NCBI RefSeq assembly: GCF_018977255.1
Contig: NW_024704742.1
Location: 110,114,001-110,178,000 of the forward strand
Origin: Callorhinchus milii
Lineage: Eukaryota
Reading direction: 5' to 3'
Length of the DNA stretch: 64,000 nucleotides
The position numbers and the translations under genes were made by a program. Numbering within the stretch: the first letter of the stretch is position 1; every line of letters starts with the position of its first letter. The notes under the pieces were generated by a model. That model had not been told where the DNA came from, searched no databases, and worked only from the letters and a program-made list of their open reading frames with translations. This document shows positions 1 to 64,000 of this stretch, piece after piece.

Positions 1-2
1 TT

Positions 3-171
3 CTAGCCTGCAAGACCATGTCAGTCTGTGTGGCATGATGGAAAGTTCTTAAAATCAGTCTTAATTTGGTAGCTGGTTTTCTGTCTTCTCAAAAATAACT
101 AATAACCAAATTAAGACTGAATTCAAGAGATTTCTACAGTGCAGCTTGATCTTAATGTTTAAGACAATATG
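3..171. repeat. Palindromic (hairpin) element, copy 1
   Basis: Perfect 16-bp inverted repeat TCAGTCTTAATTTGGT (55-70) / ACCAAATTAAGACTGA (105-120); similar to 49589-49788. Confidence 0.7.
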
Positions 172-479
172 TGGACCCACCTGGCTCAGTCACCAGCCTC
201 AAAACTCCTTGCAAGGCTCTTAGTGAGCAGCATGATTGAAACATGAAATGCATGAGAGCATTGCCACCATCCTCCTGCCCACAGCTTGGACAAACATCCC
301 TACCCATTGAGCCGTGTCTCCACCAATTGAAAATTTAGCATTTCATCAGCAGTTGGTTAACTTTCTGTGCACCAATCAAGGTAACCACAAGGCCTGGATT
401 CCTGAGTATGTGCTCACAAACTTGATTCCAGATAACATCTTCCAGCATTTGTGGTCTCAAGCCTCAACCTTTTCTCACT

Positions 480-775
480 GGCTAGTTGATGCACATCTGA
501 CTTCAGGGTGGTGGGAGGATCTGTCCATGACATCTCGTGACATCAGCCACCTTGATGTGATCCACATTCAATGCCACATACTAGGCTTAGTAACACCAAC
601 AGCATAATGCAGGTCCTCAAGTGAGGGGTCTTGGTAAAGAGATCAGGTCAATGTAGATTGGAGTACTCCTTCTTGGTGATTGATATTCTTTTTACCACAA
701 ATGCACCCCACTGCTCAGGGCTAAATGTCCCAAACTGGCCAAAGCACACCTCTCCATTTCATGGCCTGGAGCTTA
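480..775 (+). mobile_element. Highly decayed DIRS1-like retrotransposon remnant (RNase H end and methyltransferase-like region)
   Basis: Ordered motifs across frameshifts with plausible spacing: HI*LQGGGR (492-518, cf. YINxQGGTRS), HILGL (575-589, cf. HIPGxxN), IDILFTTNA (679-, cf. IDLFASxxN), LSISWP (~750-767). Confidence 0.45.
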
Positions 776-1089
776 GAACCATGTGGGAGTATAGTTTGTA
801 TACATGGCTTATTCGACAGAAGTTTAATCTTGCAATGGAACTTTATTGTCAGTGAAGAGAGACAAGGATGACCAATGTTCTTCACCCCTTCTCAGCACAA
901 TCTCACACTTGGGGACATCCACCATCAAATCCTACCTGTTGACCCAGTGTTCAAGATGGTGAGTATAGTGCTAGTTAATTACATGAACACTCAGTAGAAA
1001 CTCATTGATAGAGCCAACACTTTACTACTTCTTTGAAATACTGATACTCCCTTCTGATTATTACTAATTCAGTGACACCAAGATCACCT

Positions 1090-1350
1090 AAGTGTCGGTC
1101 TGGCTAAGTTAGTAGTACACTTGTCGCCAAGCTAGAAGATTGTGGGTTCAAGTCACACATTGGGATTCTGAGTTAATTTGGCTGATACTCCTCCAATGGT
1201 GTCCTCAAGGAGTACTGCATTCTTGGGGGTGCTGTACATTGGATGAGATGTTAAATTGAGGTCCTGTCTTCCTGTCAGATGGATGTTAAAGATTGCATGA
1301 AACTATTCAAAAAGAGAAGAGTTTCTCCTGAGAAGAGGTGTCCTGACCAG
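1090..1350 (+). mobile_element. Old Deu-domain SINE (SacSINE1/AmnSINE1-like), tRNA head plus Deu core
   Basis: GGCTAAGTTAGTAG...GGGTTCAAGTC head, then GGATGAGATGTTAAATTGAGGTCCTGTC...GGATGTTAAAGAT...GGTGTCCTGACC typical of the Deu domain. Confidence 0.75.
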
Positions 1351-1846
1351 ATAGCCAGTGGGCTATTAGCTAAACCTGCATTTTAATCCTCAATATGAGT
1401 TAAACATTACAAGCTATCACAGAATCAAATACATAAATATACACATATTCCAGAGTGTGTTAAAGTATATAGGTGATTTGAAATGATGACTTTTCTTTTA
1501 CTGTGAACTGCAACTGAAAATTAAAATAAATATACTGGTTATATTTTTCTCGTTGTTCCTTATGTAGATACAAATTTTTTGTATAGAGTTTAGATTTTTT
1601 CAGTTTCAGATAACTATCAAGTGGAAGTGGGAGTGTGCTACAAGTTTGCAACACACTTCGGGAATTTGAGTGACAATTGCATCTAAGAAAGAAGCTTCAG
1701 ATTGTCATTACAATCCACATCCAGCAAATCCCCAACCCTCCCAAATGCAGTACATTAGCTAGAATGTACACAGAGCAAATTATTATTCCTGCTCAGATGT
1801 GCCCAATTGTTACTTCAATGTCAGACTATGTGATGTCAGATACCAT

Positions 1847-1952
1847 CGCCCACAAATATGCAGTCAATTCACTTTACAGTATATTCTGTGAAGTGCTTTG
1901 AGACGTCTAGAAAATGTGAAAAGCGCGATATCAAATGCAAGGATTATTATTG
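1847..1952 (+). mobile_element. 5'-truncated young SINE (tail only)
   Basis: Matches the 3' third of the full-length copies, ending ATCAAATGCAAGGATTATTATT. Confidence 0.9.
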
Positions 1953-2049
1953 TCATCAATACTATTATGGGAGGATTCAGATTGTGATACAGTTTAGGGA
2001 TTCAATGGGCTGGACTGACACGGAAAAGAGGATTTTATCAAATAAGTAC

Positions 2050-2300
2050 ACTGTTTAATAGGCATACAATACTCCTGTATATACATACATACTATATAAT
2101 GTGCTACAATACTCCTCATATATTATACTTTAATACACTCTGTTTTACTAAATAATACCCTTTGTTTTACAGATATACAACTCCGTTTATATTATACAAT
2201 GGTGTACTCTGTTTCACAGAATTAGAACCTCATGTATCCTCGTGTGTAATACAATAAAAGATTTTCTTTCACAGAGGTACAAGGCCTTCTGTGTACAATT
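2050..2300. repeat. Degenerate minisatellite / low-complexity tract (ATACAATACTCC-like unit)
   Basis: Recurrent tacaatactcc / tacactctgttt / ttttacaga variants. Confidence 0.5.
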
Positions 2301-3969
2301 CCCACTTCTTATAGCATAATATGCACTGGTCAGGACACACAGCAAAATGCACATGAAGATATAGTTTAAAATGTTTTGTCATGGAGCTCAATTTTATGGT
2401 AAGCTCCTTGACCTTTAAAGCCATGAACTATTGCTTTATTTCATGGACAATCAAAACTTTTCTTTTGATTCAGAAGTTGCAGTATTGTTTTTGAGTCCTC
2501 CCACTTGCAATTCCTGTGCTCCGATTGCCTCAGTGTGGAAAGATTTTTTGCTGTCAATTTGAAATAATGAGACAAACCAAAGGTGAGTGGAAGACAAAAC
2601 TGATCAGCAGGTCATTCAATGTGTGTAACTCCAGATTTAAAATTACATTGGCATTCTTTAATTTACTCACAGAACATGTTTCCTGAAGGGATAAGTAAAC
2701 TGTAAGACTCAACAGCCTTACAGCCAGCAAATCGTGGGGTGGGTATAAATACACTTGGTGCTGTCCTTTTATCTTCCTCCCCCCTCCATCCCCCAACCCC
2801 CCCCAGCATTTTTGTTTCTTCTTGATATGTGGGAGCTAGAAGACCTTCAAGAACACGTTATCAACTTAATAACATTACTTTAACAAAATATTTCTGTCAA
2901 AATATCCAAGAGTTCACACATGTAATGCTGAGCATGGTTACAAGAACAATTGTGTGAGACAGACACAATCTCCAGAGTTAACATGCCTTTCTTCACAGCT
3001 AACTTGACAATAAGTATGTTGCACTCCTATAAGCTAATCACCTTTGGCACTGCATGGAAAAGTCACACCTTATCTTTCAGGCATTGCTTTACCTTACCAA
3101 AGAGAATTTTTCTTTTCTTTTTCTTTTTGATTATAGAGGGCCTCTTAATCAAACTAAGCTCAGCCTCCGTATCCCAGGGGCAGCATCTCTTAGCTCCCTG
3201 TCAAACTGCGTTGAAACACAATCAATCTTGTTCTTGTGCTTGGATGGCGGAAGTGCCACAACACGAACAGTGTGCTGCTTTGCTCACGCCGTGAAGCCTG
3301 GGTGACAAAAGTTTTTACAAGAAGCTGACTGTACTTAGGGTTATGAATATGCAATGACTCTCATTAGCATTGAAGCGCTGGAGCTGGGGCTGACACCCTG
3401 AGCCACTTCTAGCTGCTGCTGAATTGTATAATGAATTGTCTCTCTTTCAATCAAAATCTTTTCTGTCCTGACTCCCCTTCCAAAGGGAGTCACCAGTCCA
3501 AGAATACCCGTCCGCAGAAGAAATTAATTGCATGCACCCCAGTTGTTTTTGTTAAACAACATTGCGATAGTGCTCCAAATGTCAAAATAAAAAGATGTAT
3601 TAACATTTTTGTGAGCTGGAGTGGAGGCAAATAAAACCACATGAAGGCAGTTAATGTGAAGGGAGACACAAAACATCCACCAGCCCAGCTGTTAGTTTAT
3701 TGTTGTTTTTGTGAATAGGGTTGATTCCAGCAAGGTTACTTAAAACTAACTCTCAGTTGTCTCCTCATTTGTTTTCATTCTCTTTGACAAAACCACGCTG
3801 TTTCCTATCTTCACAACTCAAATTAGAGCTAATTTGCTGTGATTTCATGCATAAGTTACAAACCTATTTGGTATTTGTTATATCAAAATAAAATTCTCTG
3901 CCAGAAAAAGGCCTCTTGTATATTTTAAAATTTTTTGTGTACAATTCTCAACCAGCGAACTTGACTTAC

Positions 3970-4007
3970 CTCTTGACCTGTCCCCCAAGAGTACACGTTC
4001 CCATTGG
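3970..4007 (-). CDS. Isolated 38-nt internal coding exon of an RCC1-repeat (RCC1-like beta-propeller) protein; gene not identifiable from this exon alone
   Basis: Minus strand: TTGTTTCTGTTTATTTTTTTCTGCAG | CC AAT GGG AAC GTG TAC TCT TGG GGG ACA GGT CAA GAG | GTAAGT. Strong acceptor and consensus donor. Phase 1 to phase 0; reads x-N-G-N-V-Y-S-W-G-T-G-Q-E, matching the RCC1 repeat pattern G-x-V-Y-S-W-G-x-x-x-x-(G-Q-L-G). Too short for the ORF track. Confidence 0.75.
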
Positions 4008-6600
4008 CTGCAGAAAAAAATAAACAGAAACAATATGGACATGTTGAAGTTAAATAACAAACACGGGTCGGGTTTAAAATAAATGCAGTTCTGACAAAAG
4101 TGGCTCAAGTATCATACATCAAACACTTGTTACCTTTTTTGGCCTTTGTGATTGCACATGACTGGGAACAAGTCAGTGATAAAATGTGAAGAAAGATGAA
4201 ACCAATCCAGCCCTTTTTAAAGATCATCAATCACTCGGTGCAACCATGATATTATTAGTTCAAGTAAAGCCCTGCTCTTCCATTTTATGGACATCATAAA
4301 ACCCCAGCTCCTCAGCCACCATGGGAATTCATTTTTATGGGAAACATCTTAGAAGGAACCAATCAGACCTAGTGATATAACAAGCTACTGAATAATTCAC
4401 AATCCTTCACTATCCTGAAATTTCTGCAGATCCAGCGAGGGGATATGTAATTGGTATACATTGGTGTTTTTGAAACAAATTATCATAGAACTATGGCGAA
4501 AGTCTGACAAACTAAAAGTTGTAATGGTCTCTCTCTGATGCTTCCAATGCATGTGTTAAAAGAGGTAGCACAAGAAGAGGAATGCTCTGTTCCCCCTAAA
4601 TAAGTTTCTTGGGGTATTAAACCACCAATCATGTTTCTCTGTATAGTAAAAATTAAACTGAATGTCAGTAATTTCTTTACTGATGGTCCTAAACTAAACG
4701 GGAATCTGCATGGCAGACATCTCTGGTTAATTAAGTTTTAATGTACGCTCCCTTGTAATGGACAATGATTCAGAGAAAGAGTAGCTCTTGGGCAGATAGG
4801 ACTCATTGATTCAGTCCATTATGAAGTTGTAAAGATCTTTAAAATATTACAACCGCTTCACCCTTCGATGCAGGGTTTTGGCTAATGTTAATGTTTACCT
4901 GGGGTTTAAGATAAAGTGCAGGTCACTGCTGATACCTTCTCTTTTAATTTTTTTTCGGGGGTGGGGTGTTGGAGGGGGAACAAGTCAAGACTTGAGGTAG
5001 TTACACAAGAAAATATTTATTGAGCCCTTCTGGTGCCTGTAAAATCTGGAGGGATTATAGAGGCGGTTTTGTGTCTGTCTCTCTCACCAATATCAATAAC
5101 TGCTAACTGAATTGTCATGAAAATCCTCCTTTCCAGTGCCTTAAGCTATCTTCCATTCTTAGCTGCACAGTAGTTTTAAAGAAATGGCATCTGATTATTG
5201 GGGGAATACAACAACTCAAGAATAATAAAAAAACTCTCATGTTAATAATACCACTTGTTAAAAGAAGTCATCTTCCCCAATTTATGGATAATTTTCACTT
5301 TGTAAGAACATTTTTCTTGACATAACAAACACCTGAGTATTTTCTGACTGGTTTCTAAAGGACGATGAAATTGATATAGTAATAAGTACATTTTTGAACG
5401 CTGGGATACTGTGCCCTTCCGGCCCACCTGCTTATAACACAGCAATAGTTATTGAATGCAGTGGGCAAGCTGGTTGATCATTGGTGAAGAGGACTGAGAG
5501 GGAAATTATAAGTTAGGCAAAAATACTTTTGAAAATAAATATAGAAAGAAAATAAGGTAACGTATGCTCCTTTGAGATGTTTTCTTGGCTTTAAAGCAAA
5601 TGGAACTCACATAACAAGAGGGTTCTATTTGTCACAGACATTAGTATAATGTTAGGATTGGTCAGTGGTGCATAACACACAAACAACAACAACAACAACT
5701 TGCAGTTATATCACACCCTTCACGGGGATTAGAGTCTCAGAACACTTAAAAAGCTACTGAAAGAGAAGCACACACTCCTCTGAACACCTGTTGTAAAGGC
5801 CAACACTTACAGCCTTAAACAAGTATGGCTCATATTACTATACTCCCCGTGATGAATGTTTTCTTTATGATTCTATGGGGTCTAATGTGTACTGATTGTT
5901 AGAAGTAGTAATCTTGGTTTGCTAAGTCTTTATAAAAGGATTTCCTGTTATAAAGATATAGCAGAAAAGATCGCTACATGTCAAGGGGTCACATAACCTT
6001 ACAAACAAGTGTTTGGAAAATGTTTTATTGGTAAGCATGCCAAGTGATGCCACAATTTCATCATTTAACAGTGATGCTATGCAACAAAAATGGTACATAG
6101 CTCTTCTCTCTCCTCAAAGCAGAGTTTGCCAAACAATCTTTTTTTTCAGGAAGACAATATAGCACTTTAAATGTACTATGTGGTTGCTTCATTTTTTTTC
6201 CACTCCCCGTCAAATTACAATGAAGTAAAGCTGAGATAACATTGTCAAATCAATCGATCAGCTTCCTATCATTACAAACTTATAGGGAGTGACACAGTAA
6301 TCCTTTTTATCAGGAGGATTCATCTTCCTGAGGTTTCAACGCTCCTGCTGACTGTAATGGAGTTTCAGCCAGAACCAGGGAAACACTCTGTTATAATGGA
6401 AGGTTTTTAATAAGTGTTAGTGAGATGACATTGACACAGGCCTGGAGCGACCACATGTGCTCCTCCCCCCATCTGGGGAATGCTACCTGGCATGTGGGTT
6501 GGGCCCAAACAGAGGGTGAATTTAGGGACAAAATAATGAGATTTAACTGGACTTATCACTTTAGAATTCTTCAAGCAGGAATCAAAATCATATTCAATGT

Positions 6601-6903
6601 TATAATCCTTGCATTTGATATAGTGCCTTTCACGTCGGGAGGATGTCCCAAAGCGCTTCACAGAATATACTGTAAAGTGAATTGACTGTATATTTGTGGG
6701 AGAACGCGGCAGCCAATTGCGCACAGCAATGTCCCACAAACAGTCGTTGATTGAAAATGACCAATTTATTATTATTTTGTTTTGGAGGGATTATTATTAG
6801 GTGTGTGGAGTAAGGAAACTTGCCCAAGGTTTCGCCCTGCCTGGAATTGAACTCAGGTCTCTCGCTTGCAAAGCAACTGCTCTAACCACTGAGCTACAGG
6901 ACC
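6601..6903 (-). mobile_element. Full-length tRNA-Ala-derived SINE (short young subfamily; resembles elephant shark SINE2-1_CM type)
   Basis: Head TGTAGCTCAGTGGTTAGAGC (A box), TGC anticodon arm, GAGTTCAATTCC (B box), ~300-bp body, L2-like stem-loop tail. Confidence 0.92.
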
Positions 6904-7186
6904 ACAAATTCTGTCCTGCCAATAATCCTATTAACAAATATTATGCTGTGATACATAAACTATTTTCTGAAAGGGTATGGACTACAATTTGTGGATGATA
7001 ATTAATGGTATTTTCTCAAAGTATAAAGAGTACATGGTGGGAGTAGGGGGAAATGTAGTCCAGGTACAATATTTTAAGGGTATTCTGTGTGTCGGGATTA
7101 AGTGGAAAATCTGCACACGCTGATTTCTCCTGCAAGTTTATTTGAGGACAAATTCCACTTGGATTTTTGAATTTACTCTCTTTCTA

Positions 7187-7347
7187 TAGCGTTTTTAAAG
7201 CATATAACATTTGGCAAATTGTTCAATTCAGTCTTGGCTTCAAAGCCATTTTTATTGTTTTCAAAGAAACTTACAGAAATTTCTGTCTTCAAAATGAAGA
7301 TTGTGTTTAAAAGAATTTGCCAAATTCTAGGATGCTTTGAAACTCTA
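7187..7347. repeat. Palindromic (hairpin) element, copy 2
   Basis: ATTTGGCAAATT (7209-7220) / AATTTGCCAAAT (7314-7325) within longer imperfect arms; contains the family core AATTCAGTCTT. Confidence 0.6.
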
Positions 7348-8691
7348 CATAATTAAGAGTAAATCTAAACCCAGGTGGAATTTCTTCAATTCCCTCCCGT
7401 CTTTTAAACATCTCCAAGTATGAGCTGAGATTGCATTGTCCTCTCAGCCAGACAGCAGCAAAACACAGGCAAAACAGCACTGAAAAGTAAAGTGTGGGCA
7501 ACACAACATACTCTTTCAGACTACCCTGATCTCTCACTGCCTCAGAAGCTAGACAGTGCTCCACAGGGTTGACAGCTGCAACTTTCGAGGAAACTGTAGA
7601 GCAAGACTGAGAGGGTAAGCAGTTTACATTGCAAGCAATTACGCTTAGCCAGACTCCTCATCATTATTTAAACGTGTATGATATATCTATAATTTTCTCT
7701 ACTCTATATTTTTATGGAAGTTTAGTGTAGGGAAAATAAGTATGAATCTCCTGCTAGTATGTTTTGTACCTGTAATTCAAACTAATGCTTCCATCAGTCA
7801 CCAGTTCATTCACGACGTTGTATACTTAAGGTGTAGGCAAGCAGCAGTTCAGTTGAATCTATTTAGAAAGCACCAACATTTACTGCCATGTTACCTCTAT
7901 TATTAAGTGCTACCATGTTCTTGGCAGAAAAAATGCACCTAACACACCTATATCTATAGAGGCCTGGTGTATGCATGAGAAACTTGATAATGTGTTTGGT
8001 TGCCTAGTGGCACTGAGTTTGCGTGGATGGCAGGAATTTGACTGACAGTAAATCTGACAAACATTGGTGCGTCTTATCAAAGCTCACCTCACCAGTGGCC
8101 AACAGTGGCTGGAAGCACCCACAAGTCATCAACCTACACCTACAGTGACAAAGCTACAAATAGCTACAATAGTGCCTGAACAGCTCAGTTTGCACTGTCC
8201 AATGCAGGGGGAAAGAGTTGTGGTGGGGAACGTTTGCGCTTTAACTTTCAGAACATATAACATAATTTTCAGCTTTAAATTGACCACCCTTTTTCAAAAT
8301 AAAAACAACTATTTCCAATGTGGGACATACGTATTGTAAAATTACTTTAACTTATTTTATCTCAACACCACCCCCAACCCTTTAGTACACAATGCTCCAT
8401 TCCTCTGTTAAGTGCTGGCGAAGTATTAAACTTTGAACAAGGTTAAGGAAACTCAACATTATCTGATTTGATTGTTCAAGGGAAACAAATGTATCTTTCT
8501 ATGAAAGAAATGCACTTTTTACATTACACTTAGATTGTGTTAGGCAAGGTCTCTGACAATTCCTTCAAAATTTCAGTGCAAAATGTGGAGCCATAAAATA
8601 AGTTAAATAGTTTCTTGACAATAGGGGAACCCCATTTTCATACCTTTTGATACAGTGCTGCCTTGCTTCCAGTGCTGTATCTCCTGCGGAA

Positions 8692-8744
8692 CTGACTAAC
8701 TGACTTCCCATGCTTCCAGCTCTGACTAACTGACTTCCCATGCT
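8692..8744. repeat. Tandem duplication (CTGACTAACTGACTTCCCATGCT x2, period 30)
   Basis: Directly visible. Confidence 0.85.
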
Positions 8745-10637
8745 AAATAATGTCTGACCTTCGGCTGATCAGTTTGCCACTGACACTACTTTCTACACGC
8801 TATGAGTTCACCCAGAAAATGTACAATTTCTGCACTTTACAGTAAATCCTGTGCAGCACTTTGAGCTGTCTTTCCGACATGAAAGGCATTGTAACCTATG
8901 TAAGGAGTATTATTTATTTATGCGCATAAAGTGCCGTTGATGTCTCTTTGCCTAGGAAGTTGCAGCAGTGGCACTTCCTGTGCCCAATAGCACATGTGCG
9001 CAATGTGCAGCTAGTAACGTCAGCAGTGACCTGGTGACCTGGAAGTTGGCCCTTCTTTCATTCTTCACTTATAAGGCAGCCACTGAGACATTGGACCCAG
9101 TCGACTGTTATAAAAGGTTGGTCTGTATTAGTGCAGCAGCAGAGCAAAGCGCAATTCACACTGACAACTAGAAGAATTCATATATTTCCCATGCCAAGGT
9201 ACCATTCATTCAGCCTCTCCGTTAATTTTACATCACTCTGGGGACTTAGTGTTTAGAGGGTTAAAGTCAGGCTCACACAGTGTTATGTGAAAAACTAACT
9301 TTTAAAAGTTTTCCTTTCTTTTTTTTACTCCACCAAATTGTGGATGGATTGCGGAATTGTGCCAAATTGCTGTTTTGAAAAGAATTTGCAGACGTTTTTA
9401 ATACGGATGCACCAGACCAGACCAATCAGGCACGCGACATAAATGGCAATAACATCTGGAACAATCAAAATACATGGAATTCAACAGCAGCCCCTCCCCC
9501 GGCAAAACATCTATATCACTTGGAAATATTTCCCTTAAGGTGAAAAGGTCAAACTCTGTTCTCCAAATGTATTTGGTAATATTTATAACAATTCTTGCAC
9601 TGCAGGCAATTGCTCCCTCTGCCATTCTGTAAAGAGTAAGATAAAATTAATCCACACGTAACTTTTTAGTAAATTGACTGAAAAGTTTCAGCCATTTGAA
9701 AATCATATCCAATGCTAAATGAGCAAAAGTTTGTCCACTGAAAAAGAGAGCAGAATATACCAAGGTGTATAAAACCGTCAAGCCCTTCTACATGTCAGGA
9801 GCATGAAGACATCACACGGTGGCCCTAAAATTCTTTAGGTGTGGATCGTTTTGTGACTCAGACAAAACGTGTCTGAGTGACATGTGTTTTTTTCCTTTCT
9901 AACACAGGAATCTAAGGTACCGAGAGAAAGCAGTGCCAAGTCACCCACAATAGCTTGAACCTTTTTCCACCATGAGGACGATTTTAATGTGATTTGTCAC
10001 AACCTATCATCAAGAAAGAAGGGATTAAATTACTTCAATAACCGGCCATGTAAAAGTGCTCATGCAGCACAATAAAAGTAGCCAGGTGTGTTTGCTGGCA
10101 ACTGCCTTCTAATGAGAACCCTGTGTTTTGCTGTGAGCTGTAATACACAGTAATACACAGTTCTCAGAGGATTAAACTGCTGAGAAAGGCAATCTAGTGC
10201 AATGGAAAGCTCAGACCAAGGACTGTCACCATGTGTAAAAACAAAGCTAGAATAGAGTCCATTTCTTAAGTGTCCAAGTACTTACATGCACCTTGGGGAG
10301 AACAGTATGAACAGGTCTCAGGAGCAAAATCTTATATAAAAAGTGCAAGTAAAGATTATAGATGCAATATTATACCTTTGACCTTGTCATAAGATGAATA
10401 TTTTCAATGATACTTGATGTAAATGTGAGTTTCATGCTGATGGATATTTTTTGTAAAAGATATATTTTTCTATAAAGGTACTGATGTACTGGTACAGGGA
10501 AGGTTCACTGCGGGAAAATGATGAGGAGGGATTGGAATTTATGTATCACTACTAAGGCTTTATATTTTTATTTTAGAGGGGGCATTTCCATAATGGGAAT
10601 CTAATAATAAGCAAGTAAATGCTCATTATTTTATAAC

Positions 10638-10904
10638 AATAATAATAATCCTTGCATTTGATATAGCGCCTCATCACGTCTTTGCGATGTCTCAAAGCCC
10701 TACCAGAATATACTGTAAAGTGAATTGACTATGTTTTGTGGGCAAAATGCATCAGTCAATTGTGCACAACAGTGTCCTACAAACAGTCATGGATTGAGTG
10801 ACCAAATTATTTGTTTTTTAAAAAGGATTATTACCCACAGAAAAGCGATCCGCCAATTGACTAACAACTGGGTTTCTACTTACTGCTCGGTAAACAAAGG
10901 CGTA
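10638..10904 (-). mobile_element. Headless copy of the long SINE subfamily
   Basis: SINE tail and body plus the extra internal segment (GCGATCCGCCAATT...GGTAAACA) shared with 24053 and 48761. Confidence 0.85.
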
Positions 10905-11171
10905 AGGATGCTTGCCCGCAGCGGTGTGCTGATCACTGGCAAATAAATAAGGTATGCACATGGGCTGATAACTGGCAAATAAAATACAGATTGCTGCATG
11001 ATGGACCCACTCTTTCACACTATGACAGGTTATCAGCATAGCTACTACAGGTGGAAACCCATTGCTGTACTTAAGAGTAACCAATCCAATTTGAAAGTTC
11101 CACAACTGCATCGATTTCTGAAATATAGCTCACAATCACAAAAGATTCCTATCGAAACATTGTATTCAAAG

Positions 11172-11337
11172 CAATAAAATTGTTCACTCACTTCACGATT
11201 GTTTACGGGACATTGCTGTGTGCAAATTGACTGTTGAGTTCACCCACAAAATACACATAGCCACGCCACTGTGAATTCCTTTGAGACATCTCAAAGACAT
11301 GATAAGGTGCTATATCAAATGCAAAGATTATTATTAT
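11172..11337 (+). mobile_element. SINE 3' half
   Basis: GGGACATTGCTGTGTGCAAATTG...TATATCAAATGCAAAGATTATTATT. Confidence 0.85.
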
Positions 11338-13589
11338 TTATTAACTCAATTTATCTGTCAAACTGAAGGACTTGTGGACATCTAAATAAAATGGAAGGAA
11401 GTGAAGCTCCCTGACTTCCTGAGACTGAAGGTAACCATTCTTGCAATCAAAATGGTGGCTTTGGCAACAATTGGCATGACCTTATGTATTTAATCCCAAT
11501 GCTTAACTCGCAACTCAATGCCAAGCTGTTATACATCAAGGTGGAACCTCAATCTCAGGGAAAGACTGCGAGGATTTGGGAAAGTCTTTAATCAGGCTAG
11601 GGAGAACACAGATTTCACTATCCTTTACAAAATAGTGGCTTAGGTTTTTTTGCCGTGTGTCTGACACAGGAAGAAACCCAGGACGATGCTTAAGGCTATT
11701 CTAACCAGTCAGAGAATTACGCACATGTATGATCTTGTATGATGTATGCTACCTATGCATGAAAATGTCCTTACTTTAATGAAATACATTACTTTAAATG
11801 ACTTTAAATTAGTGTTCTAGGAGTTAGAAATAAAAAACTTGGATTCTCTCTAACTTTATTAAAAAATAAAAATAACCATATTCTAACTCTAAAATGTTTG
11901 GAGGGAAAAAACATTCTGAAGTCAGGGGGTGTTTTGTCTCAAACCTATTATTAAGGATGATAAAGCGTTCCTTAATGATCCCCAGCAATAATTAAAGAAT
12001 GGAATGCGTTTAGGAATAATGCAATTTTTACCCCATAGAGAGCTGTATTTTTTTCTCCTCCAATTCACTACAGCAAATATGTAATTTCTATAGCTTACCT
12101 TGAGATAATTCCATCTAACCCTTCAATAAACTTTACATTACAACAAAATCCCTATGTTTGCACTTCAATATAATTTTAGGAACTGGTAATGTGCATTTGT
12201 AGCCTTTTTGCCCTGCTTTGTACAATGCTTGTAGGATCTGCTGGTTAGCCTGGACAATAATTTATACCTAACAAAGGCCTCAACAGCTCAGCAATAGAGG
12301 AATGTCAAAACGTTCACATTTCACACACAGATGTGAAGCCCATAATGGCCTATAAGAAGGTACATGTGCTCACTGGCTGGGTAAAACTATAACAGTTGCC
12401 AGCAGGGCCTTGCCCTACTGACCACGTTTAATCAGCGCTCCTGTAAATAATTCAGAATTGTCATTGTTCTTTGAAAATAATAAAGCGAAATGAGTACATT
12501 TCATCCATCTTGAAGCAATTTCTGTCAGGTTCAACTTCTTATGGGCTTGTGGGTGTATGTGTGTGTGTGTGGTGGAGGAGGGGGGGGCAACACTGAGCAC
12601 CTGAATTTAGTTCACAACTCTGCCATGTCAATGCCAGTCGCTTTTCATGAGGTTTGTGTTTGAAATTGTGCTGTTCTACAATTTTACAACCCTTTCTATT
12701 GAGAAAAACTATTTAACATAACACACTCTTAAGAAGTTATTATGCCTCTAAAAATCCATTGAAAAGGTATTATTGGAGTAAAATAGAAAATGGTTCACTG
12801 CATTTTAAAGGAGCTACAAAAAAAGTCAATCCGATCCTGCACAGTATCCTCAGTTTAAAGCACTCTTGAGAGCACTTCTAGGAATTATCAGAATAATTAC
12901 AAAAAAGAAATGCTTCACAAAATGTTTGTACTTATTCTGCACAGATCTAAATTGTAGCAATGTCTATTTTCCCCTTTAATAAGAGAGGAAGGGCTCTACT
13001 GTATTGCACTGCAGCATATTACTTGACTATTAATTCACAATTCTTGTTGAATTGATTATTTTCTCCACTGCAAGGCATACACCTCTAAGAAATAATGACC
13101 ACTTACTGAACAGACTGTGATCGAAGTGATTAAACCACGGTCAGGCCTAAAGCTCAGCTGCAGGCCATCTCAGAATCATGGCACTACGTTTGCAGATGGT
13201 CTCAACATGGGCCCTAAATTCTGCTCATTCAGTCACCATGAACTCATTTGCTGATCTGCAGATACCTTTGGCTTTATTTATTTATTTGTTTTTTTTCAAT
13301 AGCAGTCTGGTTCCTTATTGGAAAAGAACAATCTATAGAATATTAATGGAAAGATTGTGTCCATGTGTAAAAGCTTGTTTAATTTATTCTCTCCTAAGCC
13401 ATTTGATCCCCACTAAAGTTTCCTTATGACAAGGTAATTTGCGAATTTAACAAACTTGTCCTAATTATGATTTCCATTAAAAATTCCCTGTCCACCTGCA
13501 TTCTCCAGAATATCAGCCACCAACAACTAAATACATTGAGTAACCTGTTTTCTTATTTCTCCCATCTGGGAAGCAAATGGAACAACATC

Positions 13590-13990
13590 ATGGTGTTCAG
13601 TTGGTTCAGGTATCAGCTTGCCTCTAGGTCAGAAGGTTTTGGCCTTCAATTCTACATTAGGACTTTGAGCACACATTCCTAGCTGACATTCACTGTGATA
13701 GTGGGAGAATATTGCTTTAGCAGAGGTACTGCTCTTTGGATTTTAAACCAAAGTTCCTGTTCACGTGGACATCAAAGATTACCTTGGTCAATCAAAAAAA
13801 AGCTGTTTCTCATTATGTCCTAGCCAACAATACTCCAAATAAAATTGGAATACTTGGCTCTTTGTGGAACATAAATTGGCAGCCATATATACTTACAAAT
13901 ATACAATCACCACATTTCTCAACAAACTCCTGAGAAGCACTTTGAGTCATCTTGACGACTTGATATGGCGTTATATCAAATGCAATGATT
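13590..13990 (+). mobile_element. Old Deu-domain SINE, near full length, diverged
   Basis: tRNA-like head, GCTGACATTC..GTGGACATCAAAGAT..TGTCCTAGCCAACA core, L2-like tail TATATCAAATGCAA. Confidence 0.7.
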
Positions 13991-14210
13991 AAATTTGACA
14001 TGTTGTGATAATTATCACTGTCAATGAACCTTCTGCCCACAACATTTATAGTTAAGGCACCATTCTGGAAATCTATGGGATAGCAAGATCAATGGCAATT
14101 CATGTTGAGGCCCCATCATTGTGGTGGAATTGCGGGGAGGGGGATGCTTTGATACCTGTGAAAGGGGAGGTTGACCACTGTGAGCTGACCACATGGGAGG
14201 AATTTTTTGA

Positions 14211-14525
14211 TGATAATAATAATCCTTGCATTTGATATAGCGCTTTTCACATCTTCTAGACGTCTCAAAGCGCTCCACAGAATATGTTGCAAAGTGAATT
14301 GACTGTATATTTGTGGGCGAAACGCGGAGGCCAATTGCGCACAGCAGTGTCCCACAAACAGTCAAGGATTGAAAATGACCAATTTATTATTTATTTTTGT
14401 TTTGGAGGGATTATTATTAGGCATGTGGAGTAAGGAAACTTGCCCAAGGTTTCGCCCTGCCTGGAATTGAACCCAGGTGTCTCACTTGCAAGGTGAGTGT
14501 TTTAACCACTGAGCTACACGAATCC
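14211..14525 (-). mobile_element. Full-length short SINE
   Basis: Near-identical to 47233-47553. Confidence 0.92.
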
Positions 14526-14837
14526 TTGATATAGCGCCTTATCGCATCTTCGAGACTCTCAAAGCACGTTACAGAATATACTGTAAAGTGTAGTGACTGT
14601 ATATTTTTGGGGCAAAACACGGCAGCTAATTGCACACAGCAGTGTCCCACAAACAGTTGTGGATTGAGTGACCAAATTATCATTATTTTTTGAAGGGAAT
14701 ATTACCCCCAAAAAGCTGCTAGGTAAACAGAAGCATGTGGAGTAAGGAAATGCCCAATGTTTCGCCCTGCCCGGGAATCGAACCCAGGTCCTCTTGCTTG
14801 CGAGGCGAGTACTCTAACCACTGAGCTATAGGACTCC
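14526..14837 (-). mobile_element. SINE (long-type derivative) directly in tandem with the previous copy
   Basis: Second head ending GAGCTATAGGACTCC; carries the GCTAGGTAAACAG remnant of the long subfamily. Confidence 0.88.
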
Positions 14838-15904
14838 ATGATGTGATAATTAACATATTGCATGCCACATTTTTCATCCCAATTTCTGTTAGCTCGGAGA
14901 CCTGGTTTAAATTTGTAAGCTATTTTTAAAAAAAATTCACTTATGGTTTGGACAGGGTCATCTCACTCCAAATGGAAACAAGAAGCCTTGTCTGGCCCTT
15001 GTCCGCCCATTCCTTAAACTGATTTGAAACAAAAGTAGCCCTCGGCTCCCCTCCTCCTCTCAACCAGGTGCTTTTCAAAGTAACATGCCCTGGGGTTCCA
15101 AATCTGAAATGCACTCAATTTAACCTGTATAACAAACTATGTCACTCATCTTTCGTAATTCCTCTTCAAAATCATAGCTATTTATTGCATAGTTTATTCA
15201 TTTATGTTCCCACAGTAACGTTGCACCAAAGAGAAAAATATGGCCAGTCTTTTTTGTCAGTAATTACTCGTTTTGTTCATTTCATGTTAAGTATGTGTTA
15301 ACACGAAGAATTAACATTACTCTCATTGGTCTGTCTGGATGAGTGATGTGCTGGAGGTAGCCACTTTTGTCATACATTGCACCTTCAGAACTGCATTAAG
15401 GTGCTGCTTCAAAAGCTGATCATTAAAGTAATATATGAGTCAGTTAATTAATGATAATAATAATCATCGCATTCAATATAGCTCCCGTCCTTTCAGGTTC
15501 ATATCTTGAAGTGCTTGACAAGATTTACTGCAAAGTGAAGTAACCGTGTTTTTTGTAGGAAACAGTGATTTAGTAGATCCTTTACATATTTGATAATAAT
15601 TGGGAGAAACTGCAATCTTACAATTATCCTAATCAGCAAATAGTTTTGATTTCTTCCTCCTTCTTGAAGCTTGGGAACAGGGATCTGATTGTACACCAAC
15701 AATGACATTAGCTTGGTGCGCCATGGCTAATCTCGACTTCTTAATGACTACCACAATGCAAAACACTTAAGTGCTAAAATTTCCTGTGTGACAGTTTTAA
15801 TGCAAATTTAGACATGTGTAAATGGGGGTGAAATTTTGAGAGTTAAAGAAACATTGGAGAGAAAATTAATTATGTGATATGATAATTATCATTGGTGACT
15901 TATC

Positions 15905-16370
15905 AATTTATACAGTAGAATATCATGTCTTTCATACTGGGAGGATGTCTCAAAGTACTGGACAGGGAGTTCAAGCTGGGTGGGAGTGGAGAGAGCTGAG
16001 GATGGTAGGGGGAAAGATGACAAAAAATATGGTAGAAGAGGTAAATTGTAAGTTGGGCTTTAAAAGTGGGGAAAGAGGGGGCGAGATGGAAGCTCTGGGA
16101 TGGAGAGCAGAGACTGGATGCCTAAAAGCTTGTCCAGTGATGGTGGGATGGATCAGGTGGGGGATATGAAGCAGGCCAGTGATCACTGAGCAGAGGGAGC
16201 AGCTTCAGCAATTGGATTGGACAAGGACACATAGATAGAATGGGGCTAGGCCATGGAGCAATTTGAATGTGAGAACGAGCATTTTGAAATAATCGCTGGG
16301 AAATGGGAAGCTAGTGTAGCCGAGTGAGGATGCGGGTGAGAGGTTTGCGGAATATGGTGCAAAATAAGAT
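15905..16370 (-). mobile_element. L2 LINE 3' fragment
   Basis: Minus ORF ITGLLHIPHLIHPTITGQAF and an upstream LPIS..FKM-like segment resemble the L2 ORF2 C-terminus; decayed stem-loop tail. Confidence 0.75.
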
Positions 16371-17507
16371 TGTATATCAAAGGCAAGAATTATTATTATT
16401 ATAAAATTAGTGACAAGCCTTTTCTTTTTTCAAAATAAACTACTTCATTCAGTGACAATTAACAACAAGCAGCTGGCTGTGAGTTCAAGGCTTCGTTCAG
16501 TCTATGGGTTCTGCTGATATTCATAAGCCATTGAAGTCTTGCTCACATGACTTATAACATCATCGAAATGGGTTGGCTGATTTACAGCCTCGTAACTTGC
16601 CACCAGTCATTATATTAATCCTTGTGATTTAATTGCGATGAATTATCACGTCACTGGCTTGTGAAGTGTGCATTTACATCCATAAAGTAATTAAAATGTT
16701 AGGTTGTTTCACAAGAATGCAACATGCTGTTTCAAGCACCTGCAATGATGTGCATGAGTGTGAGGAGGAGGAGGAGGAGGGAGAAATAAGTTAAAATGTC
16801 AAATAGGTGTCATTCCCACTGTATCCCAAACCGTGGAAGAAACATGCTGTAAGTGGTGAGGGGTCACAGTGTGAATCATCTCACACTTCAGAACCCAGCG
16901 CTACAGCTGATAAGACTAGTAATTATTTTTTTCAATGACTGCAATAAAATATCTTTCAAAATAATAATAAATATGTCTCAGATGAAAGCAGCCATCTTTG
17001 CAATTGTATAATAAGAGAGACTCAAACCACCAATGCTATGCTACCACTATGCTAGCCCGAGGCGCTGAAGCTTGGTCCCGAAGGAGTTAAATTCCCAGCT
17101 CTAATGGGAGTGGCCCTTCTTACATTTGCATCTCATTACCACAGTTGTTCTTTTAGGCGTTTAAAAGTCACATGCTTTTGTTTTACGAAATGTGGTCACA
17201 GGCTATAATGAGCAAATTCTACGCAGGCATCTGTGCTGTTATTTGATCTCCAAAGATCTTAAAGGCTGGTATGCCCCAAAGAAAAAAAGCATACTGTACT
17301 ACATGCGTAATTACATTCATGACTCGATAATCTCATCATATTAGTCATGGGGAAATTCTGCTGGATAAACACGACAAATTTACATAGAGACTGAGATAAT
17401 GTTCTGCAAAATGATAGCTGATTATCAAAACTTTTGACTTAACCCTGTTAAGTCTGAACATATTTTGCAACTCGTGAAGTATGGGTATTCAAGCAAAATT
17501 AATAATT

Positions 17508-17595
17508 CTGTGTAGACACCACTCTAATAGCTCTGTGTGCACAATAATAAGAGCTCTGTGTAGACATCACTAAGATCTCTGTGTAGGCATCACTT
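17508..17595. repeat. Degenerate ~22-bp minisatellite, 4 units (CTCTGTGTAGACATCACT..)
   Basis: Directly visible repeated CTGTGT(A/G)(G/C)AC. Confidence 0.7.
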
Positions 17596-18329
17596 GGGTG
17601 GAATTACATACAAGCACAAAGCTCCACTGACATGGCTATTTCTAGTTTGGATTCATGTCGTGATGATCAAATCATTGAAATGACAAACCATCTCCTCAAG
17701 GTAGTTTCGGCAGGTGGTCTCCAGCATGATTCACTTTGGTTTCGAGGACATATAATCCAATTTACATTCTCTGTTTAAGAGTCCATTTTGCACCATTTTA
17801 GTTTTGAATTGATATGAAAAGCGCAGTATAAACAGCACATCAAAAAGCAAGAATAAGCCTGTATGTCTGAGGTGTGGAAATTAAATACATTTAAATATTA
17901 ATGTTATTCAATAGCTGCCAGGTTCGATCCCTGGTAATTTTACTCTCAAGACTTCCAACAGTTATGAGTCGCATTCTCCACTTGCTGCAGTTCTGCATAG
18001 GGACTTCCTTTGTGCTTGCATAAGTGTGAAAACGTTTTAAGCTTCACACAGATAATTACATTCACAAAATCCTTATCTGGCTCCTCTTTGTCATAAACAA
18101 TTACACCCAGTTTCTGGGTGCAATAAATTTGTTGTGGTAAAATAATCTACTGTTGTGCTAAAGTTGAAGAGGGGGTGGCTAGATGAAATGCAAGTCATTT
18201 GTTAGAGATGAAGAAAAGATTTTACATAACAAATTTGGTAATATATTCAATTGAATCACATGTTAAATTTGTTAAGAAACACCACATTTTTCACTGCAAT
18301 CTCTTTTTGGAAGGTTTTTGAAGGCAAGC

Positions 18330-19215
18330 AGAGAGGAAGCAAGGTGAAGGGAGTTCTGGAGAAGATTACCTAATTAGGGAAGGGTGAGACCATGAATGGG
18401 TTTGAAGGTTAGGACAAGATCTTATAGTTGAAACATTGGGATACTTAGAGGTAGTGGAGGCTGGCAAGAATGGGAGCAATGGCTGTGTGGAGCCTAGTGC
18501 AGGAGAACAGCAACACCAACAACAAATTACAACTGCCTAGAGCCCTTCACATTGGAAAGATGTCCCAGGACGCTGGACAGTCAGGGGTTTTTGGACCCGA
18601 GTTGGGGTCAGGAGAGGTGGAAGGCAGTGGTGGGGTTGGGGATGGGGGGTGGCCAAAGGCCTGGTTGAAGAGGAAGGGCTTTAGATGGAACTTGAAGGAG
18701 GCAAGAAAGGGTGGTGAGGTGGAGGGACTGCGGGATAGAGTTCCAGGGTGTGGGGGCAGAGATGCTGAATGCCCGACCACCAATGGTAGGGCGGAAAGTG
18801 CGGGGGACCTGAAGCAGGCCGGTGTCCGCCGAGTGGAGGGAGCGGCCAGGCTGATACAGGGTTTGGAAGTAGGAGAGGTAGGGGGGAGCAAGACCGTGGA
18901 GGGCTTTGAAGATGAAAATAGTGACATCACACTTTTGGATCAGTTGGCTCTTACGGAGGGTAGTGCTAAGGGGACCAGTGAGCAGAGCATTGATAAAATC
19001 TATCCTCTTGATTATGTGGGCATGAACAAGGGGGTGAGGTAAGAGCATTAGCAGGCAAAGATCCAGAGATGGAAAAAGGAGGTCTTAGCCATGGACCAGA
19101 TGTGCAGTTGTAAGCACAACTAGGGGTCAACCAGAATGCCAACACTGCGCACTGGCTGATTAAACCTCATCAAGCAGCCACAGAGTTTGATGGAGTTGGA
19201 GCTAGAGGTGAGAAG
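18330..19215 (-). mobile_element. Composite L2 LINE fragments (younger 3' end 18511-~18925 among older L2 sequence)
   Basis: Minus ORF ...RIDFINALL...IFKALHGLAPPYLS...IGGRAFSISAPTPWNSIP is the L2 ORF2 C-terminus; (CAA)n tail at 18511. Confidence 0.88.
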
Positions 19216-20528
19216 GCACCACTTCATACCACATTTCACACCTGTGAATCTGAATGCTAAAAGCATTTGCTTATTGCATTATCTCCTTTTTGAAAACCAA
19301 CTAAGTATTAGTAAAAAAAATCTAATCTACAATGTTACTGATTCAGACATATATTCATAGCCACTTTAAATTAAAAAATATAATTTGAGAATCCAATTTA
19401 CTTCTTTCCAACCAAAAAGTGCACAGTTAGTATTTTACAGTACACCTTTCCACCTGTACATGGGCACACTTGCATCGACATAATTAGCAGCAGGGAAACC
19501 AAGCTGCTTCTAAGGGACTCTGCAGACAGCCACATTGCTTCCTATTAGTGGTTAATTTCTGAATGTCAAAGACTGCACATCTTAATTTCAGGAGAATAAG
19601 CTCAATTGAACCTGCTCCACAGTTATGCAAAACTGCTCAGAAAATGAATGGACACCACAGTAATGAATGCAGTTATTAAATTGTTTCAATTGAAAGAACT
19701 CTATTCTTACACCATTATAATGGGAACAATTTATCCCCACTGATCGGCCTGTCTCTTTTTTCTGCACAGACTTTGATCTTACAGCATATTGCTGTGATGT
19801 GTCCTATTGAATAGTGAATCTGGGGCAATTTTAATGCTTTTGTACCTCACCAGTGCTCCATTTTTCCCTGTTTAAAAATAGCTGTTAATTATATCTGCCG
19901 TTTAAATGTCTCCAGTGACCCAGAAATGCAGGTTGGAATGAAACAGATTGTGCAATCTCATAGAAAACCAAGCCACGTTTCTTTACAACGAGAAAGGAGA
20001 AACATATATTTATTCCAGTTATTGAAACAAGGCATTAGTTTTTTTTAAAAATCATTGATTTTGAAATATGATGGGTGGGTAGACTAATGCTACGTTTGCA
20101 CAAATTCAAGCTATGCTAAGCATACTACAATGCACTTTTTATACTCGGCAGAATTTCATTGCATTTGGGTTTTCGTATTCTGACCTGACCTCAAATTTGA
20201 TAAAAAAAAGTTTCCTTCAACATTTTGATTAACCATAAAACCTATAGAGAGGTGAAGCAAGGCTTCATTATAATTTCCCCCGAATTTTCTCATTTCCACA
20301 GTGCCACAAACTTTTCTTTTACTTTGTGTTTGTCAGTTCCATGCCTGTCAATCAGGCGCCTTAAAGCTGAATGCTCCTCAGCCAATGATCTGCTTGTAAA
20401 TTTCAAGCCGGATTCGCCCTCTTAACCTGAACTTGTTGGTGTAACTAGTATCAGGCCTTTTACCCATTCACTTCAAACTACATGTAGGAAAATGAAGGCA
20501 CTGTCTTGCATGCACTTTTGTTAGACGT

Positions 20529-20845
20529 TAATAATAATAATAATCCTTGCATTTGATATAGCGCTTTTCACGTCAGGAGGACGTCCCAAAGCGCTTCACA
20601 GAATATACTGTAAAGTGAATTGACTGTATATTTGTGGGCGAACGCGGCAGCCAATTGCGCACAGCAATGTCCCACAAACAGTCGTAGATTGAAAATGACC
20701 AATTTATTATTGTTTTTGGTTTTGGAGGGATTATTATTAGGCGTGTGGAGTAAGGAAACTTGCCCAAGGTTTCGCCCTGCCTGGAATTTAACTCAGGTCT
20801 CTCGCTTGCAAAGCGAGTGCTCTAACCACTGAGCTACATGACTCC
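20529..20845 (-). mobile_element. Full-length short SINE, little diverged
   Basis: Complete head, body, stem-loop and (TAA)n tail with most CpGs intact. Confidence 0.93.
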
Positions 20846-21207
20846 ACTTATCTTTTGAGGAAATAAATTATAAAACAGATGAAAAAGCAGTTACGGAAAC
20901 AAAGCAAAACCTGAAAATCTGGAGCATTGTGTAAGTCATGGAAGCAACACAAAGTTGTCGATCCAGGCACATTGTTAGGATGAGGCTTCATATTTCAGTG
21001 GTTGTATCAGCTGGGAAAGTGCACACTTTGGTGTCCAGTGAGCACTGTTATGTACTTTGAGGTGTTCCCCTGATGTGAAAGGTGCTATTAAAATATAAAT
21101 TGTATTGTCCTGTATTAGAGATAGCAGCTATGAAGCAATGCAAAATATTCACAGTTGTCCTCCCACATGAGTGTGATACAGTGAAACAAAAATACAGATG
21201 AAACAAT

Positions 21208-21720
21208 TAAGTGAAATTCTGTAAATTGAACACTCAATTTGTATAAAATTATTCAATAAACCAAAGTATTCGTACAACCAGACTAAACATTAGAGGAGAC
21301 TCATCTCCCGGAGCTCAAGCTGCATGGCCTCCAAACACTCCTCCACCAATCTGACATGTCCTCACTATCACATGGCCAACTGCCCAATCAACGGCAAAGC
21401 GACCTCTGGGGAGTGAGGCGAGGGGAGGGGATAGGAGGAGAGAACGCTGACAACGTTCATACTGTACTGTAGACGGTAGTGATTTGGGACAATGCCTTTA
21501 TCCAGACTCAGATCGATTGTTATTTATATGAATGGTCACAGGGAAAATTATTTGATGAACCAAATTATTTGTATATCCTGTATTCAATGGTACTCAATTA
21601 ACCGATTTAAATTCTTAGATTAGGCATGCAAACGGATTGGGATTTCTAAATTCTATTCAATAAACCAAACTTATTATTATCCAATATTATCCGATATTCA
21701 ATTAATGGAATTTCATGGTA
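21208..21720. mobile_element. Possible Tc1/mariner (pogo/Tigger-type) MITE, ~510 bp
   Basis: Imperfect TIRs TGAAATTCTGTAAATTGAACA vs revcomp TGAAATTCCATTAATTGAATA (17/21), TA at the outer ends, internal repeat ATTCAATAAACCAAA near both ends. Confidence 0.4.
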
Positions 21721-22944
21721 GGTTATAAATTCAAAAAGGCATTCATTGCATTTTAAATGGTTATATTACAAATTGCCAAATAAGTTAATAAATGTTGTCA
21801 ACAATAATAACAACTTGCATTTATACAATGCCCTTCATGCAGGTAGTGTCTTGGAGTGGTTGGCAAAATAGGGAGCATTTATGAAACCGGCATTTCAACT
21901 ACTAAGCTCAGGGTCGTTTCACGTAACCTTAACTGAAACTATCTAAAAATCCCATACACAAAAAAGATGCAGGAAAGACAAACATTCTCTGTCAAATCCT
22001 TTAAAAGGTCAGCATGTTTTACAATAGTTTGTTATATTTCTTATGCATGCACTGGGGATAACTATGAAATACGAATAACATACATTATTTAAAATAATGT
22101 ACTGACTGATCCAAGTTATTATATCCTGGTAAATATGTCACAACTCTTAATTCTTTGATGTGGATTTCATAATATGACAAGATCAGAGGGACATTACAGA
22201 GGGAACTGGTTATCATTGTTTGCCATGACTGCCTCTGTCGTCAAAATATACAGATCCAAAACTAAATAAATGACCTTGCAATCTTCAGTGAGTACCAAAA
22301 AAATAATGCATACTCTGTAGTGATCACAAGCCTATAATCTCATCTCATCTCAGGGTTTAGATCACAGTTATAACGTGCTCTAACTTCATTTTCATGGCTT
22401 TCAATGCCACCTGAACCCCTCAATGAAATTACTACCTTGTAATCACTCCTAAGCATCTATTATCCACTATATAAACGGCACTTCACTTTGTCAAAGGTTG
22501 TTCGTTAATACCCCAGTTGTACAACATAGTTTGCTTCTATTCAATGTGTTTTGCACGTTGATTTGGCACTAAAAGTATATTTGAATTCCAGTTTAAGTAC
22601 CATTGACTGAATTTTGAAGTCTGCTCCTGAAATCAAATTGCTGCAAATACTACAAGCTGTTTCAATGGAGTCAATGCAAAGCAAACTTTTCAAAACTTTT
22701 TAAAAAATTAATTTTAAACATGCTGTACTGTTCAAATGGACTTCTATTAATGATTCTGAATGTTATTAGATAGCTTGGTGTGTGCTGGATTCTTAATATC
22801 TTTGTTACTTTATTGGTTGCTGATTAATGGGGCTTCTTAGGGTGAGAATGATTTGAAGCAATAAATAGAACTGTGATTTCCTGCTCCGAATTACTTACTA
22901 CATTAACTCCTTTGACTGATGCTTTGACTAATACTGGAAAATAA

Positions 22945-23203
22945 ATAATCCTTGCATCTAGTATTGTGCCTATATTGTCTTAAAGCTCTTGACTGTGCAT
23001 TTGTAGGCAAACATGGTAGCCTTGGGAACTTGTTTTAATGTCTTATCCGAAGAGCAGCACCTTTGATAATGGAGTGCTCCTCCAGGACTGAAGTGGAGTG
23101 TCAGCCTAGACTAGGAGATCAACGTTTTGATATGGGCCCTGAATCCACAAACTTGTAACCTGGAGGCAGGACAAGAATGCTATCAACTAAGCCAGGCTGA
23201 CAC
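22945..23203 (-). mobile_element. Old Deu-domain SINE with internal deletions
   Basis: TTTAATGTCTTATCCGAAGAGCAGCACC...GGAGTGTCAGCCTAGA...CAACTAAGCCA. Confidence 0.75.
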
Positions 23204-24052
23204 CTAAGAATCTTACGATTCCTAAGGTAGGATTCTTCAAGAGTTTAAGCAGCTATTACATTAATTTGTGGTATCCTGGAAAACCCATAAAAACAGAAAA
23301 CTATGTTGATTCCCTCCCTTATCTACACAGAGGCCACTGCTTTATATAAAATACTGAATTCACTACAGATAAGAGGGCACTGCATTCATTTAACAATAAG
23401 TCCCTGGATAAATTAGCAAGTTTTGAAGGTGAATCAGTCAAGAGTTCTGTAATTGTATCACCACATATTTATTAATGCTCCGCATTAACCCTAACCCTAA
23501 TTGGCAGCTGTCTTCAACAATTTTGCATAGACTGGTCTCTGCAATGGTGTTGGATAATGTGTACTTTGCAGATCATATTGATTGAGTCATGGCTTCATAA
23601 TAGAAAAGTATCTTATGAAATGTACTCAAAATGTTGCGGGCAGGAACCATGGCAAAATGTGCCTCTGAATTAGGGGTAACACCATATTAATTCATAAACA
23701 ATTGGAAGGTAGGAACAATGCAGACTGATACTAACATTCCTGTAGACTAATCCAATGAAAGAAGTTAGGCACCTGTAAGGCTTTTTTAACAAAAGGTTAT
23801 CTTGAGAAAAACAATTGTTCCACTCATAGGATATGTACCATTAATTTGTTAAATTAATCTTTAGGCACACACAGCTAAATATTGTATTTGTACTGAAATT
23901 CCTGCATGAAGTATGGTCATTTTGATCGTTCTGTTAGTTTTGAGTGAACTACATACTAGCAGCAACAGATTACAAAAGTCGATAAACATGGAGTGTCAAT
24001 CTTTTGATAACTACTTTATAAAGCCAGGTCTGCTTATGCGGTCTCTATTTGT

Positions 24053-24434
24053 GGAGTCCTGTAGCATATTGCTTAGAGCACTCACCTTGCAAGTGTGAGG
24101 ACCTGGGTTTGATTTCCAGACAGGACGAAGCATTAGGCAAGTTTTCTTATTGCTAGGTAAACAGAGGCGTATGGAATGAATAGTAATCTGGATGTTCGTT
24201 GATTGGCAGATCGCTTTTCGGGAGGTAATAATCCATTCAAAATAAATAAATAATAATAATTTGGTCACTCAATCCACAACTGTTTGTGGGCACTGCTGTG
24301 CCTAATTGGCTGCCGGATTTCGCCCACAAAATATACGGTCAATTCATTTTACAATATATTCTGCGAAGCGCTTTGAGATGTCTCGAAGATGTGACAAGCC
24401 ACTAAATCAAATGCAAGGATTATTTATTATTATT
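24053..24434 (+). mobile_element. Full-length long-subfamily SINE
   Basis: GGAGTCCTGTAGC head, extra internal segment (TTGGCAGATCGCTTTTCGGG), standard tail. Confidence 0.9.
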
Positions 24435-25089
24435 TTCAATTCAGCATATCTGCTTGAGGAGTTGAAATTCTAACCTCAGTTTGGACTTCATACATTACTA
24501 TATTGTGTATCATAACATTCATAGTTATTACACACCTTTTGTTTTCTTACAATCTCACTAACTGGCAGTTGAATGCCGCAATCTGTGAGCCAGAAATTCC
24601 ATGCTGTTTGCTTGGCTTCAAAGGTATCGCCATTGAGAATGAAGACAGCAAGTTCACCTCCGGCACATTCAATGTGATAAACGTCTTGCTAAATTGACCC
24701 CAATATCTCAAAACATAGAACCAATTACAGCCAGTCTGACTTGACTGGTTTCTTAACTGCACTCTTAAAAGTATTCAGTCCAGAAAAAGTTTCAGGAATA
24801 CTATGGTGTTTTCTTTCAGTGTTTGCAATCACTTCCTCGTAAGATTCCCAAACCGAAGAAGCACAGGATGACTCAACACTTTTGAATCACAGGCTTTAAA
24901 TCATTCTTTAAATCAGTGTCAAGATTGCAGTAAATTCCAAGATAAATAGATAATTTACTGTAATTGAATTTGATCTCAATGCTGTTTTCTGATTTGGAGG
25001 AACTCCTGATGTGGAGCGATTTATTTCTGCCTTTGATATGTGATCAGGAAGGTAAAATAGCCCAGCTTAGTTAAGAATTCTCTTGCATT

Positions 25090-25680
25090 CAGAATCATAG
25101 TTTGTGGGTAGAGCGATGCTGTAATAAAGTGATGGTGGGGGGCGTCTTGGTGGCAGTGCTTCTTCTTCAGATGAGATGTTAATAACAACACATTGCATTT
25201 ATATGGAGCCTTTCATGCGGGGAGGATGTGAAGGGTTTGCCCCTGAGTTGCGGGCCTTGAGCCAGGAGGGGTGGAGGGCAAGGAGGGTGGTGGTGGGAAG
25301 ATTACCGAATATATCGTCGAAGAAGGAGGTCTTGAGATGGGCCTTGAAGGGGAAAGGAAGGGGGGAAGGCGGAAGAGCTTCGGGATGGATTTCCAGAGGG
25401 TAATCAAGGTCTTGTCTACCTGTTCAAGCGGACATTAAAAATTCTAGGTCATTATTTTAAAAGAGGAGTGAGTTTCTCATGGGGTTCTGACCAAAAATCC
25501 TCCAGATAGATTGGTCATTCACTTTGTGGTTGTTGTGGGACATTGCTGCGCTCAAATGGTTGCCTACAAAATAGACTGCTATGTTTGCCTACAAAATAGG
25601 GTTACTACACTCTGCTGTAAATGCTCTGAAGTGTTTCAATAATATAAGGTGATATATCAAATGCAATTATAGGATTATTA
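25090..25680 (+). mobile_element. Old Deu-domain SINE interrupted by an antisense L2 3' end (~25181-25404)
   Basis: Deu motif GATGAGATGTTAA|...|TCAAGGTCTTGTCT resumes after the insert; insert has a CAACA tail and stem-loop on the minus strand. Confidence 0.7.
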
Positions 25681-27059
25681 CTGTAACATGATGTTTGAAA
25701 AACTCAATGCCTAGGACACAAAACAATTTGGAACTTTTTACAATGCACAGAAACACCATCATATTTTTCAATATGGATATAATAATTCTATAATCTTTAC
25801 ATTTGATATAATGCCTTTCATGTTGGAAGGACATCTCAAAGCACTTCACATGATATAATGTAAAGTGTAGTGACTGTGAATTTTACAGCTTTATTTCATA
25901 ACATGCTGTAGTCGGGTCCATAATCCAAACATCATATTATAACAAAACATTCTAAAAATCACATCTTATGCTCCATAAAAAATATATATTTAAGTGCATT
26001 CCTATTTATTCATGATATTCCAATATAAAAAGTACTCAGTGTTGTTTGTGGGGATACTGTACAAGAATACATCAGCCCAGATGTTAAAATATTGACTCTT
26101 TTATGCTTTTAATTGGTGACCTTTGGCACAATTTCCTGCCAGCAGGGTCACATGATGTTGAAATAAATTAGGTCCAGTGCTACTATAGTCATAAGAATAT
26201 TAAAATGAAACAGTTGACAATTCATTACAGAAACAATTGAAAAAAGCAGAATATACAAACTACAAAACAAAAGAATCCAGTGTAAATTGCAAAGAACAAA
26301 CGTATTCAAATAAAGGTAGGGGCCTTTATATTTAAATATTTTTCATGGTGTAATTATATACATAGTAAGATAGCTGCTAACTAACTTGTTCACCAGCTTC
26401 ATAACCCTGTAGGGACCGAGCTACAATTGTACTTTCCATTGTATTGATGCCCGCTTAATTTTATTCTACAGATGCTGAGAAGTGTTAACATTCGCCGATT
26501 CTGGTGCTAATGTTGCTGTGGATTACCTCCCTGGATTACCTCCCCTGTCACAATAGTTTTCTTTCAGAGGCAAGTAGGATCTTGGTGGTAAAGGGTACAT
26601 AAACTATGATTATGACAATAGTTGATCATAAAGTTCATTGTGTAATAATATTTGTTTTCCCTTTTTGATACAAAGCAGGAAATCCCACAAGACTGCACCG
26701 GATCCACAATGGCCCAAATCAGATGAAATCATACCACTTACTTCAACAAAACTGGCGGCAAATGGAAGGAAGAGGGCATTTGGAAAGCAGAAGGTAGGTT
26801 TAATAATGTAACAGACTGAAAAGTGTGACCTTGCTGGCTAAAGCATGCTGATTCAGCACTGCATTCTTTGCTACACTGCAGCAGCCTTTTTCACTTACAA
26901 TCTCAGTGAGGTTCAGAGTTCCATATCAGAGCACTGCAGCCTCTCTCCCAGTGTGTTTGAAAACATGAAGCTCAGAACTGTCTCCACAGGGGACGAGCAC
27001 CACCAGCTATGTCACCACTGGCCTGGCCAGCTAGGAATGCTAAGTGAGTAATGAACATG

Positions 27060-27520
27060 ATTTACAAAAAGCAACCTTACTTCTCAAATGCAGGACGAAA
27101 GGCTGGATTGATGAAACCCAGCTGGACCGGTGCCCAGTAGGAATTCTGTGCTGAACTGGGCAAAATTTAATGCGAAAGGCTTTTTGGGAGCATGTCCAAA
27201 AATGTCTGCTGTAAGGGGAAATGAGATAGGAAATGGCTTGTTGCTCAAAAGAGAGCGAAGAGAAGCGAGCTGTGAAGGTGAGGATATAGCTAAATAGGTG
27301 GAGAATGTGCACAGTATATAGAGGGCACAGGGTGCTGGGATAGGAAATACCAATAAGCCAGCTAAGATAAGTAGGAAGCAGGGACTGTTTGAAAGGTAAA
27401 CAGTTCATAATGGAAACTAGGCCAAAGCCAAGGAAAATAATGTACAGATAATTAAAGGAAAATGCTACGGAAGTGGGAGAGAAAGAGTAGAAGTTGAAAA
27501 TAAGTAGCACGGAGAGATTT
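27060..27520 (-). mobile_element. Old L2 reverse-transcriptase fragment
   Basis: Decayed PSTLCPLYT (cf. GSxLGPLLF), FPLTAD (cf. YADD), FALN..TEFLL (cf. FLQLNxxKTE) in the right order. Confidence 0.55.
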
Positions 27521-28259
27521 TAAATGATTTAAATTGAGAAATAAGTACCTTCTGTTGGCACAGTAAGTAGAAAAGAGAACCAATTAATTAAAAAGTGCCT
27601 CCGTACTGGGGTTCTTACTAGGATTGTAGTGATTCCATAATATTTGAATTATTCAGTTTATACAGTGCTAAGAAGATTCAATCAATTCTATTTGGTGCTT
27701 CTTAAATCATAGATTATGTGAATCACAGGGCATGACTGAAATTAATTACAAGTTACTTTTTAAAGCAAACTAATTTTTTTGAATGTATTGCATCATTTGA
27801 GATGGCTTCATAGAAATAGAAAGATTAACCCTTTCATTAACCACTGATTAAAAAAATTCAAATGGATTTTACTGCAATATCATGTTCCATTTAGAGCTTG
27901 GTTTTGTTGTGCTAGCTGAATAAGCCTATTTGAAATTATTATTATTTTATTAAATGCATTATTTTTAGCATGCTGAACACTTATCTATCAGAAGTGTAAT
28001 GATTAGTCGCCATGTAGAGTTAACTCATGGAGTATTTGACAAAACAGTATTTAGTATTTTTTTAAACTTTGCTTCTGCCTGCTTCTATTGAAGAACTTAT
28101 CACCTTCCTCTCTTCTGGGTCTTCCAAAGGCCTGCTCATTGCACAGGATAGGTGGATGGGTGACCTGCCACAGGCCTTGAACAAAGCTACTGTAAAATTG
28201 GCTTTTAGAAAGTGTACGAGTCAGGCCGAAAGCAATCAAATGTTTTGTCTCCATAGCTT

Positions 28260-28517
28260 GAACTTGTAAGAGGAACAGAGGACAGAGAGTTGTAGGGATG
28301 TGGAATGCCCTGCCAAGTCAGCTAGTAGAGACAGAGTCTATTGTGGGTTTCAAGAGGGAAGTAGACAGATGTATGAAAATTAGAGGCTTGAAGGGTGTGG
28401 GGATAGGGTAGGGCAGGGTGATTGAAAATACGGCTTGTTCTGAGAGCCAGTACAGACTCAATGGGATGAATGGCCTACTTCTGTACTGTAATTTTCTATG
28501 GTTCTATGATTCTATGG
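28260..28517 (+). mobile_element. CR1 LINE 3' end
   Basis: GTGGAATGCCCTGCC...GAATGGCCTACTTCTGT followed by the CR1 octamer tail (TTCTATGG/ATTCTATG)n. Confidence 0.8.
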
Positions 28518-29181
28518 TAGGATTTGTATTCTGAAAGGATGATGTGAAAGGCATTTTTCATTCAATCATGTGATTGCTTTCCCTTATGTTCAGTACCTCC
28601 CCACAGCACACGACTGAGATAGGTAACTTGCTGGGTAGAAGTCTACAAGAATGAATCTGTGCCTCATTACCCCTGTGGAGTGAAGCAGTACATTGATATA
28701 TTATGAATATAATTTTATCTATCTGTACAGTTTATGAAGCAGTTCTAATCAATGTGTGGTTTCCTCTATGTGCCAGCGGTTGTGAGTGAAGAAACTTTTA
28801 ACAGATGATACTTGTCACTCCATGCTATTGAGGCATGAAGAGAGCCACACTGAAAGACTGTAACATCAAATCATTGCATGATTATTGAGTGATGAAGTAA
28901 AATTGATCACTGGAAAAGAGCACAGTCAATACAGTTATTTTTTAATTTTTAAAAGCATTATAGTTAAAAATGTATATTGAGATAAGGTGCTCTCAAAACC
29001 TATACCTGACAATTTTTTATTTCCAAGTATTGCTATGTTTTGTTACATATAATTTGTTTGTTTCAAGACCCAAAATTTCACCTTGTCTTACAACACTTAT
29101 ACTTATACTTAGCATCCTTCACATCGGAAAGATGTCCCAGAGCGCTGGACAGTCAGGATTTTTGGGCCCCCAGTAATTAAG

Positions 29182-29376
29182 CTTAGCTTGTAATTAAGAT
29201 CATGTTGTCTTGAAATGTAAAATCATACAGAATTGTTTTATCTTTAGTCTTAATTTAAAAGCTGGTATTTTTATAGACAGCAGAAAACCAGTTTCCAAAA
29301 TATAACTTAACTTCAGAATTTTCAAAAATTCTACATGATTTTAAAATTTCAAGACAAAATGGTCTTATCGGCCAAG
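29182..29376. repeat. Palindromic (hairpin) element, copy 3
   Basis: Left TAAGATCATGTTGTCTTGAAATGTAAAATCATACAGAATT matches the reverse complement of the right arm, TAAGACCATTTTGTCTTGAAATTTTAAAATCATGTAGAATT. Confidence 0.7.
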
Positions 29377-30964
29377 AGCAGGTTGAATTTCAGGAACTGT
29401 TAGAGTCTCAATTGCCTGGTTTAATTTTCCCAGCATTAATTGTGATCCTTTCCTACCATCCATTATTTGATTTTGTCAGAATGTGTCACAACAGCCCCCA
29501 AAAAGTCTTGAGTGAACAAGCTATAAAACTCCCAAAATACATTTGTTCAACAAAGAAAGAAAGATTCTCTTCGTTGACATATTGCTGTTAGCTTCTCGTT
29601 AAAGGAAGGTCTTTTAACTCACCGTAAGTTTGAAAAGGATTTGGTTTCATACACTTTACAGGGTCAAATGGGACATCAGGAAGAAAAAAATATTCGTTCT
29701 AAAATCACATCTTATGCTCTTTTACCACACGCAGGCAAATAGTGGATGACTCATACCTGCTGCTTCTTGACTCCAGGTCAACTTCAGAACATAAATTATG
29801 TCACTGTTTTCATGTACATTTTCTCCAAATTATGACAAGCTTGGGTTATGGGGCGCAATGTGTTTCCGTCATTGTCAGAGGTTTATTTAAACTCAAAGTG
29901 ACTGTCAAGTAAATATTTTAGGGTAAGGCGTGTGAGTTGAGGCACCATGAAATTCCTGAGATGAGATATTATGTTCTGAAGACTTTGTGGCACTAAGACA
30001 TGTTGTCAAACACAAGTCAAAAGTCTTTAACAAGAGCTTAGGGGCTGTCACATCACAGGCTGAAGAATAACATGCTGTACGTACTACATCTGTACTCAGC
30101 CACTACAGTGTTCCAATAGCAACACTTAACATTTGGTACACTGAATACTTCTATTTCATTTATTTTTAAATGTCATGTTTAACAATGTCAACCTAGTTCA
30201 AAGCATTTTAGTTTCCATATTGCACAGGATACGAGTATCACATTTCCTTCTTTAGGTGAAAAGCAGCAACAGTTTGCAATAAACAGGAGCCCATATTGCA
30301 AAATTGATGCTTACGTCTTTACCACCACTCTTTTGTGATGTACTATATTTCAATTTAATATACAACAGCTCACTATGTCCTTTTTCATGTTGTATTTAAT
30401 TTATAATGCATACAAAAGATACTTGATAAGGATTTGCATCTCATAATTTCTTGATACTCTTGTAATTCAATTATATTATGTCATATATTTTAAATGTTTG
30501 TTTAAAACTTAAAGGAGTTATTCTGCTCTCTGCATGGCAGGGAACAAACTTACTGATGTTGGCTTTCCTTTTTTCTACTCCAAATCGGGTATATTTTGCT
30601 AATTTGTTCCTATGCCATTTTATATGCATAATTCAACTTTACATTCATAATGCAATCGCGTGCATGTTAAAAATGCCATACAGGTATTTCTAAGTAATTT
30701 TTTATGTGAATGGAAAGAAATTTGTGAAATTTACTGAACCGTAATAATGGTTAACTCACAGAAATTAATTTGGCACCAGGAACACACAGTGCAGAATATT
30801 ACCCTCAATGCCAAAGGGTATTTAGGTGCAGACTTTAAACAAGAGCTAAATTAATGTGTAAATTTAGAGCAGTCCCATCAATTTTATCCCCACACTTTCT
30901 CAATTTAATGATTCATAGTCACTAAATTATTTCCATGATATATGAACAACAAAAACTTTTAAAC

Positions 30965-31200
30965 ATCCTGCTTACTGGCCTCCCCAGCTACACCCTCCAC
31001 AATTTCTAACACTCTTCAGCCCACATTCCTCTGGAATGCTAGAATCCGCAAGTCTGTTTCCCCCCATTCTCGTCCAACTCCACTGGCTCCCTATCCCCCA
31101 GCAGATCAATTTTAAAATTCTCATCCTTAACTTTAAATGCTTCCATGGACTTGCCCCATTTTTACTTCTATGATGTCCTTTAACCCTACAATACTGGCTA
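30965..31200 (+). mobile_element. L2 ORF2 fragment
   Basis: Encodes QLHWLPIPQQINFKILIL..KCFHGLAP. Confidence 0.75.
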
Positions 31201-31734
31201 CTCAAGCCTGGACATATAAAATGTGGGCAAAAGCATGGATATGGGGATATAGGGTTTGAAAGATAGTTGGGAACCAAGCAAGAGATTCTGTACTGGCTTC
31301 ATGAAGTGGAGGTTGCATCTATGCAGGTTGGTGGTGTCAGTGCCTGAGGTGAATAGGTGCTGCGGAGTAGCATTACTTTGCTTTATGAATTACGTTGTTC
31401 CCAAAACACTGTTAATTTATGGCTGCTGGCTGATGCTGAAGGAACTAACATGATGGTTTGGAAAGCAGGTACAATGGGGAACACATTCCTTTAACAAAAG
31501 CATTCTTTTTCAGCCACTCCATTCCATCTGTGGCCAGCTGCTCCCCTGCCACTTACATGAAAATCTACTTATTTTGAGTGCCATTGTTGAAAGCAGCCAT
31601 CGGCCCCTGGTAGTTGGAAAAAGTGTGGTTGTTTTGAGGACTGGGTAATCTCACAGAAGTAGTTGAGGGGAAGGCGATTGTTCCAAGCACCATGTGTCTC
31701 GCAGAAGCTGGAGGTAACAAGATCAGCAAAAGTG

Positions 31735-31869
31735 ATAATAATAATAATAATCTTTACATTTGGTATAGCACCTTTCATATCAAGAGGACGTCCCAAAGTA
31801 CTTCACAGGATATATACTGTAAAGTGCAATAATTGTGTGTTTTGTGAGGTGAACGTGGCAGCCAATTTG
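31735..31869 (-). mobile_element. Older SINE tail, continuing at ~32190-32255 beyond the inserted copy
   Basis: (TAA)n tail and stem-loop; CCCACAAACAGC..TGACCAATT resumes after the plus-strand SINE. Confidence 0.75.
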
Positions 31870-31870
31870 T

Positions 31871-32182
31871 GGAGTCCTGTAGCTCAGTGGTTAGATCACT
31901 CGCCTTGCAAGCGAGACACCTGGGTTCAATTCCAGGCAGGGTGAAACCTTGGGCAAGTTTTCTTACTCCACACGCCTAATAATAATCCCTCCAAAACAAA
32001 GCAATAATAAATTTGTCATTTTCAATCCACGACTGTTTGTGGGACACTGCTGTGCGCAATTGGCTGCCGCGTTTCGCTCACAAATATACGATCAATTCAC
32101 TTTACAGTCTATTCTGTGAAGCACTTTGAGTCGACGAGAAGACATGAAAAGAGCTACATCAAATGCAAGGATTATTATTATT
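31871..32182 (+). mobile_element. Full-length short SINE
   Basis: GGAGTCCTGTAGCTCAGTGGTTAG...GGATTATTATTATT. Confidence 0.93.
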
Positions 32183-32345
32183 GCTATAATTGACCCACAA
32201 ACAGCCATGAAGTGAATGACCAATTTTACGTGGGGATTGTTGGCCAGCACACATGCTAGGATAGAAAGCCACCCCTGAGATCATGACATAGCTGGTAATA
32301 AAAGTGTGGGATTTTACTCTTTGAGCAAAAAGATGATGGGCAGAA

Positions 32346-32419
32346 CAACACCACCACCAACAACAAGAAGATTATATTTGTATAGCGCCTTTCACGTCAG
32401 GAGGACGTCCCAAGGCGCA
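32346..32419 (-). mobile_element. Extremely 5'-truncated L2 tail (similar stubs near 5685, 21800, 29110, 36910, 39395)
   Basis: (CAA/CAC)n then TATAGCGCCTTTCACGTCAGGAGGACGTCCCAAGGCGC, identical in the stem-loop to the L2 tail at 53830. Confidence 0.8.
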
Positions 32420-33739
32420 TTTGTACAGCATTTCAAATATCCGATAAGTGGACGTGCAACATCTGTACACAGAACTAACTTCCGTCTAAAGCAGAGAAAT
32501 GTGTGGGTGAATGCAGAAATAGCTGGAAAGAAAGAATGATTTAGTTAAAGGAACATGTTAATCATTGTACCTACTTTCCAAACCATCGTGTTTGCTGCAT
32601 TACTCTATAGCATGCTTGTGCGAATAAATTAACAGTGGTCTTAAAGCAGTCTAAAACGACAGAATTGACAGAGTAAAGTAATACTAGTCCACAGCTCACC
32701 TGTTAATAAGTACTAGTTAAGGTTTTCTTGCTGATAATGTGAAATTTGTAACACTGGAAAAGAGACCACCAGAATTTTGCTAGGATTTTAGCACGGGTTT
32801 CAAAATTTTAATCTGCGAATTCCATCTTCCTTCCCCTCATGCTAAGGTATGAATGATCTGTTCAGACAGAATGAAATGATATCTATTGTTTATAAATTAA
32901 TAAGCGTATGAAATATCTTGATATTGGACAAAAGAGGGAAATATTTATTCTCGATTTGATCATGTTGTACCTGACTGGGAGTGCTTGGAACTGACTGTAT
33001 GAATAACCAAAGGGGATAAAGTGTTCCATTCCACTGCATTGATATCAGTGTTCTGTGCCCCCGCATTAACAGTCTGAATGGCAAAGGACTAACCATTAAA
33101 AGTCTGAATGATATAGCACTGAATATCAGTAATCTGAATAAAAAAACACTACCCCTTATTAGTCTCATGATCCTTTTTTAGTGTATCAAAACAGAGTGGA
33201 TTTGGCAGAATTTGTGTAGCAATCTCTGGCCTCCAAATTCTTGTTAGTCTTGCCTCACCCCTCTTATAATAATAATGATTAGAATAAAGAATCCTTCCAT
33301 TTGATATGGCAACTTATATCAAAACATCACCTTTCTCCTATCAACATCAACTTGCATTTATAAAGTGCCCTTTTTGCGGTGTAGGGTCCTATGTGTAGAT
33401 TGCATCAAATGGTTTCCCTACTTACAGTATCATGGCCATGGCAAGGGGATAAGTTGAAGAAATCCAATTGTGTTGAAAGAAAGTTTAAAATGAAGAAATA
33501 CATGCATATATTGTGCTTCTGCAGAAACAAAGCTTTGACACTTAACCTTGTTTTTGTAACTATTTTATGAGTAATACAGTTTACAAAGGAATAAGAAACA
33601 GGGACAGAAGATCATAAAGTCCAGATATATTTTGGTGGAATGGAGTAAGAAAATACAAGTGGATTATGACATATTAATGTGCAGTTTATATTTAGTTACT
33701 TGGTTTGTATTCTCAGAATGGCTTTATAAAGACACAAGG

Positions 33740-34860
33740 GGACTCTAGAAAAAAACGGGATGAAAAAAGAACATTCAGTCTATTAAGTTCGTTCCTTCCA
33801 TGCATAATCGCCCTATTATCGACTTTGCCACACTTACTTGATTTCCTGAAGGAGGTCACTAGCCACAGGTAAAACACCCAAGATGATAAAGCTCTGTGAA
33901 ATTTCTCCGTGACCCCCCAGATAATCTTACAAAACTCCAGGATATCAATATAACATGACAAGCTACATTATTCAACCCTGACCACATGCATTCCACAGCT
34001 GACATTTCTTGGTCCCAGCAGCATAAGAACCATTGACTTTGATCATTTGATCGCCTGTGTCTATATACACCATGTACTGCCTTCAATTCCTTCTTGAACA
34101 GATATATTCTGGCTCTTTTTAAAGAAGTTAAATTGCAGAGCAATAACTGCGCATTCAGAGAGTCTGCTCCATGTTACCCCCTTCTAATCTGAATCCTCAA
34201 TCATGGTCTGTTAATTTGGTACTTCTGTTCCCTGGAACCACAATCAAAGTGTAACTGAAGCAACTTAGTTTCAGCTAATAATATTATCTGTCCATTTCAC
34301 CAATTTAAAAACCTTGATCATGCCCCCTATCAACATTTTTCATTGTAAGCATGTGAGACTTCCTTCAAAACATAGAACCCTATGTCCCTCAGTTAGCATT
34401 GTTGCTGAAATCCTCCACAATGCATCAACATGATTTTGCCCAATGTTACACAAAGTGGGATGAAAAATACAACGTTGGTGACATTTTATAGCAGATTTGA
34501 TGTAATAATCGTTGAATCTGTGGTGAAACATTAAATTTTTAACCCCAATAGTCTGAATGTGGCTCATCGACAAGAATGAAATGCTTTCAAGGTACATGCT
34601 GGTGCTTGACTAGCCTCGTTGATAATAGTTTTAAATGGTCTGGATACTTTTATTGAATAGTCAATAATCACTATCGCTAATGAACATACATTCACTATGT
34701 ACACGTTTCAGGTTTCCTGTTCCAATGTGCATTACCTTACACTTATTGACATTAAAATTCATTTGTCATTCATTAGCCCGATCTGGGTAATTTGCCCAGG
34801 TTCCTCTGAATGTTATCAACCTCCGTTATATTAGTCTCTTGTCTGCAAACAACCTTCTGT
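33740..34860 (-). mobile_element. Decayed CR1 LINE (3' region and ORF2 remnants)
   Basis: CCTTCAATTCCTTCTTGAA, AATTTAAAAACCTTGATCATGCCCCCT and CATTACCTTACACTTATTGACATTAAAATTCATTTGTCA (rc WQMxFNVxKCKVMH-like). Confidence 0.65.
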
Positions 34861-36269
34861 TCACCTGACCATACACAACCTCTAATATTCACAGTCATTT
34901 ACAATATGGATGGAAAAAAAATCCAGGTTCAAATTTTATAATCTGTGCCCTAATCTTTAGCCAATTGTCTTCAGTGAGCTGAAACCAGTTGCCCCAGTGA
35001 GTAACCTGAGGCACACAAATCTGCAGTTATTGCCAGGAACACACAGAAGAATGGGTTCATAGCTTATTAAAAAATAGGTGTAAAACTGACTTCAACATTA
35101 GAAATTTAATTTAATGTTTTCCAAAAATTAGACATGAACTTAAATTTCAAGGCAATGGCCTTAAAGATAAGAGGATGTGAATGTTTGATGTCTCAGGGAT
35201 ATGGCCCATTAACCTTATTCAATCCCCTGCCTCCAAAAGAGCAGACTCTAAGGCACTATGGCAGCAGATGGTTAAATGCCCTTAAATTGTTACAGCAGTA
35301 TCACAAGTCACCAGCAAAAGTTTACCTTTGCTTCACTTTGTAAGGGAGTCATGCCTTCTACATTGAACATTTTATCTAAGCAAATGGCTGGGTTTAAAAT
35401 ACTTCTCTTAAGGGATTGATCGACATGTCTCTATCTAGCAGTGGGAAAATTCTGTGAAAATCCCTTCTCAAAGTCACACGGGAACCATGAGAAGTCAGGA
35501 CTAGGCAGAATTCCACATACAAGTGGAACTGAGTGACAAATCTGGAGTTTGACTTAATAAGGAAGATAATGATAGAAAGGAGAAGAATGGAGTTTAGTTA
35601 ATGACCCTCCAGTATTTTGGAGAGCGTAGAGTGTAATTTCATGCAGTGCAGAAAGTTATTTGGGTTAATGCCATGTTTCTTTAGAATTTCTGGGAAGAAG
35701 GCCAATTTGTTATTAAAGTACGTATCTTGATTTGAGATGATACACACTCTCTGTCTCTTCCACAACCCTTACATTATTGGATTGTTTTCAATGTTTAGGA
35801 GTGTGGAGCCCTGAATATTATCTTCTGGTTGTGGAGTTACAGAGATTTGTTCATATAGCTCATGGCATTATCCAAATTCCAGTTCGAAAAACTGGATTAT
35901 ATTATTATAGGGCCTTTTAGACTGAGGGAGTGAATTGAGTCAAACTTTTCGTGCCTGCATATTTTTAACTTGGAGCTGCCCTGAACAGAATGCTGATTAA
36001 GTAATCAAAGTACAGGGTTAAAGCGATAAACTTAGTAATAACATTCAGAGGTCACAAACCTCTTGCTAAAAAATTCTTAGTATATAGGACAGGACATATT
36101 TCTGTTGTCCCAAACCAATCCCCCCGTCCTGTAGTATTTTCTTAATCGTGGATTTCAGCCTTACTGTTAGCACAAGGCAGAACTGAATGTCATTTAATTT
36201 GGGAGAACTAAGAATAGTTTAGTTTAATATAATTTCTTCCTATATAGAGCTTCAGATCAATGTGTCAGA

Positions 36270-36620
36270 ACCATTTTTGTCCAGCAGGGGAAGAGGATTA
36301 AGGGTATACCCTGTTGTACAATTTAGGATCAAATTGATCTCTAAACTGCACATGCCACCCTTGGACCTGAACAATGGAAGCAGACTGAGAGCTGCTGGCG
36401 AAGAGCCCTTTGAGATCGGGATCACCTCTGATTTGGTCCCACTGATTTAGTACACAAATAGCAAATCACCATGTTGAATTCCCAGTGGAGTAGATTGGCT
36501 GACCTCACTGGATTAAATGAATAAAGAAAAGTGATGTCTACGTAAAGAGACACCTTATGGGACTATGTCCCACTGGTCTTTTCTCAAGTACAAGTTGGCA
36601 ACATATCCACTTCAAGCATG
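36270..36620 (-). mobile_element. Possible second DIRS-like remnant
   Basis: Minus strand in order: LNQ-GTKS (~36430-36450), EINLI (36327-36341), VYP-PLPLL (36281-36310, cf. YAFPPxPL); spacing strongly compressed. Confidence 0.3.
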
Positions 36621-37849
36621 AGTGGTGAGAAAGAGTTAGAGCATGAAGGAGCAGCCCTGATGTGTACCTCTCCAGAGGGCGATTTTCTGTCAGTTGAGGT
36701 CACAGTATTGGGTTCAGCATATATAAGAAAACATGCAATTATGAAAGGATTCTCAGAACGCAAAGCAACAGTGAACATATTTCATGTATCATAAAGCTTT
36801 GAAGCTCACAATCGAGATCCCTCCCCTCTTCACCCAGATCATGTTGCATTAGTAACAAAAATGAAAGAAAATGCCCGTCCCAACTGGGATATAAAATTAA
36901 TGCTGCCAAATAACAAGAACAAATTATATTTGTATAACGCCTTTTACATCAGGAGGGCGTCCCAAGGCGCTGGGCAGTCAGCTGGGAATTGGGATCAGGA
37001 GGAATGGAGGGCAGGGAGGGTGAGAGTAGGAGAGTGACCGAAGGTGAAATAATCAATAAAAGTACAAACTCCTTTATCAGTACAGTACTATGAGTGAAAA
37101 TATCAGTGCTTGAATGAAAGATAGACCCAATGTGTAATCAGCCCATCATAAGCAAGGCATTCAAGCCTTCTCTGAAGTGGAAGTACACTTCCCTGCCTTA
37201 TTGTACTGCTATATTGTAGTGATGTGGAGCATTCCTAGAATTGGCTAGATCAGCCTGCATTTCACAAATTTCTCTGCAACAGCAGGGGTGGTTGTGTATA
37301 ATTTTTCTCCTCATTGACGATCATAAGTTTTGCTGGATACACAATTGTTCTGTTTTGTGTTTTTCTCAGAGGTTGAATTCCCAGCAGAGCTTTCAGTGGT
37401 CAGGATTAAAAATCTGGATAGAAATGAATCAGTTTCTCAGAGAGGCGTTCTTGACTCATTTTAAAAAAATGTGTGTATCACCAATCTGCAGGCACTTGAA
37501 CAAAATAGCATGTGGACATGCAGAGGGTCTGCCTCAGGGGACAGTGATCTGTGTGGACATTTAATTTAATTTTTTGTCTGGTAGATCAAGAAAGCCCATG
37601 AGGAGCTTTTGAATAAAATTAATGTAGTCAACCTTGCTCCATGCCCTTTGGTATCCTTATTAGGAACACATATTTGCTTCCTGTTTCCCAGTCTAAGTTA
37701 CTGGGACTGAATCATTACTTCTGAAACTGCAACTTGCTGTTTAGGAAAGTGGCCTTGCAGCTCCATAGGAAAATATTTTGTTCCTCCCACAGAATAGTAG
37801 ATGTACGGAATAGACTCCCAACAAACAAATTATGCATTGTTGATTAGTT

Positions 37850-38372
37850 GCTTAACAAAAACTGGTTAAATATCTGCTTGAGAACAGTATTGGAGGGTAC
37901 TCAGATAGATGCAGGCTCAAATGAGCAAATGTTCTTGGGACTGACCAGGGCATAAAAAATGCTCAAACTGCAAAACTCCAGTTTAACCAGAACCCCATGC
38001 TGGTTATGGCGCCTCAGGATTAAAGTATGTCTTGTACATCGTGCTGACTTGGGTGTCCTCAACTCCTACCCAAGATTGCCTTGGAGCAGAGATCTCACAC
38101 TTTGGTATGGAATACACAGAGATCCTCGCTAGAGATCCACTTTATATCCTGAAGCACTTTCTCTGGTTTATGGAGATATTTATGCTTTATTATTCAGGTG
38201 CCATTGCCTTTGGGGGTTGGAGATGCCTGTGCAGAACTTTCTCCGGTGTGTGGAGGGGAGGTAGTGGTGAGGTAGATGAGGTGGAGCCCGTGACAGTAGA
38301 TTATATGTCTGTGAAAGAATGCAAGGTTGATAGGTTGAATGTCCTTTTTATGTTCCTCACTTCTTACTTCTG
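37850..38372 (+). mobile_element. Very decayed CR1 3' region
   Basis: Ends GATAGGTTGAATGTCCTTTT..TTCTTA, resembling the CR1 3'UTR seen at 33770 and 28470. Confidence 0.4.
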
Positions 38373-38997
38373 AGTAGGAGGGCAGTTGTTCACCAGTGCA
38401 TTGCATTGTGCAATCTTTGATTAACTTTTTTGTCTAGTGTTGATAATAATCACTCCGGCTTTTCATTTAGCTGATTCCATTCACTGGCACTGCACTGGAT
38501 CTAAAACCAGTTTTAATGTATCTTTGGCCAGTGTAATACAAAGTGTATTATTGTTGTCTAAAGAAGGTAAAGAGCATTGATTTTAGTTGAATCTTTCAGG
38601 TGTTTACTGAAAGATTTTTAGGTGTTTGCAGGCACTTCCCTTCCTTTCTGTTTTCTCTTGCTCATGCAGGATGAAATTATGATTGCAGAGGCACTGAATA
38701 TAAACATACAACTTGCAATTTAGTGTGAAAGGGACAGGAAGAAGTGAATGCTTGATCCAGATGCTGTTGCCTTTTCTGGTTTATCATGTAACCTCCCTGT
38801 TGTCTTGTAACGCCAATCTTTCGGACATCTTCCAAGCAATGGTGAGATAATAACAATCCTACAATGTTGACATGTTTCAAGGTGCTGCACCGTTTTCTGT
38901 AGTGTAGTGACTGTATATTTGTAGGTAAACAGGACCAATTTTACCTGGAGGATTGTGAGCCAAGGCATCAAAAGAAACTTCATTTTCCTTTTGAACA

Positions 38998-39285
38998 GTA
39001 ATAATAATAATTCTTGTTATTGCTTTTCATGTCAGGAGGACGGTTTAAAGAGCTTCACAGGATCTAATGTAAAGTGTATGATTTATAAGTCAACATGGCA
39101 GGATCTTTAACATCTGAACACGAAGATTGGACCTCAATTTTAACATTTCATCCAAAGCATAGTATGCCTGACAATATGGTGTTCCCCCAACACTACATTT
39201 CAGTATCAGCTAAGACTGATCTCAAAGCCACGATGTGGGGCTTAAACGCAACATCTTTGATTTAGAGTGACACCAACTGAGCCTA
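38998..39285 (-). mobile_element. Old Deu-domain SINE
   Basis: GGATCTTTAACATC..GGACCTCAATTTTAACATTTCATCC..CACCAACTGAGCC plus (TAA)n tail. Confidence 0.7.
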
Positions 39286-40461
39286 TGAGAATAAAGGTAG
39301 AATTATTGTACAGGCAAGATATCTCTGGGAAGGTGAGAGTTGTTGGGGAGATCATAAAATTATAGAACATTTGTAGCATAGAAAGAGGACATTAACAACA
39401 ACAACAAAATTCCATTTATAGAGCGCCTTTCACGTCGGGAGGACGTGTATTTACTCCTGGCTCTATCTATATTAATCCTATTCCTGTACTCTTTCTTCAT
39501 ACCCTTTATTATTGTCCATATTTCTGGAATATTATGGGAAACAATTGAAAATAGGTTTAATAAAATGAGTGACACAGACCCCCAGCTAGTTTTGGCACAA
39601 TGGATTGAACATTTAATATGAGAGCTGTATCCAGGCCAGCTCAGAATCCTAGCGAAGTTTAGGAAAAGGTCAGAATGTTTGCTGTTCCAATTTAATGTCA
39701 GATTTAGCAACCATAGCTTATGAATCTGTTGGCCATTTACAAGGTATCAATGGCAGGTATTAATGGCAAACTACTTAACAAACCTGAATATACCCTGTAA
39801 TTGGGGTGAAAAGGACTGACACAGATTCACTGCAGTTAAAAGAAAAGGAAACCAAATTAAAAAGGGGGGAGGGATTAAGGGAATTATCTGATAGATTAAA
39901 AACCACAAAGTGGCCTCTTCAAGGTGGCGATTGAATCGTCTCATTTCAATGTGAGGTTAGTGAGCCTTCTCCCCTAAGGATTCTTCATCTGATCTCTGTT
40001 CTACTTTCATCTCATATTTAAAATCCAGAATTTAATCGTGTTCGCCTCAGCTGCTGAAAAATATTTTTTTCTTTCTTTCCCGCTATGCAGGGTGCAATGG
40101 CTGGAGAATGCAGCACTCTAGGTGTCCCCTGTGATCTGGGGCTCAGTTAGTTCTTGCCCTCAGCTGGCATGTGGGGGATGTGTTGAGTGGTGAAGAGCTT
40201 CTCCAGAGAGACAGGGTGGAATAAATAAGACATTGATTCGGGCCTGCCTTTTCAAGTGCGCTTTCCAGCAACCAGTGCAAATAATAACCATGATTTATAC
40301 ATAGTTTTATTATTTTATTATAGTGCAGTATTTCCGTTGACCAAGTTGATTAAACAGTGAGTGCTGGTGCCACTATGGGGTGTAGGGTAACTACCCAGAT
40401 TGCACTGGGTTGCACTAAAATGTCTGTTGCATTCTTGTTGTGAGGTACTTTGATAGGGGTT

Positions 40462-40720
40462 ATAGAAATCATAGAATTTTACAGCACAGAGGAGGCCATT
40501 CGGCCAAATGTCCTTACGTGTTCTATTTCTTGCTAGGGTTAATTTTGCCTGAAAAATTTCCTTCCACTCCTCCACCCCACCTCAAGGAATATTCTGCTAT
40601 TCTTCCTTGACAATTTTCTGCTGTGAATTACAGTTGCGTGTAAAAACAAATGCATTGTAATTCACAGCTGAAAGATTCAAGGCCCTCCCCACCCGCTGTG
40701 TAAATGGGATTTACTATAAG
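40462..40720 (-). mobile_element. CR1 3' end fragments
   Basis: ATAGAAATCATAGAA tail, ACAGCACAGAGGAGGCCATTCGGCC. Confidence 0.65.
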
Positions 40721-40980
40721 CACTGCTCCACATTGAAAGTGAATCTATGCATGTATGCACTCAGAACAAGGCTCAGTGAAGTAAAGCACTGTGACCAATG
40801 CAGTTTCACCTGTTCCCCCTCTCCGATTGATCTTGTTCTGCTGTTTAGCCCTTACTGCAATTTTCAATTTCAGGCTTTTTCTCTGGTTTATTTTGCCTAC
40901 AGCCACCCTAGAATGTAGTGCATATGTCTGATATCATACTGATAAGTAGGAGGGGAAATATTTATAATGAGCACTCTATG

Positions 40981-41096
40981 GCAAAACTTTAGGCAAGTTT
41001 CCTTACTCCATAATCCTCTGTTTACCAAGCAGCAAGTAGGAACCTGATTGTTCGTTAATTCGCGGATCGCTTTTCCGGGAGTAATAATCTGTTCAA
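40981..41096 (+). mobile_element. Internal fragment of the long SINE subfamily
   Basis: GGCAAGTTTCCTTACTCCA..CTGTTTACC..GGATCGCTTTTCCGGGAGTAATAATC. Confidence 0.8.
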
Positions 41097-41136
41097 TCTT
41101 CCTTGAATTAGCTGATCAATTGTGAGACCAACAAGA

Positions 41137-41259
41137 CCTTAGCCTTAGCGCAACATTTCTTGCATTTAAGTTTGTGTAGAATTTTTCAATATTCTTAAAT
41201 TCAATCTGAATTTGGAAGCTGCTTTTCTGCAGTTCTTTTTAAGATCTGTGGAAAACTGC
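41137..41259. repeat. Palindromic element, copy 4 (left arm and centre only)
   Basis: CTTAGCCTTAG...TTTAAGTTTGTGTAGAATTT...TGTGGAAAACTG aligns by eye to the left half and centre of 49589-49788. Confidence 0.55.
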
Positions 41260-41269
41260 ATGTCTTTGC

Positions 41270-42440
41270 GCTTTTGATCACTAACCAGCAACCTCTCTTG
41301 AAGCTATGGTTTTGTGGGCAAACTGTTGGCATGATCTCCCCAAAGCCTATTGCCAAGATTCACACATCCGAGTGATCAAGGGGAGCATCATCAGAAGCTC
41401 TGTGTAATCCAGTCCAGCCACTTTTACTTAGTAAAGTAAACTCATGTTAGCTTTGTTTTTTTCCACAAAATTCTTTCATTTAATCAATGTCTTCAGAAAG
41501 ATCTTTGTTAATTGATCAAAGTATCATACGCACATTGGGGTCGAGACGCAGCACTCACAACAGGATTCACAAAGAATTCATAAATATTGAATCCAACCTG
41601 TAACTGGGTCTATGTTAACACTTGGGAATTCCACTCAAACACTATCTACTTCCGGGCACATTCCAGTGGGGTGTCGTGGAGCACGTTTGATTACTGGCAC
41701 GATTCAATATTCACAAATTCTGCTGTAATATTTTATAGGCAGCACATTCGCAAATAAACCTCGGAGGCTCCTGAATGTCGTGACCCATCAGAGAGGTTTT
41801 AAGGGAATAGAGAAACCAGATGTCAATAATTTCCCTGTATCTGGCTTTGATGTGACTTAAGTTTCTAATAGGTGGTTGAGAAACTTCCTTTCTTATAATT
41901 GGCAGTTATTAGAGACAATAGATGTTGATCGGTGATAAGTGTGACATTTAGGTGAATATTAGCTTCCAGGTATGGGACGTAGTCGGAAAAAGACCCAGAA
42001 TATCATTCTGTGGTCTTCTTGTACGTATCATGTTATCTGTTCATTTGATTGGTGTAAGGTGATCGTTGGTCAATGTTGTAAGAATATGTCACTTGAAAAA
42101 AAGGTTTCTCTAAGTAAACAGGAGGTAGACTGATTTGATTGTAATTTTACACTAGGGCTGCTCCAGGGCAGTTCACGCACTCTTTAGCTGCCAAGTGGAA
42201 TATTTTGCGCAGCCTTTGTATGCACAAGCATTTGTTTCCCTATAAAGGATCCAATGGACCATTCCTTGGACAGAGTGTAGGATTCTGTATCCGTGCATTT
42301 TTCAAGCCAGTTAGTCTTAACGTATTCACTCCTGGCAACAACGTTCAAATTCATTATGGCACTATGCCAAAAGGAAAGATCCAAAACATCATTGGTACTG
42401 GCTTAACCCTTTGTAGACTGTGGGAGTTTTAGGCAATTCA
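41270..42440 (-). mobile_element. Ancient, deletion-eroded Ty3/Gypsy pol fossil (RT-RNaseH-integrase order)
   Basis: Minus strand across frameshifts: FWIFPFGI (~42370, RT PFG), IFWVFFRLRP-YLEA..VTLITDQHLLSLI (~42005-41910, RNase H), GIPKC (~41625) and ELLMMLPL (~41390) (integrase). Confidence 0.5.
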
Positions 42441-42907
42441 CCATATTTGACAGTTACTGCTAGATTCTGGTCTTCCCTAAAATTTACTAGGAATTGCTTC
42501 AAGATTGTTACGAACAACCATTTTTAATCCCTGACATCAGATTTATTTATGCTTGGAATATATTTCTTATGCAGAATGTACATTTTATATTCATTTAATT
42601 TACAGAATGCCACCAAGTCCAGGGAAATTCTTGCCATTGGAATGACCTGTTTTGTTAATTTTGACCTCATGCACTGTGGTATCGAAACAAATAGCAATAT
42701 AATAATAATCCCTGCAGTTGATATACACCTTATAAAGTCTTCGAGACATCTCAAAGCGCTTCACAGAATATACTGTATATAATAGAATATCAAAGCAATG
42801 AACCTATTCAAATATCAGGCATAAGTTTTTATTACTGTTATGTTAAACTATAAATATAAGCTGTTAAAATGTAATCGTAATGAAAGAAACCATTTTGATC
42901 ACTTTAG

Positions 42908-42961
42908 TTCTGATTGCTCCGCTTGTCTATTTTCCTCTCTTCTCTTATTCTTTAGGTAAGA
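42908..42961 (+). other. Candidate recursive splice site (3'SS immediately followed by 5'SS)
   Basis: ttctgAt branch-like motif (A at 42913), 46-nt AG-free pyrimidine-rich tract, then TTTAG|GTAAGA (AG 42954-42955, GT 42956-42957). Confidence 0.4.
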
Positions 42962-43009
42962 AATGCAACCCAAGATTTGTTAATTAACACTGGTGTTGTT
43001 TATCAGATC

Positions 43010-43345
43010 ATGTCAGCCTGGTTTAGTTGGTAGTACTGTTTCCTCTGAGGCAGAGGAAATGGTTGTGGGTTCAAGACCTATGTCGGGACTTGGAACTCAT
43101 GTTGGCTAAGCTGGGGTTTGCTGCATTTGTGGAGGTGCCATCCTTATGAAGAGACAAAATAAAACAAGGTCCCATCTGCTTGTTCAGATAGATGTTAAAT
43201 AAAGGGAATTTCTCCCTGTGTACTGGCAAACAATCCCTCAAAAATAAAAAAAACACTCATTCAATGGCTGTTTGTGGGGCATTACTGTGCGTAAATTAGC
43301 TGCCAAATTTGCCTACAAAATACAGAGTCACTATACTTTACAGCA
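43010..43345 (+). mobile_element. Old Deu-domain SINE
   Basis: GGTTTAGTTGGTAG..GGGTTCAAGACC head; GGAGGTGCCATCCTTATGAAGAGAC..AGGTCCCATCTG core. Confidence 0.75.
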
Positions 43346-44619
43346 TATCCACTCAACCACATTGTAAGGTAGAAGGTTAAATTAAAGTATTAATATTATT
43401 ATTATTATTGACAACATGCTGCCATCCCCTCACTCTATCACAATGGTGGGCACAAAACTAATTGTTGGTACCCATTGAACTTGGCAGCCTACAGATTGTG
43501 GCATTACTTAATGGTACAAGTGGCAACTGAGCATTTCTCACCTGGGTAAACCCAGCAGGTGGTTTATAAAATAATCCATGAGTTCCTGTAGGAGTACTAT
43601 CAGAATACATTATCGCTCAATAAATATTTCAGAAACCCTTTGGAACACCACTCCTGAATAACAAACAATAGATGTGAAATTTCTAAATTTCTAAAAACAG
43701 TTGAAATTCACTGGGATTACACGAGACTGTATTGTCGACCAGAAACATGGTAAAAGCCTTTGAAAGTGAACAGCTGCTGGTAAACGTTCCCTTTCTCCAA
43801 TAGTTTTCATTACACAGACTGTCAGATGTGCAGAGAAGGAATTGTTGCCTGAGCAAATATTCTCTCTCAGGCAAACAAACTCATTAACTGGGTTTCCATT
43901 AACAGGCTTCTGTTGCATGCAAAATTACTTTTGGTATGTCATGCCCCTGTCTGATCACATACTTGCAGTGAAGCTCGCCATAACGTCTGGGATAAGGGAA
44001 TATGTCGCATTGAAGAGATTTTTTAAAACACACACTATGCATTAAATTTAACTTTACTTTTGGTTAATTGCTGCTGTTGCTTGTCACAATACTCGTAACA
44101 ACTGCTATTATTGGCTCCTTTGAACCTCTAATACCATGTGCTTAAGGTGAACTTTATTGTTAGAAAGTTTTGGTGATAAATATGATTTTCGTAACATGTA
44201 ATGAGCTCTGAGATTTCTTTTTCTCCTTGACATATTTTAATATCCCAGGCACTAGGACTCTAGGACATGTAGGGTAAATTATCATAATAATAATCCTTGC
44301 ATTTGATATAGTGCTTTATCACATAATCAAAATGTCTCAAAGAGCTTTACAGAATTTATTGCAGAGTGTAGTAACTGTGTACTTTGTAGGTCAATTCTGA
44401 GCCACTCCCAGGCTTCTGTCCATGCTGCTCTGAGACTTTTTTGTTAGGATAATGTTATCAGTGGTTCAGGAGACTAGCCTGATTTTTGCCTCGCTGCTTC
44501 CCTTCAACGGCAGCACAAAGATCATGAAGTTATCAGGTGAGGAGTTAAGAGTACGAGCAATGCCTGTCCTGGCTATGACACAGTGTGTCAGAACAGAGAG
44601 CTACCTTGGTGTCAGGGAG

Positions 44620-44945
44620 AGCAAGAACTTGCATTTTTATGGCACGTTATCAGATTTAAACATTCAAAGCACTTCATATATAATGACTGTCAAGTACAGT
44701 GACTTTTTTGAAGATAAACGTTGCAGGCATTTAAAACAGCAAAATCGTATCAACAGCCATGAAATTAAACTCTCTTCTCTTTTTGAACAGTATTGAATCT
44801 TCTACATCCACCTAAACAGGTAGACAAGACCTCAGGCCAATAGCAACTTATCAACAATGCCCGGATTATGAATTCAAGTGCTGACATGAGGTTTGTACCC
44901 ACAATCCCCTGACCCATTCGTGAGAGTGCTACCCAGCCCAGTCTT
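44620..44945 (-). mobile_element. Old Deu-domain SINE, deleted
   Basis: CTACATCCACCTAAACAGGTAGACAAGACCTC..TGAGAGTGCTACCCAGCCCAG. Confidence 0.6.
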
Positions 44946-47189
44946 ACGAAACATGTAATGAAGAACACAGCACCATAACAATTCCCAGGTAATCTACAAT
45001 AAAACGTATTGTTATAAATGATCTTTATTTCAAGAATCTTTACCTCTAAATCTTTTGGTTCTTTAAAATGTAAATTATGGATGCTTTTGAATGATTTACT
45101 GTCACTGGCCATAACATGTTCAAACAAAACCTGCGCTGCTTGGGAGGTGGGGCGTAATAGTGTGAGTTCCTTTACTTCTAGTATTAATCACAAACGAAAA
45201 ATTGCAACAAAATCTGCTATCCTTGTGTGCACAATTGAGATTTGCTCTAACAATATCAGGATGTTATTTGTAGGAGAAGCTCTTCCCATATCACTCCTGT
45301 AGAGAAATGTATGCACGGACCCAATACCTAGCTATCGTCTTCCACAATGCCAACCCTAACTTTCTGCCAATTGAGTTGGTACTCATGCCAACTAGTGAGT
45401 GGCACTGAACAATAAATCCCACCAGCATGCTTGAGTAAGGTCTGTTATGACTCAGAGAGCGGCATACACTGACAGGGCCAAAGAGAGGAAAGAGAGAGAG
45501 TGAGAGCGAGAAAGATTGAGTTAAGCACAAGGGAAAAAATTGTGTTGCTGAACAAGAGAATTAGAAAAAAGCTCTCTGGCAGTCTAATTCAATAATCTGA
45601 GTTGGTAAGTCAATTACGTGTTGGTGTTAGCTCCGGGCCCAACCATGAGTTGGGGGAGGTCATATTCCTGGACAATTTTCAATCGTATGTTAATTGACAG
45701 GTTGCAATTTTCATCCTAATATTTGTCTTGTTCAATTCCTTTTAAATGTATGGAGCTCAAACCAGCAGTCAGCCTGAAGTAGGAGAAGCACATTCACTCA
45801 GCAGAAAAAATGCAGAGTGAGTTTACAGGAGAGGATCTGAAGCAAGGAGTGGCTATTCATGATAGGGTTAGAGCCGGTAGTCAATGGAATGAAAACAACT
45901 TAGACTGTGGCCCAACAGGAATAAACTACTTTATTTTCATTTTAGGAATACATTTTACTGCAGAACTCATCGGGTATGAGAAAAGTAAGTGACAAACGTA
46001 GAGTCTTTTAGTCAAGAGAAAGTGGTGTTCTCTTGCTTTATTCTGTCTGTGTGTGTAAGAGAACTCCCTAGTTAAATGTAATACATTCCAGTTCATTTCT
46101 ATATGGTTAATAAAGTTTGAGTCATCAGCATGTCAAACCACATTACGAAATTCTGGCATCAGTTTACAACCTTCCATAGAGATATCTGCACTTATTTTTC
46201 ATGAATTATTCAACAAACTATTAGGATGCTAAACTGTTTGGAACCACAGATAAAAAGTTGGAACAGCTGAAATATTCATAATCTACAGAGCAGTAAAATT
46301 TATGTTCTTTTGGTTTTGACTGACAATGATAAATTCCAGTTGTGTAGTATCAAGTCCCCTCTGCCAGGGTCAAACATTTGAGTAGAGGCTTCAGTTATAT
46401 CATGTAATGGCAAATTTTGGAAAAGTCTACCACTGGCAGCCAAAAAGTACGCAAACTTGACAGATTCGACCTTGTGATTCTGAATGGAAAATTTCCAAAC
46501 TCTTCTGTATCGAGGGAGAAGCAGGAAGGCAGGATGCTCTCATGCTCGAGTGAAAGAATCACTCCGAAGAAAGGAAGAAATTAAATTTTTTTTTAAAAAA
46601 ATTATATTTAGGTGTCTTTTAATCTAAGAAGACTATTTGTCAATAATTGCATTCAATAATTGCACTTCACTGGCAAAAATCACTTACAAATATAGAGTCA
46701 CTACTGTAAAATCCTGTGCATTGAGCCGTTTCAAGGTTGTGATAAGGCTCTATATCAAATGTGAAGATTATTATTATTAGATTATCAACAATATATATTT
46801 TTTAATCCAGGAAATTGCTCACACTGTGGCAGTAAATGCTCACACTGTGCCTTGATTTGGCCACTTTTCAAAAAAGATCCCTTAAAAATTCTTGGACTGT
46901 CCAATGTTTTTATAAGGTAATTTTAATAGTATTAAAAGGCTGAACCCACAAGCAGCTCTTCAATCGCATTAAGAAACAAACTGGTATTAACCCGCTAATA
47001 GTGGATACCTGCACATGTGCTGAGTTGGGCATGCAGAGGTATCTGAGCTCCTGAGTGAGAATCAGGTTCCTTATTCTGAAATGCCTGACAACTGTTAGTA
47101 ATTTTAAATTGTTTGCAGTCAAAGAATCTTGCTATTCATATAGCCATTAATAATAATACTACTAATCATAATAATCCCTGCAACTGATA

Positions 47190-48677
47190 ACACCATCCTT
47201 CTTCACCGTCTCTCCTCCCTCATCTACCTTATACATAATATAATAATCATCATCCTTGCATTTAATATAGCGCTTTTCACGTCTTCTCGACGTTTCAAAG
47301 CGCTTCACAGAATACACTGTAAAGTGAATTGATTGTATATTTGTGGGCGAAACGCAGCAGCCAATTGCGCACAGCAGTGTCCCACAAACAGTCGTGGATT
47401 GAAAATGACCAATTTATTATTGTTTTGTTTCGGAAGGATTATTATTAGGCGTGTGGAGTAAGGAAACTTGCCCAAGGTTTCACCCTGCCTGGAATTGAAC
47501 CCAGGTGTCTCACTTGCAAGGTAAGTGCTCTAACCACTGAGCTACAGGACTCCACCTTAGATGAGGGATTGCGCTTGCATGATTCGAATCCTACTGAACC
47601 TACCCCCTCCACTTCATCTCGGCAAATGGTTTGTCCTCCCGCCCCCGCCTGGTCACCTGTGGGGTACCCAGGGGTCCATCCTTGGTCCTCTTCTTTTCCT
47701 CATCGATATGCTCCCCCTTGGTAATGCCATCCGCAGACACGGGGTAAACTTCCACATGTATGCGGATGACACCCCAAATCTTTGCCTGCTCCACTGTTGA
47801 CTCCAGGCCTGCCAATGTTCATCAGCTTGTCTGGCAGACATCAAGGATGATTTCAAACTTCCTGCATCTGAATGTGGGCAAGATAGAAGCCATACTCCTT
47901 GGCTTCCATCAACATCTTCCCTCCTGCGGATTTGACCTCCTAAACCTCCCTCGGCTCTCCCTCAGACTCACCGAACCAGTGTCCCATCTAGGTATCTTGT
48001 TCAAGTTCCAGTTGCCCTTCCTTCCACACATCCAGTCCTTAACCAGGGCTGTCTTCATCCACCTCCGCCACCTTGCCCGTCTCCGACCGCACCTTACCCC
48101 AAATGCAGCCGAACTGTCGTGCATGTGTTTGTCACCTCCAGCCTGGATTACTCAAATGTACTCCTCGTCGGTCTCCCCAGCTCCACTATTCAAAAAATGC
48201 AACTCATTCAATCCGGCATACTTACCCGGACCGAATTCCGTACCTACATCTCATCAGTTCTGACCAGGCTCCACTGGCTCCCCATCATCGAACAGATTGA
48301 CTTCAAGATCTTCATGCTCGTGTTCAAATCCCTTCACTCCCTGGCACTTCCCTCCCTCTCTGGCATCCTCACTCCCCAATCCAGCACCTGGCGCCTCCAC
48401 TCGACTGGCACCAGCCTCCTGCTTGTTCCTCACCCCTTCTGCTCCACCATTGGAGGTCGCACATTCAGCCACTATGCCCCGAAACACTGGAACATTCTCT
48501 CAAACCCTCCGCCTTGCCCCTCTCTCCCCTTTTTCAAGTCGTGCCTGAAAACCTTCCTTTTCAACTGGCCACCTCCTCCCCCCCCATCCCAGCTTGGATT
48601 CAGGCTCCGCCACTTTTATGCGCTCTGAGACTACCCTGAGTGGAGGGTGCTCTATAAGTACAAGTTGTTGTTGTTGT
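47190..48677 (+). mobile_element. 5'-truncated L2 LINE (RT 3' half plus 3'UTR), inactivated, interrupted by a SINE
   Basis: TILLHRLSS | [55 protein letters not shown] in shifting frames; ends in (GTT)n. Confidence 0.93.
47233..47553 (-). mobile_element. Full-length short SINE inserted in L2, TSD ACCTTA
   Basis: ACCTTA at 47226-47231 and 47554-47559; L2 coding similarity on both sides. Confidence 0.92.
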
Positions 48678-48760
48678 TACATTTGAAAATGTGGTAATCA
48701 ATTTATGCACAGCAATGTCCCACAAATAGCCATGGAGTGAGTGACCAATTTTATTACAGT

Positions 48761-49127
48761 GAAGACCTGCAGCTCAGCGGTTAGAACACTCGCCTCACGA
48801 CTGAGAGACCTGGGTTTGATTCCTGCCAGGGTGAAATGTTGGGCAAGTCTCCTTACTCCACATGCCTCTGTTTACTTAGAAGTAAATAGGAACCTGGTTG
48901 TTAGTTAATTGGCAGATCGCTTTTCCGGGGATAATAATCCCTTAAAAAAATTATAAACTGGTCATTTCAATCCATGACTGTTTGTGGGACACTGCTGTGC
49001 GCAATTGGTTTCCGATTTTCACCCACAAAATATACAATTCACTTAACAGTATATTCTGTGAAGCACTTTGAGGCGTCTCGAACACGTGATAAGGCGCAAT
49101 ATCAAGTGCAAGGATTATTATTATTAT
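48761..49127 (+). mobile_element. Full-length long-subfamily SINE inserted in a minus-strand Deu-SINE (48680-48755 and 49128-49340)
   Basis: Complete head to tail; the flanks read as contiguous Deu-SINE (TGACCAATT..|..GGGCAGGACACCAGGAGAAACTCCC..TTTAACGTCTCA). Confidence 0.88.
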
Positions 49128-49588
49128 TTGGTTGATTGTTGGGCAGGACACCAGGAGAAACTCCCTTCTCTTTTCATATAGTGGCATGGCATCTTTGATG
49201 TCCACCTGGACATGGAGGCGGGATGTCAGTTTAACGTCTCAACCAAAGGACGGTACCTGTGACAATTAAATCTTCCCCCGCCACCGCCCCCACAGCTACA
49301 CTGGATACTACATTGGAGTATTGACATAGCCTAGACTATGAGTAAGAACCTAAGAGAAGAAAAAAAAGCCCATTGAATCACTTGCAGTCTGTCATCCACA
49401 CTCTGCCTCAGGACCCACCTGCCAACAAACAGGAAGTGACAAGAACAGGACTTTACTCCAATATTATGCCATTTTCCCTCAGACATATACTCACATTAAA
49501 CAACTTTGAAGCAAAATCAATGCGAAGAAGTCTCTTCATGCAGAGACTGCAGTTTGTGCAGATCCTTGGCCCCAAATGTCTCAAAGCT

Positions 49589-49788
49589 TTAGCCTTAAGC
49601 CCATTGTCTTACATTTTAAGATTGTGCAGAATTTGGGATTTTTTTCAATTCAGTCTTAATTTTGAAGTTGTTTTTTCTGCAGCTATTTTACAATAGTGTG
49701 GAAAACTGGCTTCAAAATTAAGGCTGAATTCAAGACTTTTGCAAATTTCTGCACAACTTCAATTTTAAGACAGTGGCTTTAAGGCTAA
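49589..49788. repeat. Palindromic (hairpin) element, copy 5, best preserved (200 bp, ~100-bp arms)
   Basis: TTAGCCTTAAGCCCATTGTCTTA...TTGTGCAGAA...AATTCAGTCTTAATTTTGAAG is mirrored by CTTCAAAATTAAGGCTGAATT...TTCTGCACAA...TAAGACAGTGGCTTTAAGGCTAA. Confidence 0.8.
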
Positions 49789-50474
49789 GATCTGGTGGAA
49801 TTTTAGGTCGCATCTGTTCAGAAAACTTCCATCTGACTGGTTTGTTTTTAGTTGTACAGAACAGGAAAATGTATTATGCAAAGATTTAGACCAGAGAGAA
49901 TTGCAAACATCACACAATCTGAGAGCAGCGCTATTGTTTTGATGCAGTTGTGAGATTTGTACACTGCCTTTTCTTCCTTTCCTCTCAAGCCATGATTCTT
50001 TCAAAAAAAAATCCTTCTCAAGTCTCTCATGTTTGTTGATGAGTAAGTAATTTCAGGAAACACATAAATAGAAATAGAGTCACTGAGCATGAAAACTGTG
50101 ACTAAAAGTGGGGCACTGAGCAGAACATTGGGTTTGATTCTGTGCTGTCACCTTGGGACCTACATTTGAGACCTACCCAAACTGATAGAATACAAATCCT
50201 TCAGACTATAAATGTTCTACAGGAAAAAATTTGGGGCAGACTCAACCCAGTTCTTACTGAGCATGGCCCACGTTCTCTAATTTGGAACTAATGTGTACTA
50301 AATGGGAACCACACTCAAATAGGCCACAGGATGGATGGAGCAGGAAATGGCATGTCAAGTGGTGCAGCAGTGAACATTGCTCCTGTGAGTTTGCGGAAGT
50401 CGGATGTGAAATATTCTGTTCAGCATAACACGGAGCTCTTGTAAGCTTATCTCTGATAAAGCCCAAGGTTTTTC

Positions 50475-50700
50475 GGCAGGGTGAAACCTTGGGCAAGTTT
50501 CCTTACTCCACATGCCTGATAATAATCCCTCAAGAAAAAAAAAGCAATAATAAATTGGTCACTTCAATCCATAGCTGTTTGTGGGGATGCTGCTGTGCGC
50601 AATTGACTGGGACATTTAACCCCACAAATATACAGTCAATTCACTTTACAGTCTATTCTGTGAAGCGCTTTGAGACGTCTAGAAGACGTTATTATTATTA
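50475..50700 (+). mobile_element. 5'-truncated short SINE with a tail deletion
   Basis: Body matches; jumps from GAAGACG directly to (TTA)n. Confidence 0.88.
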
Positions 50701-51857
50701 AATGCCATTTCTCTTCCAAGGCAGTGTTGGAGGGGAAATGTTGACCTAATGTCTAATAAATTGGATTGGGTTGAGGATAAACTGGTGAATTAGTGGCCAA
50801 GATTACTCTTATGTCTCCCAGCAACTGTTTCAGGACAGCTTTAACAGAGGTTCAGAATCCACAACAGTTCATCTAAATAATCCTTGCATTTGACATAGCG
50901 CCTTTCACTTTCGAAGGACGCCTCAAAGTGTTTCACAAGTTATACTGTAAAGTGTAGGGACTGTGTATTTTGTTGGCCAATCCACCCACTCATTTGGAGA
51001 GATCCCATGAACAGTTGGAAAAATAACATAAAAAAGGATAGGTTGGAAATATAAAAATATCTATCTTCATAACCATTCCAGTTTGTTTTCTGCATCTCTC
51101 AATTCTTGTCTTTCAGCATTTGTCTAGAGATATTCTAATGTTCTGGGGTCTAATTTGCAATATTTTTTTTAATAAGAATTCTGTTAGATTTCCTGCAGAA
51201 ATGCCACTCAGGGAGTAGATTGTCAGATGGGAGTGCTATGGGTTGACATGATGTACTTCTACTGGTTACCCATTTGTGTGACTCGGATTGCTTATTAAGA
51301 AATCCCATTAAGAAATAGAGTAAATTAACTCCCCTAACACCTGTTAATGATTAAGCAATGAGCCTAAAATCCACTTTTCAGTTCATACAAACTTTCCAGC
51401 AAGTAATGAAACATTGATAGAAAACCTCCACAGCTTATTTAATGATATATTTTTCAGACCTGCGGGAGAATTGACACTAAAACTATGAGAGCCACTGTGA
51501 GCATGTTTGCACCCACCAGTTGAGTAGTTAGCATTTGTTTTTAAGGAAGGATTTTTGTATAAGGTTTTACAGCAAATTTTTAAGAGGGGCTCTTAAAAGT
51601 GTGATTCTACTGGATACATACAGGCATATCTAAACTCCAGTACTGCCGGGCATCAAAGATGCTTCAACAGCTGTTCAAATGGAGTTGGATGGGAGAGCAG
51701 GCACTTAACCATGGGAGGGAGAAAGGTCAGTAGACGAGACACCGTGGGACTCTCTCATCCACCTCCTGGTATCTTTCTCATGAGAGACCTAGCCAGGAAT
51801 CTGGAAGGAAATAACTTCCTCTCCTTTCAACTGCATTCTTTGGATGGGGGTGAGTTT

Positions 51858-51966
51858 AGCCTACAAAATATACAGTCAATTCACTTTACACTATATACTG
51901 TGAAGCATTTTGAGACATCTGAACGATGTGATAAGGTTTTATATCAAATGCTAGGATTATTATTAT
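51858..51966 (+). mobile_element. SINE tail (similar tails near 8800, 15455, 21050, 25785, 38850, 42700, 44285, 46680, 50880, 62745, 62945)
   Basis: ATACAGTCAATTCACTTTAC..TATATCAAATGC..GATTATTATT. Confidence 0.85.
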
Positions 51967-53494
51967 TTTTATTGTTTTTACTTAAAAGGATTTAAAAAAA
52001 TAAAATAAGCAGATAATTTCACTGCCCAGTAAATGGACAAATGCAGATTCCAGCAATTGTGGTGAGCATGGTGAGCTCCCATTCTCAACTGGACAGTCAA
52101 GGGGAGGTACTGAGCAGAGATGAAGCACTTCTTCAGGGGGAGGGATGGAAATACAGACCAATCACCCTCATGCTGCTATTGCATGCCTCATAGTGGCCAG
52201 CTCAAGAGTTGCATTGGCATGATCCAGTCACTTATCGCTCTTGGGGTGGGGAGTGTATGTGTGTGTGATGGGGTGAACGTAACAGAAAAGGTGGGATTTT
52301 AAGTAAAGTACTCCTCCTGCTATTGCTATAAAACACTTTTTTTCCTCCAGTCTATTTGAAGCCTCCAACTAAAAAGTCTATTTGAGCGAAGCAAAGAATA
52401 AGTTAAGAAATAATACCACCTCAAAAGTGCGAAAACTGCAATAAACCCATCACATCCAACAACAGCAGAGCATGAAAAGATAAAAAACAGCCTGAGAAGA
52501 ATGTACTAACCACCCATTCACTTTTAAATGCTCTCCACACTTCAATGCACAGACCTAATTACTTGCTGCATTCCTAAATCCACTTTGCCCACTGCAATCA
52601 GAAACCTGGCGTTAAAATATTTTAGACTCCAAGGATCAAGACTAATTATGAGCCTAAGCTGCACCTTTTGGTTTTCTTTTCTGGTCGCTTTTAAACACGC
52701 TCCGCTGGAAGAATGGCTGCCTTGGCCACTCAGGGGTGAAGTGAAGACAAAAGACAAAAAGAGACTCAACTCAATTCAGTAAACGTTAAAAAAGAGAGAA
52801 GATGAAAAAGCCCATGTAGTAAGTGAGCCTGGGTTACACTACAGAATTGTGGCAGGATACAATATTCACAACACAAAGGCGTGTTTAAGGTTGGCAAGGC
52901 CCCTTAATGCTGTTGTTGGTGTTTAAGTAGTGTAGCAAGGTATTTAACAGCGATGGTTTCTAAACATTCAAGCTGAGAATGAATCCAGGGCTTTAGCTAC
53001 TTGGGGGTTGGGGAGAGCAAGGGCGGGGAAGGGTTTTGGGAAGGAAGACAATTGCCCCTCCTCCAAATGGAACCGGACCACAGGAGCAGCAATTGGCACA
53101 TTCTGGCAATAGACCAACGTAATATGATGTACTACAAAAGATTACTACATACTTGCGAGAGATAAAAGTTTTGAAAATGTAAGCTTTAATATAATGTTTG
53201 GCCCACCCAGGCAGTATGCATCTTCCATCTGAACCACCTTTCTTTATAGTGGATAGCAGCCTCTGTGGAATGCTTAGATAGACACAGTACATCACAGTGA
53301 ACACGAGGAGGTCCAATTTTCAGAACTTGTGTCGATTTGCAAAATCAAGTACACGTAAAGTATTTTTTCTTCTTTAATTTTCGCAACATCTCTCCTGAAA
53401 GAGCTGACATGATCTGTGTGTGGTGTGTGTGTGTGCTGGGGAAATCTGATGTAATGCAAGTTTCGGAAATACTTAAATTCAGTCTCATCTTTGA

Positions 53495-54300
53495 TAACAG
53501 TGAGGGGATGAGAAAGATACCTGAAAGCATGGACCTTGAAGGGTGTGTGTGAAGGGGTAAGCCGAAGGAATTCCAGGATGGAGCTCCAGAGAGTGGTGGC
53601 AGATGCGCTGAAAGCACCAATGGTGGGGTGTAAGTGGGGTGGGGGACATGAAGCAAGCTGGGGCCCACTGAGCAGAACGGTCGGGCTGGTAGGTTTGAGG
53701 AGGTCGCAGAGTTAGAGTGGGGTAAGACCATGGAGGGATTTAAAGATTAGGAAGAGAATTTTGATCTTGAGCCTCTGGGGGATGGGAAGCCAGTGTACAA
53801 CAACAACAACACAAGATTCCATTTATAAAGCGCCTTTCACGTCAGGAGGACGTCCCAAGGCGCTACACAGTTGGGTCATGACCCGAGCAGGGGGGAAATG
53901 GTCAGGGTGAGGGAAGGGAGCGAGGAGGGGGGAAATTGTCAGGGTGAGGGGAGGGATGGGAGGGAGCGAGGAAGAGAGTCGAGAGGGGAGCTGAAGGCAC
54001 GGTCAAAGAGAAGTGTAGCCGTGTGAGGATGGGATTGATAGACTTGTGGAGTCTAGTGCAGGAAAAGACACAGGTTTTAGAGTTCTGGATATTCTGCATC
54101 TTACAGGTAGTCCAGCAAGCAGAGAGTTGATGTAATCAAGCATGGATATGATGATTGCATGGATTAGAGCCTCAAGGGAGATTTAGTGGCAGAGGCAGGC
54201 AATGTTATGGAGATGGGGAAAAGCTGAGGTCAGAGCATAGATGTGAGGTTCAAAGGACAATGGTGCGTTGAACAAGATGCATAGGTTCCACGAGATGGAG
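53495..54300 (-). mobile_element. Older L2 3' region with a younger L2 3' end nested at 53798-54011 (TSD AGTGTA)
   Basis: AGTGTA at 53792-53797 and 54012-54017; the LTRLH|WLP motif is split by the insert; insert has a (CAA)n tail and stem-loop. Confidence 0.85.
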
Positions 54301-54329
54301 TGTGCATCTAAGTAGCTTGATATTGTTCC

Positions 54330-55150
54330 ACTTGAAATAATTATCCAATTCTCTTTTAAATATGGTTGTGGCTTCAGCTTGAGTTGTCTGCTTATATCAA
54401 ACCACTCCATGTTCTAATAACCCTTGGAGCAAAAAGGTTTCTTCTAACCTCCTCCTCAACTCTTCCAGTGACATTCCTGTGCTAATATCTTCTCGCTTTA
54501 AGAGACCAAAGTCCTAGGGAACCAACCGCATAGCCCTGTTGGTGCTTAAATTCTGCAATTAATCTACATTCATACCCATCTTCTGCAACAAATGAATATC
54601 CTTTCAGAAATAGGGAGATCAAAACTAAACACATGGTCTCACCAAGCCCCCATACAATTTTAAAATCAACTTTCTTGATTTAGCAGTTAAACAGATGGAG
54701 CCAAGGGAGCACTTGAGGGATGATTCTCCAATTGTCAATCGATTTGCAGATCTTTGCTGGCGGGCGAGTGCTTCGGATTCTCTGTTCGACCTTGGTGACG
54801 TGAGGTTATGATGGAATTTGCAACAGATATGGTGTTCAGTCACTCTGCCTTATCTGCAGAGGTGCAGCGCATGGCTGTATCCTACTCAAGAGGAGGATAG
54901 TGGGGTTGGGTTCAATGTCAGAAACCAATTTATTCTCTTCTGCCAGTTTGTCTGGAGACTAATCATGCAGTTCAGAGCTGATCTTGCACTTGTACTTCTG
55001 AAGAGCTGATGACAAGATCCTTTCTTATGGTATGGACCTGATATGGAGAGGGACTTTTCTGTCCTTTTGCCTGTCTGATCTTTCCATGAGGTATTTCTGC
55101 TTTTTGCCCAACACTGGAGACTCCATTCTTTCAGTGAATCTATTTTGTGC
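54330..55150 (-). mobile_element. Decayed CR1-group LINE pieces
   Basis: KLILKLYGGLVRP (cf. CR1 LYKxLVRP) at ~54630-54670; TSADKAE*LNTI (cf. KAExLNxFF) at ~54830-54862. Confidence 0.5.
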
Positions 55151-56639
55151 ATGCTGTTTGCTTATTAAAATATAGTATCTTATACTGTCTTAGAGACATT
55201 TGAATTCTAGATCATTCATTATTTGTGATCAGTATTTCATTGCTGTTCTATCAGATGAAAATAAAATGTAAATATACAGAAATGCCATTTGTTCTGAATA
55301 TAGAACAAGGGAATAAAAAATCTGATGTGATCATTATTGGTGAAAACTCACCCAAAAGATTTCATCTCCCGCTTTAGTTATCATCTGTAGACGGAAGTGT
55401 TTGAGTCCACTTCAGGCGATACTAGCTTAAAATTGAACTAATGTGCTAATTAGTCCACACACTTTTAGTCAATTGAATCAGTATCATCAGTGATGATTAT
55501 CACTTCACAGGACACATTTTGCACTTCAAGATCCTGGATTCTTATGCAGAACACATAATTGGTAAAATCTCAGCAATTGTATGAAGCACATTTGAAGCAT
55601 ACATACACATCCAGCCATACATACAATAGATGCTCAAGGGCAGGTAACTGAACCTTGCAGCAATAATATTCTAAATGTATAAAATAAATGCAAAGGGAAA
55701 AAAATCTACTATTGCTATTTCTTCACACACGACTACTAAGCCAGCTTGGCCTCTTGTTAATAATCAGTGTTAGTGATGATTATCACATCACAGGGTAAAA
55801 TAAAAGGAAGTAAAAATAATTATCCTAATTCACTTGCCTGAAAGCTAATAATTCAGGTGAATGAGAATCCGTTTTTCAAGTGGCTTGTTCCCTCTTAAAG
55901 ACTGTAATAGGATCTGGGCCCTGCCTGCGACCCTCCTACTTCAAGATAAAAAAGTGGGAACAAATAGTAATTGCAATAATCATGGGCTTTCTTTTTTCTG
56001 TACAAAAAACAGGCCAGGGATCAAACAGTCAGTATTTTCCTCTGTGAAAAAAGTCTGAGACACCGCAGGAATGAATAGCTTTACTGACAAAGGGCAGGAT
56101 AAATCTTATGGTCCTTACCACAATAATATCACACGTGAAATTTCTTTGTTGCTGCGTGAGAGGGACAGTGTTCTAATAATTACAGGCACAAGCTATAATT
56201 TGACAACAAGCAAAGCGAGAAATCGCGAAAGCCATGGAACAACGATATGTGTCTTTGCTTCTGGTGTATGAGGTATTATGTACCTTAAATTAGAGGTAAG
56301 GTGATTTTGAATTATGCTTACCAATTGAACGAGGTAGACAATGATGCAATGAAGTCATGCGGTCTTTGTTGAACCAGTCTAGGTGAGAAAGCAATTCTGA
56401 CATTACTTTAGTGAAGCAGATTAGGTTCCACCTGCTGTCAGTTAACTAGGTCCACCAGTTCCTATCTAATTGTCAGTTAACTGCAAATCTCACAAAGAAA
56501 AAATAAAGCTCATAACGTGCTCTCAAAACAGTGATTATGGAATTGACAAGTTTTACAAGGTTTAAATCCTATCAGTCCTACTCACCACTGAACATAAAAG
56601 TAATGTATTCTTTACTCCCATTTACACTGCACTTGTTGA

Positions 56640-57741
56640 GTTTAGCTTTTCTTAACTCCTCAATCCCTCTTCTCACCGTCAACCAATCCACCTCCATCTC
56701 CTATCGCCCCTGGAAAAAAATCTCCCCCTCCTCCCTCTCCGCTGCCTTGGAGTCATCTGAACTCCTCCCCCTATGGGCTTCCTTCCGCAATGACCTATTC
56801 TCCTCTGTCACTCTTCTCCACAGGTCCCTCTCCACCATTCTCGATTCCCTTGCTCCATTCACTTCCCAAACCATTTCCTACTCATGAAAGTCACCATGGT
56901 ATACCAGCCACCTCCACTCCCTTGAAGCATGGGTGAGTGCCACTGAACGCACCTGGCTTAAATCAAGCTTAATGGACAAGGACAACCCCAGGCTCCTCTT
57001 CTCCATCACCAACAGGCTCCACTACCCACCCTCTCATACCTCGCCCATCCTCACCTCAAATGCCAACCGCGAGGCGATGCTGGACTTCTTCGAATCCACA
57101 GTCGAAGATTTCCGCTCAGCTGCCTCTGCCCTTCCATCTACTACCCTCTCCTCATCTCCCTCTCACACCCTGGCCCCTAACCATCCCTCCCTCCATACTT
57201 TCGAACCTGTCTCCCACTCCTCTCTTACCACCACTATAGACCACATGAAACGAACCACCTGCTCCCTCGGCCTCATCCATACCCCTTTCCTTACCTCCCA
57301 GCTTCCATCTCCTTGGCCACCTACTCACAGACATCATAAACCTCTCCCTGTCCACTGGTACTGTTCCCACCTCTTTAAAAATGGCTGTCATCACTCCTAT
57401 CCTTAAAAAAAATCCCTGGACCCACTCCTGCTCTCAAATTACTGCCCCATCTCCAACCTCCCTTTCCTCTCCAAAGCCCTGGAATGAGTCGTTGCTTCCC
57501 AGCTTCTCTCCTTCCTCTCCTGCCACTCCCTTCCCAAATCCCTCAAATTGGGTTTCCGTGCCGCCCACAGCACTGAAACAGCCCTGGTCAAAGTGACAAA
57601 TGACATTCTGTCCATCTGTGACCAGGGCTCCCTCTGCCTCCTCATCCTCCTTGACCTTTCTGTTGCCTTCGACACTGTAGACCACTCTATCTTCATCCAC
57701 CGCCTCTCCTCTCACCTCAACCTTCACGGTACAGCTGTTTC
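56640..57741 (+). mobile_element. L2 ORF2 internal fragment (linker to RT N-half), frameshifted, ending at a SINE
   Basis: NPRLLFSITNRL, MAVITPILKK, PISNLPFLSK, GFRAAHSTETALVKVTNDIL, LILLDLSVAFDTVDH. Confidence 0.92.
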
Positions 57742-57742
57742 T

Positions 57743-58006
57743 TAATAATAATAATCCTTGTATTTGATACAGCACTTTTCACGTCGGGAGGACGCCCCAA
57801 AGCGCTTCACAGAACACACTGTAAAGTGAATTGACTGTATATTTGTGGGCGAACGCGACAAATGACCAATTTATTATTGTTTTTTGGAGGGATTATTATT
57901 AGGCGTGTGGAATAAGGAAACTTGCCCAAGGTTTCGCCCTGCCTGGAATTGAACTCAGGTCTCTCGCTTGCAAAGCGAGTGCTCTAACCACTGAGCTACA
58001 GGACTC
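57743..58006 (-). mobile_element. Short SINE with an internal deletion
   Basis: Head and tail intact; the GCCAATT..CAGTCG segment is missing. Confidence 0.9.
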
Positions 58007-59289
58007 TTAAGTGAGTCATGTGTCTAAAACAACCTTTCTACTAACCTATTCCAACTGTTAATTATCTTTTTGAAAATAAATATTTTCTGCCTGATCTTTA
58101 TGCTACTATTTTCTTTCAAAATGTTGAATCTCTGACTCCTTGTCCTGATAACTTGACGTATATGAAAGCATTGTTCTGCGTTTGCTTTTTCAATCCCATT
58201 TCACATTTTATATGCCTCAAATTCTGCAAATCAATGGAAGTGCAGGAATTGTAAAATAATAATAATAGTCTTATATTTTGGGTGTGGGACAGGGGATGCC
58301 AAATCCACAGTATAGCAAGCACTACGCAATATAAAGCTATGATTTAATGGAAGGTTTCAGATTACACCATAAGCCATGAGAGTGAAACTCAAGTAGTTTA
58401 TAAGTGGCATTTGAACCGTGAGATTGGATTAGGGCCTTGAAATCACTTCAGTTAATCTTTATAATATATACTGTTCATTTTATAGAGTGATTTTTTTTTG
58501 CTCATTTCTGGGCCAGTTTTTTCCTGCTTATGAGATGACACTGTAACACGTACATGTGGAAGGCCTGGTTGTACACTAATGTTGCCAGTAAAAGTACTTA
58601 AACAATGGCAGGGTATTAGTGCACAGTAGCACTCAACAGCGCTGGCAGTCCAGCATCAGCTTTCCATGAAGTTCACAGAAAAACACTTCCTTTGTCTGAG
58701 TTCATTTTATCAATGAGTCCGGATAACCACTATTTGGTCTAAGGAGGGTTCAGCCAGCCCCTCACTTTCAGTAAATCACTTTTTATGACAGTCCCTTTCA
58801 ATGTGAACTGATACCTTCTTACCTCACTGCAATAAATCGCATTTCACAGCCAGCTCGCGCTCTGTAACAGAAACACATACAATGCAGAGGCTGTCACTTG
58901 ATAAAATATTTTAACATTTATAATTCTCATCCCATCTACTGTAATAAACTGATGCTCTGTGCCACAGCAGAGCTTTAGATTGAGCAGAGTGAATGTTGAC
59001 TTAGTCTTTTATCCCTTAAATCCCTAATGTTTATTTATCCACTCATAAATGAATGCTCAAGTAACGCAATAATCCTATTTGCTCACTACATTGTTTCCAA
59101 GTTTCCCAAACAGATATTTTCTCCTAATATAGTTTTGTTCTGCACCACGGACTACATTGGATTTTACTCTGATAGAACTGACAATTATACAGCTGTTCAT
59201 AGGCCATGAATTCAATGTGATTTTGATCTAAAACTGAGTGAAAAAGAACTGCATATTAAAAAATATGATTTATTCTGATTCTTTCCAAA

Positions 59290-59455
59290 TTTTGTGTGCG
59301 TATGTTAGGTCAGCATGTGTATATTGTGCATGAACGTTTCCATGTATATTGTGTGTAGGTGATGTGGTCTGTGTGTATGTGTATATATGTGTTGTCCGTG
59401 TGTACGTATGAGTGTTGGCCATGTGGTGTATGGAGGTGATTGTGTGTTTGCATAT
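59290..59455. repeat. Degenerate (TG)n low-complexity tract
   Basis: Directly visible. Confidence 0.7.
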
Positions 59456-59689
59456 ACGTTACTAGTTCAAAACTGCTTAATTGTGGCATAGGATGCTTAG
59501 CATATGCCGAATTCTAAATACAGTACAGAAATATTTGGATTTAATCTTTATAAAGACGTACTGGAACAATTGCTATTTTTAACTGATCAACGATCCCATG
59601 TTGTTCATTGTTAACTGCATGATGATGTGCTGACCCAGCTTTCAGTTATTTCCTAATCCGCCTGATAACAGCGATTTCTCTGAGCTGGT

Positions 59690-60860
59690 TGACAGTATGT
59701 TCAGCCCTGTTTTGCAGTTCACAATCATATTCCCCACCACCCCACACATTCTGCAACAGAAAAAGACATGACAACAGGTTAAGTTAATAGAAAATGCTTG
59801 GTTAATACTATTCCATTCCCTCTTGATAATTGCAATGTTAGAATCATTGTGGATTGTTGGGCCCTCTCCCATCAAATATTCTTCAGGAGCCTTAAGCTGT
59901 AGAAACAGGCCAAGAAGCATGGGAATGGGCAAGATGCAGGGACATCTTTCTTTGAAGATGGGGGAGGGGATATGGGGAAAGGAGGAAAGTCAAACCACCT
60001 TTAATTCCCCTCCAATTGTTCCAGCAACAGCTAACTGCTGAAGTAAGACTCTTAAGCAATTTCAGGAAGAAATGCATTCCATAGGAATGACTTTATTGAG
60101 GGAAGTCAAGCGAGCACTTGGGTCCAAGTAGCTTGTTTACAATCTCAGCAAATTGACAACTCATTGGACTGTCTGTCATTTGCATGGGAAGCTGCCACTG
60201 TCTTTGTACAGTGTGTGACTGCTGAAGAATGTGCTCCTTCTCTGTTGCATTAGGGGCTCCAGTGAGAAAAAGGCAGAAGAGCATCTTGTCATAATCCCTT
60301 CCATCAGTCGAGGTCTGGCACAAGAGTTTCATTTCGGAAAGATCTGGGATACTCTGTGGCCTTCGGTGAGTAATGAGAATGATCCAGGATTTTCTGTTCA
60401 CAGCAGTAAAAATGTTCAGTGTTGATTTTGGTTAGCCAGAGCATTACACAGATGAATGTATGTGCAGAGCAGAATACATTATCAGAATTACCTTGCTGCA
60501 TGGCTTTCAACAGGTCAGCACTCTTGTGGGTGAATTTCCCTACCATTAGTTTATTGGGATCGATCCATCCAACAAGCCCTGCATCCACTCTTAGACACTG
60601 ACTACTGATCTGTCAAAATGCATGAAAAGATCTTTCAAAGTTGGGTCATTATCATTATTGTAATTTCCCAAAGCAACAAACCCAGTGCTTGTCCCTACCA
60701 AGGGCAAAGCTCCAAATTATGATGTAACCTCCCAGTCACGAGCTCTTTTACACACTACAAACTGAGGCCGTGTTATTGAAATAGAGAAGAGCTGATTTCC
60801 GTACACTCACACTGGCTCGCTTGGGGTAACAGTAAGACTCCAGTCGGAAAAGTACCAAAT
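59690..60860 (-). mobile_element. Second ancient Ty3/Gypsy pol fossil (RNase H to integrase zinc finger)
   Basis: Minus strand in order: HFDRS..LRVDAGLVG (cf. YFD..VDASPVGLG), RVLT-VES, TEHFY, ILITHRRP (cf. TDHKP), EI-KQAT, GIVLTKHFL (cf. HxGIVKTK), VGNMIVNCKT (HHCC region). Confidence 0.55.
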
Positions 60861-63800
60861 GCAGCATTTAAAAATAAGAATAGTCTAAATCTCTTTTAGC
60901 AAAGCTTAGTTTTGATCAAATGCAATAAATTTTGGCAAGTTCAGATTGGCTACATCCTTTGGCAATCACCGTAGCCATCCCTGATATACCTGGTTTTACC
61001 ACTGCAAACCTGTTTTGTATTACAGCTATCAATCTGATTTTCTGAGTGCACATAGCTAATAATCTCACTTCCCAGGCTTCAAGAAATTCAATTTTTTTCA
61101 TTTATATCAGCTTGATGTTGATTCTTTTCAATGAATAAAACATATACGTTAGAGATTTCAAGGTAGAAGTTTGCAAATATTATTTCAGGCTGTAAAACAT
61201 TGAGAGAGGGCAGGTAAGGAAATAGACCCTGAAGCTTTGCAGCGCTGTGTTAATAAAGTCTGCACTGTACACGGCATATTTAATTGGAATAATAATAACC
61301 TTGACTTTTTAACATTTTGAAAATAAGAATGAAACATTCAATAATGTTTCCACCTATAAGGCCATACGTAATCATTATATGGTTCCAATATGCCTGTTGG
61401 TTGGGTTTGCAGTGTTAACGTAATGTAAGCTCATGGGTGAAATTTGCTATACTTCGTATTGACATAAACCTCACCCTATTTTCTATTTCTTTAACTCTAT
61501 TGTAATTTCATAGTAGAAAGTAGTTACTAAAAATGGAGTTTTGGCTGAGTTATATTTTTCAGTATGTATTGATATGTTACTGCACTATCTGCTGGTTAGG
61601 CTGAGAAGCTGTGTTGAAGGGTCATTGGGGAGAATATAGTTAAATTCCTCATGTCCACCTAACTTGATTGCATTTCAAAACTGAATCACACAGTGTTTTT
61701 TTTACTCTGCAAACTTCCTTATTGATCATAACACTAGTTGAGATGTTGACTAAACTATTAGTTGTCTGAAATGCTGCTGCCATCTATGGACTTGAAATCG
61801 TTGACTAAATCGCTTAAACTATTAAAATGAAATAACTTGTATTCAGAGGATATTGTATTTAGATATTGTATTTTCTGTGTCCATTCTGAAACTGTACTGT
61901 GGAGGGTAAAAGGACACTGCAGTTAGAAAGCAGGACAACAGATCCTGCATTGCTTATGACTTGTATTTGCTAGTCAATCGGATGTGGTTCTTCAATGAGC
62001 ATATGTAAAGGAATGATCTGCATTCATTGTGCCATGTTTAATTTAATTCACATGATTTAAGAATCACGTTATGTGGACGTGCTTGATAGAAATCAGTAAT
62101 AACTGCTAGATTAGACAATGCTTTAAAATATGGGAAATTACTGGTTCTCACTGGTATGAAATACCACATCAGATCCAAAGAATAAACTACAGAGACAAGC
62201 AAAAATGAACCGAACTACTGACAAATGTGCAACTTTCAGTCTGAAAACGGGGATCAAAATAGTAGCATTTGTAGCGGATTCACAACTGGCAATTCAGCTT
62301 CACCAACAGGGAATCCAGCTGGTGATCAGCAGGGCATCATGACACACTCACACAATATCTGCTCCACAGAACAGGAATATGGGGATCCATTACGTACTGC
62401 TGGTTAACAGCACAATCCCCCGTTTACAACTCTGAAAGAATCCCATTGCCTTTTTGACCTCATTATCGTAAAGTACAATACTTATTTCAAATTTCTTATT
62501 GTAAATCTTAATGATTTGTTTTCTCTCCAAATGGAAAAATATATGTTTCTTTGCAATCATTTACTATGAATGATACGTGATACTTGACCATTTTAGGTCA
62601 GGGAAGGGAGTTTCTCCCAGTGTCCTTGCTAATAATCTCCCCAGATAAAATTGGTCATTCATTTCATGGCTCTTTTGGGCATGTTTGTCCCTATACTTCA
62701 CAATAAATCCTGTGAAACTTTTCGAGATGGTCATACATTATACAATCAATTCACTTTGCAGTATATTCTGTGAAGCGCATTGAGACGTCTCGAAGACGTG
62801 ATAAGGCGCTATATCAAATGCAAAGATTATTATTATTAGGCGTTACATGAAGGTGTCGTTTGATTAGAAAAACAATCATCCATGGGATAAAGGTAGCTTG
62901 TCTTAAACCGAAGATACAAAATTCATTAATTTGCATCTGCAAATACACAGTCACTACATTTAACAGTATCCTATAATGCACTTTGAATTGTCACTCAATG
63001 TGAAAGGCGCTATATATCAACTGCAAATGTTATTATTATTGAGGTAAATTGGCCAAATTGCATCCTTCTTAACGACTATTAAAATAATTTTGATATCGAT
63101 TTACACTGTACTTATCCGTTTCTTTTGGTGAACGTTGATCGATAGAAAACCATTTTCTCCAGAACTTTAGTTGATAAAGCAAATTGTCTGATTTTTTCAT
63201 TGTGCAGATGGTGTGCATATGTGTTGGTGCGAGAGTGTGAGCTCATCGATAAACTAGTTGTTTTGTTTGTAGCTGCCTTATTTTCTTAGGATTTTCAAGG
63301 TTTCAAAATAAGTGCCGATTTTTACTAAATCTACCTGTTTTTTGGTGGTCAGATTCCCTGCCCCTCTGATTTGTTTACCATTCATATTGTCAACAAAAAA
63401 ATAGACCTTGAAAAAAAGTAAATAAGACCTGGGTTTTTATTTTGTAGATAAAACTGACATTAATGGTTCTTACTTGTTACTCCCATGAGTGTTAAAGTAT
63501 CCTTTTTTCAGGCTTACACAGGATTATTTCTATATATGGTACAATAGAAATTCTACACATTGACGTAACAAAATGTTTGAGCATTTCTGTAGCAACTTTA
63601 CACTAAAATTAGGCAGTGATTTTGCTTTTTGCAAAGAATAGTGAATTATTATACGTAAACTTTGTTCATGAAGAACAAATGACTGGTTCTAAATGTAAAT
63701 TTTGCTCTGCAATAATCAGAATTAACATGTTTATGTGACATAATTCCTGAAGATGTTACTTTATTTTGAAAGCCAAAAAGGTCTGGCAGGCCCCAGAAAG

Positions 63801-64000
63801 CAAGACCAACCTTGTAGGAAAATTTAAGTGAAAGGCAACGTCGCACAAAGGGCTTTGTCTTGTTTATTATGCATAACTGTTGCAAAGTAAGTGTAAAAGG
63901 AAAGCCAGCTCATATGAGAAAAAGAGCTTCTAACACATGGCAATGGGTTGAGGAGACATGTTTTGGCATCGCTTCACTAATTCGCCAGCTTTCGTTACAG

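Follow-up and report, generated by a model that had tools for sequence, protein, structure and literature searches.

Which gene does an isolated 38-nt exon in the chimaera Callorhinchus milii belong to, and where is the rest of that gene? In the 64,000-nt stretch of DNA analyzed here (the window), we found a coding exon at 4007-3970 on the minus strand (38 nt, phase 1 to 0), which holds the last two bases of a split codon followed by 12 codons, NGNVYSWGTGQE. The exon is preceded by a pyrimidine tract with a terminal CAG and followed by a consensus GTAAGT donor (3964-3969, minus strand). As the initial annotation had seen, both splice sites are strong and the peptide is in frame: using a simple splice matrix with general rather than fitted frequencies, the acceptor scores 6.5 bits (a score reached by 20/4092 minus-strand AG sites) and the donor 7.8 bits (reached by 2/3420 GT sites), and the exon ranks first among the 8 open AG-GT candidates on both strands of the window. 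The acceptor region (4008-4090, minus strand) contains the AG at 4008-4009, the pyrimidine tract, and an 81-nt AG-free stretch (4010-4090), with TTAAC at 4053-4049 as a putative branch point. Since the sites are strong at both ends and the AG-free acceptor zone is long, exon definition is probable.

The encoded peptide resembles an RCC1 repeat. We found 4 instances of the motif G-x-[VILM]-[YFW]-x-[WF]-G in the six frames of the window versus a shuffle mean of 0.41, and an RCC1-type motif flanked by good splice sites at both ends is found once in the window versus 0/100 dinucleotide shuffles. All 6 PDB matches of the exon peptide at E ≤ 10 are RCC1-repeat proteins. A chance look-alike would agree with the behavior of the peptide by itself, which aligns with Pfam RCC1 positions 1-12 at E 0.079 and fails the Pfam cut-off; however, none of the shuffles yields the motif with splice sites, and shark and sturgeon models have the exon with exactly the same boundaries, so this idea is already refuted and we give it almost no credence. 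The 38-base piece is a real exon.

Orthologues were found with a profile of the exon's reading frame, which gave 9 matches among 8000 scored candidates. The top match, the horn shark (Heterodontus francisci) model XP_067885103.1, is identical over the exon (13/13 residues) and continues with GQLGQG. With the RCC1 part of this model as the query, 25/36 candidates were retrieved, 7 of which are the same gene (from sharks, paddlefish, and sturgeon), and the clusters of these 7 records contributed 8 further records of the gene. Whole-protein models exist for the sterlet (Acipenser ruthenus), XP_058843354.1 (690 aa) and XP_058891608.1 (681 aa). In the sterlet, the exon corresponds to residues 277-289, the start of the sixth RCC1 repeat with a predicted strand at 281-286; 10/12 residues are identical to the window peptide, the blade end CWHSLLLT comes before it, and GQLGHG comes after it. 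Hence, the initial annotation was right that this is an RCC1-repeat exon with GQLG to follow, and its expectation that the preceding exon ends in an H-x-x-x-L-T-type motif is borne out by the H-S-L-L-L-T of the sterlet blade end.

Besides the horn shark and the two sterlet models, the same gene is represented by XP_038661198.1, XP_067838275.1, XP_078421217.1, XP_072372373.1, XP_041127273.1, and KAK6492414.1 with KAK6492415.1, and the models are named only 'uncharacterized', 'hypothetical', or 'UVR8-like'. The search depends on exact shared words within a range of 279-889 aa, and the distribution seen is sharks, paddlefish, and sturgeons; no chimaera model was among the 36 candidates returned in this size range. 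The 5' and 3' parts are joined in one protein in one species, the sterlet (two copies), and 6/6 shark models (5 species) are without the 5' half. The 3' parts of the sharks are open frames, and across the last two repeats their mutual identity is 90-94%. Searches with the exon peptide alone gave little: full-library phmmer gave 5 matches, of which 3 are unrelated RCC1 proteins and 2 are not RCC1 proteins, with no orthologue; a padded-peptide search gave 0 candidates, which we take as uninformative since a 13-residue match has too few index words; and a degenerate exon pattern had 0 matches in metagenome contigs. Among the 12 matches listed for sequencing runs with words of the exon, there is no RNA run, and this has no bearing on expression. 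Taken by sequence, the gene is an RCC1-type propeller gene common to sharks and sturgeons that so far has no name.

The initial annotation could not assign the exon to a gene. The gene is now identifiable by accession (XP_067885103.1), and the reason that the earlier assignment failed is that the gene is apparently none of those named then, as the following comparisons indicate. The RCC1-like domains of HERC1 and HERC2 (PDB 4o2w, 7q40, and 3kci) have the same fold and include the best sequence match (E 2.2e-50), whereas identity to the sterlet protein is 23-25% and the sterlet protein is without a HECT domain; we found no HECT domain at E ≤ 0.1 in the two sterlet models and the basking shark model and none at E ≤ 1 in the horn shark model (279-889 aa range). 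NEK8 and NEK9 have an N-terminal kinase domain. Pfam finds no kinase domain in the sterlet models, whose first repeat starts from about residue 10, presuming that the models are complete. ALS2 combines the Alsin RLD with PH, MORN, and VPS9 domains; the Alsin_RLD match is 41.7 bits versus a cut-off of 100, and Pfam finds no other ALS2 domain. RCBTB1/2 and IBTK carry BTB, with or without ankyrin repeats, and neither BTB nor ankyrin repeats appear in the Pfam scan of the orthologue models.

RPGR (PDB 4jhn, 4jhp, and 4qam) shares with the sterlet protein an N-terminal RCC1-like propeller, which in RPGR too is followed by a long disordered tail, but RPGR is no nearer than UVR8 or the HERC domains. 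By structural alignment, identity of the sterlet propeller is 25-26% to human RPGR, 20-21% to RCC1, 20% to RCC2, and 23% to RCC1L; fish orthologues of these four proteins would be expected to be far closer. Arabidopsis UVR8, from which the automatic 'UVR8-like' label stems, has the same fold (25-29% identity), but the GWRHT motifs that hold its photoreceptor tryptophans have GERHT, GANHN, and GCWHS as their counterparts in the sterlet protein, so the tryptophan triad is absent. SERGEF and RCCD1 were compared by cluster scores and names only: Atlas cluster scores are 0.92 for SERGEF and 0.93 for the ALS2- and RPGR-named clusters, which does not discriminate between them, and RefSeq gives the models of this gene neither the SERGEF nor the RCCD1 name. 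The gene is thus apparently none of HERC, NEK8/9, ALS2, or RPGR, and it also fails the tests for RCBTB/IBTK, UVR8, RCC1, RCC2, and RCC1L. Since HECT, kinase, and BTB domains and the tryptophan triad of UVR8 are all absent and identity to RPGR is about 25%, the gene appears to be an unnamed member of the RCC1 superfamily.

PMC6002735 describes the RCC1 superfamily as having seven repeats that form a seven-bladed propeller, and the sterlet orthologue has this seven-repeat, seven-bladed form by Pfam, structural model, and Foldseek. Both sterlet proteins have 7 RCC1 stretches and no other domain above the Pfam cut-off. AlphaFold2 predicts an all-beta fold over residues 10-385, in which the exon forms strand 281-286, and pLDDT is under 50 for residues 384-690 (16-row alignment; mean pLDDT 47.9, pTM 0.53; the other four models 35-38). 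The best Foldseek matches to this model are UVR8 and HERC2 RLD2 (E 4.6e-27), and the UVR8, HERC2, RPGR, and RCC1 propellers match about equally (20-29% identity). The fold of the product is ordinary.

Identity between horn shark and sterlet is 68/107 in the propeller part, 103/295 in the tail, and 23/28 in a motif near the end (sterlet residues 649-676, 28 residues), which sharks and sturgeons have kept although the tail around it diverges. This motif had no Pfam or Atlas match, and an Atlas search with sterlet residues 610-690 gave no usable match. Since a conserved island inside a disordered tail suggests a binding site, the end motif is probably where a partner binds. Judging from what is established for the superfamily, the protein most likely serves as a platform on which partner proteins dock, much like RPGR or SERGEF and perhaps within a small-GTPase pathway.

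Where, then, are the neighboring exons? In a tblastn search of the window with 15 orthologue models (BLOSUM62), exon 4007-3970 was found alone, and the next best match had E 0.24. A profile of the 5' half had a best E of 2.6 among 4413 open segments, and in a stop-tolerant colinear search for the 5' half, the best match was reached by 36/60 shuffles and the chain by 16/60; the number of weak matches (68) was reached by only 3/60. Hence, 0/276 residues of the 5' half were found in the 60 kb upstream. At the divergence of shark and sterlet, exons of 41-52 residues are detected with E 3e-8 to 4e-22 and 20-residue pieces with E 0.004-0.64, so exons of about 20 residues could escape these searches. 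On the other side, we found no GQLG-type exon in 1-3969, in agreement with the initial annotation: the best score among 267 AG sites is 9 versus 34 for the shark-sterlet control.

Since the window has no further exon of any orthologue model, the upstream intron (4008-64000, minus strand, running off the window) probably exceeds 60 kb, which would place the preceding exon at a distance of more than 60,000 bases; the downstream intron (3969-1, minus strand) would likewise run off the window after more than 3.9 kb. The very long intron that had been proposed for this gene is therefore likely, although its length is itself inferred. Long introns are not rare in vertebrates. For the intron lengths of chimaeras, we found no figure in the accessible part of bioRxiv 10.1101/443036.

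Several sites in the window were considered as RCC1-like and rejected. The motifs at 27025, 52715, and 21010 (plus strand) and at 22275, 15245, and 14987 (minus strand) are on the wrong strand or at background level. The segment 22278-22233 (minus strand) resembles sterlet residues 123-138 in the right order and on the right strand, and its score is 36 versus 37-38 at sites on the wrong strand or in the wrong order. The one motif match among 431 upstream donors, at 57229, sits in a LINE-like reading frame.

Outside the exon, the window carries SINE- and LINE-like repeats and is 10.5% self-similar. Seven tRNA-like matches (6832-6903, 14771-14828, 20772-20843, 24056-24127, 31873-31944, 47480-47551, and 57934-58005) sit in a dispersed repeat of about 300 nt that is probably a tRNA-derived SINE family. 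Pyrimidine/purine-skewed, reverse-transcriptase-like reading frames are at 47653-48639, 56516-57778, 18455-19084, and 53292-53746; we take these to be fragments of L2/CR1-type LINEs. The second-best exon candidate by splice scores (13.8 bits) is a 63-nt segment at 896-958 on the plus strand, opposite to the exon.

The claim that no upstream exon lies in 4008-64000 held in that nothing convincing was found, but one weak candidate, an exon or exon remnant at 8139-8093 (minus strand), qualifies it. This segment has a blade-end-like peptide, a 5.7-bit phase-1 donor, and a 1.7-bit acceptor. If it (in a 47- or 61-nt form ending at 8093) were the preceding exon in diverged form, the adjacent intron would be only about 4.1 kb. 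In an anchored test, no phase-1 donor fits the expected blade end better than 8093, the strand and phase are right, and its score of 33 beats most shuffles (reached by 8/300 with any GT, 3/300 with a donor of at least 0 bits, and 0/300 with a donor of at least 3 bits); 5/6 of the other sterlet blade ends likewise have their best site here (6/7 in all). However, true shark-sterlet blade ends score 54 and 66 in the same test, which was picked after the site was seen. At 1.7 or -1.1 bits, the acceptor is weak; there is a stop 21 codons upstream, the match does not extend, and Q-P stands at the H-S position of the family. Moreover, in the sturgeon models the preceding exon stays with the other 5' exons, and the window has none of these. 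The resemblance is probably due to chance, and we give a real preceding exon at this site a small likelihood; even if it is real, about 255 residues are missing from the window, which leaves a gap of more than 55 kb or a loss of the 5' half anyway.

A gene that is intact, with a long gap produced by a misjoin or an inflated region of the assembly, is very unlikely. The distance comes from one window only, as an assembly effect would allow, but this window has 0 N, the break in the shark models falls on that side of the exon too, and 94-100% of sampled words around the exon are present in four DNA runs of one study, possibly of the source sample.

The public gene models break at the same place. 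Among 14 named models (a count that leaves out a 133-residue Logan fragment), 2 cover the whole protein, 4 comprise a 5' half, and 8 comprise a 3' part; 12/14 are broken at or beside the exon orthologous to 4007-3970. The four sturgeon 5'-half models end at the preceding exon and run into its following intron, and in Huso huso, the two halves carry consecutive accessions with a contig of equal length. The horn shark model has the exon in frame with an unrelated start ahead of it. The basking shark model XP_078421217.1 starts just upstream of the exon, and its residues 1-30 are the exon and its intron flanks in a shifted frame, so its start is probably an annotation error. The sturgeon breaks could stem from a missed 38-nt exon without long introns. 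However, the horn and basking shark models include the exon but no 5' half, and both are interrupted on the upstream side of the exon, which favors a long intron over a missed 38-nt exon.

These breaks also bear on whether the 5' half still exists. Either this lineage alone or cartilaginous fishes as a whole may have lost it or carry it in dead form, in which case the exon would survive as a conserved element of the DNA or within a truncated transcript. In line with this, the 5' half is missing from 6/6 shark models, the 36 candidates (279-889 aa) include no chimaera model, and wobble sites and intron flanks are conserved too. PMC7530604 describes how bystander exons can be lost while regulatory DNA is retained, and there the marks of a bystander gene in a regulatory block are conserved intronic enhancers and conserved linkage to a developmental regulator. 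The bystander role that the initial annotation proposed for this gene is hypothetical. Against loss, the exon is unchanged relative to the horn shark (13/13 residues) and keeps both splice sites, two blades alone do not explain the 90-94% identity of the open shark 3' parts, and there are no decayed remnants above shuffle level. Hence, we regard loss of the 5' half as unlikely.

What we consider probable is that an unnamed jawed-fish gene, whose product has about 690 residues, requires the segment as an internal exon, with the 5' half more than 60 kb upstream and the 3' part more than 3.9 kb downstream. The exon would join these two parts in this genome, and the 5' half in cartilaginous fishes is an assumption, as the shark models seen carry 3' parts only. 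The predicted product is a seven-bladed RCC1-like propeller followed by a disordered tail of about 300 residues with the conserved 28-residue motif near its end. The exon length of 38 nt is not divisible by 3, so a transcript that skips it would go out of frame once five repeats have been read, and the propeller would be destroyed; the exon would be included constitutively across the long introns.

Conservation is also seen at wobble positions and in the intron flanks. A 90-nt block (4042-3953, minus strand) comprising the exon, 35 nt upstream, and 17 nt downstream matches the basking shark model in the shifted frame, with 26/30 residues identical (E 4.8e-10). The first codon positions of the shifted frame are the wobble positions of the true frame; 9/11 degenerate sites are forced to be identical, 2 are compatible, and 0 are contradicted, if the first two bases of each true codon are taken as in the window (7/11 under a weaker assumption). 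Such agreement would be notable only against a neutral baseline below about 75% for this pair of species. In the intron flanks, 14/18 shifted-frame codons match, but pyrimidine tracts resemble each other anyway. Cartilaginous fishes evolve slowly. The conservation of wobble sites and flanks and the 81-nt AG-free zone would fit equally well with a small, isolated exon in need of strong definition, with a frame-shifting exon under regulation, or with an enhancer that overlaps the exon. It is possible, though on balance doubtful, that the exon is constrained as an ancient splicing on/off switch or as a coding exon that doubles as an enhancer in a long-intron gene. If the switch is true, skipping would shift the frame and remove the last two repeats and the tail.

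In the main texts of the open-licence literature, we found no paper on the exon peptide motif or on six LOC/XP identifiers. What is new is an RCC1-superfamily gene of jawed fishes without a name and the location of the breakpoint in its annotation. With 12/14 models broken, the gene is easily miscounted as two genes or as absent. Its significance would be greater if tetrapods or teleosts prove to have lost the gene, or if the exon acts as a switch under regulation.
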